From the UHGV virus genome UHGV-2124687: DNA of 13,465 nt, one strand, 5' to 3'. Within the stretch, counting starts at the first letter, position 1, and the number at the start of each line of letters is the position of its first letter. This document shows, one piece after another, positions 1 through 13,465 of this stretch. The DNA is from a virus. The translations under genes and the position numbers were made by a program. The notes below the pieces were generated by a model. It ran no database searches. It had not been told where the DNA came from and saw nothing but the letters and a program-made list of their open reading frames with translations.

Positions 1-1472
1 GTGGTGGCGATATCTATGATCAGCAGCGGGGTTACTTCAGCGATGAGGTGGCCGGTGCAGGTAACTACGCCTTCCGCTTCTTCTTTACCCATAATGTCAG
101 TACGTCCGGAAAGCAGGTCGTTCAGCGCGTGAGCAATCTCAATTTCGCGGGCATCCATCGGCAACCGATCGTCTTCATGATCGGTCACTTCCGTTTTTTC
201 ACCTTCATTTGAGGCGCTATTGGCAAATGCCGCCTCCAGCTCTCTGTCGAGTTCCGCAGCGCGAGCAGGGCAGACTGCTGGTAATTCAGTTTTGTCCTGT
301 AAAGTCTGTTCGGTTTGATCATTGTGAGATGTCTCATCAATTTTTTGTGGCAGCGGGGCGGATGTGCGGCCGCAGGCGATATCAACAATCAGCGGATCTG
401 GATTGGCGTGATCTGACTCAGTAAGATTTTTATTGATGTACTCGCGCAGCTTTACGGGGTCGCGGTAGATATCCTCCGGGGAGGATTTAATAAGGGCGAT
501 AATTGCTGCCTTTGAATAATCCAGAATACCGGGCGTGCGGCGGAACTGTTTCCACCAGGCGGTAAAGCGCTCATCGGTGCCGGTTTCTTCCATTTTTTTT
601 GCACGCTCATGAACAGCATGTGGCAGTTCGTAGATGTCGAAATCCATAGCAATACCCAGAATACCAAGGCACGTCTCATGGCGCAGGGTTGCCAGCGTAT
701 GGGGAAGAACGCGATCGGTTTGGTTTCCGCCGCCCAGGGTGCAGCCTGATTCGGTGTGCGTCTCGTTGCCGGTTTCTGCGCTGTCTGTGGTTAATTTGAC
801 GGGTTCGCGTTGCGCGGGCGGAGTTTCGATCCACTTAACAATCGGCCTTTTGAAATCGGGCCATTGTGCCGTTTCTTTGACAGTTGCACGCAGATGCGCC
901 AGCAGTTCTTCCTGACGTTCCGGCAGCAGCGCCAGCACGCGAGATTCCCGGGCGATGGCTTCAGCCATTTCACGAGCAAAACTGCTTTCTTCATCGTTTA
1001 CCAGATCCATTACCTGACCGTATTGATTGGCTGTGATTTCCTCAGCAGGTCCAAACAGCACCAGGCTGGCGGCGCGATAGTTAGCTGGTAACGGTCTTAC
1101 CGCTGTCATTTTCTCTGCGGTTGCACCATCGTTCTGCTGGCCATCATCAGCAAGTTCAGGCTCAACCAGCACGCGTTCAGGTTTGCCAGCTTCAGCATTC
1201 CAGACAATTTCATCTGAGAAAAAATCAGGAGTTAATACGCCCATAAGTTCAGGTCGTGGGACGTCTTCGATGTCCTCCCATACTTTAGGTTTGAAATAAT
1301 CATCAGCAAGTTCTGGTGCAAATTGCAGAAAAATTCCGTGTAACATCACCTGTGCCGCGGATTTATTTTTTGCTCTCACAGCGCCAGCGTAAACGGGAAG
1401 GTCCTTATTTTTATCAAGCGAACCCTTTTTAGGTTCGAGCATTCCAGAAAAAATATTTAATTCAATAGTCAT
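1..1472 (-). CDS. recE: Exodeoxyribonuclease VIII (RecE)-like protein, N-terminal ~490 aa; 3' end lies beyond the left window edge
   Basis: Hand translation of the minus strand from ATG at 1472-1470 (GAGG 6 nt upstream) gives an uninterrupted frame to position 1, starting MTIELNIFSGMLEPKKGSLDKNKDLPVYAGAV and containing ...NKNLTESDHANPDPLIVDIACGRTSAPLPQ..., which matches my recollection of the E. coli RecE N-terminal region. Not in the ORF track because no stop is in the window. Identity is from memory, not a search. Confidence 0.55.
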   Translation of the reverse strand, partial: MTIELNIFSGMLEPKKGSLDKNKDLPVYAGAVRAKNKSAAQVMLHGIFLQFAPELADDYFKPKVWEDIEDVPRPELMGVLTPDFFSDEIVWNAEAGKPERVLVEPELADDGQQNDGATAEKMTAVRPLPANYRAASLVLFGPAEEITANQYGQVMDLVNDEESSFAREMAEAIARESRVLALLPERQEELLAHLRATVKETAQWPDFKRPIVKWIETPPAQREPVKLTTDSAETGNETHTESGCTLGGGNQTDRVLPHTLATLRHETCLGILGIAMDFDIYELPHAVHERAKKMEETGTDERFTAWWKQFRRTPGILDYSKAAIIALIKSSPEDIYRDPVKLREYINKNLTESDHANPDPLIVDIACGRTSAPLPQKIDETSHNDQTEQTLQDKTELPAVCPARAAELDRELEAAFANSASNEGEKTEVTDHEDDRLPMDAREIEIAHALNDLLSGRTDIMGKEEAEGVVTCTGHLIAEVTPLLIIDIAT

Positions 1473-1479
1473 AACAACC

Positions 1480-1680
1480 TCAATAATGTTTATGTGAATG
1501 GCGCGCATTGCCTCTGCTTAAATTGCAGCGCCGCGGTTCATGAATTTGTTTGTAGGAGATAGCATGCTCAAGGCTACAGAAATAAGCAGTCACTACTCTC
1601 TTATGCATTCTCTTTGTTGATTTATACATGGAGTCATCAGAACTCCATTTTTTGCAATACGGACAGCACTCAAGTGTCAC
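1480..1680 (-). CDS. Hypothetical small Cys/His-rich protein (66 aa), GTG start
   Basis: ORF-track ORF; GGAGGG immediately upstream of the GTG, but spacing is short and composition is unusual. Could be spurious. Confidence 0.25.
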   Translation of the reverse strand: MTLECCPYCKKWSSDDSMYKSTKRMHKRVVTAYFCSLEHAISYKQIHEPRRCNLSRGNARHSHKHY

Positions 1681-1805
1681 TTACCCTCCCTGCATGGCTG
1701 GCTATGACAGGGCCATCATTGATAGATATAGTTAGCCCTGCCAGTTAAGACATAAATAAAAACTCTCTTAATTGTTTGAAGTTATTGAAGGGGGTAAATA
1801 AAAGT

Positions 1806-1991
1806 TCAGCGTAAAAATTCGCTAATATTAACCCTCTGGTCGTTAACTATTTTGGTCATTACTTTGATGAAACACATATCCAGCACCGCTTCATCTTTGT
1901 ATTTTTGAACGCCGGTTATATCAGCCACAGCTTTTTTATATTCAGCTTCAGCTGTGCGCCGGACAATATCTTCTCTGGTAAATTTAACCAT
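1806..1991 (-). CDS. Hypothetical early-left operon protein (61 aa, MVKFTREDIVRRTAEAEYKK...)
   Basis: Internal ATG of ORF 1806..2063; start overlaps the stop of the upstream gene by 8 nt (ATGGTTAA), suggesting coupling. Position matches the small kil/racC-like genes of Rac-type prophages. Confidence 0.45.
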   Translation of the reverse strand: MVKFTREDIVRRTAEAEYKKAVADITGVQKYKDEAVLDMCFIKVMTKIVNDQRVNISEFLR

Positions 1992-2178
1992 TGGCACGCA
2001 CCATCCTGAGTAAAGATTCCGTGTGATCGAGAGCTGCCTTCTGTTGTTCGTAAAGTGCTTCAAGTTCAGTTGTAAGGCGGTCGCGAAAAACAGGAACGCT
2101 TAACTGATAAATAAAATTATTTACTGAGCTTTCCACATCAGGATCCTCGTCCGGTATAACTGGCTGTGAATTTTTCAT
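1984..2178 (-). CDS. Hypothetical early-left operon protein (64 aa, MKNSQPVIPDEDPDVESS...)
   Basis: Internal ATG of ORF 1984..2244 with GGAGGG just upstream; same strand and operon context as recE. Confidence 0.45.
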   Translation of the reverse strand: MKNSQPVIPDEDPDVESSVNNFIYQLSVPVFRDRLTTELEALYEQQKAALDHTESLLRMVRANG

Positions 2179-2255
2179 AAACCCTCCGGTAAAAAAGGTG
2201 CCCATTGTGGGAGATGGGCAAAGACCACGCGGCACACACAGCAATTAATCACATC

Positions 2256-2321
2256 TGCAAGCGCACTCCGCCTGTTTCACGCCTGTCACCCATAACTGGT
2301 AAGTGAAGGAGTGCGCTTGCA
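2256..2321. repeat. Perfect 14-bp inverted repeat (TGCAAGCGCACTCC / GGAGTGCGCTTGCA) with a 38-nt spacer
   Basis: Read directly; spacer holds a short direct repeat GCCTGTTTCAC / GCCTGTCAC. Lies in the untranslated stretch at the 5' end of the early-left gene block. Confidence 0.6.
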
Positions 2322-2467
2322 TGTTGCGCCCTGAAAAAGGCTGGCGGTTACCGGAAATACACGGGAAAACACCGGGCCGCCAGAACAGGGGTCTACTTCT
2401 TATTGCTTTAGCCTGCTTTTAACCACATCAGGCGCGGTGGATCCTGCTATTCCCCAACAGTCAGGAA

Positions 2468-2476
2468 TGCGATAAT
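2468..2476 (+). promoter_or_regulatory. Candidate extended -10 element (TGcGATAAT) for the plus-strand accessory gene
   Basis: TG-n-GATAAT about 20 nt upstream of the GAGG and TTG at 2495; no good -35. Confidence 0.3.
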
Positions 2477-2494
2477 CTGGACATCCGAGGTAGA

Positions 2495-2809
2495 TTGATC
2501 AGATGGTCAATCATCAGCCAATTCAATTGCAAAGGCACATCGACCATGGTTTCACTTATTCGAAATAAAGGTAATACATCCACGGGTGTGCACATGCTTC
2601 AAAGGTCTGGCAAGCAATTCAAATTCCGCTGCGATATGGATACTTTGAAACGCCTGACATCTAGAAGCGTCAAACCAGAATTTGAGTATCTTTTTCGTAA
2701 GCGAACTGATGGCGTTTATCATTCAGAACTTTTTGATTCAATTGAAGAAGGAAAAATTGTTCTTTGTCAGTTTGTTCAAAGAGTTACTGGAGAACCATGT
2801 ACCGCCTGA
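2495..2809 (+). CDS. Hypothetical protein, AT-rich accessory gene in the rexAB/sieB-equivalent position (104 aa from TTG; 87 aa if ATG at 2546)
   Basis: ORF-track ORF on the opposite strand to both neighbours; GAGG 4 nt before the TTG; strong intrinsic terminator ~55 nt downstream; low GC relative to flanks. No family recognised. Confidence 0.4.
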   Translation: MIRWSIISQFNCKGTSTMVSLIRNKGNTSTGVHMLQRSGKQFKFRCDMDTLKRLTSRSVKPEFEYLFRKRTDGVYHSELFDSIEEGKIVLCQFVQRVTGEPCTA

Positions 2810-2863
2810 ATATTGGTTAACTCAGCTACCTATGATCAGAATGTCCAGATTATTAAAGAGCGA

Positions 2864-2892
2864 AGCGTCCAGTAGGGCGCTTTTTTGTTTTT
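2864..2892 (+). terminator. Rho-independent terminator
   Basis: Stem AGCGUCC / GGGCGCU (one G-U pair), loop AGUA, then UUUUUUGUUUUU. No U-run on the other strand, so plus-strand specific. Confidence 0.6.
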
Positions 2893-3053
2893 GGCCCTGT
2901 ATCGCCAGGGTAAGCGGAACATTTGATTCTGAGTAATCACTGCGTGTGGTTACTTGATGGAATAAGGTTAAGATTGCTAACCAAGTTTGGCAAGTTGTTT
3001 TTGGTAATAAAACTAAACAAAAGAGACGTAAGAAGATAACTTACTGAAAAAGG

Positions 3054-3461
3054 TTATTTTTTTTCTGTTCGTTTGCGGGCTTTTAGGAGTTCTTCGAAGA
3101 GCTGGTTGAAGTTTTCAACTCGAGCCCGGAGATTTTGGATTTGAGCTTGTTGCTCTGATTCTGGCAAAGAGCGATAGAGCTCAAGCATCTCTTGTTCATC
3201 AACGCTTAAAGTTCTCTGCTCTTCAATTGAGACTGGTTCTGCAGGAGTCTGGTCTTCATCACCAAACAAAATCCAAGTAGGGCTGCACTGGAGCACCTTA
3301 GCAAGTGCATGCAGGTTCTTACCTGAAGGCTCTGTGTTGTCACTTTCCCATAGCGAAATAGTGGCGTGCGATATCCCGAGAGCTTTTCCAAGATCTCGCT
3401 GCGTTAACCCAACATCTTTGCGTCGACGTAATACTCGACGACCTAAAGTTTCACTATTCAT
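3054..3461 (-). CDS. dicA: DicA-like HTH (XRE-family) prophage repressor, 135 aa
   Basis: Translation has an N-terminal HTH (GLTQRDLGKALGISHATISLWE) and the tail ...AKVLQCSPTWILFGDED...LPESEQ...RARVENFNQLFEELLKARKRTEKK, closely matching my recollection of E. coli DicA (same length). Divergent from a Cro-like gene. Confidence 0.9.
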   Translation of the reverse strand: MNSETLGRRVLRRRKDVGLTQRDLGKALGISHATISLWESDNTEPSGKNLHALAKVLQCSPTWILFGDEDQTPAEPVSIEEQRTLSVDEQEMLELYRSLPESEQQAQIQNLRARVENFNQLFEELLKARKRTEKK

Positions 3462-3474
3462 GTTTAGATATCTT

Positions 3475-3496
3475 AATTCTTCTTGACTAAAGAATT
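3475..3496. promoter_or_regulatory. Candidate operator: inverted repeat AATTCTT-N8-AAGAATT with TTGACT in the spacer
   Basis: Read directly in the 82-bp divergent intergenic region; TTGACT at 3483-3488 is a -35-like hexamer pointing toward the Cro-like gene. Binding not established. Confidence 0.4.
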
Positions 3497-3543
3497 CTCA
3501 CCAAATAACCTTGTTAAATAAACTCAACAAACGAGGTTGCTTA

Positions 3544-3783
3544 ATGTACAAAATTGATGCCGTGAAATTTTTCGGCACAAACACTCAAGTGGCACATGTT
3601 GCTGGCGTCGACCGCTCTGCTGTAAGTCAATGGAAAGAACTTGTTCCCGAGCGCTGTGCTCAGCGTCTCTCTGATGCCTCAAATGGCGCACTCATCTACG
3701 ACAAAGACGTTTATGACCGTTACCGCCAGGCCAAACGCCTTGGTAAACAGAATACCTGCATAACCAAGAAGGAATCTGATTGA
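3544..3783 (+). CDS. ydaS: YdaS-like Cro-type HTH protein, 79 aa
   Basis: ATG at 3544 with GAGG 7 nt upstream; motif AHVAGVDRSAVSQWKELVPERCAQRLSDAS matches the YdaS/Cro-like pattern; divergent from the repressor; stop overlaps the next start (TGATG). Confidence 0.75.
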   Translation: MYKIDAVKFFGTNTQVAHVAGVDRSAVSQWKELVPERCAQRLSDASNGALIYDKDVYDRYRQAKRLGKQNTCITKKESD

Positions 3784-4259
3784 TGAAAATCAACGAGATT
3801 AAATTGCTGGCCATCGAGCTGGAAGAGTGGGCGATGAAGGATGGCAGGAAAGGGGGCTGGAAAAAGATAGTCCCGCTGATTACAGCGCATCACTACGGTG
3901 ATTTGCTGGACAGCCTGACAGATATCGTGGACCCGTCAGAGTATGTGCGCCGCCTGCATAACAACACGCAGATCATCCAGCGGGCATTTCGAAATGACAC
4001 ACCGAACTATCGTGGCCAGGCAGCTGCGCTGGCGCCAGCAATCAAAGCTGCGATGGATGCAGAGCTGGCTGGTCAGCATGACTTACATAACCTGGTGGCC
4101 ATTGCGAACCGCGAGTGCATCGAGGCGACCAGTGCAGTGCTGACTGGTAAGCCAATGCAGGTAATCCGCAAAGAAACGGCAGAGGCAATTCAGGCTCTGG
4201 CCGATCTCATCCCCGGCGTCAGCATTCAGTTCAACCATATTGGTCCACGCGCGGCGTAA
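3783..4259 (+). CDS. ydaT: YdaT-like protein, 158 aa
   Basis: Translationally coupled immediately downstream of the YdaS-like gene, as in Rac racR-ydaS-ydaT; the family call rests on position and general similarity from memory. Confidence 0.55.
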   Translation: MKINEIKLLAIELEEWAMKDGRKGGWKKIVPLITAHHYGDLLDSLTDIVDPSEYVRRLHNNTQIIQRAFRNDTPNYRGQAAALAPAIKAAMDAELAGQHDLHNLVAIANRECIEATSAVLTGKPMQVIRKETAEAIQALADLIPGVSIQFNHIGPRAA

Positions 4260-4271
4260 CAGGAGGCTCCC

Positions 4272-4514
4272 ATGCTTGCCCAGGAATTAGTAGACCGCAT
4301 GAAAAATGCGATGAAGCACAAAGTACCGGCGGAGACAGTCGATCGCAGCGCTGAAATGATTCCGGGGATGAAATACCGCAACGAACGCGGACGCATGGTG
4401 ACGGTAATGAGAGTTTCTCATCTTCGGGTTATGTACCGATACGAAGGTTATCAGGACATCTGCGAGACCAGCCGCAGAGAGTTTGATTTGAAATTTAGAA
4501 AGGTGCAGTCGTGA
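4272..4514 (+). CDS. Hypothetical protein, 80 aa
   Basis: AGGAGG 6 nt upstream of the ATG; stop overlaps the GTG start of the replication gene (GTGA). Confidence 0.6.
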   Translation: MLAQELVDRMKNAMKHKVPAETVDRSAEMIPGMKYRNERGRMVTVMRVSHLRVMYRYEGYQDICETSRREFDLKFRKVQS

Positions 4515-5605
4515 GCAGCAAATTACACGGTCTTGTATGGGAAGGGTGCGCTCCTGCTGGATTGGGAATTTCCCGCGTTGCGCTTATGGCCCGCCTGGCT
4601 GATTACAGCAATGCTGACGGCATATCGTGGCCAGCGATTGAGACGCTCAGGATTGAGATCGGCGCTAAAAGCGATACGACAATAAAAACTGCTTTAGCTG
4701 AGCTTGTTAAGGGCGGCTGGATTAAAAAAACAGAACGCAAGCTGGGTGGAAGAAATCTGACAAATGTTTATCAGATTGATATCGCAAAACTCGAAGAAGC
4801 GGCAGCAGAGGGGCGTAAAAAAATACGGGAAGAGAGAGCCAAAAAGAAAGGTTCCCGTTGCCTGCCAGCAGGGCAGGAAGATAAGGCGTCAATTTTTGAC
4901 CCGTCAAATAATGACCCCTTAAAAGAGGATGGTAAGGGGGCAGATTTTGACCCGTCAAAAATTGAGGGGTCAAAAATTGGTGAAAACAGCGATTTAACCC
5001 CCCCAAAAATTGACCCCGATCCGTCATTAAAACCTGATCCGTCATTAAACCCCACACATAACACGCGAGGGGGAGAGGTCGAACCAGTTCATAACAATCC
5101 GGTTCCTGAATATCCCGGACAGCCTGGTATGAATTTTCCCGCCGGAGAGTCATTTGGGAAGGTCCCAATGACCATTGACTGGAAACCGTCGGCTGACTTT
5201 CGCCAGCGCGTTGGATTCTGGGGCATAACGATCCCGGATGGACTGAACCTCAGAGGCGAGCTGAACAGCTTCATTGCCTACTGGCAGCCAGAGAATAAAG
5301 TTTTTTACCAGTCGCAGTGGGAGCAGAAATTTGCCCGCCACCTGCAACAGGCCAAACCCACTAAACCGCGAGGTAACTCACATGCAGGACTGGATCCAAA
5401 CTCCACAGCAAACGCAGCTGTACAGCGAGCACGCGCAGCACACGCTGCACAACTCCGCGCTCGAGGAGAAGGCGTGGAAGTTCTGGGTTCTCATGCTGGA
5501 AATATACTCCAGCCGGTGGGAAACCAAAAACGGATCGGCTCCGTCGGACCTATGGATTGCTCAGATTGGGAATTTGACCAGCGACCGGATGACGAGCGTC
5601 TGTAA
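4511..5605 (+). CDS. Replication initiator (O-like): N-terminal DNA-binding domain, low-complexity linker, DnaT-like C-terminal domain
   Basis: GTG start coupled to the upstream gene; C-terminal block PMTIDWKPSADFRQRVGFWGITIPDGLNLRGELNSFIAYWQPENKVFYQSQWEQKFARHLQQAKP resembles the DnaT C-terminal domain. The last ~74 codons overlap the P-like gene out of frame and are Ala/Arg-rich, so the true 3' end is uncertain. Confidence 0.7.
   Translation: MSSKLHGLVWEGCAPAGLGISRVALMARLADYSNADGISWPAIETLRIEIGAKSDTTIKTALAELVKGGWIKKTERKLGGRNLTNVYQIDIAKLEEAAAEGRKKIREERAKKKGSRCLPAGQEDKASIFDPSNNDPLKEDGKGADFDPSKIEGSKIGENSDLTPPKIDPDPSLKPDPSLNPTHNTRGGEVEPVHNNPVPEYPGQPGMNFPAGESFGKVPMTIDWKPSADFRQRVGFWGITIPDGLNLRGELNSFIAYWQPENKVFYQSQWEQKFARHLQQAKPTKPRGNSHAGLDPNSTANAAVQRARAAHAAQLRARGEGVEVLGSHAGNILQPVGNQKRIGSVGPMDCSDWEFDQRPDDERL
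4893..5049. repeat. Iteron-like repeat cluster inside the initiator gene; candidate replication origin
   Basis: TTTTGACCCGTCAAA at 4894 and 4945, related TTGAGGGGTCAAAA at 4962, TTGACCCC at 5010, and GATCCGTCATTAAA twice (5018, 5035). Falls in the low-complexity linker coding region, as the lambda origin does in O. Confidence 0.55.
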
Positions 5606-6044
5606 CGCGATGGTTGATCGCTGTGCGGCGGGTAATTCATGGCCACCTGACCTGGCTGAGTTCGTGACGCTGGTGGCTGACTGTGACGGCGGGAAGCTTG
5701 GACTGAAGGTTTCGGACGTTATGGCGGAATACAGGAACTGGCGCAACGAATCTTACCGTTACGCCAGCACTGAGGAATATTTCATTGACCGCAAATGTAA
5801 TCCGGTCCTGTACCAGATTTGCACCGAACTTCGCCGAACTGGTGTTGAGCGACAAATGACCCAACCCGAGCTGGAGAGACTGGCTGCGGACCAACTGGTG
5901 AAGTGGGAAAAACACCTGGAGGATGGCAAGCCGATCCCTCCGGTAAGAAAACAGATTGCGGCGCCGCGCCATCCGGCAGGACCGACACCCGCGCAGCAGC
6001 TGCTTGAAGAATACAAACGCCGTAAAGCGGCTGGCTTAATTTAA
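5382..6044 (+). CDS. Lambda-P-like replication protein (helicase loader), 220 aa from ATG 5382
   Basis: GAGG 8 nt upstream of the ATG at 5382; segments LWIAQIGNLTSDRMTSVCNAMVDRCAAGNSWPPDLAEFVTLV and ELERLAADQLVKWEKHLEDGKPIPPVRKQ parallel recalled lambda P regions. Confidence 0.7.
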   Translation: MQDWIQTPQQTQLYSEHAQHTLHNSALEEKAWKFWVLMLEIYSSRWETKNGSAPSDLWIAQIGNLTSDRMTSVCNAMVDRCAAGNSWPPDLAEFVTLVADCDGGKLGLKVSDVMAEYRNWRNESYRYASTEEYFIDRKCNPVLYQICTELRRTGVERQMTQPELERLAADQLVKWEKHLEDGKPIPPVRKQIAAPRHPAGPTPAQQLLEEYKRRKAAGLI

Positions 6045-6057
6045 TCTGGAGAATTTT

Positions 6058-6720
6058 ATGGATACCATTTTAGACGTACTGAAAGCGATGGAAAAAGCGA
6101 CTGCCCGTGAAATTGCGGCACGTATGAAAATTGAGCCTGCGGCGGTGATCGGGATGCTGCGTGAACACGAAGAACGTAACGAGGTTATTCAGGTTAACGG
6201 GTATTGGAAGGTTTCTACCGGGGAAGTTAAATCACAGCCAAAAGCGATCAGTTCTTTCAGCAAAGCGCCGGTAAGTGTATCAGTCAGCGACGTCATCGCA
6301 TTACTGGCGGAACATGGGCCACAGACATCCCTTGAGCTGGCAACACTGGCAGGTATTGAGTCAAAACGTGTGGCGCCAATGCTGACTCACCACATGACAA
6401 AAGGGCGGATCATCCGCGAAAAAGTAGGCAGCAAGTTTGTTTATTCGGTGCCGGCCACTGCGTCAGTGAAAAACAAAAGCTCTGCACCACGGGAACCGGA
6501 AACATCAACACCACTGGTACCAGAAAAATCTGTCACTGAAATTGTTGAGGAAATCCCCGCTTTCGTCAGCCGTCCTGATGATCTGCTGATCCCAACGGTA
6601 CGCGGTATCTCAAGTGAAATTCGGCGCACAAAAGCGAAGCTGGCTAACCTGGAAAAACTTCGTGAAGCCGTTCGCAGCATTCGCAAACACGGTGCGCTGA
6701 TGCAGGAGCTGGTGCAATGA
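6058..6720 (+). CDS. Phage protein with two winged-helix-like segments (DUF1627-like), 220 aa
   Basis: GGAGA upstream of the ATG; two helix-turn-helix-like stretches (DVLKAMEKATAREIAARM...; SDVIALLAEHGPQTSLELATLAGI...). Family name from memory. Confidence 0.55.
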   Translation: MDTILDVLKAMEKATAREIAARMKIEPAAVIGMLREHEERNEVIQVNGYWKVSTGEVKSQPKAISSFSKAPVSVSVSDVIALLAEHGPQTSLELATLAGIESKRVAPMLTHHMTKGRIIREKVGSKFVYSVPATASVKNKSSAPREPETSTPLVPEKSVTEIVEEIPAFVSRPDDLLIPTVRGISSEIRRTKAKLANLEKLREAVRSIRKHGALMQELVQ

Positions 6721-6926
6721 AACAGTCTGAGTTACCACGCTGTCCGACCTGCGGAAATATGCCCGAATACGCGCTAAAGCCTAACTATATGGGTTGGGTA
6801 TGGGGTGGATTGAAATGCCCGTATGACCATTATCGTGTGAATTTGAATGGTCCAGCCGCTAGCCGCGCACAGGCAGAGAAAAAGCTGGCGCCACAGTGGA
6901 TTGAACTTGTCGAAAAAATAAACTAG
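6717..6926 (+). CDS. Small zinc-ribbon-like protein, possibly Lar-family restriction alleviation, 69 aa
   Basis: ATGA start/stop overlap with the upstream gene; CPTCG motif plus a downstream C and H. Lar assignment is tentative. Confidence 0.5.
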   Translation: MKQSELPRCPTCGNMPEYALKPNYMGWVWGGLKCPYDHYRVNLNGPAASRAQAEKKLAPQWIELVEKIN

Positions 6927-6937
6927 GGAAAAACAGC

Positions 6938-7270
6938 ATGAAACCAACCTACTGGGGACTAGCAGCACAACTCGCTAAGGCTGAGAGCAAGTACAGGGAA
7001 TTGGTAGCGGAGAATGGACATGCGCGTAGACGACATATATTTATCCGTGCTCTGGCGGTTTTGATTCTTGAGCATAGTGGCGGCCGTATAAACTGGCGTG
7101 GTGCGATGGAAGACGCCGGGCACTACCCGGCGCATCAATTGCCATTATTTGCCAGAGATCACTCCCCAGGAATGTTGGCCAACTCCAAAAGCAAATGCCA
7201 AGAAAATAAGTCCAGACCAACGCTCAATCCCTTCCGCCATTATGAGCATCGCTATTCCTATGCCTGCTAA
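6938..7270 (+). CDS. Hypothetical protein; 3' part doubtful
   Basis: ORF-track ORF with a weak RBS; the last ~125 nt overlap the convergent membrane-protein ORF and translate to low-complexity sequence, so it may be shorter or degraded. Confidence 0.3.
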   Translation: MKPTYWGLAAQLAKAESKYRELVAENGHARRRHIFIRALAVLILEHSGGRINWRGAMEDAGHYPAHQLPLFARDHSPGMLANSKSKCQENKSRPTLNPFRHYEHRYSYAC

Positions 7271-7339
7271 TGGAATACCTAATATGATGAAGAGGAGCAC
7301 CGAACAGATAACTTGGGTTGTCGTGGGTTGATGAGACAT
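7145..7339 (-). CDS. Small hydrophobic protein, 64 aa, two predicted transmembrane segments
   Basis: Two hydrophobic stretches (VICSVLLFIILGIPLAGIGIAMLIMA; GLIFLAFAFGVG); AAAGGTG upstream of the ATG; TATAAT (complement of 7380-7385) ~40 nt upstream in an AT-rich block. Confidence 0.45.
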   Translation of the reverse strand: MSHQPTTTQVICSVLLFIILGIPLAGIGIAMLIMAEGIERWSGLIFLAFAFGVGQHSWGVISGK

Positions 7340-7541
7340 GTTAACACCTTTAATGAAGGAAACCGTCTGGGCGCAATTTATTATAGTTTTTATATATTTC
7401 CATTAAGTAACTTTGCTTTTGTTATTTACTGTGCCTTCCATGGGCGCGGAAAGCATATTAAAAAAAGCTACTCATATCTTCAATTCACCAATTTTGGTGG
7501 GGCAATAGTTGCGCTGGAGCGTACAACTTACCATACAAGCG

Positions 7542-7560
7542 NNNNNNNNNNNNNNNNNNN
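7542..7560. other. Run of 19 N (gap or masked bases)
   Basis: Literal n characters in the sequence. Confidence 1.
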
Positions 7561-7569
7561 CGGCAATAC

Positions 7570-7590
7570 AGGCCTCCTTGGAGGCCTTTT
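7570..7590 (+). terminator. Candidate intrinsic terminator
   Basis: GGCCUC / GAGGCC stem followed by UUUU; sits just after the N gap, so its transcript is unknown. Confidence 0.4.
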
Positions 7591-7607
7591 CGATGCTTAG
7601 AGTGTAT

Positions 7608-7722
7608 AGGTGGTGCTGGTTAACTGAAGCAATGGTGAGGGATAATCTGCCGTAGTTGTGTCAGCAGAAACAAATGGCAGCTTAATAAAATATTGCTAAT
7701 TAAACCCGGTACGGCAGGTTTT
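7608..7722 (+). ncRNA. Copy A of a ~100-nt terminator-ending element (candidate sRNA family; terminator stem degenerate in this copy)
   Basis: About 78% identical by eye to 10912-11029; shared blocks GCAATgGTGAGGG, CAGCAGAAA, TAATAAAA, TGCTAATT, AACCCGnTACGGCnGGTTTT. Confidence 0.25.
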
Positions 7723-7752
7723 CTTTTTCACTTCATCAATCTCTGCTACGAT

Positions 7753-7781
7753 TCCCTATCTTTTACTGATGGGGATAGGGA
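7753..7781 (+). promoter_or_regulatory. Hairpin that would sequester the RBS of the small peptide gene
   Basis: 8-bp inverted repeat TCCCTATC / GATAGGGA with a 13-nt loop; the 3' arm is the G-rich SD-like stretch ending 2 nt before the ATG at 7783. Confidence 0.4.
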
Positions 7782-7782
7782 T

Positions 7783-7950
7783 ATGAAGAAAGTTCTTGTT
7801 GCTTTATTGTTGTCACTTTTCTCAGTGACAGCAACGGCAGCAAACAAGCCATGCTCAGGTAAGAAAGGCGGAATATCGCATTGCTCGGGTGAAAAGTTTG
7901 TTTGTAATGATGGCTCTATCAGCAAGTCTAAGAAGGTTTGTCAGAAATAG
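7783..7950 (+). CDS. Small secreted peptide, 55 aa: signal peptide plus ~33-aa Lys-rich mature part with four Cys
   Basis: Internal ATG of ORF 7693..7950; N-terminus MKKVLVALLLSLFSVTATAA looks like a Sec signal peptide (no lipobox); mature part NKPCSGKKGGISHCSGEKFVCNDGSISKSKKVCQK; terminator-like hairpin ~30 nt downstream. Confidence 0.55.
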   Translation: MKKVLVALLLSLFSVTATAANKPCSGKKGGISHCSGEKFVCNDGSISKSKKVCQK

Positions 7951-7982
7951 TTGCCGATAAATGGCACTCACCATCAAAAACA

Positions 7983-8004
7983 AACCCGCTATGGCTGGTT
8001 TTTT
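7983..8004 (+). terminator. Terminator hairpin, third copy of the element's 3' module
   Basis: AACCCGCUAUGGCUGGUUUUUU, one mismatch in the stem; same module as at 7703-7725 and 11007-11029, followed by the same ACTC tail. Confidence 0.4.
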
Positions 8005-8070
8005 ACTCTCTATTGGATACGCTATTTTTTAGGCATTAAGAGCGATTAGTAGGACGCTTCTGGAGAAGGC

Positions 8071-8268
8071 GTGGATTCAACGAACGACGAAGAAAAGCGC
8101 ATAGAATTTGAAAAATTCATCATTGAAAAGTTTGGTGATGCAGTTGATCTCCGCAGGGCGAAAAATGGCGATAACGGATATTTATCATGGGAGGCGGCAG
8201 TAGCATGGACTGTCTGGCGGGAGCGCTCATCTCATCATGAAACAACGTCTACCTCTGGCGAGAACTGA
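8071..8268 (+). CDS. Hypothetical acidic protein, 65 aa, GTG start
   Basis: GGAGAAGG directly upstream of the GTG at 8071; first ORF of three overlapping ORFs in three frames. Confidence 0.4.
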   Translation: MDSTNDEEKRIEFEKFIIEKFGDAVDLRRAKNGDNGYLSWEAAVAWTVWRERSSHHETTSTSGEN

Positions 8269-8461
8269 TTTAGTATGGTGCTGCCCGGAGCTTCCTGTTA
8301 ATCACTATGTACTCCCGTTTAGCCACGTCATTTTAGATTTGGTTTTGGTCCGCTATGAGCGAGGAGCAGAAGTTCGTAATTCCTTTAGACAATCCTCCAG
8401 GGAGGTTATGATAAAATATACAGCCATAAAGCCTATAGGGAGTGGACATGACATTGTTTGA
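8237..8461 (+). CDS. Hypothetical protein, 74 aa (weakly supported)
   Basis: ORF-track ORF overlapping its neighbours by 32 nt and 20 nt; weak RBS. May be a frameshifted remnant. Confidence 0.25.
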   Translation: MKQRLPLARTDLVWCCPELPVNHYVLPFSHVILDLVLVRYERGAEVRNSFRQSSREVMIKYTAIKPIGSGHDIV

Positions 8462-8822
8462 GGAATGTAAGGAACTGCTCAAGACAGATTTTAATGTTGT
8501 GGAAGGGGATGATTTGAGCGCGATAATGGATATTTTTCATCAATATCCATGGCATAGCGGTAATCTCAGATGGTCGGAAATGGACTTCAGCGATTATGAA
8601 CTTAGTCATGATATGTTTAACGGGGGCGGTTTAGGCAATGAAACTGTATTTGTCATAGCGGATGATGCGAATGTACCCGTGTTCAGAACCCATCTACAAC
8701 TCATTGTCGATAATATCTACGATGTCATCGCCATATCACCTAACCTATTTATTTTTAATGATAAAATAATGATTAAACCTTTATTCCCTCATAATTATAT
8801 ACGGTTTGGTCTGCGAAAGTGA
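8442..8822 (+). CDS. Hypothetical protein, 126 aa, strongly AT-rich
   Basis: GGGAG upstream of the ATG; AT-rich codon usage unlike the phage backbone. Immunity-protein-like is only a guess; no family recognised. Confidence 0.45.
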   Translation: MDMTLFEECKELLKTDFNVVEGDDLSAIMDIFHQYPWHSGNLRWSEMDFSDYELSHDMFNGGGLGNETVFVIADDANVPVFRTHLQLIVDNIYDVIAISPNLFIFNDKIMIKPLFPHNYIRFGLRK

Positions 8823-9091
8823 TGAGCAGAAATACTGACCAGCTCCCCGTTGTTCAACTAAGACTTGTTATTGACAACTTCCGCTAATGGCACGGAGCGG
8901 ACAGGCCAAGCGACTTGTCAGGTCGGCTATGAGCGAAAAGCTGACATTAATTAAACCACAGGAAAGCTACCTGTCCAGAGAGAATGGTCAGGGGAGCAAA
9001 CGGTGAGCTCCATTAAGTTGTCGCTGCTTTTCTCGGGCTGTCAGCGCAAGCCGGAGATGGGCAGAAAAAAAGTCGTGTCTGGATCGCTAAA

Positions 9092-9587
9092 TCAAAGTGT
9101 CATCATCATTTCATGCCATGCCATTCCACCGTGGTCCGATTCTGACGGTTTGATGTACTGGTAACCAAAATGGGCGTACAGATCGACGTGGCGGTCTTTG
9201 CACATCAGGTGAATGGTTTTTTTGTTCATTGCTATCATGCGCGTCACAAATTCACGCATCAGTAATGATGAATATCCTTTGCCCTGGTAATCAGGGTGCA
9301 CCACGACAGACATAATCACTGCATTGGGTGCATCCGGATCGTGACCTACCAGTTCTTTGAACTCTTCGTCGGACATCACGACTTCCCACGCACAGCCCGC
9401 ATTAATGAAACCAATAACGTCACCGTTCAACTCCATGCATANNNNNNNNNNNNNNNNNNNNNNNNNNNNNNNNNNNNNNNNNNNNNNNNNNNNNNNNNNN
9501 NNNNNNNNNNNNNNNNNNTGTGATTTCAATATCATAGCAACGATCAACATCGGCATCAGTGGCCTGACGGAATACAGGGGTAGACAT
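9092..9587 (-). CDS. GNAT-family N-acetyltransferase, interrupted by the N run
   Basis: Start reconstructed by hand at 9587 (MSTPVFRQATDADVDRCYDIEIT...), upstream of the track ORF 9092..9556; downstream part has a GNAT-like core (HPDYQGKGYSSLLMREFV). Frame across the gap is undefined. Confidence 0.8.
9442..9518. other. Run of 77 N (gap or masked bases) inside the GNAT gene
   Basis: Literal n characters in the sequence. Confidence 1.
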
Positions 9588-9723
9588 AGCCTTGCCTCTT
9601 CAGATTCATTTGTTTGGAATTATACTATCTTTTTTTTATCCTGCTTTCGCTGCATTTTATTCAACACTAAAATGTAGAATATTCATTTATTGTGTTTTAA
9701 ATAATATCTGAGAAAGAAGAATC

Positions 9724-10695
9724 ATGATGTCAACGTTGCGCAAGATCGATCTGAATTTATTGCTTATATTCGATTCTCTTTATCGGCATGGAAGCGTGAC
9801 GGAGGCCGCCAACGAACTGGCACTAAGCCCATCCGCACTAAGTCATGCGCTCAATCGCTTACGTACATCACTGGACGATCCCTTATTCGTGCGCACTGGT
9901 GGAAGCATGGTGCCCACGTCAAAAGCTGAAAGCATTGCAGCAAGTATTTCTGCCGCTCTAGGAAGTCTCTCGTCCTGCCTGCATGAGCCAGAACACTTTG
10001 AGCCGGAAAAAAGCCGGGAGAGTTTTACCTTTGCTGCTACGGACTACACTGCCGCCGCTATCCTGCCAAGCTTGATCGCGAGGGTTAACAGCCTTGCGCC
10101 GGGCATTACCATTAAGCTTATCTACTCACGCGATTTTAACGCCGACGAAGATTTGCTTTCAGGCAAAGTTGATTTCGCCCTTGGCTTTGAAGAAGAGCAG
10201 AAAGCCCCACGGCGCGGCATAGAGTCGATTACTTGCTTTACTGATGATTACGTGGTTGCAGTGCGACGCGGTCATCCTAATATCCAGGATTCCCTTACCC
10301 AAGAGCGTTATCTGAGCGCCGGACACGTAGTGGTGCGTCCATGGTTGGAAAGACGGGGGGGGATCGACCGTTATCTGGAAAGTCAGCAGGTACGTCGCCG
10401 GGTCGTTGTTGAATTGCCAAGCCTGATGATTGCCCCAATTATCGTTTCGAATACTGATCTGGTTATCACGCTTCCCAAGCGGGGGATCTCATCAGTTTTT
10501 GATATGAAAAATCTGGTGGTGTTTGCTCCCCCGTTCCCGACACCACAGTACATTTTGAAAGCCTATTACAGCCCGGCACTCGGTAACTCGCCAGGGCATA
10601 TATGGATGAGGGGGCAAATTTTGCAGGTTTGTGATCCGCTAAATCCGGCGATGCCAGTAATTGCTGTCGATACAAATTCTGGTACAGAAAGGTAA
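9724..10695 (+). CDS. LysR-family transcriptional regulator, 323 aa
   Basis: N-terminal LysR-type HTH (KIDLNLLLIFDSLYRHGSVTEAANELALSPSALSHALNRLR) and typical length; divergent from the GNAT gene across a 136-bp AT-rich region. Confidence 0.9.
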   Translation: MMSTLRKIDLNLLLIFDSLYRHGSVTEAANELALSPSALSHALNRLRTSLDDPLFVRTGGSMVPTSKAESIAASISAALGSLSSCLHEPEHFEPEKSRESFTFAATDYTAAAILPSLIARVNSLAPGITIKLIYSRDFNADEDLLSGKVDFALGFEEEQKAPRRGIESITCFTDDYVVAVRRGHPNIQDSLTQERYLSAGHVVVRPWLERRGGIDRYLESQQVRRRVVVELPSLMIAPIIVSNTDLVITLPKRGISSVFDMKNLVVFAPPFPTPQYILKAYYSPALGNSPGHIWMRGQILQVCDPLNPAMPVIAVDTNSGTER

Positions 10696-10911
10696 TCCGA
10701 TCATCTTTACTGCTCTCTAACTAGCTATCAGTTTAATGAATTCCTAGTAATTTAAAGCAGGGAGCGTTCATTATGTGACTCATGTCGAAGCTTAGTGTCA
10801 GGGAGAGAGGTAGTAAGACTTCGAAATTGTTGGACGTCTGCTTCTGGCACTATCCAGCCCTTTGCTGATTGAAAAAGACGAATGAAAGTTGGATACGCTT
10901 TACCTCATGGT

Positions 10912-11029
10912 CACACAGTTGCTCACTGATGATGCAATAGTGAGGGCGAATCTCTCGGATTGTGCCAGCAGAAAGAAACTGCCGCATAATAAAACACTGC
11001 TAATTCAACCCGCTACGGCGGGTTTTTTT
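10912..11029 (+). ncRNA. Copy B of the ~100-nt element, ending in a perfect intrinsic terminator (candidate sRNA)
   Basis: Homologous to 7608-7722; terminator AACCCGC-UACG-GCGGGUU then seven U at 11007-11029. Lies between the LysR stop and the dinI promoter with no ORF. Confidence 0.3.
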
Positions 11030-11096
11030 GTTTTACTCCTGACAGGAAATTAACAATTTGTGCTCTTAAAACGTTGATCATTTCCGTGCATGAGTA

Positions 11097-11116
11097 TACT
11101 GTATAAAAAAACAGTA
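11097..11116. promoter_or_regulatory. LexA box (SOS operator) over the dinI promoter
   Basis: TACTGTATAAAAAAACAGTA matches the CTGT-N8-ACAG consensus; overlaps a TATACT -10-like hexamer (11095-11100) with TTGATC at 11074-11079. Confidence 0.75.
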
Positions 11117-11134
11117 TATGCAATGGAGGCCATT

Positions 11135-11371
11135 ATGAAAGTTGAATTAACCATTGATCGCATGAAAGAACTTCCTAAAGGCGCGGTTCCAGCACTGGAG
11201 AAAGAATTACTTAACCGCCTGAATGATCACTATGACAATTGCAGGCTTACAATCCGGCGCGCAGGGTCGAATGGGTTAAGTGTTTTTGGCGGTGACAAGG
11301 ACGATAAAAAGAAAATTGAATCAATCCTCCAGGATACCTGGGAAAGTGCAGACGAGTGGTTTGTTAATTAA
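11135..11371 (+). CDS. dinI: DinI-family DNA-damage-inducible protein, 78 aa
   Basis: GGAGG 5 nt upstream of the ATG; MKVELTIDRMKELPKGAVPALEKEL...LSVFGGDKDDKKKIESILQDTWESADEWFVN closely matches recalled E. coli DinI. Confidence 0.9.
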   Translation: MKVELTIDRMKELPKGAVPALEKELLNRLNDHYDNCRLTIRRAGSNGLSVFGGDKDDKKKIESILQDTWESADEWFVN

Positions 11372-11383
11372 CACCCCTTAGCT

Positions 11384-11406
11384 GGTAGCTCCTGCTGCCA
11401 TTTTTT
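11384..11406 (+). terminator. Candidate intrinsic terminator after dinI
   Basis: GGUAGC-UCCU-GCUGCC (one G-U pair) then AUUUUUU, 13 nt after the dinI stop. Confidence 0.5.
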
Positions 11407-11492
11407 AAATCGAGTTTCCGCATCGCCTCGCGCAATTATTGCCAGGTAATTCAGGTCGATTCAGGTGTGGGAATCTTTGCAAGGGGCATCTC

Positions 11493-11675
11493 ATGCAAAT
11501 TCCGGATGATTTAATCCCAGGGTTGCCGGAGCACACTGGCCCGGTTCTGATTTATTTCGTGAAGGGGAGCGTGGTGAGGGGATTCGCTTTACGTAAAGAT
11601 GAATTTGTTACGTCTTTGCGGGCATTGGAAGAGGCCAGAAAGAAAGCTGGTCTTCCTGTTTATGATGCAGGATAA
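11493..11675 (+). CDS. Hypothetical nin-region protein, 60 aa
   Basis: Internal ATG of ORF 11439..11675 with AAGGGG upstream; no family recognised. Confidence 0.45.
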   Translation: MQIPDDLIPGLPEHTGPVLIYFVKGSVVRGFALRKDEFVTSLRALEEARKKAGLPVYDAG

Positions 11676-11820
11676 GTTAGGTTATACTCAAACACGGGTC
11701 TGAACAGCCCGCTGAGTAACACTGCGCCAACCGGGAAAACGCCATGGCGCATAAAACTGAATTACCCCATTCACACCGTTCCTTCGTGAGCGGTGTCGCT
11801 GTTTGTGCTGGTGGTGCAGC

Positions 11821-12129
11821 ATGAGCAGATCAAAGACCAAAGCCGAACAACTTCATCTTTCCCGCGTAGTCGTGCTGGGCTGTATTGTCTGCAAAAACCT
11901 GAATCTGGGTGAAACCCCAGCAGAGATACATCACATCCGAACTGGTCAGGGAGCTGGCCAGCGCGCTGACAATTTCAAAGTTATTCCTCTTTGCCCAATC
12001 CATCATCGCCAGGGCGGACACGGCGTAGCCATTCACGCTGGCCGCCAGTCCTGGGAAAACAATTACGGTACTGAAACAGAGCTGCTGGTGCAGGTTCTCT
12101 ACGAACTGGGGGAATCGACTTATGCCTGA
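11821..12129 (+). CDS. YbcO/Ref-like putative metal-binding nuclease, 102 aa
   Basis: Cys/His pattern (GCIVC...HHIRTG...CPIHH) and position directly upstream of a rusA-like gene, as in DLP12 ybcO-rusA. Family from memory. Confidence 0.55.
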   Translation: MSRSKTKAEQLHLSRVVVLGCIVCKNLNLGETPAEIHHIRTGQGAGQRADNFKVIPLCPIHHRQGGHGVAIHAGRQSWENNYGTETELLVQVLYELGESTYA

Positions 12130-12481
12130 ATATAAAATCTCTCCCGTTGGTAAGCCCAGAATGACCCGCGCTGATAAATGGAAAAAGCGCCCCGAGGTTC
12201 TGCGTTACCGGGCTTTCTGTGATGAAGTGCGTCTGCAGGGTATTGAGCTGCCGGAAAGTGGCTCGCATGTCACCTTCATCCTTCCGATGCCAGCGAGCTG
12301 GAGCAAAAAGAAACGGGCTGAGTTCAACGGTAAACCGCACCAGGCTAAACCTGATTTCGACAACATGATGAAAGCCCTGATGGACGCTATTTACGAAAAT
12401 GATGCTCATATATGGGATGTACGGGTATCAAAATTATGGGGTGAAACAGGGAGAATTATTATTGAGGAGCTAAAAGCATGA
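12122..12481 (+). CDS. rusA: RusA-family Holliday junction resolvase, 119 aa
   Basis: Acidic motif KPDFDNMMKALMDAIYENDAHIWDVRV parallels the RusA catalytic Asp cluster; start overlaps the upstream gene; stop overlaps the next start (ATGA). Confidence 0.7.
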   Translation: MPEYKISPVGKPRMTRADKWKKRPEVLRYRAFCDEVRLQGIELPESGSHVTFILPMPASWSKKKRAEFNGKPHQAKPDFDNMMKALMDAIYENDAHIWDVRVSKLWGETGRIIIEELKA

Positions 12482-13077
12482 CGCCACGCCAACGAAGACT
12501 ACAGCAGTCAGCACTTGAAAAAGCAGCAGTTGCGCCGCGTAAAAGCTGGCTGGGTAAATGCATTCTTCTGACGGGGATTCAGTCCGGATGGATTAAATCC
12601 CTGCTCACTACATGGGGCGAGGGTGTGGGAGGTAAAACAGCACCTCGTATGCCGCGGGGCCATGCGTGCTGGAATGTGCTTAAGGGACGGAACTGGTCAG
12701 ATAAGGCGCTTGAGCGTTTCACTGCTGCGTTGAATCAGGCGAGAGAAGAGGGATTCCGTGGACAGCAGGCAATGAACAGGGCACATAGCATTCTCTGGCC
12801 CCAGTCCCCCGCCAGTGTGATTGACGAGGCCCTGCATAATGACGATGTCGATTTTGTTGAGCAATGCGTACTGCAGGCTCTGGATATTAACGATCCGGTT
12901 TATGTTGTTGGTCTTCAGTATTACACCACTCGAAAAAAAATCTCAGACATAACCCGGGAACTGCAGACGATTGCACCATGGTTAACTGACGGGGAGGCGA
13001 GAAAGCGCGTGCGCTGGTGCCTGGAAATATTCAGAGCAAAGGTCTTTTTGGAGGCACGCAAACAACTATCTGAATAG
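12478..13077 (+). CDS. Putative late-gene antiterminator (Q-like), 199 aa
   Basis: Called mainly on position: coupled downstream of rusA and directly upstream of a promoter plus terminator unit. Sequence family not confirmed. Confidence 0.55.
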   Translation: MTPRQRRLQQSALEKAAVAPRKSWLGKCILLTGIQSGWIKSLLTTWGEGVGGKTAPRMPRGHACWNVLKGRNWSDKALERFTAALNQAREEGFRGQQAMNRAHSILWPQSPASVIDEALHNDDVDFVEQCVLQALDINDPVYVVGLQYYTTRKKISDITRELQTIAPWLTDGEARKRVRWCLEIFRAKVFLEARKQLSE

Positions 13078-13125
13078 ACTCAATGAACCATTTTTAGCTA
13101 TTAGTGCTTTTTTTTGATAGTGGAG

Positions 13126-13153
13126 TTGAAAACGGGCCAGAAAATTAGATAAT
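13126..13153 (+). promoter_or_regulatory. Candidate late promoter (pR'-like): TTGAAA-N16-GATAAT
   Basis: Hexamers at 13126-13131 and 13148-13153, about 50 nt after the Q-like stop and about 70 nt before a strong terminator. Confidence 0.4.
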
Positions 13154-13223
13154 CCATTCATGCTTGGCAGAGCTGCGCCACGATGGCAGCGACGAAAAGC
13201 GAACAATTTGAATATAACGAGAA

Positions 13224-13244
13224 CCCCGCCAGCGCGGGGTTTTT
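13224..13244 (+). terminator. Rho-independent terminator (tR'-like)
   Basis: CCCCGC-CAGC-GCGGGG then UUUUU. Confidence 0.7.
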
Positions 13245-13259
13245 GCTTTCCGGCGATAC

Positions 13260-13302
13260 GACAGGGGTATTCGCGAACGTGCTACGGCACAGTACCCCTG
13301 TC
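13260..13302. repeat. 10-bp perfect inverted repeat (GACAGGGGTA / TACCCCTGTC) enclosing a smaller GTGC-TACG-GCAC hairpin
   Basis: Read directly, just after the tR'-like terminator; no U-run follows. Confidence 0.5.
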
Positions 13303-13465
13303 ACATCGTCGGTCTAATCATAGAAAATATAAAAGCGTGCCGTTTCGCGGGCTTTATCGTCTCTGGAGTCTGGGTGTCGAAAATTAAAACAATACCTAAT
13401 ACGATATATTTATCCTGACTTATCCAATTTTTCTGCAGAGGTATTTATCTTTGATAACACCATCA

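What the first reader, a model, noticed from the sequence alone, without database searches (positions are those of the whole stretch)
2440..2900. Self-contained AT-rich gene on the opposite strand, in the rexAB/sieB-equivalent slot
A ~90-100 aa ORF with its own extended -10, SD and a strong terminator is inserted antiparallel between the early-left genes and the repressor. That slot is where lambdoid prophages usually carry superinfection-exclusion or defence morons, and I recognise no family for this protein, so it is a candidate uncharacterised exclusion or defence gene.
Basis: partly seen in the sequence, partly recalled or inferred. Interest (0 to 1): 0.6.

Follow-up and report, generated by a model that had tools for sequence, protein, structure and literature searches.

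The report
Prophage moron encoding AP2-like protein
This is a real, self-contained accessory gene that Citrobacter-type prophages carry next to their repressor; it encodes a rare 87-residue protein predicted to fold like an AP2-type DNA-binding domain, it sits in a plug-in slot that holds other unknown genes in related prophages, and its suspected role in phage exclusion or gene silencing is untested.

Summary
ORF 2546..2809 (+) is a genuine 87-aa gene: dN/dS is 0.09-0.12 and every homologue is 85-93 aa. It has a TGcGATAAT -10 element, a modest SD and a 9-bp-stem/T-run terminator. It lies antiparallel between the early-left genes and a 135-aa HTH repressor.

The segment 2412..2889 is 96.7% identical in prophages with unrelated repressors and integrases. 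The same flanks hold other cargo genes elsewhere, so this is a variable moron slot.

Unexpectedly, the terminator-side flank read on the minus strand is an rrn-type boxA, downstream of a candidate PL. A covarying 11-17 bp inverted repeat brackets the cargo. The moron therefore appears to lie antisense inside a boxA-protected early-left leader.

The parts
2412..2471 (+). Conserved left frame of the slot (GCTTTTAACCACATCAGG..GGTGGATCCTGCTATTCCCCAAC...). It is shared with prophages that carry other cargo.
   Evidence: 2380-2452 matches 45 E. coli records. E. coli 1943 matches through 2481. L006/L009 match from 2412.
2468..2478 (+). Putative moron promoter -10: TGcGATAAT extended -10, overlapping the TAATCT hexamer that is conserved in all cassettes. 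Predicted TSS is about 2483-2486.
   Evidence: Read directly. Conservation and variation. Not flagged by the two-hexamer scan.
2472..2484 (.). Left arm of the cargo-bracketing inverted repeat (ATAATCTGGACAT).
   Evidence: 13/13 complementary, 356 nt apart. Covariation across 27 distinct arm pairs.
2531..2535 (+). Shine-Dalgarno-like AAAGG, 10 nt upstream of the ATG.
   Evidence: Read directly.
2546..2809 (+). CDS of the 87-aa protein (stop TGA 2807-2809). The predicted fold is AP2-like: beta-beta-[two-helix insert]-beta-alpha.
2841..2853 (.). Right arm of the inverted repeat (ATGTCCAGATTAT).
2850..2862 (-). rrn-type boxA on the minus strand: CGCTCTTTAATAA. Other cassettes read CGCTCTTTAACAAT.
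   Evidence: single exact match in the window. Sequence of rrn boxA plus spacer from PMC2724277. Conserved in all slot cassettes.
2862..2892 (+). Intrinsic terminator of the moron (GAAGCGTCC-AGTA-GGGCGCTTT plus T-run). On the minus strand the same hairpin precedes boxA and has no U-tract after it.
   Evidence: Conserved across cassettes with different cargo.
2965..2993 (-). Candidate early-left promoter PL (TTGCCA-17 nt-TAACCT), with an AAGGTTA operator-like half-site over the -10. It lies outside the cassette but sets its context.
   Evidence: Read. It mirrors PR, TTGACT-17-TAACCT at 3483-3511. Repeats D7, I1, I2. The immunity-specific region starts at about 2960.

Best explanation
The segment is a moron, an independently transcribed accessory gene. 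It is plugged into the variable slot between the early-left operon and the repressor of an N-less, Rac/e14-like lambdoid prophage of Citrobacter.

Shown: it is a real protein-coding gene under purifying selection. It moves as a 478-bp unit between prophages with different immunity. The slot holds other cargo genes elsewhere.

Inferred: in the lysogen it is transcribed rightward from its own -10-dominated promoter and stopped by its terminator. On induction, leftward transcription from PL (about 2958) runs antisense through it and should shut it down by interference.

Predicted: the product is a small, soluble protein with a basic N-terminal half. Its core is an AP2/integrase-arm-type three-stranded sheet plus helix, carrying a two-helix insertion.

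Committed guess: it binds a specific DNA (or RNA) sequence through the basic sheet and blocks transcription of a target outside the cassette. Candidate targets are an incoming competitor phage, a host immune locus or a host gene. That would make it a lysogen-expressed silencer rather than a membrane-type exclusion protein.
For: Coding and selection.

Mobility and slot: the identical protein sits beside 135-aa and 138-aa HTH repressors and 224-aa and 239-aa S24 repressors, with different integrases. The shared DNA is limited to 2412..2889. Other cargo lies between the same flanks.

Promoter, terminator, composition.

Charge: 13 K+R against 5 D+E in residues 1-55; pI 9.4; no hydrophobic segment.

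Precedent: prophage-encoded AP2-domain proteins (CasPRs) silence cas genes during lysogeny (bioRxiv 10.64898/2026.02.23.707548).

PL context.

Against: AP2 signature Trp/Arg contacts cannot be mapped here. The 25-residue insertion between strands 2 and 3 is not seen in AP2 domains.

No target site, no expression data and no phenotype are available. The -10 is not conserved in sister cassettes.

Other cargos of the same slot include 2-TM and secreted proteins. Slot membership therefore says nothing specific about mechanism.
Confidence: 0.4

Rival explanations
1. It is a phage-defence or superinfection-exclusion effector that acts through protein-protein contacts or abortive infection, not through DNA binding.
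For: It occupies the same hotspot as rexAB and bstA. It is a single-gene cassette with its own promoter, apparently built for expression in the lysogen. It is rare and patchily distributed, as defence genes are.
Confidence: 0.2
2. It serves the prophage's own regulation, for example by modulating PL/early-left expression, antitermination, excision (as a decoy of an integrase arm-binding domain) or the lysis-lysogeny switch.
Against: The identical protein accompanies at least four different repressor types and three integrase types. Related prophages do without it and carry unrelated cargo in the slot. Distant homologues sit next to tail-fibre genes or in a non-lambdoid element.
Confidence: 0.15
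3. It is a stand-alone remnant, or a domesticated copy, of the DNA-binding module of a phage HNH-AP2 homing endonuclease. It would be kept because it occupies a homing or cleavage site.
For: The Foldseek BFVD hit list is dominated by phage HNH endonucleases and AP2-domain proteins. The N-terminal NTSTG(V/I)H motif recalls, from my memory and untested here, the NTSG(Y)KGV start of bacterial AP2 modules.
Against: All BFVD hits are statistically weak (E >= 0.09). No Pfam AP2 or HNH match exists. No neighbouring nuclease fragment is present. Strong purifying selection over the full length argues against a decaying remnant.
Confidence: 0.1
4. The ORF is not a functional gene. Conservation would then reflect the antisense early-left leader RNA (boxA plus long-range helix) rather than a protein.
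For: The whole cassette lies inside a structured, boxA-headed PL leader. The predicted fold of that leader is unusually stable (z = -4.0).
Against: dN/dS is 0.09-0.12 with saturated dS. Length is conserved at 85-93 aa down to about 30% identity. There are 45 invariant residues among 5 close homologues. Homologues also occur outside this slot. The gene models fold confidently.
Confidence: 0.03

Closest known systems
Morons of the lambdoid repressor-proximal hotspot (lambda rexAB, lambda/P22/Rac sieB, Salmonella BTP1 bstA)
   Same: It occupies the same region between the repressor and the early-left genes, which is described as a hotspot of mosaic diversity (PMC8585504). It is an accessory gene apparently built for expression in the lysogen. 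Like sieB (my knowledge of the lambda and Rac maps), it is oriented against the PL operon.
   Different: There is no sequence or profile relation. rexAB and bstA lie downstream of cI, are co-oriented with it and share its promoter, whereas this gene is convergent with the repressor and has its own promoter. SieB and RexB are membrane proteins, whereas this one is soluble and basic.
AP2/ERF DNA-binding domain (Pfam PF00847; PDB 7et4, 7wq5, 2gcc) and the AP2 modules of phage HNH homing endonucleases
   Different: No member matches the Pfam AP2 model. A 25-residue two-helix insertion lies between strands 2 and 3. The conserved Trp residues of plant AP2 are absent. The protein is a stand-alone 87-aa unit.
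CasPRs (phage-encoded CapR+AP2 repressors of cas genes; bioRxiv 10.64898/2026.02.23.707548)
   Same: They are prophage-encoded proteins containing an AP2-type domain. They act in lysogeny by binding DNA and blocking transcription of a defence locus, which is the mode of action I propose.
   Different: CasPRs are defined by a CapR zinc-finger domain plus AP2. They sit in acr loci and are essentially confined to Bacillota. This protein has no CapR domain and no Cys cluster, occurs in Enterobacteriaceae, and lies in the PL-leader slot.
Arm-type DNA-binding domains of tyrosine integrases (lambda Int 2wcc, HPI Int 3jtz, Tn916 Int 1bb8)
   Different: Their scores are lower than for AP2. There is no catalytic domain and no Pfam Arm-DNA-bind match.
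rrn leader antitermination element (hairpin-boxA-spacer) and lambda nutL
   Same: On the minus strand the slot's right frame reads hairpin - CGCUCUUUAA(U/C)AAU. This equals rrn boxA UGCUCUUUA plus the spacer start ACAAU (PMC2724277). It lies about 95 nt downstream of a candidate PL. As with the 16S processing stem, boxA is followed by one arm of a long-range helix whose partner lies beyond the intervening RNA.
   Different: No N-like protein or lambda-type boxB is evident. The helix is only 11-17 bp. Function in antitermination or processing is untested. The intervening RNA is the antisense of a protein-coding moron.

Membership tests
Moron (independent accessory transcription unit in a prophage) | Present in some and absent from other, otherwise related phages at the same position. 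| tested here: met
   The same flanks hold the 87-aa gene (L006, L013, L026), a 166-aa gene (L019), a ClpX-ZnF gene (L020, L021) and others.
Moron (independent accessory transcription unit in a prophage) | Own promoter upstream and own terminator downstream. | tested here: inconclusive
   The terminator is clear. The promoter is only a consensus match: TGcGATAAT here and TAATCT in all cassettes. It was not flagged by the two-hexamer scan, and there are no expression data.
Moron (independent accessory transcription unit in a prophage) | Base composition differs from the surrounding genome. | tested here: met
   The gene is 39.0% GC and the cassette 41.8%, against 47.2% for the window.
AP2/ERF DNA-binding domain | Significant match to the family's sequence profile (Pfam PF00847 or related AP2-like integrase models). 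| tested here: not met
   None of 13 family members hit any AP2 or Arm-DNA-bind model at E<=10. The PDB profile search finds no AP2 chain.
AP2/ERF DNA-binding domain | Three-stranded antiparallel beta-sheet packed against an alpha-helix. | tested here: met
AP2/ERF DNA-binding domain | Sequence-specific DNA binding through Arg/Trp residues of the sheet. | not testable with these tools
   Conserved basic residues (R20, K26, R28) lie in the sheet region, but no Trp is present. Binding was not assayed.
Known exclusion/defence proteins (SieB, RexA/B, BstA, PADLOC families) | Profile match to a known defence family. | tested here: not met
   PADLOC, Pfam and PHROGs give no hits.
Known exclusion/defence proteins (SieB, RexA/B, BstA, PADLOC families) | Membrane-spanning segments (SieB, RexB type). 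| tested here: not met
   The maximum Kyte-Doolittle 19-residue window is 0.54 and GRAVY is -0.5.
Known exclusion/defence proteins (SieB, RexA/B, BstA, PADLOC families) | Protects the lysogen against superinfecting phage. | not testable with these tools
   This needs plaque or efficiency-of-plating assays.
CasPR (CapR+AP2 cas-gene repressors) | N-terminal CapR zinc-finger domain with conserved Cys cluster, together with AP2. | tested here: not met
   The 87 aa leave no room for a CapR domain. Only C29 and C85 are conserved among close homologues and both are lost in distant ones.
rrn-type boxA / nut-like antitermination site (for the slot's right frame, minus strand) | BoxA consensus GCUCUUUA followed by an A-rich spacer. 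| tested here: met
   GCTCTTTAATAA lies at 2861->2850, the single exact match in the window. Other cassettes read GCTCTTTAACAAT, identical to the rrn sequence in PMC2724277.
rrn-type boxA / nut-like antitermination site (for the slot's right frame, minus strand) | Located in a transcript, downstream of a promoter, and conferring Nus-dependent read-through. | not testable with these tools
   The candidate PL TTGCCA-17-TAACCT at 2993->2965 is inferred from its similarity to PR. No transcript or Nus data are available.

The most novel reading that the evidence does not exclude
Two linked readings are not excluded.

(1) The slot is a generic plug-in socket built like a miniature rrn operon. PL is followed by a hairpin, an rrn-type boxA and one arm of a covarying long-range helix. 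Then come the antisense cargo, the other arm and the early genes. In this reading the Nus/boxA complex shields the long untranslated antisense stretch from Rho. It also helps close a helix that loops out, or lets RNase III excise, whatever moron is inserted. That would let N-less lambdoid prophages swap lysogen-expressed genes without breaking early-left expression.

(2) The 87-aa cargo founds a new enterobacterial family of stand-alone AP2-like DNA binders. These would silence a competitor phage or a host immune locus during lysogeny, functionally parallel to CasPRs.
Probability: 0.2. Interest if true: 0.75.

Novelty: new member of a known kind. Interest (0 to 1): 0.55.

Why it matters
The repressor-proximal hotspot of lambdoid prophages has already yielded RexAB and BstA. 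Here it carries a protein family that no database names, and the family is very rare (12 representatives among 1.84 billion). Its predicted AP2-like DNA-binding fold makes a concrete, cheap hypothesis testable: ChIP or EMSA plus plaque assays.

More broadly, the conserved frame of this slot can be searched as a DNA signature. The frame consists of the promoter side, a covarying inverted repeat, and boxA with its hairpin. In one scan it pulled out at least seven unrelated cargo families, all of unknown function. The slot could therefore serve as a discovery handle for lysogen-expressed accessory, exclusion or anti-defence genes in Enterobacteriaceae, much as the P2/P4 hotspots did.

The boxA-plus-long-range-helix arrangement, if functional, would show how a prophage tolerates antisense cargo inside its early leader.

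Tried and rejected
1. DNA similarity. Megablast of 2380-2960 against INPHARED phages and 5,426 complete E. coli genomes found only the left frame (2380-2452/2481), never the gene. tblastn against phages gave only chance-level Lak-phage hits (E 0.3).

2. Rfam. No family matched in or near the cassette at E<=1.

3. Pfam, PHROGs, PADLOC. Nothing matched the protein or its 12 relatives.

5. The inverted repeat as an operator for the cargo's own product. Rejected, because cassettes with unrelated cargo keep the same architecture with their own covarying arms.

6. The inverted repeat as transposon ends, an invertible segment or Xer/dif-like sites. I considered these by eye only. No orientation variants, transposase or convincing dif arms were seen. 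They are not excluded but have no support.

7. An 'empty' slot (AATCTGG...CCAGATT hairpin without cargo). None was found among 152 loci.

8. GTDB species representatives. Only one distant copy turned up, in a Raoultella MAG. The afdb50 fold library was unavailable.

9. Strand of the helix. Wobble-compatible mismatches lean towards the minus strand (14 against 4), but they sit mostly at the helix end. This is inconclusive.

Full report
THE OBSERVATION

The window carries an open frame at 2495..2809 on the plus strand. The real start is ATG 2546, which gives 87 aa. All five close homologues are 87-88 aa and begin at the equivalent Met. The in-frame upstream stretch is unrelated in the L013 copy.

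The gene is under strong purifying selection. dN/dS is 0.09-0.12 between the window, L017, L013 and L011 copies, with synonymous sites at or near saturation. The three differences between the window and L006 inside the CDS are all synonymous.

The gene is AT-rich: 39.0% GC against 47.2% for the window. Upstream lies TGcGATAAT at 2468-2476 and AAAGG at 2531-2535. Downstream lies a 9-pair hairpin at 2862-2883 followed by a T-run.

Small early-left genes lie on the minus strand. A 135-aa HTH_3 repressor lies at 3054..3461 (minus), followed by a P22_Cro-type gene, a YdaT/cII-like gene, a DUF4222 gene and a DnaT/O-like replication gene. This is an N-less, Rac/e14-like lambdoid early region.

One caveat concerns the promoter. 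The generic sigma-70 scan does not flag it. Sister cassettes carry GGTTAAT or TGTTAAT where the window has GATAAT. The element conserved in all of them is TAATCT at 2473-2478. Promoter activity is therefore plausible but unproven.

MOBILITY AND THE SLOT

The exact protein is on record in hundreds of Citrobacter contigs, and every source calls it 'hypothetical protein'. In ten loci it always sits between the leftward early operon and the repressor. The repressors differ (135-aa and 138-aa HTH_3; 224-aa and 239-aa S24/cI-type), and so do the integrases and attachment sites.

Against the prophages with S24 repressors, the only shared DNA is window 2412..2889, at 96.7% identity. That stretch ends exactly after the terminator T-run.

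The left frame (2380-2452, and up to 2481 in one case) recurs in 45 E. coli records that lack the gene. In E. coli 1943, the same promoter-side and terminator-side frames enclose a 166-aa two-TM protein. In Nissle 1917 the slot holds a ClpX-type zinc-finger gene on the other strand.

Scanning IMG/VR for the right-frame 17-mer returned more than 120 contigs. Of the 143 right-frame matches across all loci held, 84 had a recognisable slot, with 52 distinct cargo sequences falling into at least seven unrelated protein families. None of the other cargos has a significant Pfam hit above threshold or any PADLOC hit. Those that are in PHROGs belong to families of 'unknown function'.

The region between repressor and early-left genes is already described as a hotspot of mosaic diversity holding rexAB and bstA (PMC8585504).

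THE PROTEIN

No Pfam, PHROG or PADLOC model matches it. An exhaustive profile search of 1.84 billion representatives found only 12 relatives. One distant copy exists among 185,579 GTDB species representatives, and none in 50,697 phage records.

Distant 93-aa relatives sit beside tail-fibre genes. Others lie in a resolvase/integrase element or next to an integrase fragment. These are again accessory positions.

The protein is soluble (maximum hydropathy window 0.54) with pI 9.4. Residues 1-55 hold 13 K+R against 5 D+E.

HOW IT MOST LIKELY WORKS

Shown: it is a mobile, selected, single-gene cassette in a variable slot.

Inferred: it is transcribed rightward in the lysogen and terminated at 2862-2892.

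A candidate early-left promoter lies just right of the cassette on the minus strand, TTGCCA-17-TAACCT at 2993->2965. It mirrors PR, TTGACT-17-TAACCT at 3483-3511. Both carry AAGGTTA/TAACCTT operator-like half-sites, and immunity-specific sequence begins at about 2960. Induction should therefore send RNA polymerase antisense through the moron and silence it. That would restrict the protein to lysogeny.

Given the basic AP2-like sheet, my committed guess is sequence-specific nucleic-acid binding that blocks transcription of a target outside the cassette: a competitor phage, a host immune locus or a host gene. A precedent exists. Prophage CasPRs use an AP2 domain (with a CapR domain) to silence cas genes during lysogeny. 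This protein lacks CapR and is not a CasPR.

The rivals are scored in the report sections: a non-DNA-binding defence effector, a regulator of the prophage itself, a homing-endonuclease DNA-binding remnant, and a non-coding reading. The last is contradicted by the selection data.

AN UNEXPECTED FEATURE OF THE FRAME

Read on the minus strand, the conserved right frame is CGCTCTTTAATAA at 2862->2850. Other cassettes read CGCTCTTTAACAAT. This is the rrn-type boxA UGCUCUUUA plus the start of its spacer, ACAAU (PMC2724277). It is the only exact match in the window. The moron's terminator hairpin lies just upstream of it on that strand and has no U-tract after it, so it should not stop leftward transcription.

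Immediately after boxA comes one arm of an inverted repeat (2853->2841). Its partner (2484->2472) lies on the far side of the cargo, and the two are 13/13 complementary. Across 27 distinct arm pairs, the outer seven positions are constant and the inner seven vary. 91% of cells pair, all seven variable pairs show double-sided changes, and no shuffle out of 500 reaches the observed values. The shuffles keep column make-up but not the relatedness of the sequences.

Cassettes with unrelated cargo keep the helix with their own sequences. It is therefore a property of the slot, not of the 87-aa protein.

Folding the 789-nt putative PL leader puts the two arms together in both the MFE and the centroid structure, with an overall z-score of -4.0. 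Wobble-compatible mismatches lean towards the minus strand, 14 against 4, which is weak evidence.

The arrangement recalls the rrn leader, where boxA precedes one strand of the long-range 16S processing stem (my knowledge). It suggests boxA/Nus protection of a long untranslated antisense stretch from Rho, plus looping-out or RNase III excision of the insert. This is hypothesis only.

VERDICT

As a thing, it is a new member of a known kind, a lysogen-type moron of the repressor-proximal hotspot, encoding an unnamed and very rare protein family with an AP2-like fold. Interest is moderate. It would be raised by the searchable slot frame and by the boxA/long-range-helix architecture, should those prove functional.

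Noticed in passing
window 2850-2862 (minus strand): There is an rrn-type boxA (CGCTCTTTAATAA; GCTCTTTAACAAT in sister cassettes) on the strand opposite to the moron, right next to the moron's terminator hairpin. It is the only exact match in the window.
   Followed up: partly
window 2472-2484 and 2841-2853; also L011, L013, L019, L026, L027 and IMG/VR loci L033-L152: An inverted repeat brackets the cargo. The outer core AATCTGG/CCAGATT is constant and the inner part covaries between cassettes, including cassettes with unrelated cargo. 91% of cells pair, and 7 of 7 variable pairs show double-sided changes.
   Followed up: partly
window 2965-2993 (minus) and 3483-3511 (plus): Candidate PL (TTGCCA-17-TAACCT) mirrors PR (TTGACT-17-TAACCT). 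AAGGTTA/TAACCTT half-sites at 2964-2970, 3050-3056 and 3506-3512 look like operators of the 135-aa repressor.
   Followed up: partly
window 2341-2383, 2256-2321, 2199-2220 (read on the minus strand): Three strong hairpins lie in the leader before the first early-left gene (ATG 2178). The first and third are followed by U-runs and so look like terminators. The middle one has a 14-bp perfect stem. No N-like protein is evident, so how leftward transcription passes them is unexplained.
   Followed up: no
window 2934-2948 with 2232-2250 (minus-strand RNA): The predicted fold of the PL leader pairs its 5' end with sequence just upstream of the first early-left gene. This outer long-range helix encloses the whole leader. 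It is a prediction only, and its conservation was not checked.
   Followed up: no
L019 3213-3713; IMG/VR loci such as L109, L055, L045, L121, L039, L152: The same slot frame holds at least six other cargo families. These are a 148-166-aa 2-TM 'M(N/T/D)RDD' family (phrog_6315), a 156-175-aa coiled-coil protein with a weak TerY_C-like C-terminal match (E 0.0055, below the Pfam cut-off) (phrog_1244), a 144-148-aa family (phrog_5286), a 170-aa LprI-like protein with an N-terminal signal-peptide-like segment (phrog_7681) and a 98-aa orphan. All are of unknown function with no PADLOC hit.
   Followed up: partly
L029 692-973, L030 2583-2864, L031 5001-5282: Distant 93-aa homologues of the 87-aa protein sit as isolated genes next to tail-fibre genes, with their own terminators. 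That is a second classical moron position.
   Followed up: partly
window 4887-4982 (inside the DnaT/O-like replication gene 4511..5605): A long, near-perfect hairpin or inverted repeat was picked up as a spurious miRNA-family hit in Rfam (25 bits, far below threshold). It lies in a region encoding repeated 'DPS..' peptides and could be origin iterons.
   Followed up: no
window 10942-11035 (plus strand): There are weak sub-threshold Rfam matches to Hfq-binding sRNAs (TarB 25.7 bits, isrK 20.7 bits), ending in a clear terminator hairpin (AACCCGC-TACG-GCGGGTTTTTTT). This may be a prophage sRNA or just a terminator upstream of the 11090..11371 ORF.
   Followed up: no
window 8442-8822, 9092-9556 (minus), 9724-10695: The rightward region of the prophage carries further apparent cargo. 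By correspondence with the called genes of L001, these are a CdiI_ImmP-type immunity protein, a GNAT acetyltransferase on the opposite strand and a LysR-type regulator. Relatives L002-L005 have other genes there.
   Followed up: no

Follow-up and report, generated by a model that had tools for sequence, protein, structure and literature searches.

A predicted vegetative replication origin in the linker-coding part of a lambdoid prophage initiator gene

Lambdoid origins and related initiator genes

The origin of phage lambda, ori-lambda, lies in the middle of gene O and consists of O-binding iterons and an AT-rich tract; in lambdoid phages, the O-binding repeats constitute the origin (PMC7466680). 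An HHpred match of lambda O to the HTH_36 family is on record in the description of DopC and DopE, a domesticated lambda O/P-like pair of the Cellvibrionales and Oceanospirillales. These are resident chromosomal genes, and no iteron-like sequences were found (PMC5509034). A literature search for a prior description of the iteron family reported here turned up only the lambda and Stx phage work and the DopC/DopE paper. PMC6118388 was also considered as a source but concerns IncX1 plasmid iterons and is irrelevant.

The stretch of DNA analysed here (the window) comprises 13,465 nucleotides of virus genome UHGV-2124687 and is a lambdoid prophage region, with a Q-like antiterminator gene downstream. 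Positions 4881–5049, in the linker-coding part of the prophage's own initiator gene, are predicted to be its vegetative replication origin, a reading to which we assign a probability of roughly 0.78. The layout is known from lambda, and the window is an ordinary, cleanly supported example of it. As in lambda and the Stx phages 933W and P27 (6-iteron origins), dyad-symmetric repeats lie in the linker-coding middle of an initiator gene that follows cro- and cII-like genes in the early rightward operon. Also as in these phages, the protein pairs a DNA-binding N-terminal domain with a C-terminal domain that would work with a P-type loader encoded directly downstream, iteron number varies among relatives, and the N-terminal domain and origin form an exchangeable specificity module. 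An earlier sequence-only reading of this DNA had proposed a lambda-like, iteron-type origin inside the initiator gene. That proposal now gains support from the O-like and P-like genes, from DNA-level selection, from covariation of the repeats with the N-terminal domain, and from alignment columns shared with lambda.

The initiator gene and its operon

The genes and protein domains that frame the predicted origin are listed below by window position.

3054–4514, upstream context; rightward transcription from here would cross the origin
3054–3461, minus strand, cI-like repressor
3511–3783, Cro-like regulator
3780–4259, YdaT/CII-like regulator
4272–4514, DUF4222 protein
4511–5605, plus strand, replication initiator gene, 364 aa, GTG start (open reading frame, Pfam and PHROG)
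4568–4858, plus strand, N-terminal winged-helix DNA-binding domain (aa 20–89) and long helix (aa 91–116), AlphaFold2 pLDDT 70–84
5165–5353, plus strand, DnaT-like ssDNA-binding domain (aa 219–281; Pfam DnaT, PDB and Foldseek)
5382–6044, plus strand, lambda-P-like helicase-loader gene (Pfam Phage_lambda_P; phrog_109 'P-like helicase loader', aligned from residue 10)

The initiator runs from a winged helix through a long helix, a disordered linker and a DnaT-like domain to a tail. Pfam assigns HTH_36 to aa 25–71 (E 5.5e-6) and DnaT to aa 219–281 (E 4e-14), and the matching PHROG families are 'replication initiation O-like' (aa 1–182, E 2e-25) and 'primosomal protein'. Foldseek matched the N-terminal domain to winged-helix proteins of the MarR/PadR/TFE type (E about 1e-3), and pairwise identity with lambda O, taken from an alignment, is only about 20%. 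We presume that this domain and the long helix that follows it are the iteron reader and oligomerisation element. The C-terminal domain matches DnaT chains 9zbt/4ou6 in the PDB (E 4e-15), with a target-normalised TM of 0.8 against 4ou6 in Foldseek. Residues 116–209, encoded by nt 4856–5137, have AlphaFold2 pLDDT <50. Together with the Pfam domain limits, this places the repeats in a low-complexity linker between the two domains, as the sequence-only reading had held.

The loader gene opens with an ATG at 5382, preceded by GAGGT at 5370–5374, and its start codon, ribosome-binding site and N-terminus are conserved among homologues of 70–99% identity. Its overlap with the initiator gene, in a different frame, is 224 nt long, against 4 nt for O and P in lambda. 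A search with the initiator returned 201 homologues, and 50 distinct homologous genes form the comparison set used below. Near-identity DNA searches with the gene gave no match in GenBank phages and, among complete E. coli genomes, a CRISPR spacer as the sole match.

Several described initiators share one or the other half of this protein. O-like initiators from SfII/SfIV, from mEp460-type prophages and from many prophages of E. coli, Klebsiella and Edwardsiella (phrog_391 / phrog_11896) belong to the same N-terminal domain family at 39–55% identity. These relatives also share TTGAC....GTCAA iterons, the 15-bp phasing and the GATCCGTCA pair. They differ in carrying a lambda-O-type C-terminal domain, in some cases followed by a DnaC-like loader, where the window encodes a DnaT-like domain, unlike that of lambda O, and a P-like loader. 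DopC/DopE have the same HTH_36 N-terminal domain, DnaT C-terminal motif and Phage_lambda_P-family neighbour (PMC5509034). Unlike them, the window gene is phage-borne and has kept a full iteron array, and it is not a domesticated DopC; it looks like a mobile, origin-bearing counterpart of the DopC/DopE architecture.

The Rac YdaU/YdaV module (origin oriJ) matches the window in operon order, with repressor, cro-like gene, YdaT, initiator and loader in succession. The C-terminal DnaT-like domain and tail of YdaU are homologous to those of the window (36% identity over aa 182–356), whereas its N-terminal domain is different, and no repeat array is detectable inside ydaU of Rac-SA53. YdaV, which we take to be DnaC-like, is annotated only as a 'putative replication protein', and a sequence position for oriJ was not found in the searchable literature. 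Because Rac-type YdaU shares the C-terminal domain without in-gene repeats, an in-gene origin is not universal among DnaT-like initiators.

The iteron array

Examination of the linker-coding segment highlights an array of short, phased repeats, the principal units of which are as follows.

4881–5021, both orientations, iteron array; about 9 copies of a 12-bp near-palindrome (consensus TTGACCCCTCAA), phased at about 15 bp
4896–4907, plus strand, strong iteron TTGACCCGTCAA (12-bp core), 1 mismatch to the family consensus TTGACCCCTCAA
4911–4922, plus strand, iteron ATGACCCCTTAA, 2 mismatches to consensus
4947–4958, plus strand, strong iteron, second exact copy of TTGACCCGTCAA
4962–4973, minus strand, strong inverted iteron; plus strand TTGAGGGGTCAA, minus strand a perfect TTGACCCCTCAA
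4994–5021, plus strand, pair of degenerate units resembling the iteron, TTAACCCCCCCAA (with an additional C) and TTGACCCCGATC, near-invariant among homologues

Of the copies of the 12-bp near-palindrome in the array, four are strong and about five degenerate. The degenerate units stand in phase at 4881–4892, 4932–4943, 4977–4988, 4994–5006 and 5010–5021, and the last of these (TTGACCCCGATC) overlaps the first of two GATC-containing 14-mers. Dyad symmetry within the repeats takes the forms TTGAC-CC-GTCAA and TTGA-GGGG-TCAA, and the family position matrix yields TTGACCCCTCAA. Within the 12-mer, only about 7 bp separate the two half-sites, which is unusual for a dimer of winged-helix domains. The unit actually recognised could be a different one, e.g. 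TCAA-AAA-TTGA spanning adjacent units.

At ≤2 mismatches, TTGACCCGTCAA has six matches against 1.04 expected, a count reached in none of 200 dinucleotide shuffles. At the same threshold, four matches to TTGACCCCTCAA fall within 80 bp, a cluster that 0/300 shuffles reproduce, and the 13.5-kb window holds one match outside the array, at 10606. The motif GAYCCGTCA (≤1 mismatch) is weakly enriched over the whole window (8 matches versus 4 expected; 5/200 shuffles reach 8), with five of the eight matches lying in 4898–5044. The repeats exist as first described, including an identical pair of 15-mers (TTTTGACCCGTCAAA, at 4894–4908 and 4945–4959) and an identical pair of 14-mers, and the shuffles place their clustering beyond chance.

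Lambda's four iterons and AT-rich tract occupy the same alignment columns as the window's cluster, and this alignment shows the cluster to be positionally equivalent to ori-lambda. The iteron sequence itself is unrelated (TTGACCCCTCAA in the window, ATCCCTCAAAACGAGGGA in lambda). The units in the window are 12 bp long, strictly phased at 15 bp and present in both orientations, whereas those of lambda are about 19 bp long, in one orientation and spaced by 20–24 bp. Plasmid origins of the RepA / pi / TrfA type have 17–22 bp direct iterons outside the rep gene, DnaA boxes and AT-rich 13-mers. An origin of this type was considered for the window and rejected, as the repeats here are in-gene, 12 bp long and in both orientations, with no DnaA box and no AT-rich tract.

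Selection on the repeats as DNA

Comparison with homologues of 72–78% identity indicates that the repeat segment evolves unlike ordinary coding sequence. Within 4871–5080, identity at the third position of conserved codons is 100%, compared with 0.2–0.8 elsewhere, and amino-acid identity in the same segment goes down to 0.45–0.8. Substitutions at first, second and third codon positions number 11/9/6, 11/11/10, 16/14/15 and 9/12/9 in the origin of these homologues, versus 12/7/48, 10/8/53, 7/7/54 and 10/9/56 in the N-terminal domain. The third-position bias is thus lost in the origin (Fisher p 1e-6 to 6e-5). Substitutions do occur inside the block, but the motif cores are spared. A strand flip between homologues illustrates the pattern: TTTGACCCGTCAAAA, encoding FDPSK, is replaced by ATTGAGGGGTTAAAT, encoding IEGLN, so that the outer palindrome is kept and the peptide changed. 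These comparisons show that the repeats are selected as DNA, not as peptide. Because the segment encodes a predicted disordered linker, coding constraint would be weak enough for DNA signals.

The sequence-only reading had raised the question of whether close homologues lack the repeats; every homologue sharing the N-terminal domain, close or distant, has them. Every full-length gene with the window's N-terminal domain type (45–99% identity) carries 3–10 units at 15-bp phasing in its linker, copy number changing in steps of 15 bp. The carriers are from E. coli, Edwardsiella, Erwinia, Mixta, Morganella and IMG/VR contigs, and outside the linker the motif matches at most once in about 8 kb in these relatives. 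The window has a 99%-identical prophage relative in IMG/VR (UViG_2924933432_000001). Family-wide, 130 of 201 units are in plus and 71 in minus orientation. Two records were examined as natural mini-replicons, and neither gives usable indirect proof of origin function. The first, the 16-kb circular E. coli 'plasmid' NZ_CP148542.1, encodes this N-terminal domain type with four iterons, but its initiator gene has a frameshift in the GATC-repeat region. The second, a linear K. pneumoniae record of 8.6 kb, resembles a prophage fragment.

Natural chimeras

The repeats travel with the N-terminal domain. Homologues L016–L020 share the window's C-terminal domain and have a 99%-identical P, but their N-terminal domain is only 26% identical and they carry AACCCAAAAACGGGA-type repeats instead. 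Similarly, L023 combines an unrelated N-terminal domain with two copies of GAAGTGGCAAAACTGCCACATGGAA. L021 and L022 are reciprocal chimeras, in which the window's N-terminal domain, iterons and GATC pair are joined to a lambda-O-type C-terminal domain (39% identity with the C-terminal half of lambda O, E 3e-23). The breakpoint is the same in the two kinds of chimera, TTAAA at positions 5045–5049. Comparison of these natural recombinants shows that the repeats and N-terminal domain are co-inherited as one specificity unit.

The GATC 14-mer pair and duplex stability

The promoter-distal end of the predicted origin is formed by two copies of a 14-mer.

5018–5031, plus strand, first GATC 14-mer GATCCGTCATTAAA, Dam site and iteron-related half-site variant, invariant in 9/9 aligned sequences
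5036–5049, plus strand, second GATC 14-mer GATCCGTCATTAAA, identical to the first; its 3′ end TTAAA (5045–5049) is the module-exchange junction

A pair of GATCCGTYA motifs, 18–24 bp apart, occurs in every full-length gene with this N-terminal domain type and always comes after the iterons; GATC sites number two in the window and up to three in relatives. Two closely spaced GATC repeats are kept at the equivalent place by three otherwise unrelated iteron/N-terminal domain types, a pattern that may point to Dam methylation or SeqA gating. Lambda has its AT-rich ACAAAAGACACTATTACAAAAGAAAAAAGAAAAGATTATT promoter-distal of the repeats, where the window has the conserved 14-mer pair. In the E. coli oriC 13-mers and plasmid P1 oriR heptamers, short direct Dam-site repeats stand beside initiator-binding sites. 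The window is unlike these GATC-clustered origins in having two to three GATC sites only and no DnaA boxes, and GATCCGTCATTAAA, judged by eye, resembles the oriC 13-mer consensus only weakly.

A duplex-stability scan found no AT-rich, low-stability tract adjoining the array. AT content is 56.6% in the origin versus 47.5% in the remainder of the gene; the least stable 50-mer of the origin places no higher than the top 13% within the window, and positions 5023–5122 are at the 40th percentile of stability. DnaA boxes are not enriched, and none lies near the origin.

Proposed mechanism and alternative readings

By analogy with lambda O and ori-lambda, the N-terminal winged helix would bind the 12-bp near-palindromes (TTGA-CCCC-TCAA, in either orientation at 15-bp phasing), probably as dimers, and the bound array would form a higher-order nucleoprotein complex. 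The DnaT-like C-terminal domain and the adjacent P-like loader may then bring host DnaB to DNA opened at or beside the array. The promoter-distal GATC 14-mer pair, at the place of the lambda AT tract, is the best candidate for an unwinding, loading or methylation-sensitive element. Initiator binding, melting and DnaB loading, as well as any role of Dam or SeqA, are steps that we infer. We also put forward, as a speculation that we consider unlikely, that in this origin family a GATC-bearing pair or triplet replaced lambda's AT-rich tract, with Dam/SeqA gating firing. In the window's subtype, the DnaT-like C-terminal domain would capture the opened strand and so permit melting without a classical DNA-unwinding element, and the window gene would be the phage-borne, origin-carrying ancestor type of DopC/DopE.

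The alternative that survives best, though we consider it unlikely, is that the repeats bind the initiator but serve autoregulation of the O/P operon, handcuffing copy control, or titration and exclusion of related phages, and that replication starts elsewhere in the prophage. In plasmids, iterons are known to serve negative control in addition to initiation. The comparative data speak for DNA selection and linkage to the N-terminal domain, not for initiation, and the absence of an AT-rich unwinding element beside the array likewise fits such non-origin sites. Against them stand the position of the array, equivalent to ori-lambda, its tight linkage to the helicase-loader gene, the lack of a second cluster of the motif in the 13.5-kb window, and the identity of O-binding repeats with the origin in lambdoid phages (PMC7466680).

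It is very improbable that the DNA conservation stems not from functional constraint but from a recent horizontal transfer, at a module junction or a recombination hotspot. Lambdoid phages are mosaic (PMC3945230), and the segment does end at the junction used by both kinds of natural chimera. However, the motif and its phasing, together with the GATC pair, are retained at N-terminal domain identity down to 45%, in five genera and at varying copy numbers, more than the recent transfer of a block can account for, and substitutions within the block avoid the motif cores. The comparisons made here already suggest that, over deep divergences, the history of the 4881–5049 block would agree with that of the N-terminal domain.

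We give hardly any credence to the notion that the repeats only mirror a low-complexity linker of DPS/EGS pentapeptide repeats and have no function as DNA: the segment encodes a disordered linker and the repeats recur in frame every 15 bp (5 codons), but nucleotide identity exceeds amino-acid identity with synonymous sites invariant, substitutions show no third-position bias, inverted units turn DPS into EGS or EGL yet keep TTGA....TCAA, and different N-terminal domains bring entirely different repeats before the same C-terminal domain. Equally far-fetched is an antisense source of the constraint, either an overlapping gene or promoters, even though TTGAC resembles a −35 hexamer. Antisense ORFs lie at 4722–5168 and 4771–5064, one antisense frame lacks stops throughout the region in most homologues, and three weak promoter-like matches (9/12) lie on the minus strand within the array, but the antisense frames gain stops in some homologues, their identity (0.56–0.80) is no better than that of other frames, homologue alignments reveal no conserved alternative reading frame across the origin region, and promoter-like matches (4 versus 2.8 +/- 1.5 in shuffles) are not above chance and have poor −10 hexamers.

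Implications for prophage replication modules

Reading 4881–5049 as the origin provides a sequence-level definition, with consensus, phasing, boundaries and exchange junction, for very common enterobacterial prophage replication modules. Annotations usually describe such modules as no more than 'replication protein O', 'primosomal protein I' or 'DnaT-like protein'. The locus is also a clear example of dual coding, in which an array of binding sites dictates the sequence of a disordered linker. It offers leads on a substitute for the AT-rich element, on methylation-sensitive firing via the GATC pair, and on cooperation between a DnaT-like domain and a P-like loader. Finally, the 4511–6044 cassette may be a minimal replicon of the lambda-dv kind for hosts of the Citrobacter/Enterobacter group.

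The repeat array

The initiator gene (4511–5605, plus strand) encodes a lambda-O-like replication protein of 364 aa and contains a compact array of near-palindromic repeats, or iterons, followed by a pair of GATC-containing 14-mers. The core of the 15-bp repeat, TTGACCCGTCAA, is 12 bp long and reads TTGAC-CC-GTCAA. The sequence-only reading had described identical 15-mers, related copies and two identical 14-mers in this region, and the sequence matches that description exactly.

Repeats within the initiator gene (window coordinates)
4894–4908 and 4945–4959: two identical copies of TTTTGACCCGTCAAA (15 bp), which contains the 12-bp core
4911–4922: iteron-related copy, ATGACCCCTTAA
4962–4973: iteron-related copy, TTGAGGGGTCAA, equal to TTGACCCCTCAA on the opposite strand
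4881, 4932, 4977, 4994 and 5010 (starts): degenerate iteron units, in phase
5018–5031 and 5036–5049: two identical copies of the 14-mer GATCCGTCATTAAA, with a Dam site in each

The cluster did not arise by chance. Six iteron matches are found at ≤2 mismatches, a number reached in none of 200 dinucleotide shuffles, and four matches fall inside 80 bp versus one elsewhere in the 13.5 kb, a cluster seen in 0 of 300 shuffles. Almost every window-type homologue keeps a run of seven Cs followed by five As that lies within the same ORF (ACCCCCCCAAAAA, 4998–5009); the run matches a degenerate iteron that has a single additional C and is also a potential slippage site. A consensus scan places three weak leftward sigma-70-like promoters (9/12 matches) inside the array (4878–4973, minus strand) because the iteron starts with TTGAC, and such matches are not enriched over shuffles in that scan.

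The initiator combines two recognizable domains, HTH_36 (aa 25–71) and a DnaT DNA-binding domain (aa 219–281) in Pfam, and matches PHROG families named ‘replication initiation O-like’ or ‘primosomal protein’. Its C-domain matches structures solved for the DnaT ssDNA-binding domain of E. coli and Salmonella (E 4e-15), with a target-normalised TM-score to DnaT of ∼0.8 in Foldseek. AlphaFold2, with 50 homologues as input, models a winged helix (aa 20–89), a long helix (aa 91–116), a segment with pLDDT <50 (aa 116–209) and then the DnaT-like domain. Because the low-pLDDT residues correspond to nt 4856–5137, the entire repeat cluster is encoded in a predicted disordered linker between the two domains, where the earlier reading had placed it.

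The gene neighborhood is a lambdoid early-right operon. Upstream of the initiator lie genes for a cI-like repressor (minus strand), a Cro-like regulator, a YdaT/CII-like regulator and a DUF4222 protein; a lambda-P-like helicase loader (Pfam, PHROG) is the next gene after the initiator, and RusA-like and Q-like genes lie downstream of the replication genes. Within 3780–4514, the YdaT-family protein (phrog_163, ‘CII-like transcriptional activator’) takes the CII position, and the DUF4222 gene after it directly abuts the initiator gene. Several plasmid-borne prophage records likewise annotate a DUF4222 gene beside a related initiator. At 7542–7560 and 9442–9518, outside the replication module, the window contains runs of N (masked or unresolved).

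Family-wide layout and copy number

Species-representative genomes and IMG/VR yielded 89 related loci, which contain 50 distinct homologous genes (51 with the window's own). Every full-length gene with a window-related N-domain (45–99% identical; from E. coli, Edwardsiella, Erwinia, Mixta, Morganella and uncultured viral contigs) has one layout. The linker holds 3–10 iteron 12-mers at 15-bp phasing, a GATCCGTYA pair spaced 18–24 bp apart follows ∼23 bp past the last unit, and at most one iteron match falls outside the linker in ∼8 kb of flank. Thus, the repeats noted in the window recur throughout its close homologues.

Iteron copy number shifts by whole 15-bp or 45-bp steps, and Edwardsiella loci have 6, 7, 9 or 10 units. 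In five loci of this type (L004, L008, L025, L067 and L072; gene nt 356–509), copy number spans 6–10 because a 45-bp block, made up of two C-run units and one G-run unit, has been duplicated; the initiator thereby gains VDPPNIDPPTVEGLT peptide repeats. Another record, L094 (NZ_CP148542.1), is a circular E. coli ‘plasmid’ of 15,977 bp made up solely of a lambdoid immunity-replication-Q-lysis segment. Its initiator gene (1660–2637) has the window N-domain type and four iterons, and a frameshift within the GATC-repeat region divides the gene. The record may represent a replicon of the lambda-dv kind, an excised fragment or an artefact of assembly.

Selection on DNA rather than peptide

Sequence comparison shows that selection acts on a double-stranded DNA motif. 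Between the window and four homologues of 72–78% amino-acid identity (L014, L015, L021 and L022), conserved codons agree at 100% of their third positions in 4871–5080 versus 0.2–0.8 in the rest of the gene; amino-acid identity in this stretch drops to 0.45–0.8 and is exceeded by nucleotide identity. N-domain substitutions at the three codon positions number 12/7/48, 10/8/53, 7/7/54 and 10/9/56, respectively, with 72–79% at the third, whereas those in the repeat region are evenly spread in the four comparisons (11/9/6, 11/11/10, 16/14/15 and 9/12/9; Fisher p 1e-6 to 6e-5). An alternative reading frame was rejected as the source of constraint: none of the other frames on either strand shows conservation or stays open consistently. 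Most telling, single units face opposite ways in different homologues. TTTGACCCGTCAAAA (FDPSK) in the window corresponds to ATTGAGGGGTTAAAT (IEGLN) in L014, with the outer TTGA....T(C/T)AA retained and the peptide rewritten. Across 201 units in the 51 distinct genes, which give the position matrix AA-nnn-TTGACCCCTCAA, the C-run is on the sense strand in 130 and on the other strand in 71.

Natural chimeras

Two reciprocal kinds of chimera break at one 5-base site in the DNA alignment, TTAAA at 5045–5049. One kind joins the window N-domain and putative origin to a lambda-type C-domain: L021, L022 and a common 325-aa E. coli type retain the window-type N-domain, iterons and GATC pair, and their C-terminal half is a lambda O homologue (39% identity, E 3e-23). 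The other joins a different N-domain and putative origin to the window C-domain and P-like gene. Here, five loci (L016–L020) have a window-type C-domain, a 99% identical P-like gene and an N-domain just 26% identical; they carry five AACCCAAAAACGGGA-type repeats at the iteron position and zero TTGACCCCTCAA units. A further locus, L023, has an N-domain unrelated to the window's and two copies of GAAGTGGCAAAACTGCCACATGGAA, with the palindrome GTGGCA-AAAC-TGCCAC. Given the shared breakpoint, the N-domain, iterons and GATC pair therefore move as one module, and an N-domain that reads the repeats would be expected to travel with them. Rac-SA53 ydaU shares the conserved DNA immediately past the breakpoint, which codes for LNPTHNAR.

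Comparison with lambda and other systems

In lambdoid phages, the origin lies midway within gene O and comprises O-binding iterons, whose number varies (four in lambda, six in Stx phages), together with an AT-rich tract (PMC7466680). Our repeat search of the lambda genome places four classical iterons (ATCCCTCAAAACGAGGGA-like) at O codons 117–145, followed by an A-rich tract. In a protein alignment of lambda O, L021/L022, the window and the E. coli type, the lambda iterons and AT-rich tract share columns with the window iterons and GATC pair, just ahead of the conserved C-domain start. The array thus sits at the ori-lambda-equivalent position, with a P-like loader gene adjacent and within an early operon, and the likeness to lambda first drawn from sequence holds.

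Several features differ. The lambda iteron sequence is unrelated to that of the window, whose units are 12 bp long and occur in both orientations at a strict 15-bp (5-codon) phasing. Unlike in lambda, a stability scan of the window finds no AT-rich, low-stability tract beside the array, and no origin segment ranks among the window's unstable segments; AT content is 56.6% in the origin versus 47.5% in the remaining gene. No DnaA boxes were found for the window origin. The place of the lambda AT tract is occupied by the two GATC 14-mers, which are the most conserved part of the entire region and resemble an iteron with an altered left half (CTGATCCGTCAT versus TTGACCCGTCAA). L016 and L023, which have two unrelated iteron types, carry two short direct repeats at the equivalent spot, 15–22 bp apart with GATC in each, whereas lambda has no GATC direct repeats there.

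The HTH_36 and DnaT-C architecture beside a P-like gene is also seen in DopC/DopE, a domesticated pair from Cellvibrionales and Oceanospirillales, in which the published analysis found no iterons (PMC5509034); in the window, this architecture is borne by a phage and comes with a complete iteron array. Rac-type YdaU has the C-domain in common with the window and a different N-domain, and inspection of its gene reveals no in-gene repeats. We found no published description of this iteron family in a search that mostly missed older subscription literature, and an earlier account may exist.

Overlap of the initiator and loader genes

The P-like gene, whose apparent start codon is ATG 5382 (GAGGT at 5370–5374), overlaps the initiator 3′ end out of frame by 224 nt (5382–5605), compared with 4 nt for lambda O and P. 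Its start codon and RBS and both overlapping reading frames are conserved in homologues of 70–99% identity, and the overlap accounts for a second peak of synonymous-site conservation in the initiator gene (5471–5560). One family, phrog_15931 (482 positions, unknown function), matches the C-terminal half of the initiator (aa 173–354; 5029–5605) and then the P-like protein (5445–6041) consecutively, which suggests that the two overlapping genes are fused into one protein in some phage annotations. Within the overlap, 32 nt (5555–5586) are identical to a type I-E CRISPR spacer of E. coli SY038 (NZ_CM185151.1), and the strain therefore holds immune memory against this phage module. ATG, an accepted type I-E PAM, lies directly before the match (5552–5554).

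Probable origin function

The repeat array is real, selected as DNA and co-inherited with the winged-helix N-domain; the observation is confirmed, and its interpretation as an origin is supported. We put the probability that 4881–5049 is the phage replication origin at roughly 0.78. The main alternative, that the initiator genuinely binds these sites for regulation or exclusion while initiation occurs elsewhere, is unlikely. If 4881–5049 is the origin, then by analogy with lambda O and P, N-domain dimers would occupy the near-palindromes, building a higher-order complex on the iterons, and transcription from an upstream early promoter would run through the origin. The DnaT-like C-domain and the P-like protein would bring DnaB to DNA that has opened within or next to the GATC repeats. 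We hypothesize that these repeats may take part in opening, loading or methylation control.

Such an origin would be of an already known kind, a lambdoid origin within the initiator gene. Its variant features are the GATC pair that replaces the AT tract, the bidirectional 15-bp phasing and the DnaT-like C-domain.

Follow-up and report, generated by a model that had tools for sequence, protein, structure and literature searches.

The stretch of DNA analysed here (UHGV-2124687, 13,465 nucleotides; hereafter the window) belongs to a lambdoid Citrobacter prophage and carries a small gene on the minus strand (7145..7339), antisense to the phage genes where the replication-side early genes end, just upstream of a plus-strand terminator resembling lambda tR2. 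The gene starts with ATG, ends with TAA (7147..7145) and encodes a strongly hydrophobic protein of 64 aa (MSHQPTTTQVICSVLLFIILGIPLAGIGIAMLIMAEGIERWSGLIFLAFAFGVGQHSWGVISGK) with a GRAVY value of 1.09 and two hydrophobic stretches, and a Shine–Dalgarno (SD) sequence, AAAGGTG (7345..7351, minus strand), lies 5 nt upstream of the start codon, both as described in a first-pass annotation of this DNA. Homologues of the ORF are under purifying selection (dN/dS 0.12–0.32), with changes mostly at third codon positions and synonymous variation distributed over the entire ORF, and the frame is intact in at least 12 divergent loci, where indels occur only in multiples of three. The ORF is a real, conserved gene.

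The overlap noted earlier between this gene and a plus-strand ORF (6938..7270, 110 codons) is present, and gene callers report the latter (P0009; 34 contigs, 57 blocks in the index) instead of the 64-aa gene in all Citrobacter genomes examined. The plus-strand ORF is a chimera, consisting of the first 60 codons of a phage early gene of the phrog_26126 family (6938..7117), which is truncated by the module carrying the 64-aa gene, and an adventitious tail antisense to that gene (7118..7270), before which homology ends. Among 172 homologues of the plus-strand ORF, 170 match residues 1–60 only, ending in ...WRGAMEDA, and the other two carry the same module, while a further protein (P0010) has a different N-terminus fused to the same antisense tail. 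The doubts already raised about the 3′ end of this ORF are thus justified, that end being spurious. The first-pass annotation had named conservation of the plus-strand ORF as a coding sequence as speaking against its reading, and the finding that the ORF is not conserved throughout favours that reading. That the 110-aa ORF is the real gene and the minus-strand ORF a chance open frame is refuted: uniform annotation in Citrobacter genomes speaks for the longer ORF, but its tail is unique to module-bearing loci, substitutions in the overlap fall on minus-frame third positions, which frame arithmetic equates with plus-frame first positions, and it is the minus frame that stays unbroken among divergent loci. 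The exact 64-aa protein is on record only in MetaClust, without gene call or contig, because gene callers prefer the longer chimeric ORF on the opposite strand, and annotation pipelines usually miss the gene. Three further ORFs were considered and rejected. Two on the plus strand (7313..7600 and 7413..7508) are broken by one-base indels among close relatives, and a 17-codon upstream ORF (ATGGAA..., from 7408, ending in the SD region) is probably not coding, its frame being broken in loci L001 and L012, with no SD sequence and no synonymous bias.

Together with its leader, SD sequence and own intrinsic terminator, the ORF forms a self-contained unit (about 7105..7500). The terminator (7105..7132, minus strand; stem CGCCGGG/CCCGGCG, tail UCUUCCAUC) folds with −20.1 kcal/mol (z = −2.5) and coincides with the left end of the mobile module, the junction having weakened its U-tail to UCUUCC. 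The same hairpin is found with a UUUUC tail in L001 and L002, and a non-homologous canonical terminator, AAAGCAGGATnATnATCCTGCTTTTTT, occupies the equivalent place in L004, L005, L012 and L016; a terminator lies 3′ of the stop codon in every context, formed by non-homologous hairpins. At the other end of the ORF, the leader segment at about 7340..7370 (minus strand) is conserved beyond neutral expectation, with 81–90% identity at positions −31 to −1 between the window and L004, L012 and L021, compared with only 54–58% at third codon positions, and its motif ACGGTTTYC...AAGG is retained even in family members at 35% protein identity. A leader structure proposed by RNAalifold, pairing 5′ CGCC..GGAAG with UUUCC..GGUG (which includes the SD sequence), was not retained, as it reached only −3 kcal/mol with one covarying pair, and a local SD-occluding hairpin was no more stable than shuffled sequence (z = 0.17).

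The gene had been credited with its own consensus −10. The hexamer TATAAT is indeed present (7380..7385, minus strand) and may be a proximal −10, but it does not exceed chance (three occurrences in the window, compared with 5.6 expected from shuffles), it has no −35, the consensus scan reports no −35/−10 promoter here, and although TATAA is conserved, the sixth base varies (TATAAA in L001 and L004; TATAAG in L002, L021 and L024). A better conserved candidate promoter, P1 (7455..7483, minus strand), consists of a −35 TTGAAG (7483..7478), a 17-nt spacer and a −10 TAATAT (7460..7455), and would start transcription near 7447 to give a leader of about 108 nt. In L001, L004, L006, L012 and L024–26 both hexamers are retained (TTGAAR; TAATGT, TAAAAT or TAATAT) despite a divergent spacer; L002 and L021/L022 clearly retain only the −35 (TTGAAA), and their −10 is poor (TAAGGA, TAAATG). 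The pattern conserved across relatives, TTGAAR-16/17-TAAnnT, is a consensus-level match only, and P1 matches the consensus at 8 of 12 positions, under the threshold of the promoter scan. Upstream of P1, a conserved region (7484..7529) with an inverted repeat beside the −35 (CACCAAAATTGGTG, minus-strand reading; degenerate in L012) may be an operator or UP-like region. A LexA box upstream of the gene was sought by eye, which gave only a half-site, TACTGT. A full LexA box lies farther right, before dinI.

Beyond this region lies an element of the phage backbone (7530..7592, plus strand), the tR2-like end of the early-right transcript, which comprises a conserved CCATACAAGCG, a 7+4+7 palindrome (N-masked at 7542..7560) and an intrinsic terminator (7570..7590; AGGCCTCC-TT-GGAGGCCT-TTTT). 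E. coli prophages without the 64-aa gene also have the element, which there directly follows the last early gene and has a compensated terminator stem (ACCCGC/GCGGGT). At three empty sites (L027, L028 and L029), the last early gene is followed by the terminator and then by DinI or nin genes, with the 64-aa gene absent. Four different contexts share the module boundaries (7105 to about 7541/7590), and GC content drops at the module from about 0.50–0.52 left of 7100 to 0.37–0.42 from 7200 on. With an empty site, its own terminator and a base composition unlike that of the flanking phage genes, the unit shows three traits of a prophage moron, its promoter being a candidate. The surroundings of the gene differ in two respects from the earlier description, which had it convergent on the nin genes and at the boundary of a cargo block. 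It converges instead on the replication-side early genes at its left (6058..7117) and points away from DinI, the RecA-dependent nuclease/DUF968 and RusA genes of nin type at 11.1–12.5 kb, and it lies outside the variable cargo, as 6047..8367 is constant in otherwise near-identical prophages whose variable part begins at about 8.4–8.9 kb.

The description of the product as a two-helix membrane protein was borne out, in that a genuine gene in a prophage accessory position encodes a protein for which AlphaFold (AF2) gives a confident two-helix hairpin (pLDDT 93; helices 7–34 and 37–62). The helices are joined by a short conserved turn, A-E-G-I-E-R-W, and the C-terminal tail is basic; in nearly all family members the N-terminus has a net charge of about 0, the turn one of −1 to +1 and the tail one of +2 to +3. 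The product is predicted to be an inner-membrane helical hairpin with both termini in the cytoplasm (N-in/C-in). Family members down to 26% identity all have P23, G37 and E39 and nearly always F51, G52 and Q55, with conserved motifs in the turn (G-I-E-R-W) and the second transmembrane helix (F-G-x-x-Q), and this conservation argues for a specific structure or partner. The family matches no Pfam, PHROG, NCBIfam or PADLOC model, and fold searches of BFVD and PDB returned only generic helical hairpins, none with an E-value ≤0.001.

The family is small, with about 27 homologous clusters of 62–87 aa, found in Enterobacterales only. In prophages it is antisense to lytic operons at two positions, one after the replication block (the window, L004, L006 and L021–26) and one between xis and the pL genes (L016–18), and no conserved partner gene adjoins these copies. 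The commonest member, P0133 (198 contigs), has a fixed position in the Citrobacter chromosome between frmR and umuDC, where many Citrobacter genomes keep it without a recognisable partner gene; almost all other copies are in prophages or plasmid-like DNA. DNA and protein searches of INPHARED phages, PLSDB and E. coli genomes did not find the gene, except for one match on a Duffyella plasmid, a distant member. Some copies have decayed, P0147 and P0148 by frameshift and L010 by an IS1-associated truncation. The IS1 in L010 was considered as a targeted gene knock-out, an interpretation that was rejected, as it marks a large IS1-associated deletion. A kinship between the 126-aa neighbours of L001 and L004 was likewise rejected, the two being mutually unrelated. 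Two plasmid-type contexts share flanks of 89% identity, consisting of 111 nt upstream of the small ORF and a gene for a 97-aa lipoprotein downstream of it; between these flanks the ORF has been swapped for an allele at only 35% identity. An exchange of alleles within conserved flanks, seen here in one pair of loci, is what a specificity determinant would be expected to show.

The overlap with the plus-strand ORF had also been thought to allow antisense control. Interference is plausible through read-through of the early-right operon, rather than through translation of the plus-strand ORF, but a dedicated antisense RNA was not found. The consensus scan and the alignments of relatives revealed no conserved promoter on the plus strand, duplex energies between the upstream region and the mRNA were not above those of shuffled controls, Rfam gave no match, and no stretch of the 64-aa ORF has the synonymous-site constraint that would mark an overlapping RNA. 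The most specific form of the idea, in which 7484..7592 (plus strand) encodes an sRNA of ~110 nt with three hairpins and a terminator, forming a divergent pair with the 64-aa mRNA in the manner of tisB/istR or zorO/orzO, is very improbable. It would account for the conserved hairpins, genuine intrinsic terminator and compensated stems of the plus strand, and for module ends that are two outward-facing terminators. However, the palindrome and terminator directly follow the last early gene in gene-free E. coli prophages, which indicates that the element terminates the phage operon, and chromosomal members L012, L016 and L005 lack the upstream element. Although the upstream hairpins and terminator fold well, their presence in E. 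coli prophages without the 64-aa gene assigns them to the phage backbone, and a dedicated upstream sRNA or antitoxin was rejected as a candidate. Assigning these hairpins to a strand by their G-U wobbles was also abandoned, as the results were contradictory and indicated both strands.

These findings bear equally on the proposal that the protein is a membrane toxin, of a type I toxin–antitoxin-like, abortive-infection or addiction module, whose hairpin would permeabilise the inner membrane once translation is released from its normal restraint by mRNA structure or antisense RNA. The protein is small and very hydrophobic, its gene forms a discrete mobile module (~450 bp) that occurs in several contexts and is systematically under-annotated, the SD-adjacent leader is conserved well above neutral sites with weak anti-SD pairings possible, and the decayed copies also fit a toxin, as does the E. 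coli Qin prophage, which carries relBE-hokD beside rem. We nevertheless consider a toxin rather unlikely: no antitoxin was found upstream or on the plus strand, where a conserved promoter, complementarity above shuffled controls and overlapping-RNA constraint are all missing and the hairpins and terminator occur without the gene, and the predicted SD-occluding hairpin is no stabler than shuffled sequence. Moreover, two helices, an invariant polar turn and strong protein-level selection are unlike typical single-helix type I toxins, and the chromosomal copy is fixed in many Citrobacter genomes without a partner. That same copy, together with the conserved motifs of the turn and second transmembrane helix, would suit a small membrane protein that regulates a protein of the host envelope, such as a sensor kinase, a transporter or a part of the division machinery (as MgrB, SafA and AcrZ do), and confers a lysogenic-conversion phenotype unrelated to phage exclusion, and an A-rich (ARN)n-like run in the leader could make the mRNA a target of an Hfq-dependent sRNA. 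This reading is also doubtful, because almost every other copy belongs to a prophage or to plasmid-like DNA, no conserved partner gene lies beside the prophage copies, and the allele swap suits a housekeeping regulator less well than a specificity determinant.

We therefore favour, tentatively, a self-contained prophage moron whose product would be a lysogen-expressed exclusion or immunity-type membrane factor, a role that is more likely than that of a classic toxin–antitoxin system. The accessory gene would comprise ~400 bp (promoter region, ~100-nt leader, SD sequence, 64-codon ORF and its own intrinsic terminator), inserted in reverse between the last replication-side early gene, which it truncates, and the tR2-like terminator. 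As the gene faces the pR-driven operon, its own promoter would drive expression in the lysogen, where pR is repressed; in the lytic cycle, convergent antiterminated early transcription, antisense to the gene and running to the tR2-like terminator, would damp it. Placement antisense to lytic genes with an own promoter is characteristic of expressed prophage accessory loci (PMC7067206). With regard to the traits of superinfection exclusion, the product is a predicted integral inner-membrane two-helix hairpin carried by lambdoid prophages; exclusion and defence families show no similarity to it in sequence, profile or predicted fold (PHROGs, PADLOC, Pfam, NCBIfam, BFVD and PDB). The protein might contact another envelope protein specifically, for example blocking DNA entry of superinfecting phages or mobile elements, and non-specific pore formation appears less likely. 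The allele swap between the two plasmid-type contexts hints at a function in exclusion or immunity. Given the fixed chromosomal locus of P0133, a role in host physiology is equally conceivable. More speculatively, the gene could belong to an undescribed two-helix 'specificity' family of lambdoid prophages, plasmids and chromosomal islands of Enterobacterales that excludes incoming phage or conjugative DNA, with alleles swapped between conserved promoter and flank sequences and lysogeny-specific expression achieved by antisense placement just upstream of the tR2-like terminator.

Confirmation of the favoured function would give the prophage exclusion and immunity repertoire one more membrane factor, compact and easy to test. 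The gene is also a concrete case of a real small gene systematically hidden by a longer opposite-strand chimera. The locus further shows that lambdoid prophages accept accessory genes in reverse orientation between their replication block and tR2-like terminator, and this orientation alone could tie the expression of such genes to lysogeny.

Several known systems resemble the locus in part. Class II holins and pinholins (e.g. S21) are likewise phage-encoded proteins of 60–70 aa with two transmembrane helices, but the 64-aa gene lies outside the lysis cassette, lacks a dual-start motif and is oriented opposite to the late genes; a holin identity was rejected, as the gene lies on the opposite strand between the replication and nin regions and the same prophage has its own Phage_holin_2 and lysozyme downstream (L011). 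GhoT, a type V toxin of 57 aa with two transmembrane helices, forms a membrane hairpin of similar size, but there is no similarity between the two proteins and no adjoining ghoS-like gene, the 64-aa gene being monocistronic and followed by its own terminator. Type I toxins (Hok, TisB, ZorO, ShoB and DinQ) are likewise small hydrophobic proteins from compact mobile loci with a long conserved leader and are often mis-annotated; they differ in having one helix in 19–50 aa, compared with 64 aa, two helices and a conserved polar turn here, and the antisense or divergent antitoxin RNA that accompanies them was not found for the 64-aa gene.

Among exclusion proteins, T4 Imm is also a short protein with two transmembrane segments, but it is not homologous to the 64-aa protein and comes from a virulent phage that expresses it early in infection. 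P22 SieA is not homologous either and is much larger. Both are phage-encoded integral inner-membrane proteins, as predicted for the 64-aa protein, and both block phage DNA entry at the inner membrane (PMC11436027). The 64-aa gene resembles HK97 gp15 in encoding a small inner-membrane protein of a prophage moron, although its promoter is a candidate only. The HK97 gene is an independently transcribed moron with its own promoter and terminator, is expressed from the lysogen and reportedly encodes a superinfection exclusion protein; it has no sequence or profile similarity to the 64-aa gene and lies in the tail-gene region, compared with the end of the early operon here. Finally, the hairpin and T-run at 7570..7590 occupy the position of lambda tR2, between the replication genes and the nin region. 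The likeness is one of position; unlike lambda tR2, the terminator of the window is preceded by an invariant 22-bp palindrome. Lambdoid prophages of E. coli conserve this tR2-like terminator, with compensatory changes in its stems.

The window comes from a lambdoid Citrobacter prophage, of which it is the immunity and early-right region; the gene order runs from a CI-like repressor (3054..3461, minus strand) and Cro through YdaT, DUF4222, an O/DnaT-like protein and a P-like protein to DUF1627 (6058..6720), a 69-aa ORF and a truncated gene, followed by the reverse-oriented 64-aa gene and a tR2-like terminator, then YdcA-like (phrog_6000), CdiI_ImmP, GNAT and LysR genes and, at the right end, DinI, a RecA-dependent nuclease and RusA. 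The minus-strand ORF 7145..7339 starts with ATG and encodes 64 residues (MSHQPTTTQVICSVLLFIILGIPLAGIGIAMLIMAEGIERWSGLIFLAFAFGVGQHSWGVISGK), forming a strongly hydrophobic protein (GRAVY 1.09) with two hydrophobic stretches. The first-pass annotation had described a hydrophobic minus-strand ORF of this length with a Shine-Dalgarno sequence and a TATAAT hexamer, and this description of the sequence is correct. Codon-level comparison of five loci gave dN/dS values of 0.12–0.32 with changes mostly at third positions, while across 13 loci indels comprise whole codons only and synonymous variation extends along the entire ORF, so that it is under no constraint from an overlapping element. On these comparative grounds the ORF is a gene. 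Its exact product is recorded only in MetaClust, without gene call or contig.

Three homologues were retrieved by the first search and 27 clusters (62–87 aa) by profile search, from Citrobacter, Kluyvera, Leclercia, Cronobacter, Pantoea, Duffyella and Klebsiella, with every cluster that carries a source name labelled 'hypothetical protein'. When 1.8 billion representative proteins were scanned exhaustively with an HMM, only six matched (one of them spuriously), and Pfam, PHROG, NCBIfam and PADLOC models gave no match to the protein. The two membrane helices proposed earlier were borne out by the two hydrophobic stretches and by an AlphaFold2 model (28-sequence alignment, mean pLDDT 93.1) with long helices at residues 7–34 and 37–62 separated by a tight turn; fold searches returned generic helical hairpins only. 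Residues P23, G37 and E39 are invariant in the family and G43, F51, G52 and Q55 nearly so. The charge pattern (C-terminal tail +2 to +3 in almost all members, turn neutral to slightly acidic), read with the positive-inside rule, suggests that the topology is N-in/C-in and that the G-I-E-R-W turn faces the periplasm.

The overlapping plus-strand ORF (6938..7270, 110 aa) has 172 homologues, all of which except P0009 (a near-identical Citrobacter copy) and P0010 align to residues 1–60 only. The alignment stops at ...WRGAMEDA (window 6938..7117), with unrelated C-termini beyond, and the N-terminal part matches phrog_26126. P0010 carries a different N-terminus on the same tail and led to a second prophage (L006/L007) with the same module. 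The homology limit at residue 60 and the P0010 tail indicate that 7118..7270 reads the 64-aa gene in antisense, which makes the 110-aa ORF a junction artefact. Its 3' end, already doubted in the first-pass annotation, is therefore spurious, and the plus-strand ORF is not the conserved coding sequence. In every Citrobacter prophage copy read (L008–L011), gene callers called the 110-aa ORF and missed the 64-aa gene.

DNA comparison among loci delimits the module as a discrete unit. Window 7105..7541 is 94–95% identical to a Kluyvera chromosomal site by sufA (L001) and to the unrelated lambdoid prophage L006/L007, 7105..7590 is 75–78% identical to Leclercia-type prophages (L021–L026), and 7145..7677 is ~72–75% identical to L004; GC content falls from ~0.51 to ~0.38 on entering the module. 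Its left end is an intrinsic minus-strand terminator directly after the 64-aa stop codon (stem CGCCGGG/CCCGGCG, 7132..7114; fold −20.1 kcal/mol), with a different, canonical terminator (AAAGCAGGATnATnATCCTGCTTTTTT) at the same place in other members. In the window the U-tail coincides with the junction to the truncated phage gene and is weakened to UCUUCC as a result. In the lambdoid prophages L021–L026 and L006 the gene is again reversed and in the same slot, with the last early gene on one side and DUF1367-NinG-Q on the other; in Cronobacter (L016–L018) it lies reversed between xis and pL-operon genes, and related prophages L027–L029 provide the empty site. P0133, the relative found most often, sits in Citrobacter chromosomes between frmR and umuDC, and distant members are found on plasmid-type DNA, namely a Klebsiella contig (L032; TraG, StbA, umuC-like gene) and a Duffyella plasmid (L040). 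UmuC-type (IMS) genes or fragments adjoin family members in three independent contexts (Citrobacter chromosome, Pantoea and Klebsiella plasmid-type contig; L012–L015, L019, L032), which may simply reflect shared mobile-element neighbourhoods.

The segment 6047..8367 is unchanged in near-identical prophages (L008, L009, L011, L020), which differ from the window to its right. Direct repeats of ~108 bp (7625–7732 and 10930–11037; 80% identity), each ending in a plus-strand terminator AACCCGCTACGGC(G/A)GGTTTT, flank an accessory block (YdcA-like, CdiI_ImmP, GNAT, LysR), and the same pair flanks different cargo in L008, L009, L011, L020 and E. coli L027. The ~1.9-kb segment 8903–10834, with the GNAT acetyltransferase (9092..9556, minus) and LysR regulator (9724..10695, plus), is absent from the otherwise 96–99% identical L011 and L020, and L008 has an AAA_15/ABC-type ATPase gene in its place in this hot spot. 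A LexA-box-like site (TACTGTATAAAAAAACAGTA, about 11075–11110) directly precedes the DinI-family gene (ORF 11090..11371, real start further in) and has an equivalent in L029. In one Citrobacter genome (L010, 8366–9118), an IS1 lies inside the 64-aa ORF at the equivalent of window 7302, and everything from IS1 to the lysis genes is missing.

Upstream of the gene, the Shine-Dalgarno sequence AAAGGTG (7351..7345, minus) lies five bases from the ATG. The 'own consensus −10' of the first-pass annotation holds only in part: TATAAT is present on the same strand (7385..7380), but the hexamer occurs three times in the window against 5.6 expected from shuffles, its sixth base varies among relatives (T, A or G), and a two-hexamer promoter scan of 6700..8100 reported nothing. 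The best conserved promoter-like element is the candidate TTGAAG-17-TAATAT (7483..7478 and 7460..7455, minus), both hexamers of which are retained in most other aligned lineages while the spacer diverges; in L002 and L021/L022 the −35 alone is clearly retained, and the chromosomal Citrobacter copy L012 has TTGAAA-16-TAAAAT. This candidate predicts a leader of ~108 nt. The final 31 bases before the ATG are 81–90% identical between lineages compared with 54–58% at third codon positions, and the leader motif ACGGTTTYC...AAGG is retained even at 35% protein identity. The leader also contains a 17-codon upstream ORF (ATGGAAATATATAAAAAC..., 7408–7355, minus) whose TAA falls inside the Shine-Dalgarno region; its ATGGAA is invariant in 10 relatives and its frame is shifted in L001 and L012, with in-frame fusion to the main ORF in L001 explaining the 85-aa cluster member P0150.

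On the plus strand, 7484–7592 folds into a small hairpin, a variable hairpin, a perfect 7+4+7 palindrome (7542..7560, N-masked in the window; ATATAGGGATTCCCATAT in the 97% identical L011, ATATGGGGATTCCCATAT in most relatives) and an intrinsic terminator (7570..7590). In E. coli lambdoid prophages without the 64-aa gene, the stop codon of the last early gene is followed directly by CCATACAAGCG, the palindrome and a terminator whose stem is fully compensated (ACCCGC/GCGGGT), all before DinI/DUF1367 or YbcN/NinE and on the early-operon strand. The element is therefore where the early-right transcript has its tR2-like end, and the hairpins are phage backbone; a divergent sRNA or antitoxin was rejected on the same observation, and chromosomal members L012, L016 and L005 lack the element. 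For the antisense control raised in the first pass, no dedicated RNA was found: neither the promoter scan nor the relatives' alignment revealed a conserved plus-strand promoter, predicted duplexes with the mRNA did not exceed those of shuffled sequence in strength (the sole recurrent complementary stretch being 10–12 nt with 4–5 G-U pairs), and Rfam gave no match for the upstream region. The invariant CCATACAAGCG and following 22-bp palindrome CGATATGGG(G/A)AT(T/C)CCCATATCG (window 7530–7560, L011 8593–8626, L027 about 2995–3035) lie just upstream of lambdoid-prophage early-operon terminators. The palindrome's 4-nt centre is found in either orientation (GATT or AATC), and a 24-nt stretch across the palindrome matches unannotated sites in the unrelated E. 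coli phages Gluttony, Lust, Pride and GeorgBuechner at 100%.

In prophages, this gene for a two-helix membrane protein is monocistronic, bounded by a terminator and inserted in antisense to lytic operons. Having an own promoter while lying antisense to lytic genes is an established hallmark of prophage accessory genes that are expressed (PMC7067206). In a lysogen, with pR (or pL) repressed, the gene would be readable from its own promoter; after induction, N-antiterminated early transcription would cross it in antisense, to the tR2-like terminator and beyond, and would lower its expression through collision or duplex RNA.

L032 and L040 share 89% identity over the 111 nt upstream of the small ORF and the downstream 97-aa lipoprotein gene, while the ORF and terminator between them are unalignable as DNA (35% protein identity). 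The predicted lipoprotein (MKKLFMATVLGVAFLLAGCGD...; L032 6303–6596, L040 4303–4596) shows 85% protein identity and has no Pfam match. Specificity determinants, immunity and exclusion proteins among them, typically show allele replacement of this kind within conserved flanks, and the pattern is a hint of such a role here. The invariant polar turn and TM2 motif likewise argue for a specific partner rather than non-specific membrane damage. A membrane toxin, among the roles first raised for a hydrophobic protein of this size, is less likely, as is a small regulator acting on a host membrane protein. Because of the conserved motif and the allele replacement, we tentatively favour a lysogen-expressed exclusion or immunity-type membrane factor, a statement that as a whole may well not hold and whose anatomical part is far more secure than its functional part.

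Among the closest functional analogues is HK97 gp15, a moron-encoded inner-membrane exclusion protein without homology to the 64-aa protein. T4 Imm and P22 SieA, which block DNA entry (PMC11436027), are equally non-homologous analogues. The gene differs from type I toxin-antitoxin systems, whose defining antitoxin RNA was not found at this locus, and fails the positional test for a holin. The gene is best filed as founding a new, undescribed family among the prophage morons encoding small membrane proteins, which are themselves a known kind.

Follow-up and report, generated by a model that had tools for sequence, protein, structure and literature searches.

The core of the cargo block upstream of dinI in the viral genome UHGV-2124687 (positions 8348-10859 of the 13,465-nucleotide stretch analysed, hereafter the window) is probably a two-cassette array of a kind that is widespread in enterobacterial temperate phages. 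Its cassettes, an orphan contact-dependent-inhibition (CDI) immunity gene and a GNAT/LysR gene pair, are bounded by conserved palindromic sites, and these candidate recombination sites are a more important feature of the region than the AT-rich insertion described in the original prediction. Such sites appear to serve for the exchange of cargo in many enterobacterial phages and some plasmids, and genes for anti-phage defence are among this cargo.

Two cassettes are bounded by palindromic core sites

The block lies in a lambdoid prophage, with replication genes on one side and dinI/rusA/Q on the other. Its core sites are 24-bp palindromes of the form GTCCGCT-nn-core-nn-AGCGGAC, in which the core is TGGCAC (A-type) or GAGCGA (B-type), and the array is ordered B-site, cdiI, A+B junction, GNAT/LysR, A-site. 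Its features are as follows.

8237-8461: ORF spanning the cassette junction at 8357-8362, no family match
8348-8371, plus strand: B-type opening site, GTCCGCT-AT-GAGCGA-GG-AGCAGAA, core 8357-8362
8448-8822, plus strand: orphan cdiI, 124 aa from its ATG; the ORF opens at GTG 8442
8835-8858, plus strand: conserved box CTGACCAGCTCCCCGTTGTTCAAC, 20-45 nt upstream of the A-site
8879-8945, plus strand: internal junction, consisting of an A-type site, a spacer and a B-type site
8879-8902, plus strand: A-type site of the junction, TTCCGCT-AA-TGGCAC-GG-AGCGGAC, core 8888-8893
8922-8945, plus strand: B-type site of the junction, GTCGGCT-AT-GAGCGA-AA-AGCTGAC
9092-9587, minus strand: GNAT acetyltransferase, 163 aa once unmasked, Acetyltransf_1 E=3e-10
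9442-9518: second N run, a mask for 73 real bases inside the GNAT gene
9724-10695, plus strand: LysR-family regulator with HTH_1 and LysR_substrate domains
10836-10859, plus strand: A-type closing site, GTCTGCT-TC-TGGCAC plus a degenerate right arm (TATCCAGCC), core 10845-10850

Homology of the cdiI cassette to its plasmid and prophage copies begins at the opening B-site. At the other end of the array, homology of the GNAT/LysR cassette to the retrieved loci L004, L009 and L010 stops at 10850, and homology of the dinI-side flank to Escherichia coli PSJ-22 (L001) begins at 10847. A search of the window for the junction site with up to three mismatches gave one match versus 0.00 expected by chance. 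The junction is the left half of the first junction of L011 and the right half of its second, joined at TGGCAC, and blastn located 8875-8902 on both sides of the extra cassettes in L006 and L010-L012. In near-identical prophages, whose flanks are 99.3-99.8% identical, an insertion was found exactly at 8879-8945; it encodes a fused AriAB of the PARIS system (E=6.9e-137) in some and a Type IIG/ISP restriction enzyme in others. In a direct reading of the junction alignments, many unrelated cassettes carried the box CTGACCAGCTCCCCGTTGTTCAAC at their 3' end. The two segments, cdiI (8348-8902) and GNAT/LysR (8875-10850), also turn up independently of each other, with 97-100% identity, at other places in prophages and on plasmids. 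The ORF at 8237-8461 is probably not a gene, being a chance reading frame across a cassette junction.

The cassettes carry an orphan CdiI and a GNAT/LysR pair

The reading of 8442/8448-8822 as an unknown ORF was rejected by a Pfam match to PF24172 (E=5e-35, 121 bits against a gathering score of 33.2) and by PDB 5T86 chain I, matched over the full length (residues 1-124, E=8e-39), which identified CdiI. The cassette spans ~8363-8887; neither cdiA nor cdiB is in the window, and no cdiA remnant was detected there. The same ~550-bp cassette, 84-99.8% identical and with the same ends, was found on six plasmids and in L010-L012. The usual place of known orphan cdiI modules, which are accompanied by cdiA-CT fragments, is downstream of a cdiBAI locus. 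The window gene resembles orphan cdiI genes of CDI systems in being a full-length, EcoliA0-like CdiI with a solved relative and with its toxin absent, but it differs in being a free-standing cassette of prophage and plasmids.

The GNAT gene appears frame-broken in the window because 73 real bases are hidden by the second N run; in L004-L010 the gene is intact and encodes 163 aa, and its full sequence was taken from L005. LysR is divergent from GNAT across an intergenic region (9588-9723) of 28% GC, and the identical LysR protein was always paired with GNAT, in at least three unrelated contexts. The segment 8875-10850 is 97-100% identical in L004, L009 and L010. Going by family membership alone, the orphan CdiI should neutralise one class of CDI toxin from neighbouring bacteria in the lysogen, and the array would also supply a LysR-regulated GNAT acetyltransferase.

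GNAT had no match in PADLOC, which detected no known anti-phage system among the genes now in the block. The sole defence-type gene in the block is the orphan CDI immunity gene, whose family is already characterised. The proposal that the block harbours an uncharacterised accessory or defence function was supported for the site, where near-identical prophages carry PARIS or Type IIG/ISP genes, and not for the genes now present.

Arrays of the same kind are widespread and polar

The A-site was found in more than 120 viral contigs, and a Rac-type flank in 1,016 of 5,426 E. coli genomes. L004 and L009 contain seven cassettes, separated by the same sites in a single orientation, with none elsewhere in the 20-kb loci; none of 80 shuffled loci contained the site. 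The cassettes fell into 112 families (median 1.6 kb, 41% GC), with contents that include PD-Lambda-4, PARIS, CBASS, restriction enzymes and AbiL, and their genes lie on either strand (100 versus 72). The first junction was B-only in 26 of 34 arrays and the last was A-only in 36 of 40; by strict matching, internal junctions were A+B (16), A (13) or B (13). The A-to-B spacing was 42 nt in 41 of 54 cases. Only two core types are dominant in enterics, and in enteric loci the sites occur only at cassette junctions.

Site orientation is independent of the direction of neighbouring backbone transcription (window compared with Rac and P2 types), which therefore argues against a purely RNA-level role. 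In metagenome-assembled genomes (MAGs) of Alphaproteobacteria, the palindrome is a dispersed, REP-like extragenic repeat found in tandem pairs after gene ends, with many copies per genome. This could mean that recombination is secondary to a structural or RNA-level function of the element.

Exchange is confined to the 6-bp cores

Loci were retrieved by an exact A-site pattern, which predetermined the arms and left information only in the free dinucleotides and the flanks. Among 112 unique A-site contexts, the dinucleotide left of TGGCAC tracked the left flank (z=11.9) but showed no such link with the right flank (z=0.7), and the dinucleotide right of TGGCAC tracked the right flank (z=15.1). 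One A-site right flank was joined to 15 different left flanks, and its right dinucleotide was constant in 15 of 16. The corresponding tests on 122 B-site contexts gave z=14.4, 0.6 and 9.4. The z-scores of both sets are inflated by related loci, with the asymmetry between the tests serving as an internal control. Because the dinucleotides on either side covary only with their own flank, these results indicate that the exchange point lies inside the cores TGGCAC and GAGCGA.

We propose that a cassette consists of one or two genes, probably with their own promoters, and that neighbouring cassettes are divided by a junction in which two 24-bp palindromic core sites lie 42 nt apart, the array opening with a B-site at one backbone flank and closing with an A-site at the other. 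An array would gain, lose or swap cassettes when DNA breaks inside a 6-bp core and is rejoined to a core of the same type (A to A, B to B). With a different core on each side of a slot, its cassette could be replaced by two exchanges, as in recombinase-mediated cassette exchange. Since 9-bp inverted arms around a 6-bp core are the layout of a tyrosine-recombinase site, we infer that a site-specific recombinase performs the exchange. No recombinase gene was found near the arrays: the genes that recur beside them belong to the backbone, and a tyrosine recombinase is only now and then part of the cargo. Nor was an excised circle or an intermediate of exchange observed.

An alternative that we consider unlikely is that the junction folds in single-stranded DNA, as two hairpins or one long, imperfect, attC-like hairpin, and that cassettes move as single-stranded circles after the loop or core is cut by an HUH/Y1 enzyme (RAYT, IS200-like) or by an integron-type integrase in trans. 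Each site is indeed a palindrome with a 7-bp stem, the whole A+B junction can be folded as one hairpin with A arms pairing B arms (L011), two simple sites plus a spacer resemble attC as established for integrons, and the REP-like distribution in Alphaproteobacteria fits a RAYT-type partner. However, single-strand folding of the junctions was only modestly better than that of shuffles (z -1.4 to -2.2, weakly significant), no HUH or IntI genes were seen near the arrays, direct reading of the arms revealed no integron GTTRRRY core, and the cassette genes are not co-oriented. Like-with-like exchange of two core types also fits the overlap-region requirement of double-strand exchange better.

It is distinctly unlikely that the sites are passive REP-like hairpins at gene ends, with RecA, Red or RecET shuffling the cargo through short homology and no dedicated enzyme. 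Such hairpins could be mRNA stabilisers, terminators or protein-binding sites, and the dispersal of the same palindrome family after gene ends in Alphaproteobacteria, the lack of a recombinase gene near the arrays and the outer modules of the block (ydcA and a 100-nt repeat), which resemble homologous shuffling, are in keeping with this explanation. Lambdoid phage recombinases also act on short homologies (established knowledge; PMC3945230). If general recombination worked over a patch of 24-70 bp, breakpoints should be scattered, yet exchange is restricted to the central hexamer although identical runs within a site are only 6-7 bp, and the right dinucleotide never moves with the left flank nor the left dinucleotide with the right flank. 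The junction-only occurrence of enteric sites, their single orientation, the fixed 42-nt spacing and the B-first/A-last polarity also argue against passive palindromes.

The arrays resemble known cassette systems and differ from each

Site-specific exchange at the cores, the reading that we favour, can be compared with several known systems. In the variable Z/fun locus of P2-like phages, which lies between the tail genes G and FI, the cargo of WPhi is bounded by the same A-type and B-type sites and P2 has the A-site flank; the window array differs in lying in the lambdoid nin region by dinI, outside the P2 tail operon. Nilsson, Karlsson and Haggard-Ljungquist (2004, Mol Biol Evol 21:1) reportedly proposed site-specific recombination at P2 variable loci, and may have described the P2 version of the palindromic sites. 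P2/P4 hotspots are like the arrays in that their cargo is diverse, AT-rich and often defensive. The P2 hotspot analysed in Rousset et al. 2022 (PMC9122126) and in PMC13586616 is the cos-proximal one, and boundary palindromes, hairpins and motifs are unmentioned in these two papers.

Integron cassettes, including those of CALINs, are likewise small and promoter-independent, form site-separated arrays with one site orientation and include defence genes among their cargo; an attC junction is also two inverted-repeat simple sites plus a spacer, capable of forming a hairpin and with a fixed exchange point. In contrast, the phage arrays reside in phage genomes, lack IntI and an attI platform, have GTCCGCT/AGCGGAC arms instead of RYYYAAC/GTTRRRY cores, contain two heterospecific exchange points per junction instead of one, and carry genes on either strand. 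The pdif modules of Acinetobacter plasmids are also small, with ~24-28 bp sites of two arms and a 6-bp centre and no module-encoded recombinase, pointing to a host enzyme in trans. The sites of pdif modules conform to the XerC/XerD dif consensus and alternate in orientation around the modules, whereas the phage-array arms are unrelated to dif and all sites point in the same direction.

Lambdoid morons (the Juhala/Hendrix concept) are extra genes of deviant composition between backbone genes, which the phage can do without and which presumably benefit the lysogen, a description that the ydcA module fits. The moron concept has no defined recombination site, whereas two of the window modules have precise shared boundary sites. 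With REP/BIME elements and their RAYT transposases, the arrays share a short palindrome that, in the Alphaproteobacteria MAG matches, is multicopy and lies as tandem pairs behind gene ends, but in enterobacterial loci it was observed at cassette junctions alone. A RAYT gene was not seen, and the array palindrome is not known to be related in sequence to the E. coli REP consensus.

The block is prophage cargo and a mosaic of modules

The left flank (cI, cII-like, O, P and DUF1627) and the right flank (dinI, DUF968, RusA and Q) of the block are lambdoid backbone. Among E. coli genomes with the same dinI-rusA-Q module, the gap between the replication gene P and dinI is empty in WEM25, and the block position is occupied by other nin genes in KL53, by ydcA only in KMi029 (L002) and by one different cassette in PSJ-22. 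Because these relatives have nothing or other genes there, the block is cargo and not phage backbone, as originally proposed.

The GC content is 44.8% in the block, 47.6% in the whole window and 49-52% in the adjacent backbone. Low GC is local, at 39% in the cdiI cassette, 42% in the ydcA module and 28% between GNAT and LysR; LysR itself is 50.5% GC, and positions 1200-3600, at 42% GC, are equally AT-rich. A dip to 0.27 in the GC profile is partly due to Ns. The composition is therefore patchy, as had been noted, and its AT-richness is moderate.

The block had been delimited as one unit at 7340 and 11040, but comparison with related prophages gives several modules with separate limits, indicating that it is a mosaic and that a single insertion can be rejected. 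It is very improbable that 7340-11040 arrived as one AT-rich piece with a defence function: E. coli relatives lack the block as a whole and its GC is below that of the adjacent backbone, but ydcA occurs alone in KMi029, the 65-aa anchor of the array accompanies another cassette in PSJ-22, cdiI is alone on plasmids, GNAT/LysR is alone at tail-fibre-proximal arrays, LysR is not AT-rich, and PADLOC matched no gene present. That the block genes are conserved nin-region functions of the phage lineage is scarcely credible, since the at least three assemblies with an identical block (L005, L007 and L008) are near-clonal copies of this prophage (99.4-100% identical), L008 keeps the block although its immunity and replication module is another one, the internal junction is different in L006 and L011, and the E. 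coli relatives lack the block.

Outer modules and flanking genes

The features outside the array are as follows.

6717-6926: zinc-ribbon-like ORF, 69 aa, left neighbour of the block
7145-7339, minus strand: putative 64-aa ORF with two predicted TM helices, from the ORF list, with an AGGTG-type RBS
7542-7560: first N run, a mask over 18 real bases, read as ATATAGGGATTCCCATAT in L005
7625-7728, plus strand: ~100-nt element, copy 1, a remnant of a DNA methyltransferase 3' end plus a terminator-like hairpin
7783-7950, plus strand: ydcA-family gene, 55 aa, secreted, with a signal peptide and cysteine-containing
8071-8268, plus strand: 65-aa ORF, conserved left anchor of the cassette array
10928-11032, plus strand: ~100-nt element, copy 2, the 5' edge of the dinI module, ending in the terminator AACCCGCTACGGCGGGTTTTTTT
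11135-11371, plus strand: dinI (DinI PF06183, E=1.8e-25), backbone, right neighbour of the block

The 'Lar-like' label previously given to the left neighbour had no support in Pfam, NCBIfam or PHROGs at E<=0.01. Within the earlier gene list, the two-TM ORF, the secreted peptide and the GNAT/LysR pair stood, and the 'three unknown ORFs' proved to be CdiI, the junction-spanning ORF and the 65-aa anchor ORF. The 64-aa ORF is antisense to the 3' end of a 110-aa ORF (6938-7270), is absent from the L005 gene calls, had no match in Pfam, NCBIfam, PHROG or PADLOC, and had zero tblastn matches in 50,697 phage records. Both N runs do fall in the block, as had been pointed out, and are masks of no biological meaning; their reading as assembly gaps was rejected, as L005, L007 and L008 read through both.

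The two ~100-nt elements form a direct repeat (D1, 7656-7728 and 10960-11032, 82% identical), which extends to ~7625 and 10928 by blastn to L001 and L002. In relatives the element is the 5' edge of the dinI module, and in E. coli it is annotated as a methyltransferase pseudogene fragment directly upstream of dinI. Rfam gave only sub-threshold matches for copy 1 (isrK, 20.7 bits versus a gathering score of 50). The copy 2 hairpin was the sole hairpin in the block to pass the terminator scan, and promoter and terminator consensus matches in the block were no more frequent than in shuffles.

The ydcA gene matched phrog_6000 (E=4.7e-26) and NCBIfam PRK10040 (E=1.8e-26, 91.7 bits, just below the 93-bit cut-off), and Pfam YdcA matches the identical gene in L005. 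Terminator-like hairpins (family D2, 7703-7724 and 7983-8004) flank the module. Positions 7690-8004 are 89.6% identical to KMi029, in which the ydcA segment lies directly upstream of the dinI module and the array is absent. Ordinary homologous-recombination shuffling at terminator-containing repeats may account for the ydcA module and for the second copy of the 100-nt edge of the dinI module.

Positions 7983-8370 are 89.4% identical to PSJ-22, in which the 65-aa anchor is annotated as a hypothetical gene and is followed by a B-type site and a different cassette. The anchor ORF is kept in E. coli prophages, with weak coding constraint (8 synonymous versus 11 non-synonymous codon differences). 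On the right, dinI is conserved in 53 E. coli genomes, and a pattern match located a LexA-box-like CTGT-N8-ACAG upstream of it at 11099-11114.

A lambdoid prophage region with cargo at the block

The window was found to represent the early-right region of a lambdoid prophage, and the following backbone genes were assigned around the block at 7340-11040.

Backbone genes around the block
3054-3461, minus strand: cI-like repressor
Left of the block: cII/YdaT-like gene, O with iterons, and P
6058-6720, left of the block: DUF1627 protein
Right of the block, in this order: dinI, DUF968/HNH-like gene, rusA, Q-like antiterminator

Pfam profiles were matched above threshold by the LysR protein (HTH_1 and LysR_substrate) and the GNAT protein (Acetyltransf_1, 7 and 10), and the dinI product matched the DinI profile above threshold, with a LexA-box-like motif upstream of its gene. 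Copies of 99.4-100% identity were present in several NCBI assemblies (L005, L007 and L008). Megablast matches to window 7000-11400 occurred in 53 of 5,426 complete E. coli genomes, none covering more than 21%; the host is an enterobacterium other than E. coli.

The original prediction regarded the block as cargo that universal presence of the same genes here would turn into backbone. Identical content was not universal, and E. coli prophages sharing the dinI-rusA-Q module differed at this position.

States of the slot in E. coli relatives
WEM25: P, methyltransferase fragment and dinI, with no other genes between
KL53: other nin genes, then the same methyltransferase fragment and dinI
KMi029: ydcA alone in the slot
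PSJ-22: a 65-aa ORF, then a different single gene

Because these four alternative states defeat the backbone reading, the block is cargo. The genes listed for it were present, but one "unknown ORF" (8442/8448-8822) encodes CdiI, and another, at 8237-8461 upstream of cdiI, is probably a chance ORF, since it spans a cassette junction and has no family match. The claim of AT-richness applied to parts only: the block has 44.8% GC versus 47.6% for the window, and GC is low only in the cdiI cassette, at 39%, in the ydcA module, at 42%, and between the GNAT and LysR genes, at 28%, while LysR has 50.5% and the adjacent backbone 49-52%. The deviant composition by which morons are recognized was thus found in the cdiI cassette and ydcA, not in LysR. 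Both N runs, taken as a feature of the block, are masks; relatives that are unmasked have bases at these positions and an uninterrupted GNAT gene of 163 aa. Nor was the block inserted as one piece, as blastn against the fetched loci gave sharp, independent segments. As predicted, the block would be an ordinary moron region, a description that is only partly accurate; its interest lies in the underlying array of site-bounded cassettes.

On the left, a 110-aa plus-strand ORF and a 64-aa minus-strand transmembrane ORF (window 6938-7339) share the stretch 7145-7270. The PHROG match of the 110-aa ORF is limited to its first 60 residues, GC falls at ~7200, and the minus-strand transmembrane peptide (7145-7339) had no homologue in the profile libraries and no tblastn match in phage genomes. 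The boundary between backbone and cargo probably lies inside this ORF overlap.

Two palindromic sites at cassette junctions

Examination of the junction sequences revealed an A-type site, the palindrome GTCCGCT-nn-TGGCAC-nn-AGCGGAC, and a B-type site, in which these arms enclose GAGCGA. The chance expectation of such sites is nil, and TGGCAC and GAGCGA were practically the sole cores in enteric loci. In 41 of 54 cases, the starts of the two sites were 42 nt apart, with the B-site downstream. Most arrays had a B-only junction at their beginning (26 of 34) and an A-only junction at their end (36 of 40).

Sites in the window
8348-8371: B-site
8879-8945: A+B junction
10836-10859: A-site with a degenerate right arm

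In L004 and L009, seven cassettes each were separated by A/B sites in a single orientation, and the 20 kb were otherwise site-free. By blastn, the segment at 8348-8902, which carries cdiI, had matches of 98.5-99.8% identity in L010-L012 and on a plasmid of E. coli of the IncN type, and the segment at 8875-10850, which carries GNAT/LysR, was 97-100% identical in L004, L009 and L010, at the tail-fibre end of those prophages. The two segments share 28 bp, and in L006 and L010-L012 this 28-bp overlap was found on both sides of extra DNA, which encoded either a Type IIG/ISP restriction enzyme or PARIS with AriAB fused in one gene (E=6.9e-137). The window junction corresponds to a recombinant of two L011 junctions: its left half is that of the first, its right half that of the second, and the joint falls at TGGCAC.

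A defence function had also been suggested for the block. Its own genes contain no known system by PADLOC (E<=0.01), where the only match was a marginal one of AbiEi to CdiI (E=0.0038), but sister loci carry AriAB or Type IIG/ISP in the same slot. In the near-identical prophage L006 (4700-9150), two IS5-family (DDE_Tnp_1) copies interrupt the PARIS-like cassette.

A conserved box, CTGACCnGCTCCCCnTTnnTTAAC, was observed at window 8835-8858 and at equivalent positions in L004, L010, L011, L211 and others, at the 3' end of many unrelated cassettes. Because this box is conserved 20-45 nt upstream of the A-site, the functional junction may exceed the two core sites. At L010:11113-11230, the sequence that adjoins the array end, …GGTTCAAATCCTCTCGTGCGACCA, resembles the 3' half of a tRNA with a long variable arm; a gene for a umuD-like S24 peptidase and dinI come next. 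This tRNA-like sequence may be an att-site remnant; ARAGORN called no tRNA in L003, L004, L005 or L010.

An orphan cdiI gene in a recurrent cassette

The ORF at 8442/8448-8822 matched PF24172 (CdiI, EcoliA0-like) over residues 3-123 of 126 (E=5e-35, 121 bits versus a curated threshold of 33.2) and, over its full length (residues 1-124), chain I of PDB 5T86, which is the immunity protein (E=8e-39). Neither the window nor 20 kb of L005 contained cdiB or cdiA; this cdiI is an orphan immunity gene and not part of a cdiBAI locus. Its sequence points to a putative immunity of the lysogen to one CDI toxin class.

The cdiI cassette was found with the same ends on six plasmids from five genera. On the IncN-type plasmid NZ_CP032203.1 (L003, 7997-8590), it lies between repA and a resolvase gene and is followed by two A-type cores (TGGCAC). 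Since these replace the A+B pair, junction composition varies.

Exchange within the 6-bp core

A breakpoint scan is blind inside the fixed retrieval pattern, and covariation between core-adjacent dinucleotides and flanks was tested instead, using 112 unique A-site contexts in 80 left-flank and 54 right-flank clusters. We found that the dinucleotide left of TGGCAC followed the left flank (z=11.9) but showed no covariation with the right one (z=0.7), and that the dinucleotide right of TGGCAC covaried with the right flank (z=15.1). A single right flank was paired with 15 different left flanks, and its right dinucleotide was kept in 15 of 16 cases. B-sites behaved in the same way around GAGCGA, with z=14.4, 0.6 and 9.4 in the corresponding tests. 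This covariation is the signature of breakage and rejoining within the 6-bp core. So sharp a boundary is not expected from general recombination, because the identical runs per site are just 6-7 bp. With 7-9 bp inverted arms around a TGGCAC or GAGCGA hexamer, the sites have a tyrosine-type layout, and two different cores around a slot would allow a cassette to be replaced through two exchanges.

No recombinase linked to the arrays was found by ORF clustering of 120 viral loci among the matches listed and 91 alphaproteobacterial loci, in which the recurrent array neighbours were backbone or ordinary chromosomal genes. A regular expression for tyrosine-recombinase box II returned nothing, and Pfam analysis of ten recombinase candidates gave one sporadic integrase and CBASS parts; the tyrosine recombinases near sites are sporadic cargo. 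In integrons and CALINs, IntI and attI adjoin the array, whereas no Phage_integrase was present among the called genes around the arrays of L004-L010. Integron attC sites carry RYYYAAC and GTTRRRY cores, whereas the arms here, by which the comparison was judged, are GTCCGCT and AGCGGAC. Integron cassettes are co-oriented behind a common promoter; in contrast, the cassette ORFs of at least 100 aa were split 100 to 72 between the strands relative to site orientation. To our knowledge, none of the sigma-54 promoter (TGGCAC-N5-TTGC), dif/Xer, Din-invertase and shufflon sfx sites matches beyond the hexamer.

A genome-collection scan detected the A palindrome in many Enterobacterales genera and, unexpectedly, in many MAGs of Alphaproteobacteria. 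The MAG copies occurred on several contigs per MAG, directly after ordinary genes, with a second palindrome ~20 nt later that had the same arms and another core (TGACCC or CGGGGG), often in tandem. The alphaproteobacterial loci (among the genome-contig hits L135-L254, for example L176, L185 and L221) came from Pseudolabrys, Xanthobacteraceae and Hyphomicrobiales, and the copies often stood directly 3' of ABC-type binding-protein genes ending in ...ADEVIE. In those MAGs, the palindrome looks like a REP/BIME-type repeat. REP/BIME elements have many intergenic copies per genome; in the enteric loci scanned, the sites were seen at junctions only. A loose density count of the arms alone gave no discrimination and was set aside.

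This REP/BIME-like distribution leaves room for two less probable alternatives: a single-strand mechanism directed by the hairpin, and a primarily structural role of the palindrome. Folding of the junctions was just modestly better than that of shuffled sequences.

Spread and content of the cassettes

The A-site pattern was present in at least 120 viral contigs. A conserved flank just past the DUF977 gene of Rac-type prophages was found in 1,016 of 5,426 E. coli genomes, with cargo that reads [B] MFS-GGCT-LysR [A] DUF2254-BCCT [A]. In P2-like phages, at the Z/fun variable locus, a further flank is formed by the end of tail gene G, and WPhi has, in succession, the FI flank, a B-site, orf44, an A-site and the G flank. 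The Z/fun locus has its boundary sites in common with the window slot, but the P2 slot lies between G and FI and the window slot between the replication module and dinI. The exact flank at the dinI-side array end had no match in IMG/VR, and a conserved "array-start" flank of another phage type was absent from E. coli.

A total of 151 cassettes were bounded on both sides; they fell into 112 families, and their medians were 1.6 kb in length and 41% in GC. Many of the 150 cassette proteins matched PD-Lambda-4, AriA/AriAB, CBASS cyclase with SAVED/TIR, Type I, IIG and ISP enzymes, AbiL, mads or PDC candidates, and others were LysR regulators, transporters, EAL proteins and IS transposases. Viral contig L067 (1934-5963) carries a site-bounded, three-gene CBASS-like cassette (SAVED, SMODS cyclase and ThiF/E1-like).

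We tentatively propose, with somewhat more doubt than confidence, that an integron-like system of uncharacterized mechanism is common to some plasmids and to the temperate phages (P2-like, Rac-like and other lambdoids) of Enterobacterales. The system would rest on two heterospecific palindromes of 24 bp, with TGGCAC and GAGCGA as their cores, and on a putative enzyme acting in trans, and it would underlie the changing content of prophage "defence hotspots". That this palindrome family forms a dispersed repeat in Xanthobacteraceae-type Alphaproteobacteria hints at a widely conserved recognizing enzyme.

Anti-phage systems have a major reservoir in prophage hotspots, the content of which turns over fast. 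With two short sites that can be searched for and an exchange point that is mapped, this turnover would become experimentally approachable, through an enzyme search and cassette movement. The sites would also allow cargo to be delimited from sequence and mined (many of the 112 families are unannotated), would join P2-type, Rac-type and other lambdoid prophages and plasmids in a single exchange network, and would suggest a natural two-site tool for cassette exchange. For the window, an "unknown AT-rich block" gains a defined anatomy and a testable phenotype, immunity to a CDI toxin class, and the array connects this block of the nin region with the cargo slots of P2 and Rac, with a testable mechanism of hotspot turnover.

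Nilsson and colleagues are said to have proposed site-specific recombination at P2 variable loci in 2004. The P2 version of the sites may already be described in that paper (Nilsson et al. 2004). Literature searches, also with the literal site sequences, returned no description of the A/B sites; the hotspot papers (PMC9122126; PMC13586616) describe the diversity and mention no boundary palindromes or motifs, and boundary sites are not described in the papers examined that cite Nilsson 2004 or Odegrip 2006.

Other sequence elements of the window

A direct repeat of ~100 nt is present at 7625-7728 and 10928-11032. It represents the conserved 5' boundary of the dinI module, of which there are thus two copies around the block. 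Known sRNAs were considered for this repeat and rejected: an Rfam scan of the whole window (E<=1) gave only sub-threshold hits (TarB, isrK and a plant miRNA model), with no match at the A/B junction, and the Pas sRNAs of lambdoid prophages are located near Q and the lysis genes, not dinI.

Consensus scans of the block found 8 promoters versus 8.0 in shuffled sequences and 3 terminators versus 3.6. The divergent GNAT/LysR intergenic region of 28% GC and hairpin/T-run elements can be read directly in the block. One strong hairpin with a T-run, AGGCCTCC-TT-GGAGGCCT-TTT, lies at 7570-7591 in the non-coding leader just past the first N run, with no obvious gene upstream on that strand.

The O-like replication gene contains, at 4875-5054, a cluster of direct and inverted repeats with TTTTGACCCGTCAAA units at a spacing of ~50 nt, which look like lambdoid ori iterons. 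Just 3' of the Q-like gene (13223-13312), a fourth terminator-like hairpin, ACCCCGCCAGCGCGGGGTTTTT, is accompanied by a 20-bp inverted repeat, at the position where a late-promoter and tR'-type region is expected.

Follow-up and report, generated by a model that had tools for sequence, protein, structure and literature searches.

A YdcA-family gene for a predicted exported mini-protein as accessory cargo of a Citrobacter freundii lambdoid prophage

The window analyzed here, a stretch of 13,465 nucleotides from the virus genome UHGV-2124687, is a Citrobacter freundii lambdoid prophage, and the ydcA cassette it carries is accessory cargo of the moron type. Gene calls and Pfam labels of the window were taken from matching loci (L104-L109), and several of the functional names are our own reading. 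To the left of ydcA are located genes for a cI-like repressor (minus strand, 3054-3461), Cro, a YdaT/CII-like protein and O/P-like replication proteins. To its right follow a 65-aa ORF, an orphan CdiI_ImmP immunity gene, a cargo pair encoding a GNAT acetyltransferase and a LysR regulator, the genes for DinI, Rem, DUF968 and RusA, and finally a 199-aa ORF without Pfam match, which we took as a Q-like antiterminator gene. In this lambdoid phage, ydcA was thus captured in the early region, with the replication genes on one side and the presumed Q antiterminator gene on the other. The coordinates of the cassette features are listed in Table 1.

The cargo downstream of ydcA varies among the sister prophages (L105-L108). 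The GNAT gene (minus strand) and the LysR gene, located between the CdiI gene and dinI (9092-10691), are present in L104 and L109 and missing from L106 and L108; in L105, two IS copies are also inserted at this site. In L107, genes for a cytochrome b561, a CDF transporter, an integrase and a GAPS4-type PDDEXK protein are found instead, and the position of the cytochrome b561 gene beside ydcA echoes the order cybB-rydC-ydcA of E. coli K-12. The immunity gene (8448-8822; PF24172, CdiI_ImmP) is an orphan CDI-immunity gene carried as prophage cargo, and the segment covering it (8352-8850) has 99.2% identity to part of an E. coli plasmid of 41.8 kb (NZ_CP032203), where the product is labeled 'CDI toxin immunity protein'. 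Three iteron-like direct and inverted repeats of about 50 nt (TTTTGACCCGTCAAA core) lie inside the O-like replication gene (4875-5013) and are probably the phage origin.

Table 1. Positions of the features of the ydcA cassette in the window.
Feature	Position	Strand	Description
Upstream terminator-like repeat (T1)	7702..7728	+	AAACCCGGTACGGCAGGTTTT plus T-rich run; decayed; left cassette boundary
Putative cassette promoter	7725..7752	+	-35-like TTTTCA at 7725-7730, 16-nt spacer, extended -10-like TGCTACGAT at 7744-7752
Hairpin of the original prediction	7753..7781	+	5' arm 7753-7760 TCCCTATC, 3' arm 7774-7781 GATAGGGA; alternative register 7768-7775
Purine tract with Shine-Dalgarno-like bases	7771..7781	+	GGGGATAGGGA; (nearly) invariant in all close copies
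ydcA-family CDS	7783..7950	+	55 codons plus TAG; ATG at 7783, TAG at 7948-7950
Predicted Sec signal peptide	7783..7839	+	Residues 1-19, cleavage after A-T-A; from composition and family alignment
Predicted mature 36-aa domain	7840..7947	+	Motif PCSGKKGG-x3-C-x6-C-xDG-x8-C; from invariant columns, AF2 model and homology to Dis2 lobe 1
Downstream terminator-like repeat (T2)	7982..8004	+	AAACCCGCTATGGCTGG plus T6; right cassette boundary; common to the 'empty site' prophage

The ORF at 7783-7950 codes for a 55-aa product, MKKVLVALLLSLFSVTATAANKPCSGKKGGISHCSGEKFVCNDGSISKSKKVCQK. Judged by eye and from family alignments, its N-terminus is composed of an n-region with two lysines, a hydrophobic core and an A-T-A|A cleavage site, in agreement with the Sec-type signal peptide of the original prediction. 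The predicted mature part is basic and contains four cysteines, as had been proposed, but is 36 rather than about 33 residues long. It includes eight lysines, one glutamate, one aspartate and one histidine (net charge about +6), and its four cysteines are invariant. Compared with relatives, the mature part showed pN values of 0.012-0.044 and pS values of 0.71-0.85, with synonymous divergence saturated, whereas the signal peptide evolved fast relative to the mature part (pN 0.20-0.26). The mature part is under strong purifying selection and the signal peptide drifts. The family alignment likewise revealed a variable leader and near-invariance from about residue 21 onward, and the mature sequence is almost unchanged across alpha-, beta- and gamma-proteobacteria. 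A low pN in the mature part combined with a drifting leader is the pattern expected of a translated product that is under constraint and whose leader is cleaved off, which indicates that the ORF is a real gene. Leader, composition and family alignment together back the predicted exported, basic four-cysteine mini-protein, in which the signal peptide would be cleaved off and two disulfides would form.

This product is a YdcA-family exported mini-protein and as such is already catalogued, in a family without known function. An identical 55-aa protein of C. freundii is named "YdcA family protein" in NCBI and UniRef; the exact sequence is present on at least 36 contigs, and PF27300 (YdcA) is recorded on it. 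The product matched NCBIfam NF007463 (PRK10040.1-2) with an E-value of 1.8e-26 and 91.7 bits, just below the equivalog cut-off of 93, and phrog_6000 with an E-value of 4.7e-26. A collection of 5.8 billion proteins contained 115 matching clusters, nearly all with PF27300 as precomputed domain. All columns invariant in the family are found in the window protein, which consists of the signal peptide and a domain of about 35 residues with PCSGKKGG and the spacing C-x9-C-x6-C-x11-C. A Pfam scan of the product with a local Pfam copy gave no match, and PF27300 was seen in precomputed annotations alone; we assume that this entry is newer than the copy scanned. Two other labels were rejected. 'Serine proteinase-inhibitor complex', attached to one homolog from a MAG, was accompanied in PDB searches by weak granzyme and hepsin matches only (E > 0.3), and 'ydcA' of the gonococcal island is merely a positional name. 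In E. coli, ydcA encodes a 57-aa protein of unknown function that is periplasmic by prediction (PMC11340327). Its deletion renders E. coli W sensitive to 300 mM 3-hydroxypropionate, and YdcI-dependent induction at pH 5 is cited in the same study (PMC7642389). These data loosely point to envelope or acid stress.

The cassette is flanked by a 21-nt direct repeat (D5), the two copies of which (7702-7722 and 7982-8002) are 86% identical. The terminator-like structures formed there are both weak in the window, T1 folding with -3.6 kcal/mol (z -0.14) and T2 with -5.7 kcal/mol, and neither was called in a scan of the window for intrinsic terminators. In relatives, both repeat copies are clean intrinsic terminators of the form AAACCCGC-TACG-GCGGGTTTTT, with T1 reading AACCCGCTACGGCGGGTTTTCTTTTT. 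The gene had been described as lying between a copy of an 'element A' and a terminator copy; the flanking repeat proved to be real, but a search of the window for a larger repeated element found none.

Comparison with E. coli prophages revealed how the cassette is delimited. E. coli prophages such as that of ES8 match the window in 7703-8011 only, with 90% identity; the cassette again belongs to a lambdoid prophage there, with an ea22-like gene and dinI as its neighbors, and homology with ES8 starts at T1. In the prophage of E. coli NCTC11023, the downstream 65-aa gene is preceded by a single terminator copy and ydcA is absent; here homology to the window begins exactly at the T2 terminator. 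The single terminator copy without ydcA identifies NCTC11023 as the empty site, so that ydcA behaves as a moron cassette between duplicated terminators. Presence and absence at the same site in related phages, as expected of a moron, is thereby documented by ES8, which shares the cassette only, and by NCTC11023. Searches of GenBank phages with 6900-8450 (megablast) and of E. coli genomes with the upstream flank of the cassette gave no match. We regard the identity of the gene and the moron status of the cassette as established with very high confidence.

Two further structures are located upstream. A clean intrinsic terminator at 7563-7592 (AGGCCTCCTTGGAGGCCTTTT, -12.4 kcal/mol) lies just past a masked N run (7523-7540) and about 110 nt upstream of the ydcA cassette. 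A 95-nt stem-loop at 7636-7730 (arms 7641-7654/7710-7723; -24.5 kcal/mol, z -2.25) ends in the T-run of the upstream terminator. It is kept in some sister prophages (L002, L008, L009) and replaced in the E. coli type, and it had no match in Rfam; it may represent a 3' end or a small RNA.

A putative promoter of the cassette is located at 7725-7752. The TGnTA..AT skeleton of its extended -10-like element recurs in four 5' regions that diverge in other respects (TGCTACGAT, TGATAGGAT, TGTTAGGAT and TGCTACTCT). A generic promoter scan did not call it (8/12 matches), and in more distant relatives a clearer promoter is visible by eye after a terminator. With the -10 region at 7747-7752, transcription would start near 7758-7761, inside the 5' arm of the hairpin that the original prediction had placed over the ribosome-binding site. 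This 8-bp stem is present as proposed: T7753-C7760 pairs with G7774-A7781, and the Shine-Dalgarno sequence lies within the 3' arm. Its occlusion was also confirmed computationally, the unpaired probability of 0.01 being the lowest of 22 sites in the window; these sites form a rough background, as their starts were transferred from L104 with a fixed offset and several are off by a few bases. ViennaRNA preferred a shifted register, in which 7753-7760 pairs with 7768-7775, together with an outer stem between 7736-7745 and the Shine-Dalgarno sequence and AUG. The MFE of the hairpin region (66 nt) was -18.2 kcal/mol with z = -2.3 (6 of 200 shuffles were as good), and stabilities ranged from -18 to -22 kcal/mol.

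The further claim, that the hairpin serves post-transcriptional control, was not upheld by the comparison of 50 homologous cassette copies. The strong stem is kept in 10 of them, and one has a shifted stem after a 6-nt deletion. The commonest haplotype (TCACTTAC/GGGAATAGGG; 18 copies) breaks four of the eight pairs, 14 copies have a different upstream sequence with weak pairing, and 7 have an unrelated 5' region. When the seven distinct versions of the homologous 5' region were compared, none of the pairs had changed on both sides, and shuffles equaled the observed values. Rfam gave no match, neither for the whole window at the gathering threshold nor for 7280-8120 with the cut-off relaxed to E ≤ 1. 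The hairpin thus appears to be a recent haplotype-specific (lineage-specific) feature outside the conserved design, and it is quite probably not a conserved regulator. Its 5' arm starts one base past the conserved TGnTAnnAT motif (7744-7752), so that the cassette's own transcript may lack the hairpin; if the cassette promoter is used, the structure would be largely outside the mRNA. It could act on transcripts reading through from upstream. In the haplotype of the window, it might then be a working translational brake on read-through transcripts of the early region that sequesters the Shine-Dalgarno sequence and the start codon, with the consequence that YdcA would be made only from the short transcript of the cassette or when the stem melts. 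Several observations are in line with such a brake: by the rough control above, the site is the most occluded one of the window; the MFE including the outer stem reaches -19 to -26 kcal/mol in the hairpin haplotypes; one A-to-G change in an arm retains pairing as G.U; and C/U-rich stretches of the other 5' classes can pair with the GGGGATAGGG tract (unpaired probability of the Shine-Dalgarno sequence 0.11-0.45). Such a long purine tract, however, finds partners by chance, and the modest z-value, the four broken pairs of the commonest haplotype and the lack of any two-sided change, with shuffles scoring equally well, make a brake improbable.

Among species-representative genomes of alpha-, beta- and gamma-proteobacteria, relatives of the gene occurred at 443 loci, and 522 IMG/VR viral contigs also contained relatives. 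A set of 1.84 billion representatives yielded no more than 385 clusters at the 50% identity level, so that the family is compact. In HP1/HP2-like prophages of the P2 family, the ydcA homolog overlaps the stop codon of cI inside the cI-to-int operon, and its expression in lysogens is therefore expected; in the GenBank records of HP2 and S2 it is present and unannotated. In Moraxella Mcat and Acinetobacter phages, the homolog is located among tail genes. Together with the lambdoid site, temperate phages captured ydcA at three or more independent genome positions, in phages unrelated to one another. Chromosomal, non-phage copies are found in E. coli K-12 beside cybB/rydC, in Moraxella between hom and cysS, and in Pseudomonas, where a gene for an OmpR-type response regulator adjoins the ydcA homolog. 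A Pfam survey of 135 immediate neighbor ORFs in non-enterobacterial genomes revealed no general partner gene; nothing recurred except OmpR-type regulators in Pseudomonas, with 13 Response_reg matches in total, and scattered phage genes. At the Moraxella chromosomal loci (L118-L121), the ydcA homolog is located two genes downstream of a gene for a DsbC-type disulfide isomerase, which may be a coincidence, yet is relevant to a four-cysteine periplasmic protein.

A search of the PDB with the family profile matched a single protein, chain AN of 7MUC/7MUD, which is Dis2 (Lpg0823) of the Legionella Dot/Icm system. Both lobes of Dis2 were matched by hmmsearch (E-values 5.3e-6 and 3.5e-5), and hhalign of the family profile with Dis2 lobe 1 gave a probability of 94% and an E-value of 1.4e-7. 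The AF2 model of the mature part has a beta-hairpin core and a mean pLDDT of 83.8 (77-89 per 10-residue block). For both AF2 models, the top Foldseek matches were the same two Dis2 chains, with E-values of 0.6-2.7 that are non-significant alone. No candidates emerged from a word-indexed search that used 44 residues of Dis2 as query. The profile comparisons indicate that the YdcA domain is homologous to the lobes of Dis2. Dis2 itself is characterized by two lobes, five disulfides and a genome with a Dot/Icm system; the window protein has a single lobe and four cysteines, and no T4SS gene was present among the called genes of the Citrobacter prophage. It is consequently a homolog of Dis2, not an ortholog. 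Dis2 of Legionella is a structural subunit with a peripheral position close to the outer membrane (PMC8486379); it is dispensable, and only Legionellales have its partners (PMC12716638).

The longer members of the family comprise tandem repeats of the YdcA domain and proteins in which an N-terminal YdcA domain is fused to one of three unrelated nuclease folds, SNase, Endonuclease_NS or PLD-like; in one further member it is fused to a C-terminal piece of VasL. The PCSGKKGG...CNDGS motif is intact in the fusions. In a search with the fusion protein of Methylovulum, the best 120 clusters (62-98% identity) all carried PF27300 together with PF01223. The genes in L074 and L029 are continuous ORFs encoding a signal peptide, the YdcA domain, a linker and the nuclease. 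They belong to a large conserved set of secreted Methylococcales nucleases with this order and an Endonuclease_NS domain (L074, 5938-6927; L029, 1723-2655; P0285-P0404), which are labeled in their sources only 'endonuclease G' or 'DNA/RNA non-specific endonuclease'. At four other loci, in Neisseria zalophi, Xanthobacter, Reyranella and a Hyphomicrobiales MAG (L056, L046, L080 and L122), a separate ydcA gene lies directly beside an SNase gene on the same strand. The simplest role for an extracytoplasmic module that three nuclease families have in common is either to bind nucleic acid, as an arm of the enzyme, or to tether it to the envelope, and the Lys- and Gly-rich GKKGG loop would fit the binding of phosphate-rich polyanions.

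The reading that best accounts for the results overall, to which we give about an even chance, is that of a Sec-exported moron YdcA domain acting as a periplasmic polyanion binder. In the cassette, a decayed terminator would be followed by a weak extended -10 promoter, the ydcA-family gene and a second decayed terminator. The product would be exported by Sec and its signal peptide removed, and the Lys-rich domain of 36 residues would fold in the periplasm around two disulfides as a single copy of the domain occurring twice in Legionella Dis2. Within the cell envelope, it would most likely bind a polyanion rich in phosphate, DNA being the leading candidate. As secreted non-specific nucleases carry this domain, with its motif intact, as their N-terminal accessory module, the stand-alone copy would act in the periplasm of the lysogen, for example on DNA entering the cell, and would have no role as diffusible toxin or signal. 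Signal cleavage, the disulfides, the promoter with its start site, the ligand and the benefit to the phage are the conjectural parts of this scheme, whereas the gene's identity, selection and distribution, the cassette boundaries, the Dis2 homology, the fusions to and adjacency with nucleases and the non-conservation of the hairpin are shown.

The original prediction had instead compared the product with bacteriocin-like or signaling peptides, that is, with a secreted disulfide-bonded peptide acting on other cells. Small size, positive charge, richness in disulfides and predicted export would suit such a peptide, and the orphan CdiI_ImmP gene 500 bp downstream shows that the region carries competition-related cargo. 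The CdiI gene, however, is a separate cargo item: neither variant L107 nor the ES8 prophage of E. coli has it next to ydcA. A Sec leader reaches the periplasm only, a double-glycine leader is missing, and no transporter, processing or immunity genes were found to travel with ydcA across the contexts examined. PADLOC, applied to YdcA and its neighbors, gave no hit except a weak AbiEi-like match on the CdiI gene. Extreme purifying selection is not expected of a toxin for strain-level competition, and the mature sequence is near-invariant across classes; moreover, E. coli, Moraxella and Pseudomonas have chromosomal single-copy, housekeeping-like members, and the homologs are a structural subunit (Dis2) or modules of enzymes. 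A bacteriocin or signal is therefore very unlikely. The same holds for a function other than substrate binding, in which YdcA would inhibit or activate periplasmic or secreted nucleases or serve them as a chaperone. The separate ydcA genes adjoining SNase genes in Neisseria, Xanthobacter, Reyranella and the Hyphomicrobiales MAG would agree with it, but inhibitors are not usually arranged as stable covalent fusions to their enzyme, the fusion via a flexible linker is stable in at least 120 clusters, and most family members have no nuclease nearby, which leaves this function with hardly any probability.

The choice lies mainly between binding of DNA or another polyanion and attachment to the envelope. 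The domain fusions and the charge form the basis of the former, which we favor tentatively, although at rather less than even probability. An anchoring role would account for the same fusions, and phage DNA normally passes the periplasm within a conduit, which makes the gain to a prophage from a periplasmic DNA binder unclear. In addition, lobe 1 of Dis2 is without net charge in its readable stretch, and the site of Dis2 near the outer membrane (PMC8486379) fits contact with protein or membrane better than DNA binding. As an anchoring or complex-binding module, the domain would attach to LPS or phospholipid head groups, to a protein complex of the outer membrane or to the inner surface of that membrane. 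Fused copies would tether the nucleases to the envelope; a stand-alone copy would alter or obstruct an envelope machine, for instance a secretin, a T4SS or a phage receptor, leading to stress tolerance or exclusion. The homology to Dis2 and the place of Dis2 in a protein assembly near the outer membrane (PMC8486379), the 3-hydroxypropionate sensitivity of the ydcA deletion and the cited induction at pH 5 (PMC7642389), the OmpR-type regulator genes adjoining the Pseudomonas copies and a strongly basic surface, which would suit anionic lipids, all speak for such a module. On the other hand, Dis2 is dispensable and its partners are Legionellales-specific (PMC12716638), yet YdcA is near-invariant across three proteobacterial classes. 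A free anchor without cargo also has no obvious activity, and no conserved envelope partner gene was found in the neighborhoods examined. We consider anchoring rather unlikely and prefer polyanion binding.

If polyanion binding is taken further, the YdcA mini-proteins might constitute a widespread, unrecognized class of periplasmic DNA- or polyanion-binding proteins, which was duplicated to give Dis2 and was fused to secreted nucleases as a substrate-binding or tethering arm. Stand-alone copies captured by phages might hinder the entry of DNA by transformation, conjugation or superinfection and thereby protect the prophage. In this general form the proposal is speculative and would hold with low probability. 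The window gene as such is a catalogued family member of unknown function in an ordinary moron setting. It deserves modest attention since YdcA is a 'y-gene' of E. coli K-12 still without function, since the mature peptide has changed unusually little within three classes of proteobacteria and since temperate phages acquired the gene at three or more positions. The papers on Dis2 and ydcA consulted here mention neither the homology to the Dis2 lobes nor the stable fusion to secreted nucleases. These two links lead to a concrete and cheaply testable hypothesis, namely periplasmic binding of polyanions or DNA, and they undercut the description of Dis2 as species-specific.

Among known systems, the closest counterpart is YdcA of E. 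coli K-12 (b1419), which shares with the window protein the length class, the Sec signal, the PCSGxKGGI motif and four cysteines in register. The K-12 gene differs in being chromosomal, beside cybB and rydC, and in having another 5' region with a strong GGAGG Shine-Dalgarno sequence, whereas the window copy is prophage cargo. Dis2 of L. pneumophila, a subunit of the outer-membrane cap, likewise has a signal peptide, is stabilized by disulfides and contains the C-x9-C...VCN(D/N)G core, but carries the domain twice, in two lobes with five disulfides, while the window protein has one copy. The YdcA-Endonuclease_NS nucleases of the Methylococcales (e.g., that of Methylovulum psychrotolerans, L074) have the same N-terminal module after the signal peptide, with the motif intact; in these as in the rarer YdcA-SNase and YdcA-PLD fusions, a Ser/Gly/Pro-rich linker leads to a catalytic nuclease, whereas the module of the window stands alone. 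With respect to the genetic setting, the cassette resembles phage morons and lysogenic-conversion genes such as bor and lom of lambda and the morons of HK97, the moron concept reportedly going back to Juhala and Hendrix. Like these, it is a small accessory gene for a predicted envelope protein that has putative transcription signals of its own and is present or absent between related phages; in HP1-like phages, the ydcA homolog would be co-transcribed with cI. Unlike the classic morons, the window copy has a putative promoter and terminators that are weak or decayed.

Follow-up and report, generated by a model that had tools for sequence, protein, structure and literature searches.

Within a 13,465-nt stretch of viral DNA (UHGV-2124687; hereafter the window), the three overlapping open frames at positions 8071–8822 can be explained with good confidence as a prophage-borne orphan cdiI (ORF3) in a palindrome-bounded cassette, a gene of the prophage backbone (ORF1), and an artefact of the junction between the two (ORF2). 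The frames consist of ORF1 (8071–8268, GTG start, 65 aa, frame 1), ORF2 (8237–8461, ATG start, 74 aa, frame 2), and ORF3 (listed as 8442–8822, GTG start, 126 aa, frame 3), with overlaps of 32 and 20 nt. The coordinates, lengths, start codons, frames, and overlaps reported in the initial annotation were all exact, though its three overlapping ORFs stand only as open frames and not as genes, being apparently two unrelated genes and one artefact. ORF3 is AT-rich, as had been stated (37.6% GC, with the window at 47.6% and the replication-gene backbone at 51%), and the accompanying guess that such a gene is foreign, an immunity protein for instance, was borne out for ORF3 alone, a member of the CdiI family.

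Prophage setting and host

Judged by its gene content, the window represents the early region of a lambdoid prophage. The backbone runs in the order CI-like repressor (3054–3461, minus strand), Cro, YdaT-like protein, DUF4222, O-like replication protein (with a DnaT domain), P-like protein, and DUF1627, after which a run of small cargo genes is followed by DinI, a RecA-dependent nuclease, and RusA. The same gene order occurs in E. coli prophages. The cargo slot of the prophage falls after the replication genes and before dinI/nin. Citrobacter is the probable host, judging from the ORF1 homologs, which are nearly all from this genus, and from an identical CdiI in C. youngae. No CdiA, CdiB, or toxin-like frame was found in the window.

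ORF3 is an orphan CdiI-family immunity gene

ORF3 matched the Pfam family PF24172 (CdiI_ImmP, EcoliA0-like; 121 bits with a gathering cut-off of 33.2; E = 5e-35) over its full length, with residues 3–123 covering profile positions 1–129 of 129. It also aligned end to end with the CdiI of the E. coli A0 34/86 type (PDB 5T86 chain I; E = 8e-39, residues 1–124 to 1–124, ~49% identity), which is likewise 124 aa and belongs to the same Pfam family. A 100% identical protein (WP_016150400.1), annotated as ‘CDI toxin immunity protein’, is encoded on an IncN-like E. coli plasmid. ORF3 adds a further member to a family that is known and already annotated, and by itself the finding is ordinary.

Strong SDs had been proposed for the first and third frames. 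For ORF1 this was confirmed (GGAGAAGG, followed by the GTG), while the SD of ORF3 (GGGAG) is suited to the ATG at 8448 (5-nt spacing) and not to the GTG at 8442; ORF2 has no SD. Based on the spacing of GGGAG to this ATG and on the length shared by all homologs and the CdiI chain of 5T86, the cdiI product is predicted to be 124 aa, with the true start at ATG 8448 (cdiI, 8448–8822, plus strand).

Compared to the window copy, other copies of cdiI had dN/dS values of 0.19–0.51, and all of the compared copies were intact at 124 aa except for one with a premature stop (L012). As judged from these sequence comparisons, cdiI is under purifying selection and, by evolutionary criteria, appears functional. 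The database homologs of CdiI form two sets, a clade with 74–100% identity and a group with 45–57% identity. Within the 74–100% clade, a toxin gene was found beside none of the copies examined (≥10 contexts), which were located on IncN, IncFII, and phage-like IncFIB plasmids, Hafnia and Pantoea plasmids, the chromosomes of Serratia rubidaea and Siccibacter, and prophages. In the window, the DNA upstream of cdiI consists of a phage gene and a junction element, with no cdiA or cdiA-CT. Being intact, under purifying selection, and without an adjacent toxin gene, the window cdiI is classified as an orphan immunity gene.

More distant homologs (45–50% identity) occur directly 3' of toxin genes. In Serratia proteamaculans, an intact CdiA frame of 3,258 codons ends 6 nt before the cdiI homolog, and the last 106 aa of this CdiA matched the toxin of 5T86 (chain A) with an E-value of 9e-62. 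Thus, while the toxin-linked relatives directly follow a CdiA with a 5T86-type toxin, the window cdiI stands alone in a prophage slot without cdiA or cdiB. The 45–49% identity of the window CdiI to toxin-adjacent CdiI proteins makes the 5T86-type toxin only a candidate for its specificity, although the most likely one. Toxins that are 76–92% identical among themselves pair with CdiI proteins that are merely 58–67% identical, and as these are genuine partners, the values for the window CdiI are not far outside of the range.

The 5T86-type toxin has been described as a BECR-fold putative RNase, and the immunity fold of 5T86 CdiI also serves a T6SS Rhs toxin (SciX). No mechanistic paper on the 5T86-type toxin was found in the literature, and the toxin tail matched no family in Pfam. 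In the proposed mechanism, the window CdiI would most likely bind and block a small BECR-fold toxin of this type, delivered by neighbouring bacteria via contact-dependent inhibition or a related polymorphic-toxin system, and the lysogen would be protected without making the toxin itself.

ORF1 belongs to the prophage backbone

ORF1 (plus strand) is a small lambdoid-phage gene with homologs of 65–66 aa, mostly from Citrobacter, that share a consistent start and a conserved core (FGDAVDLRRAK..GY.SWEAAVAW.VW). In a profile search, residues 8–60 corresponded to a domain shared with at least 213 representative proteins (58–448 aa), several of which also possess DUF551 or Ead/Ea22 domains and match phrog_660/phrog_60. 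Searches of ORF1 itself against Pfam, NCBIfam, PHROGs, and PDB returned nothing except a weak match to phrog_660, and its AF2 model was of low confidence (pLDDT 63) and had no match in a PDB fold search. Based on these homologies, ORF1 appears to be a free-standing copy of a ~50-aa domain that is shuffled among lambdoid mosaic proteins of the Ead/Ea22/DUF551 type, and nothing ties it to toxins. E. coli prophages have an annotated 198-nt homolog in the equivalent position. Though at the edge of the cargo slot, ORF1 belongs to the prophage backbone and not to the cassette.

Edges and contents of the cdiI cassette

The cassette is bounded by 24-nt palindromic elements of two kinds, both with arms GTCCGCT/AGCGGAC, that differ in the loop (hairpin B, rTGAGCGArg; hairpin A, yyTGGCACrr). 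Its left edge is formed by a hairpin B with a decayed 3' arm (GTCCGCT-ATGAGCGAGG-AGCAGAA; 8348–8371, plus strand) and its right edge by a hairpin A (TTCCGCT-AATGGCACGG-AGCGGAC; 8879–8902, plus strand). Alignment of junctions across loci delimited a variable 19-nt spacer (8903–8921, plus strand) between this hairpin A and the next hairpin B (GTCGGCT-ATGAGCGAAA-AGCTGAC; 8922–8945, plus strand), which is an exact match to GGTCNGCTATGAGCGA and opens a second cassette. The window contains two exact copies of GGTCNGCTATGAGCGA, compared to 0.29 matches (≤3 mismatches) expected by chance. The DNA common to the window and >15 unrelated loci extends from ~8347 to ~8893–8902, defining a cdiI module of ~555 bp.

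The same edges were apparent from related prophages. A sister prophage (L030) is 98–100% identical to the window up to 8349 and 84–96% identical over 8350–8850, where it carries a different cdiI allele (85% aa identity to the window CdiI), so that the swap falls exactly at hairpin B; after 8900 it is unrelated to the window, before becoming identical again from 10835. In an E. coli prophage (L002), the hairpin B motif sits where homology to the window ends. Backbone homology to L030, L002, and a third prophage (L026) restarts at 10834–10847, and the right end of the cargo slot is marked by a half-decayed hairpin A (GTCTGCT-TCTGGCACTA-TCCAGCC; 10836–10859, plus strand), the equivalent of which in L030 is at 8708.

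Between these shared ends the contents differ: the window holds the cdiI cassette and a cassette with a GNAT gene (on the minus strand) and a LysR gene, L030 the other cdiI allele and an IS remnant, and L002 one unrelated gene. In the second cassette of the window, the cargo consists of a partly N-masked GNAT N-acetyltransferase (9092–9556, minus strand; Pfam Acetyltransf_1, E = 3e-10) and a LysR-family regulator (9724–10695, plus strand; Pfam HTH_1 and LysR_substrate). Both the GNAT segment and the LysR gene are absent from L030, and megablast against the plasmid and E. coli collections gave no match for the cassette.

A consensus scan predicted a sigma-70-like promoter at 8384–8412 (plus strand; TTTAGA-17-TATGAT, with the palindrome CCTCCAGGGAGG between the hexamers). 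The site matches 9 of 12 consensus positions, with the number of such matches in the region not above the shuffled expectation, and the leader that holds it is largely conserved across cassette copies. No canonical terminator was found for the cassette. With a predicted promoter and an SD, the cdiI cassette looks self-sufficient for expression, and cdiI would travel with its own promoter and ribosome-binding site in the ~555-bp unit, flanked by hairpin B on the left and hairpin A on the right. As regards the traits of a lambdoid moron, cdiI is located between backbone genes and is absent from relatives, the promoter-like site occurs at chance frequency for the region, and no canonical terminator was found.

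The window's copies of the hairpins show partial decay and weak folding (z = −1.4 and −1.8), the stems had no significant covariation when formally tested, and no family for the hairpins emerged when clean junction copies and the window region were scanned with Rfam. The active form of the elements may be a folded hairpin or a palindrome in duplex DNA. Compensatory changes that seemed to extend hairpin A to 9 bp were rejected, as 139 of 500 shuffles did as well.

ORF2 spans the junction

ORF2 (8237–8461, plus strand) extends from the 3' flank of ORF1 into the cdiI leader and crosses hairpin B on the way. The window matches E. coli prophages over positions 7983–8370 and the plasmid cdiI segment from 8352 onward, which means that the two segments meet inside ORF2. 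In protein alignments, the N-terminal half was seen with at least four different C-termini and the C-terminal half with at least four different N-termini, with the switch occurring at VRYER, the translation of hairpin B (GTC CGC TAT GAG CGA). The database ‘homologs’ of ORF2 are calls of 45–79 aa that each cover one half only. Profile and structure searches, proposed as a check on all three products, assigned ORF3 to the CdiI family, gave only the weak phrog_660 match for ORF1, and returned no family or structure for ORF2 (Pfam, NCBIfam, PHROGs, and PDB). On this comparative evidence ORF2 appears not to be a gene, but a frame that would have been created where backbone and cassette DNA were joined. 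Junction-spanning ORFs of this type have been called as proteins again and again, which calls for caution in annotation.

The initial annotation had offered a small toxin-immunity or defence operon, in which ORF1 and/or ORF2 would be a toxin or defence effector and ORF3 the cognate immunity protein. The close spacing of the three frames, with overlaps of 32 and 20 nt, would fit such an operon, as would the identity of ORF3, which really is an immunity protein, and the overlap of the end of ORF2 with the cdiI ATG by 14 nt, which has a parallel in a frame upstream of cdiI at another locus (L017). However, neither ORF1 nor ORF2 contains a toxin domain or has a match in Pfam, NCBIfam, PADLOC-relevant families, or PDB; ORF1 is a phage module of the Ea22/DUF551 type that is present without cdiI in E. 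coli prophages; cdiI occurs in >15 contexts without ORF1 or the N-terminal half of ORF2; and ORF2 is chimeric. The three ORFs are thus not inherited together, the ORF1 and cdiI segments have separate histories that join inside ORF2, and a three-gene operon is extremely improbable and already largely refuted. Nor are the frames the remains of one longer gene broken by frameshifts, as had been considered, since ORF1 and cdiI can each be aligned over the full length to a separate, complete family and ORF2 matches nothing.

A different origin for the C-terminal half of ORF2 would be that the ~100 nt upstream of cdiI are the decayed 3' end of a cdiA-CT, in which case the cassette would be what is left of an orphan cdiA-CT/cdiI module after degradation. 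CDI loci are well known to contain orphan modules in which the toxin is truncated (PMC9086364, PMC3150448), and in many cassette copies a frame is open through the whole leader, ending 13 nt into cdiI. Yet ~33 stop-free codons would be unremarkable by chance (at a rough estimate, ~20%), 1-nt and 7-nt indels among cassette copies show that the frame in the leader is not conserved, and the leader has a promoter-like site and an SD instead. A tblastn search of eight upstream-frame tails (five of them from genuine 5T86-type toxins) against all frames of 7950–8500 yielded only scattered matches (E > 0.1), so ORF2 was rejected as a toxin remnant; the frames upstream of cdiI bear no likeness to a toxin tail of the cognate type. 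A decayed cdiA-CT is therefore quite unlikely, and the junction of backbone and cassette is retained as the source of the frame.

Junction elements in other genomes

A 39-nt query composed of the spacer plus hairpin B had matches in 2,515 of 5,426 complete E. coli genomes (1–6 copies each, with almost none of the copies annotated). The full junction was present in 278 plasmids (Enterobacter, Klebsiella, Pantoea, and Citrobacter; mostly conjugative) and a few phages, and exact full junctions were present in 31 IMG/VR contigs. In two 33.8-kb phages, the junction is located between the tail-sheath and tail-fibre-assembly genes, a site that we take to be the P2 Z/fun hotspot. The hot spots of P2 reportedly treated by Nilsson and colleagues in 2004 may be a precedent for the junction elements.

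The loops are conserved as well as the arms, the order and orientation of hairpin A, spacer (~18 nt), and hairpin B are strict, and hairpin B often precedes a promoter-like leader. Arrays follow a strict B-gene-A.B-gene-A pattern in one orientation irrespective of the strand of the gene, and such ordered arrays were identified at four loci (L035, L038, L040, and L075) and in the window. The architecture resembles that of an integron, with same-orientation sites and replacement of cargo or alleles between strains. The cassettes were mostly single-gene and about 0.4–4 kb long, with a median of 1.2 kb for the 44 unique ones. Several encode defence functions, including ShosT, an OLD-type ATPase-Toprim, PD-T7-1, PD-T7-5, and a viperin-like radical-SAM protein, with other cargo including HEPN, SIR2, RES, and NucC-like nuclease domains, GNATs, VOC, and metabolic enzymes.

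At six loci (L034, L004, L038, L065, L075, and CFT073), a gene of the Phage_integrase family encoding ~200 aa and a degenerate hairpin B are separated by 40 nt and joined by a conserved linker of 60 nt. The settings of this unit are an E. coli island (L034), Hafnia and Pantoea plasmids, a Siccibacter immunity islet, a viral contig, and CFT073; on the Hafnia plasmid the recombinase gene directly follows the cdiI cassette and is frameshifted. The gene is carried by 889 of the 5,426 E. coli genomes, where homology between strains stops inside hairpin B and the first gene past the recombinase-linked site differs. The window lacks a gene of this kind.

Exchange of the cdiI cassette among prophages, plasmids, and chromosomes would occur by recombination at the 24-nt palindromic elements, for which two mechanisms can be proposed. 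In one, the junctions of hairpins A and B would be sites at which a small, dedicated tyrosine recombinase acts in trans, capturing genes in a process similar to that of integrons. This is possible, to be held with some reserve. The conserved linker at the six loci, the breaks in homology inside hairpin B in the genomes that carry the gene, the variable first gene after the site, and the shared orientation of sites in arrays whichever strand the gene is on are all consistent with it; however, the window and most loci lack a recombinase nearby, junctions occur in 2,515 E. coli genomes compared to 889 with the gene, and the association derives from a handful of inspected loci.

In the other, which we regard as a serious possibility that falls short of probable, the junctions would be passive conserved patches (24–66 nt), possibly regulatory or terminator-like, with contents swapped by general or phage homologous recombination in the manner of PeSLs, for which there is precedent (PMC2839356, PMC4122927). 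The same elements flank very different cargo, a promoter-like leader frequently comes after hairpin B, recombinase genes are absent from the vicinity of many sites, and the swap of cdiI alleles between near-identical prophages looks like a double crossover. Against passive patches, the conservation of the loops and the strict A-spacer-B order and orientation suggest specific recognition and not mere homology, and some loci do have a linked recombinase. Site-specific capture and PeSL-like homologous exchange are considered about equally plausible.

More tentatively, and with considerable doubt, the junctions together with the ~200-aa tyrosine recombinase might constitute an undescribed integron-like gene-capture system of the Enterobacterales. 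Single-gene cassettes would then move among lambdoid and P2-like prophage hotspots, conjugative plasmids, and chromosomal islands, with a cargo of defence genes (ShosT, PD-T7-1, and the OLD-type ATPase-Toprim), immunity genes including cdiI, and GNATs, and the cdiI of the window would be one such capture. No description of the motif sequence or of hairpin-bounded cassettes was found in the literature.

Relation to known systems

Acquired interbacterial defence clusters of the Bacteroidales were reportedly described by Ross and colleagues in 2019. Such clusters have also been covered elsewhere (10.1101/2025.05.03.651265), and orphan cdiI genes outside of CDI loci are already known (PMC7400221, PMC9086364, PMC3150448), including one in an S. 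Typhi islet (PMC7400221). As with the window cdiI, immunity in these orphan genes and islets is kept without a toxin, presumably against the toxins of neighbours. A Siccibacter homolog of cdiI shares an islet with Imm63 and DUF3916 genes, with a T6SS effector close by and a small tyrosine recombinase adjoining, and this islet resembles recombinase-associated immunity arrays. Compared to these orphan immunity systems, the window type of cdiI is carried by a prophage and conjugative plasmids, and no description of palindromic boundary elements was found for them. Orphan cdiA-CT/cdiI modules are located at CDI loci (PMC3150448); unlike modules of this type (Poole et al. 2011), the window cdiI is not 3' of cdiBAI and lacks a truncated cdiA-CT with a VENN motif.

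The junction cassettes share with integron cassettes their single-gene arrays, single site orientation, accessory cargo, and, in some cases, a divergent recombinase beside the first site. However, the integron attC is one site with RYYYAAC/GTTRRRY boxes, while the junction consists of two separate 24-nt palindromes and a spacer, and the linked recombinase (~200 aa) is too short for an IntI (~320 aa). Many junction cassettes also seem to carry their own predicted promoter, in contrast to integron cassettes. Identity with attC was rejected, as the junction consensus (GTCCGCT-N10-AGCGGAC, twice) has no R''/R' boxes by inspection and no Rfam match.

The nearest described concept is that of the PeSL cassettes of T4-type phages (PMC2839356, PMC4122927), in which a short stem-loop and promoter-like flanks accompany small genes swapped among relatives, as observed here, although the sequence and the phage groups differ from those of the junction elements. 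The junction also carries known defence genes, as do the P2/P4 defence hotspots (PMC9122126, PMC13586616), but compared to both PeSLs and these hotspots it is common on plasmids and chromosomal islands as well. The boundary palindromes are unmentioned in the two hotspot papers (PMC9122126, PMC13586616), which leave the mechanism of swapping open.

Significance

By itself, the result is modest, adding one more prophage-borne orphan CdiI to the immunity genes that are kept without their toxins. It lends support to the view that temperate phages earn their keep, shielding lysogens from contact-dependent toxins as well as from other phages. Of more interest than cdiI itself is the system of hairpin-bounded cassettes, to which a small recombinase is occasionally linked. 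The rapid swapping of defence and immunity genes between prophage hotspots and ‘cryptic islands of unknown mobility’ still lacks an explanation (PMC13586616). The bipartite palindromic junction, sometimes linked to a recombinase, is a concrete candidate mechanism for it, and the junction also provides a simple sequence handle with which to find new cargo genes.

A two-part palindromic junction flanking single-gene cassettes

The 24-nt palindromes that bound the cassette of the orphan immunity gene cdiI form a two-part junction, consisting of hairpin A (consensus GTCCGCT-yyTGGCACrr-AGCGGAC), a spacer of ~18 nt, and hairpin B (consensus GTCCGCT-rTGAGCGArg-AGCGGAC). Junction palindromes occur at 8348-8371, 8879-8902, 8922-8945, and 10836-10859 in the window, and among the comparison loci the junction was identified at L034:3965-4030 and in L035, L038, L040, and L075. 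Single-gene cassettes are flanked by junctions in arrays that are all in one orientation, and directly after the cdiI cassette hairpin A can be found in tandem, as two or three copies with a 39-nt period (L008:10432-10533, Citrobacter youngae; L001:8528-8590, an IncN-like plasmid). Overall, 2,515 of the 5,426 E. coli genomes contain the junction, as do 278 plasmids and some phages. It is unannotated, there is no family for it in Rfam, and no description of it was found in the literature. On metagenomic contigs, gene callers predict an 89-aa ‘protein’ across hairpin B, just 5′ of cdiI (L035:3565-3834; L036:402-671), the same type of junction-spanning artefact as ORF2, the spurious frame in the window.

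A tyrosine recombinase of ~200 aa (Pfam Phage_integrase) is encoded by a gene that a conserved 60-nt linker ties to a degenerate hairpin B (L034:1385-1984, minus strand; L004:6476-7065; L038:4504-5082; L065:14212-14487; L074:8998-9600; L075:3011-3613). The window lacks the recombinase, but 889 E. coli genomes have it, CFT073 among them. The cargo beside it varies from strain to strain, and the arrangement is integron-like.

Cargo in and near the cdiI slot

The second cassette in the slot (8922-10859) carries a GNAT acetyltransferase (9092-9556, minus strand) and a LysR regulator (9724-10695, plus strand), and had no megablast match in the plasmid and E. coli collections. Two N runs mask the window (starting at 7542 and 9442; 96 N in total), and the GNAT translation is incomplete because the second falls within the gene. 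Other GNAT genes were located after cdiI in Pantoea (L005) and in adjoining cassettes in L035. The near-identical prophage L030 is without cassette 2, its position occupied by ~250 nt (L030:8455-8707) that on visual inspection resemble the beginning of an orfA of the IS3 family, interrupted by an in-frame stop. A further small cargo-type gene, common to E. coli prophages, lies 5′ of ORF1 (7783-7950, plus strand) and encodes a YdcA-family protein (NF007463, E = 6e-26, slightly below the cut-off; phrog_6000) with a hydrophobic, signal-peptide-like N-terminus.

The cdiI leader and divergence of the immunity proteins

Between -35-like and -10-like hexamers, the cdiI leader contains a perfect palindrome, CCTCCAGGGAGG (8393-8404), mostly kept across cassette copies, that could be an operator. 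At locus L019, cdiI is truncated to 34 aa beside an intact toxin (76–85% identical to those of L013, L014, L015, L018, and the toxin–immunity complex 5T86). Among those five, the toxin domains are 82–92% identical to one another and the partner CdiI proteins only 58–67%; the immunity proteins therefore diverge much faster than the toxins.

Follow-up and report, generated by a model that had tools for sequence, protein, structure and literature searches.

Introduction

Prophage-borne dinI genes under LexA control are already known from the Gifsy prophages, and a LexA-controlled DinI-like domain is known from the Tum protein of coliphage 186. The short repressors of the Gifsy prophages are not cleaved, and induction of these prophages needs a LexA-controlled locus located 3' of the replication genes (Lemire et al. 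2011, PMC3121763). In this locus a terminator-like palindrome precedes a LexA box, which is followed by a dinI homologue, the gene of a small antirepressor and irsA (PMC3121763). Neither the level nor the rate of Gifsy induction changed significantly upon non-polar deletion of dinI, and in Gifsy-2 a pBAD promoter placed 5' of dinI drives induction (PMC3121763). Transcription there must therefore read through into the antirepressor gene, despite the hairpin and the run of five T which follow dinI. As for the DinI protein, its C-terminal acidic helix contacts RecA in a published model (work cited in PMC3121763).

Among antirepressors of DicA, Rem is the one with demonstrated activity, which was shown for the protein of the E. 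coli K-12 prophage Qin, a long-form member of its family (PMC10448788). In E. coli this protein derepresses the DicA-controlled dicB promoter 165-fold (Ragunathan et al. 2023, PMC10448788). According to the same authors, the inducing condition for Rem is not known (PMC10448788), and their link between Rem and GfoA was made solely via an intermediate sequence (PMC10448788). In a literature search, Rem, DicA and LexA were found together only in this paper (PMC10448788), where the signal is left open.

Prophages with uncleavable repressors of the DicA, RacR or Gifsy type are very common in Enterobacteriaceae. Damage sensing by such prophages decides the timing of host killing and of gene spread. 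Here a LexA-dinI locus from the virus genome UHGV-2124687 is compared with these systems. The whole stretch of DNA that was analysed, 13,465 nucleotides, is referred to as the window.

Results

The prophage segment and its repressor

By its gene content the window is recognisable as the immunity-to-Q segment of a lambdoid prophage, with dinI in the nin region, and the initial annotation was right in calling this dinI a prophage gene. The prophage extends beyond the window, and a further induction route could exist there. The gene order is repressor, Cro-like gene, YdaT/CII-like gene, O- and P-like replication genes, a DUF1627 gene and accessory genes, followed by a terminator, the LexA box, dinI, a hairpin, a 60-aa ORF, a DUF968 gene, rusA and a gene for a Q-like antiterminator (Table 1). 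The same DinI protein, in essentially the same gene arrangement, is found in several NCBI assemblies and in metagenome scaffolds. All of these loci continue into lysis genes and most of them also into terminase or portal genes. The closest named relatives of the 60-aa ORF are from Citrobacter, and the host of the prophage is probably Citrobacter as well.

Table 1. Position, strand and supporting evidence of the regulatory elements and genes discussed in the text.
Feature	Position	Strand	Evidence
Prophage repressor, DicA subfamily, 135 aa	3054-3461	-	NCBIfam, Pfam
Cro/DicC-like gene, divergent from the repressor	3544-3783	+	Pfam P22_Cro; gene calls in loci with the same DinI
YdaT/CII-like gene	3780-4259	+	Pfam YdaT_toxin; gene calls in loci with the same DinI
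Intrinsic terminator, AACCCGCTACGGCGGGTT followed by a T-run	11007-11031	+	Terminator scan; fold, -12.8 kcal/mol
Predicted sigma-70 promoter	11074-11102	+	Read from the sequence; conserved layout
LexA operator (SOS box), TACTGTATAAAAAAACAGTA	11097-11116	+	Exact match, pattern count, matrix score
dinI homologue, 78 aa (Shine-Dalgarno GGAGG, 11125-11129)	11135-11371	+	Pfam DinI, PHROG 189, PDB 1GHH
CCCCTT, three bases past the dinI stop codon	11374-11379	+	Predicted pairing with the rem Shine-Dalgarno AAGGGG, 11481-11486
Terminator-like hairpin, TGGTAGC-TCCT-GCTGCCA + TTTTTT	11383-11406 (hairpin 11383-11400)	+	Terminator scan; fold
rem homologue, short form, 60 aa, predicted antirepressor	11493-11675	+	Identity to Rac Rem, PF27490 label, PHROGs
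DUF968/RecA-dependent-nuclease-like gene	11821-12129	+	
rusA	12122-12481	+	
Q-like antiterminator	12478-13077	+	

The repressor matched the NCBIfam model 'transcriptional repressor DicA' with 216 bits (cut-off 101) over positions 1-135 of 135. Its Pfam matches are HTH_3 and Phage_CI_repr only, and searches of Pfam and NCBIfam found no S24 peptidase or autocleavage domain in it, which predicts that the protein is not cleavable by RecA. The closest phage repressor is that of phage HannyBb (67% identity), which also has a rem homologue, and identity to the Gifsy-2 repressor GftR is 27% (E 5e-11). In each of six divergent prophages with rem, from Salmonella, Enterobacter and Klebsiella, an HTH repressor of 129-135 aa is encoded next to Cro and YdaT genes.

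Several other features of the segment were noted. An orphan CdiI-type contact-dependent-inhibition (CDI) immunity gene is present in the early region (8442-8822; Pfam CdiI_ImmP, 121 bits) and might protect lysogens from CDI toxins. Just 5' of the dinI terminator, positions 9092-10695 hold a GNAT acetyltransferase gene (- strand) and a LysR-family regulator gene (+ strand). This region is a variable accessory-gene slot: the pair is missing from close prophages with the same DinI (L005, L009), and IS transposase genes are found there in two other loci (L007 and L010). A LysR regulator is unusual cargo for a prophage. The window contains two runs of N (7542-7560 and 9442-9518), the second of which falls inside the GNAT ORF, and the length of this ORF is therefore unreliable (154 aa vs 163 aa in related loci). 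The product of the DUF968 gene matches both DUF968 and RecA_dep_nuc, the family of P1 Ref-like RecA-dependent nucleases; DinI, which binds RecA filaments, is thus encoded within a short distance of a possible RecA-dependent nuclease. Other rem loci have irsA/DUF1367 or NinG at the position after rem. Scanned in full against Rfam at gathering thresholds, the window gave no match.

The LexA box, the promoter and dinI

The 20-bp site in front of dinI, TACTGTATAAAAAAACAGTA, occurs once in the window. A search for the pattern CTGT-N8-ACAG likewise returned this single site in 13.5 kb, vs 0.17 expected by chance. A LexA scoring matrix was prepared from 14 E. coli SOS boxes (Table 4 of PMC3009722). 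With this matrix the box scored 27.7 bits (training sites 19.2-29.0), while the runner-up in the window reached 7.8 bits and the top score over 60 shuffles was 18.1 bits. The site is one base away from the umuD/sbmC box and lies nearer to the consensus than the box of chromosomal dinI, ACCTGTATAAATAACCAGTA. The fit to the LexA consensus that had been read from the letters in the initial annotation therefore holds, and the site is the sole strong one in the window. LexA would be expected to bind here.

The predicted promoter has the -35 element TTGATC (11074-11079) and two candidates for the -10 element: TATACT (11095-11100, 15-nt spacer) and TACTGT (11097-11102, 17-nt spacer). The start coordinate given in the initial annotation, 11074, coincides with the first base of the -35 element. 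Both candidates overlap the LexA box, and the earlier claim that the box overlaps the -10 is true for either of them. The promoter itself is proposed from its conserved layout. An arrangement of TTGnnn-15 nt-T[A/G]TACT-box, 36-39 nt 5' of the ATG, is shared by 41 distinct related loci and Gifsy-2. The dinI promoter was not among the calls of a generic promoter scanner run over the window. As in genes of the SOS regulon, a CTGT-N8-ACAG operator overlaps the promoter of dinI. The terminator upstream of the promoter is almost identical to the element found 5' of the Gifsy-2 and mEp237 LexA boxes and is predicted to insulate the SOS promoter against upstream transcription.

The dinI start codon is the ATG at 11135, five bases past GGAGG, and the stop codon is at 11369-11371. 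A mechanically called ORF of 93 aa beginning at 11090 was rejected as dinI, since its start lies within the promoter and box and the homologues begin with MKVEL. The protein matched Pfam DinI (PF06183) with 89.5 bits (cut-off 24.2) over model positions 1-63 of 63. It also matched PHROG 189, and it could be aligned over its full length with the solved structure of E. coli DinI, 1GHH (E 8e-18), which bears out its earlier description as a clear dinI homologue. The C-terminal ILQ-TWESAD-WF helix is kept, with ILQDTWESADEWFV of the window protein aligned to ILQETWESADDWFV of 1GHH. Against the NCBIfam equivalog PRK10597, which represents chromosomal DinI, the score was 90.2 bits and thus below the cut-off of 111; the window gene is therefore a phage-borne paralogue. 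In many phages dinI is found without rem, at other positions in the genome.

The gene behind dinI

The next ORF begins 121 nt after the dinI stop codon. Its 60-aa product is 49% identical to Rem of the Rac phage, annotated as 'prophage antirepressor' (tblastn, E 8e-8), and 52-55% identical to the long-form Rem proteins of E. coli chromosomes, where the resemblance to the long form (49-55% identity) covers the C-terminal 40-50 residues. The exact 60-aa protein and its homologues bear the precomputed Pfam label PF27490:Rem, and the ORF matches PHROGs 31309 and 340. No family was returned by NCBIfam or by a copy of Pfam that lacks the PF27490 model. The TTG at 11439 was rejected as the start of rem, as the homologues are 59-62 aa long and have a conserved MQIPDDL N-terminus. 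By analogy with Rem of Qin, the 60-aa protein is predicted to be an antirepressor of the DicA-type repressor of the window.

Homology with the Gifsy antirepressors was considered and rejected. BLASTP searches of the 60-aa protein against GftA and mEp237_049 were empty, and hhalign, which compared a Rem alignment with a GftA alignment, gave a probability of 2%, with both alignments being shallow enough for distant homology to escape. The similarity between mEp237_049 and GftA was not significant either. Because no sequence or profile similarity was found, any functional likeness between Rem and GftA is drawn from the experiments with long-form E. coli Rem. Regarding the nomenclature of the Gifsy genes, a 2026 preprint (PMC13320796) names STM1019 as the Gifsy-2 antirepressor. 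On comparison with NC_010393 (L002) this naming may be loose, and the construct is described in the preprint as the 'STM1019 region'.

Distribution of the LexA box among rem loci

Loci with rem were collected from IMG/VR (80), GTDB genomes (10) and other assemblies, and the regions upstream of rem were scored after removal of duplicates. In these counts, which come from phylogenetically related loci and do not represent independent events, a strict LexA box was present in all 41 distinct loci where short-form rem has dinI on its 5' side, in 11 of the 22 distinct short-form loci without dinI and in none of the 17 distinct loci with long-form (Qin/Rac-type) rem. The box lies 36-39 nt before the ATG of dinI (24 nt in L092) in the first group and 40-153 nt before rem, within unrelated flanks, in the second. 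The adjacency of dinI and rem has a fixed spacing in the 41 loci, and the boxes, promoters and flanks vary in sequence between lineages. The LexA box tracks rem, while dinI often leads the unit but can be dispensed with.

In some prophages with rem, no LexA box lies within 10 kb, and LexA control is therefore common but not universal for the Rem family. The short and long forms of rem appear to be differently regulated. No LexA box was found within 200 nt of the long-form rem loci (L001, L076-L100). In the Rac phage and HannyBb records, long-form rem is preceded by a hok/mok toxin module and a terminator, and by a conserved AGCGCGCAGGGAGAAGAGGGATGGACCC leader. One long-form locus (L098) is nearly identical to the Escherichia locus L097, yet its contig bears the label of a Veillonella parvula metagenome-assembled genome, probably owing to a binning error. 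Four IMG/VR loci (L059, L061, L062 and L063) carry two near-consensus LexA boxes 5' of dinI-rem, about 480 nt apart (at about 2150 and 2634). The double boxes suggest a second SOS-controlled gene just upstream.

The comparison with other phages also uncovered a sharp mosaic joint. Positions 10963-11362, which include almost the whole of dinI together with its box, its promoter and the upstream terminator, are about 91% identical in phage mEp237 (L003) and in E. coli prophages (52 E. coli genomes). Divergence begins at the 3' end of dinI, and past this joint mEp237 contains Gifsy-2-like sequence with a different small ORF and irsA. The terminator, -35, -10, box and dinI are in common in an alignment with Gifsy-2 and mEp237. 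Behind the same LexA-dinI head, the antirepressor position has therefore received different genes, which would be expected of a position that determines repressor specificity. As a recombination linker, the conserved dinI sequence may allow antirepressor alleles to be swapped behind a common SOS promoter.

The interval between dinI and rem

The hairpin between dinI and rem folds with -11.2 kcal/mol and is followed by six T, compared to -12.8 kcal/mol for the upstream terminator and -7.8 kcal/mol with five T for the Gifsy-2 counterpart. It looks like a competent intrinsic terminator and is a probable attenuator, so that little transcription from the LexA promoter may reach rem. The other lineages inspected have a GC-rich hairpin at the same position, but its sequence differs and its T-tail varies between canonical and degenerate; the automatic measure of the T-tails is confounded by alternative folds and was used qualitatively, together with reading of the sequences. 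In an alignment of 11 sequences, compensatory changes were observed in two of the six hairpin pairs. A further terminator-like site (11631-11654) was discarded, as its T tract is poor and it falls inside the coding sequence of rem.

A promoter scan of the interval found no promoter-like site. The adjacency of dinI and rem in 41 of 41 loci and the lack of an internal promoter speak for co-transcription, whereas the six-T hairpin that separates the genes speaks against it. Transcripts are presumed to read through from dinI into rem.

Immediately after dinI, CCCCTT could pair with the Shine-Dalgarno sequence of rem. The CCCCTT/AAGGGG pairing appears in both the minimum-free-energy and the consensus folds. 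It is paired in 94.5% of cells and kept in 10 of the 11 sequences, which belong to two clades, with no double-sided pair change. From these predicted folds it may tentatively be proposed that the pairing allows translational coupling of rem to dinI.

Discussion

A model of SOS-dependent induction through Rem

The reading which is favoured here, at a probability of roughly 0.65, is that the module is the SOS-sensing induction unit of a lambdoid prophage with an uncleavable DicA-type repressor, and that its output runs via Rem. In a lysogen, host LexA on the box would block a promoter that is isolated by the upstream terminator. DNA damage would give active RecA, LexA would cleave itself, the promoter would fire and DinI would be made. 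Those transcripts which read through the hairpin would also encode the 60-aa Rem. Rem would then bind the DicA-type repressor and remove it from its operators, resulting in lytic expression without proteolysis; that it acts on the repressor of the window itself is presumed. As the repressor would not be destroyed, induction is proposed to be reversible. The hairpin would hold Rem well below DinI and would in this way set an induction threshold, and a pairing that masks the ribosome-binding site of rem would add to this restraint. DinI, as a binder of RecA filaments, would ride as the first gene, with a contribution to induction that is probably small or conditional.

The initial annotation had assigned the induction role to dinI, as an SOS-induced modulator of RecA which could feed back on prophage induction. 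The first half of this proposal stands, in that a prophage-borne dinI lies behind a near-consensus LexA box. The feedback does not fare as well. Since the repressor has no peptidase domain and would not be cleaved with the help of RecA, DinI could affect induction only indirectly, via LexA cleavage. The dinI deletions in Gifsy were without significant effect, the rem gene next to dinI had been overlooked, and the LexA box follows rem with or without dinI. The link to induction therefore most likely passes through Rem and not through DinI and RecA.

Alternative explanations

The alternative that survives best is that dinI is a self-contained, LexA-regulated moron which modulates RecA filaments and thereby SOS and induction, while rem is expressed separately, e.g. 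by antiterminated early-right read-through. In its favour, the gene has terminator-like elements on both sides, the downstream one with six T and -11.2 kcal/mol, its product has a C-terminal helix conserved relative to E. coli DinI (1GHH), and many phage dinI genes lie elsewhere in the genome without rem. The fixed-spacing adjacency of dinI and rem in 41 distinct loci is difficult to reconcile with it, however, as are the 11 dinI-less loci in which the LexA box directly precedes rem. Moreover, the repressor offers no RecA substrate, Gifsy induction was unaffected by deletions of dinI, and the promoter scan found no promoter-like site between dinI and rem. A stand-alone dinI is therefore possible but doubtful.

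A bolder proposal, which we regard as unlikely in its full form, is that the dinI frame and its 3' flank constitute a cis-regulatory gate, made of a conserved leaky terminator and an anti-Shine-Dalgarno sequence, with LexA being the natural signal for Rem. If this were true, the leaky terminator would pass only strong or sustained SOS transcription on to rem, and the anti-Shine-Dalgarno sequence would tie translation of rem to ribosomes finishing dinI, resulting in a two-stage SOS timer. Such a gate would also explain why dinI is faithfully retained before antirepressor genes despite its deletion having no phenotype.

It is very improbable that the module works mainly in trans, with SOS-induced Rem (and perhaps DinI) cross-inducing other DicA/RacR-type prophages of the same cell. 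Gifsy antirepressors do act on the repressors of other prophages, and DicA-type repressors are widespread in enterobacterial prophages, but a repressor of the cognate type is encoded in the same element, and any action in trans would supplement the action in cis and not replace it. The window itself carries no sign of further prophages in the cell. Finally, a chance palindrome or a non-functional relic is excluded for practical purposes by the score of 27.7 bits against a shuffle maximum of 18.1 and by the fixed distance to the start codon across lineages with differing boxes and flanks.

Significance

Taking induction through Rem as the working model, what sets this locus apart is the Rem-family protein in the antirepressor position, its partnership with a DicA-subfamily repressor and the DUF968 gene in place of irsA. 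The arrangement of the sequence suggests that LexA and the SOS response may be the signal for Rem-type antirepressors. Short-form rem is usually found behind a LexA box, most often with a dinI leader, which makes the model testable in prophages of Citrobacter, Klebsiella and Enterobacter. In prophages, what matters about a dinI promoter is probably the expression of the next gene, and a tempting misreading of such loci is thereby corrected.

Comparison with known systems

The system which is most similar in layout is the LexA-controlled dinI-gfoA/gftA/gfhA-irsA operon of Gifsy-1, -2 and -3 in Salmonella (Lemire, Figueroa-Bossi and Bossi 2011, PMC3121763). Both have the palindrome, a LexA box overlapping the promoter, dinI, a hairpin and a small ORF in the antirepressor position, and in both the locus belongs to the nin region, with the replication genes on one side and Q on the other. 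They share the promoter layout TTGnnn-15 nt-TATACT and a short uncleavable HTH repressor, that of the window being 27% identical to GftR. The features of a Gifsy-type system are thus present as far as the repressor and the order terminator-box-dinI 3' of the replication genes are concerned. The position of GfoA/GftA is occupied as well, but by a protein of the Rem family with no detectable similarity to GftA. The third gene is DUF968/RecA_dep_nuc-like and not irsA (DUF1367), the position of which it takes when compared with Gifsy-2 and mEp237. Compared with Gifsy-2, the window has a stronger hairpin past dinI, with a longer run of T, and the host of the window prophage is Citrobacter-like, unlike the Salmonella hosts of Gifsy.

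With the DicA/Rem pair of the E. coli K-12 prophage Qin (PMC10448788), the locus shares a full-length DicA-subfamily repressor, a small protein of the Rem family and the location of rem upstream of the Q region. However, Rem of the Qin/Rac type is the long form of about 83-86 aa, without LexA box or dinI, whereas the window encodes the 60-aa short form behind a dinI with predicted LexA control.

The combination of a LexA-controlled antirepressor with DinI-like sequence, as proposed for the window, is also found in Tum of coliphage 186 and in the split tum/dinI of Fels-2 and PSP3. In 186 Tum the antirepressor and DinI-like parts are fused into one protein of 146 aa, with the antirepressor part first, and the phage is P2-like. 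In the window the two are separate genes in the reverse order, and the phage is lambdoid.

The chromosomal dinI of E. coli has in common with the window gene its membership in the DinI protein family and regulation by LexA, which is predicted for the latter. The prophage gene differs in having a box closer to the consensus, in encoding a protein that scores below the chromosomal equivalog cut-off and in being situated inside a prophage regulatory module.

Follow-up and report, generated by a model that had tools for sequence, protein, structure and literature searches.

We report that the segment at 13126-13249 is, with high probability, a late regulatory cassette, the Q21-type antitermination switch of a lambdoid prophage from an enterobacterial host, probably Citrobacter. 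The window, i.e., the whole stretch of 13,465 nucleotides that was analysed, carries a Q-like gene and, directly past it, a predicted sigma-70 promoter, a -10-like element and an intrinsic terminator. The initial annotation had compared this region with the lambdoid pR'-qut-tR' arrangement. This comparison is supported, since the promoter, the -10-like element, the terminator and a Q homologue are all present and conserved at the level of sequence. The cassette is ordinary in kind, an unannotated member of a well-known system. The sequence elements described in that annotation are there, but it missed the candidate pause element, the structure of the leader RNA and a hairpin past the terminator. 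In addition, its end coordinate of 13244 cuts a conserved block that extends to 13311. The features are as follows.

12478-13077, + strand: Q-like gene, 199 amino acids, putative divergent member of the Q21 / DUF1133 superfamily (PHROG 753, sequence chain, predicted fold)
13126-13131, + strand: -35 hexamer TTGAAA of a pR'-type late promoter (read from the sequence; TTGA invariant in 102 units)
13136-13143, + strand: conserved spacer core GCCAGAAA, at about -24 to -17, candidate Q-binding element
13148-13153, + strand: -10 hexamer GATAAT (read from the sequence; final AT invariant)
13159-13167, + strand: -10-like CATGCT (13159-13164) and TGG, candidate sigma-dependent pause element, at about -1 to +5 (fixed spacing, conservation)
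13160-13249, + strand: predicted terminated leader RNA of about 85-90 nt (fold, conservation)
13162-13200, + strand: predicted 5' stem-loop of the leader, with outer stem GCUU (13162-13165)/AAGC (13197-13200) and inner stem GCUGC (13172-13176)/GCAGC (13186-13190)
13218-13249, + strand: intrinsic terminator of the tR' type, CCCCGC (13224-13229), loop CAGC, GCGGGG (13234-13239), U-tract
13251-13311, + strand: hairpin 2, a conserved 61-nt RNA hairpin directly past the terminator (fold, covariation)

A tRNA search of the window found no tRNA.

The upstream gene encodes a divergent relative of Q21

The product of the gene at 12478-13077 matches PHROG 753, "anti-termination protein Q-like", with E = 7e-61. 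This is the only entry that labels it Q-like, and its close homologues are all named "hypothetical protein" at NCBI. The protein has no sequence match in Pfam (E <= 0.01), NCBIfam or the PDB, and it does not reach the curated thresholds of PF06530 (Phage_antitermQ) and PF06576 (DUF1133). Relatives are few, with only 63 among 1.8 billion cluster representatives.

The link to Q21 is made through a chain of comparisons and through the predicted fold. In phmmer, the product matches P0145 with E = 1.5e-21. P0145 scores 26.2 bits against Pfam DUF1133, where the cut-off is 23.1, and only this distant relative passes; the window protein, which stays below the Pfam thresholds, is therefore a superfamily-level relative and not a member under the current model. 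A profile that joins the window family and the P0145 group was aligned by hhalign to the DUF1133 + PF06530 protein of locus L015 (95.7% probability, E = 9e-9, 164 columns), and the L015 protein matches the Q21 chains 6p18 and 6jnx with E = 9e-6. Q21 was not found in a profile search of the PDB with alignment A3, and a shallow alignment (A2) gave a probability of only 11% against Q21 in hhalign. As for the fold, the AlphaFold2 model used here is the second, obtained with a more diverse alignment (pLDDT 78.7, pTM 0.65). When it was compared with the whole PDB by Foldseek, the top 11 matches were all phage 21 Q, with probabilities of 0.98-1.0 and TM scores of 0.56-0.66, at E-values of only 0.014-0.5. 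It supersedes a first model from a shallow alignment (pLDDT 61.7), which had no significant structural match. The P0145-DUF1133-Q21 chain and a predicted fold for which 11 of the 11 best PDB matches are Q21 support the product as a divergent Q21 relative, and the earlier Q call for this gene is borne out.

We also considered that the product could be a sigma-like or activator protein for the late promoter, with the terminator merely ending the transcript of the Q gene. With the first, poor model, ECF sigma / anti-sigma complexes and Q21 were about equally good matches, and the Q21 fold is itself similar to sigma region 4 in complex with an anti-sigma factor (PMC6606751). However, the better model matches only Q21, and a good sigma-70 promoter with a -10-like element and a terminator is a layout unexpected for an activator-dependent promoter. 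Moreover, the homologous stretch of Salmonella phage ST64B is transcribed while its Q gene is silent (see below), and thus the promoter does not need the Q protein. An activator role is improbable, and we retain the assignment as a Q21-like antiterminator.

The gene is located between the nin/rusA region and the lysis genes. Its upstream neighbours encode RusA (12122-12481) and a RecA-dependent nuclease. The window itself stops short of the lysis genes, and in L080, a locus of 96% identity, the holin gene lies 1.4 kb downstream. In the relatives, the family is always located between NinG or RusA and the holin gene.

A conserved putative late promoter follows the Q-like gene

The hexamers TTGAAA and GATAAT are separated by a spacer of 16 nt (13132-13147), and the terminator stem begins 70 nt past the -10 hexamer. 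This confirms the earlier description of TTGAAA-N16-GATAAT followed by a strong intrinsic terminator. In a scan with the sigma-70 consensus, the site at 13126-13153 scores 10/12 and is among the two best matches in the window.

Could this match be due to chance, next to a terminator of the ordinary sort that closes the early (Q) operon? The window has as many promoter-like sites as chance would give (15 observed, 16.5 +/- 4.2 in shuffled sequences). Thus, the promoter motif alone is not above chance, and its support is comparative conservation. We used an exact 18-mer from the far end of the conserved block to retrieve more than 120 viral contigs, from which 102 distinct units were aligned. 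TTGA of the -35 hexamer and the terminal AT of the -10 hexamer are invariant in this alignment, and the spacer is 16 nt long in all units but one. The -10 variants are TTTAAT, GAATAAT-type, TTTTAT and GCTAAT. The promoter hexamers are kept in relatives of 27-47% protein identity, where TTGAAA, TTGAT, TTGCTA or TTGCAA is found at the -35 position and TATGAT, CATAAT, TATATT, TAGATT or TACATT at the -10 position. Conservation down to 27% protein identity is seen for the hexamers, their spacing, the fixed tandem of -10 and -10-like hexamers and the leader, and the noncoding island is better conserved than both of its flanks. On these comparative data we reject a chance match, the probability of which is negligible. 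A separate scan of contigs with the 16-mer TGCTTGGCAGAGCTGC was unspecific; it gave 18 real units, and most of its 120 matches were chance hits in unrelated phyla.

The spacer is otherwise variable, but CCA and A28 are nearly invariant in the alignment, giving a core of CCA(G)AAA. In the window this core is GCCAGAAA, and it occupies the same place as subsite 1 of the Q-binding element (QBE) of pR'21, which lies at the corresponding position of the spacer (PMC6606751). The spacers of this family have no conserved direct repeat like the two copies of TGAGCA in the phage 21 QBE, and GCCAGAAA is therefore a candidate Q-binding site only. CAGAAA and TAGATA, which lie 8 bp apart in the window, were considered as a direct-repeat QBE and rejected because they are not kept in ZF40 or L058. 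A sigma-54 promoter in TGGCAGAGCTGC was rejected on inspection because GG and GC are 2 nt too close to each other. Upstream of the -35 hexamer, T-rich tracts (GTGCTTTTTTTTGATAG) are found at 13090-13120, with similar tracts in Chris1, ZF40 and Kp4882-1. These may be an UP element of the late promoter.

A candidate pause element lies at the start of the transcript

From the position of the -10 hexamer, we place the transcription start at A13160. With a start 7 nt past the -10 hexamer, CATGCT would lie at -1 to +5, where published Q cassettes have their sigma-dependent pause element, i.e., in the initially transcribed region (PMC6606751; 10.1101/651190). A -10-like hexamer is thus found in this region at the level of sequence, and the pausing itself is predicted. 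The gap between the -10 and the -10-like hexamer is exactly 5 nt in all 14 members compared, including the window. The hexamer reads YAWGCT in 13 of them and TAGGCT in the remaining one, the DUF1133-type L015. TAAGAT is found at the same 5-nt spacing in Rac-SA53, which has a further DUF1133 Q. Among the 102 units, CATGCT and the longer stretch TTCATGCTTGGCAGAGCTGCGCC (13156-13178) are nearly invariant; one subgroup (L033) has CTTACT in place of the usual leader hexamer. A second candidate, CACGAT (13179-13184), resembles AACGATGGG of lambda. It was rejected as the pause element, being situated in a variable hairpin loop and lost in many units.

The terminator follows shortly downstream of the promoter

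The terminator has a 6-bp GC core stem and a U-tract, UUUUUGCUUU at 13240-13249, directly after GCGGGG. RNAfold predicts a 12-bp hairpin. A rule-based terminator scan of the window did not list it, presumably because GAGAA (13219-13223) pairs with UUUUU and too few T are left. In the alignment of units the stem is kept and the loop varies, and AU, GU and GC all occur at one flanking pair. In every relative, the terminator lies 45-125 nt past the putative start.

The A-tract in GAGAA mirrors the U-tract of the terminator (13219-13249) on both strands, and thus the terminator could also stop transcripts from the convergent downstream gene. A separate minus-strand terminator for this gene at about 13340-13365 is unsupported by folding (z = 0.14). 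The window stops inside the convergent gene, whose end is at 13420-13465 on the - strand. It reads ...DGVIKDKYLCRKIG before the stop codon, and these residues form the C-terminus of a KTSC-domain protein (PF13619) of 70 aa. The protein is complete in the near-identical L080 (1928-2140, - strand). The KTSC gene has the appearance of an accessory ("moron") gene that was inserted after tR' and ahead of the holin gene.

Proposed mechanism of the switch

We suggest that the cassette would work as follows. Host sigma-70 RNA polymerase would start at about A13160 from TTGAAA-N16-GATAAT. Sigma region 2 would then re-bind CATGCT at -1 to +5, and the polymerase would pause after no more than about 10 to 20 nucleotides. 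Without Q, it would resume, stop at the 13224-13249 terminator and release an RNA of about 85-90 nt. Once the prophage is induced, the 12478-13077 product would bind the spacer, with GCCAGAAA as the candidate site, and load onto the paused polymerase. By analogy with Q21, it would narrow the RNA exit channel, so that terminator hairpins could not form, and the Q-loaded polymerase would read through into the lysis and structural genes.

The noncoding unit is better conserved than its regulator gene

In megablast, 13137-13311 is 88% identical in Klebsiella phages whose Q genes are too divergent to be matched by the same search. Over 89 loci with distinct Q genes, the Q gene has a median identity of 70% to the window; the corresponding medians are 52% from the Q stop to the -35 hexamer, 88% for the promoter, 90% for the leader (13159-13217), 82% for the terminator and 35% for the 150 nt past the conserved block. 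Thus, the noncoding unit is an island that is better conserved than its own regulator gene.

More distant relatives were found by tblastn. They include ST64B (Sb49, 47% identity), Serratia OS31, Citrobacter Omnitron, Providencia PSTNGR2lys, Klebsiella Mulock, Yersinia phages, Pantoea PA-1, the P22-like UPF_BP1 and Cronobacter ENT47670. All of them share a common layout past the Q gene: a -35 hexamer, a spacer of 16-17 nt, a -10 hexamer, 5 nt, (T/C)A(T/A)GCT and CGG or TGG. After the hexamer there is an RNA stem with its 5' arm from +3, then a linker rich in A and finally a strong intrinsic terminator. The layout is kept down to 27% protein identity, and the predicted RNAs of these relatives are 69-131 nt long.

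The predicted leader RNA

The fold of 13160-13250 has an energy of -34.2 kcal/mol (z = -3.2). The leader would consist of the 5' stem-loop, an A/U-rich single-stranded linker with a conserved CAAU.UGA and the Rho-independent terminator. In the outer stem, the distant relatives have GCUC...GAGC where the window group has GCUU...AAGC, which is a compensatory change from C-G to U-A. With the Rfam covariance models, neither the leader nor hairpin 2 gave a match at the gathering score; the best matches below threshold were generic leader or terminator shapes with E >= 0.05.

An ATG is present at 13160, and we asked if the conservation could be that of a leaderless small protein. An ORF of 75 aa (13160-13387) does exist, and sb50 of ST64B is annotated from the equivalent ATG. 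However, the reading frame is broken by a stop after 11 codons in Kp4882-1 and by a 1-nt indel in many units (CACGATGG versus CAC-TCGG). The ORF would cross the strong terminator, it has no Pfam match, and in ST64B a GGGAG followed by an ATG past the terminator is a more plausible start for sb50. The frame is not conserved, and we therefore reject a leaderless ORF, which is very unlikely. Judged by the reading frames of its relatives, the leader is not coding.

In phage 21, the sequences past the pause element are dispensable for Q loading (10.1101/651190). In view of this and of the strong conservation from +7 to +58, the switch mechanism alone leaves this conservation unexplained. It suggests an additional role of the RNA, either as a small RNA, as for StxS, or through the conserved 5' stem-loop. 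StxS is a small RNA made from pR'-tR' of Stx phages during lysogeny, a by-product of antitermination with a function of its own (PMC7547250).

It is possible, though we hold it doubtful, that the short RNA itself is the main selected function, as a constitutive and possibly Hfq-dependent trans-acting small RNA of the lysogen, with antitermination in second place. This would be compatible with the switch. The identity of 90% for the leader versus 70% for the Q gene, the near identity of the first 42 nt in ST64B even though the Q protein is only 47% identical, the shape of the RNA (5' stem-loop, A/U-rich linker and Rho-independent terminator) and the dispensability of this region for Q loading in phage 21 (10.1101/651190) are all in its favor. 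So are the precedent of StxS (PMC7547250) and the constitutive transcription of the homologous stretch in ST64B (PMC7067206). On the other hand, no Rfam family is matched, conservation is highest at +1 to +20, in overlap with the pause region, for which constraint on the DNA is expected, and the linker, where a seed would usually lie, varies most. We favor the Q21-type switch as the primary role of the cassette.

Transcription of the homologous region in Salmonella phage ST64B

In ST64B, the promoter, CATGCTTGGCA.AGCTGCGCC..GATGGCAGCGACGAAAAGC and the terminator between sb49 and sb50 are nearly as in the window. The leader is almost identical to that of the window over the first 42 nt, with a Sb49 protein of 47% identity. 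There are two differences: ST64B is without hairpin 2, and the annotated sb50 coding sequence begins within its leader. An expression table covering 17 conditions is available for S. Typhimurium D23580 (Owen et al. 2020, PMC7067206 supplement). In this table STMMW_20141, the Sb49 homologue, is silent (1.5-7 TPM). STMMW_20131, the next gene, whose annotated start is the ATG of the leader, reaches 23-258 TPM, and the holin gene STMMW_20111 has 0.3-33 TPM (PMC7067206). These values fit a promoter that is active in the lysogen, with transcription that mostly ends short of the lysis genes. They offer indirect support for the short terminated RNA that the initial annotation had predicted in the lysogen. 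In the supplements searched, no mapped start was found for STMMW_20131 / SL1344_1958. STnc1310 was rejected as the ST64B leader, since it belongs to the immunity region, at a distance of about 8 kb.

The annotation of sb50 itself deserves a comment. In the ST64B locus (L245), sb50 is annotated at 3655-4014, from the first ATG of the late leader and through the terminator. Past the terminator, at about 3746-3759, GGGAG as a Shine-Dalgarno sequence and an ATG are present, and these look like the real start. The annotated start at the leader ATG is probably an artefact.

A conserved hairpin past the terminator

Hairpin 2 consists of a 7-bp outer stem, a 2x2 internal loop, a 12-bp stem, a conserved UUCGCGA bulge and an apical stem of 4-5 bp. 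The fold of 13160-13315 has an energy of -72.1 kcal/mol (z = -6.3). Over 44 distinct sequences, 97.5% of the cells are paired, versus at most 53% with slid partners. At three of the five apical pairs, both partners change (GAUGC/GCAUC, GGUGC/GCACC, GGUGU/ACACC, GAUAC/GUAUC). The variation between G-U and G-C pairs is compatible only with RNA of the + strand. The long central stem is invariant, in part because its 5' arm served as the search pattern.

The 3' arm of the terminator, the U-tract and hairpin 2 are also found behind Q genes of other types, i.e., PF06323 (Q82 type), DUF1133/PF06530 (Q21 type) and PF03589 (lambda type). Of the 16 complete units retrieved by leader sequence, 6 lack hairpin 2. 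Because other Q types have the hairpin and some leader units do not, it is a separable module and dispensable for the Q switch. One may speculate that it is an RNase III site or a stabiliser of the late transcript, which its length and internal loops would suit. We rejected the idea of an antiterminator RNA of the HK022 put type: put consists of two stem-loops upstream of terminators, while hairpin 2 is a single extended hairpin downstream of tR'.

We put forward as tentative, with less than even odds, a wider proposal for the two RNAs. The leader of about 88 nt would represent an undescribed RNA family of enterobacterial prophages with its own function, e.g., as a StxS-like small RNA, and hairpin 2 would be a portable module (e.g., for RNase III processing or for stabilising late transcripts) exchanged among phages with four different Q types.

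Other phages have structured RNA at this place as well. In Klebsiella phages Kp4882-1 (L003 4200-4330) and Mulock (L249 2240-2330), another long conserved hairpin, GGTCAGGGCTCTTGGG...AGAGCCCTGAACC, lies between tR' and a tRNA-gene cluster. The motif AGTGCTCTTTCCGTTGTGGTGAAT recurs in Kp4882-1 and Pantoea PA-1, and in altered form in UPF_BP1. It may be that these phages generally carry structured RNA past tR'.

Comparison with known late switches

The cassette of phage 21 is similar in many respects. It has the same gene order, the Q21 fold (predicted for the window protein), a sigma-70 promoter directly past Q (likewise predicted in the window), a -10-like element in the first transcribed bases and an intrinsic terminator within 100 nt. 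There is also a conserved element in the spacer between the -35 and -10 hexamers where the phage 21 QBE lies. The differences are that the window protein has 199 aa, compared with 162 aa for Q21, and is below every Pfam and NCBIfam threshold; that a TGAGCA-type direct repeat is not present in the window; and that about 60 nt of leader, including the 5' stem-loop, are better conserved than the gene here, which is undescribed for phage 21.

The pR'/qut/6S RNA/tR' system of lambda follows the same logic, with a short RNA that is made constitutively. The -10-like pause element of lambda is at +1 to +6, compared with -1 to +5 in the window. Lambda differs in that the fold of Q-lambda (PF03589) is unrelated, the RNA is 194 nt long and a -35-like element is also needed (PMC6606751). 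StxS is alike in being a short RNA from a late promoter that ends at tR' in lysogeny; this likeness is one of origin and shape and not of sequence.

Implications for annotation and neighbouring genes

With these findings, a family named "hypothetical" by NCBI gains a probable function in Citrobacter, Enterobacter, Klebsiella, Salmonella (ST64B Sb49), Pectobacterium and others, and it is now placed within the Q21 structural family as a divergent relative. The cis signature, a -10 hexamer, 5 nt and a -10-like hexamer (YAWGCT in all but one member), could improve the annotation of late promoters and could correct gene calls such as ST64B sb50. Two RNA features go beyond the known model, namely a leader whose conservation exceeds that of the regulator gene and a hairpin past the terminator that is common to four Q types. 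Well-studied Salmonella strains with ST64B or a related prophage would allow direct tests of the two.

Further upstream in the window, a LysR-family regulator (HTH_1 + LysR_substrate) is encoded at 9724-10695 (+ strand). It lies in the early/nin region of the prophage, where it is unusual cargo.
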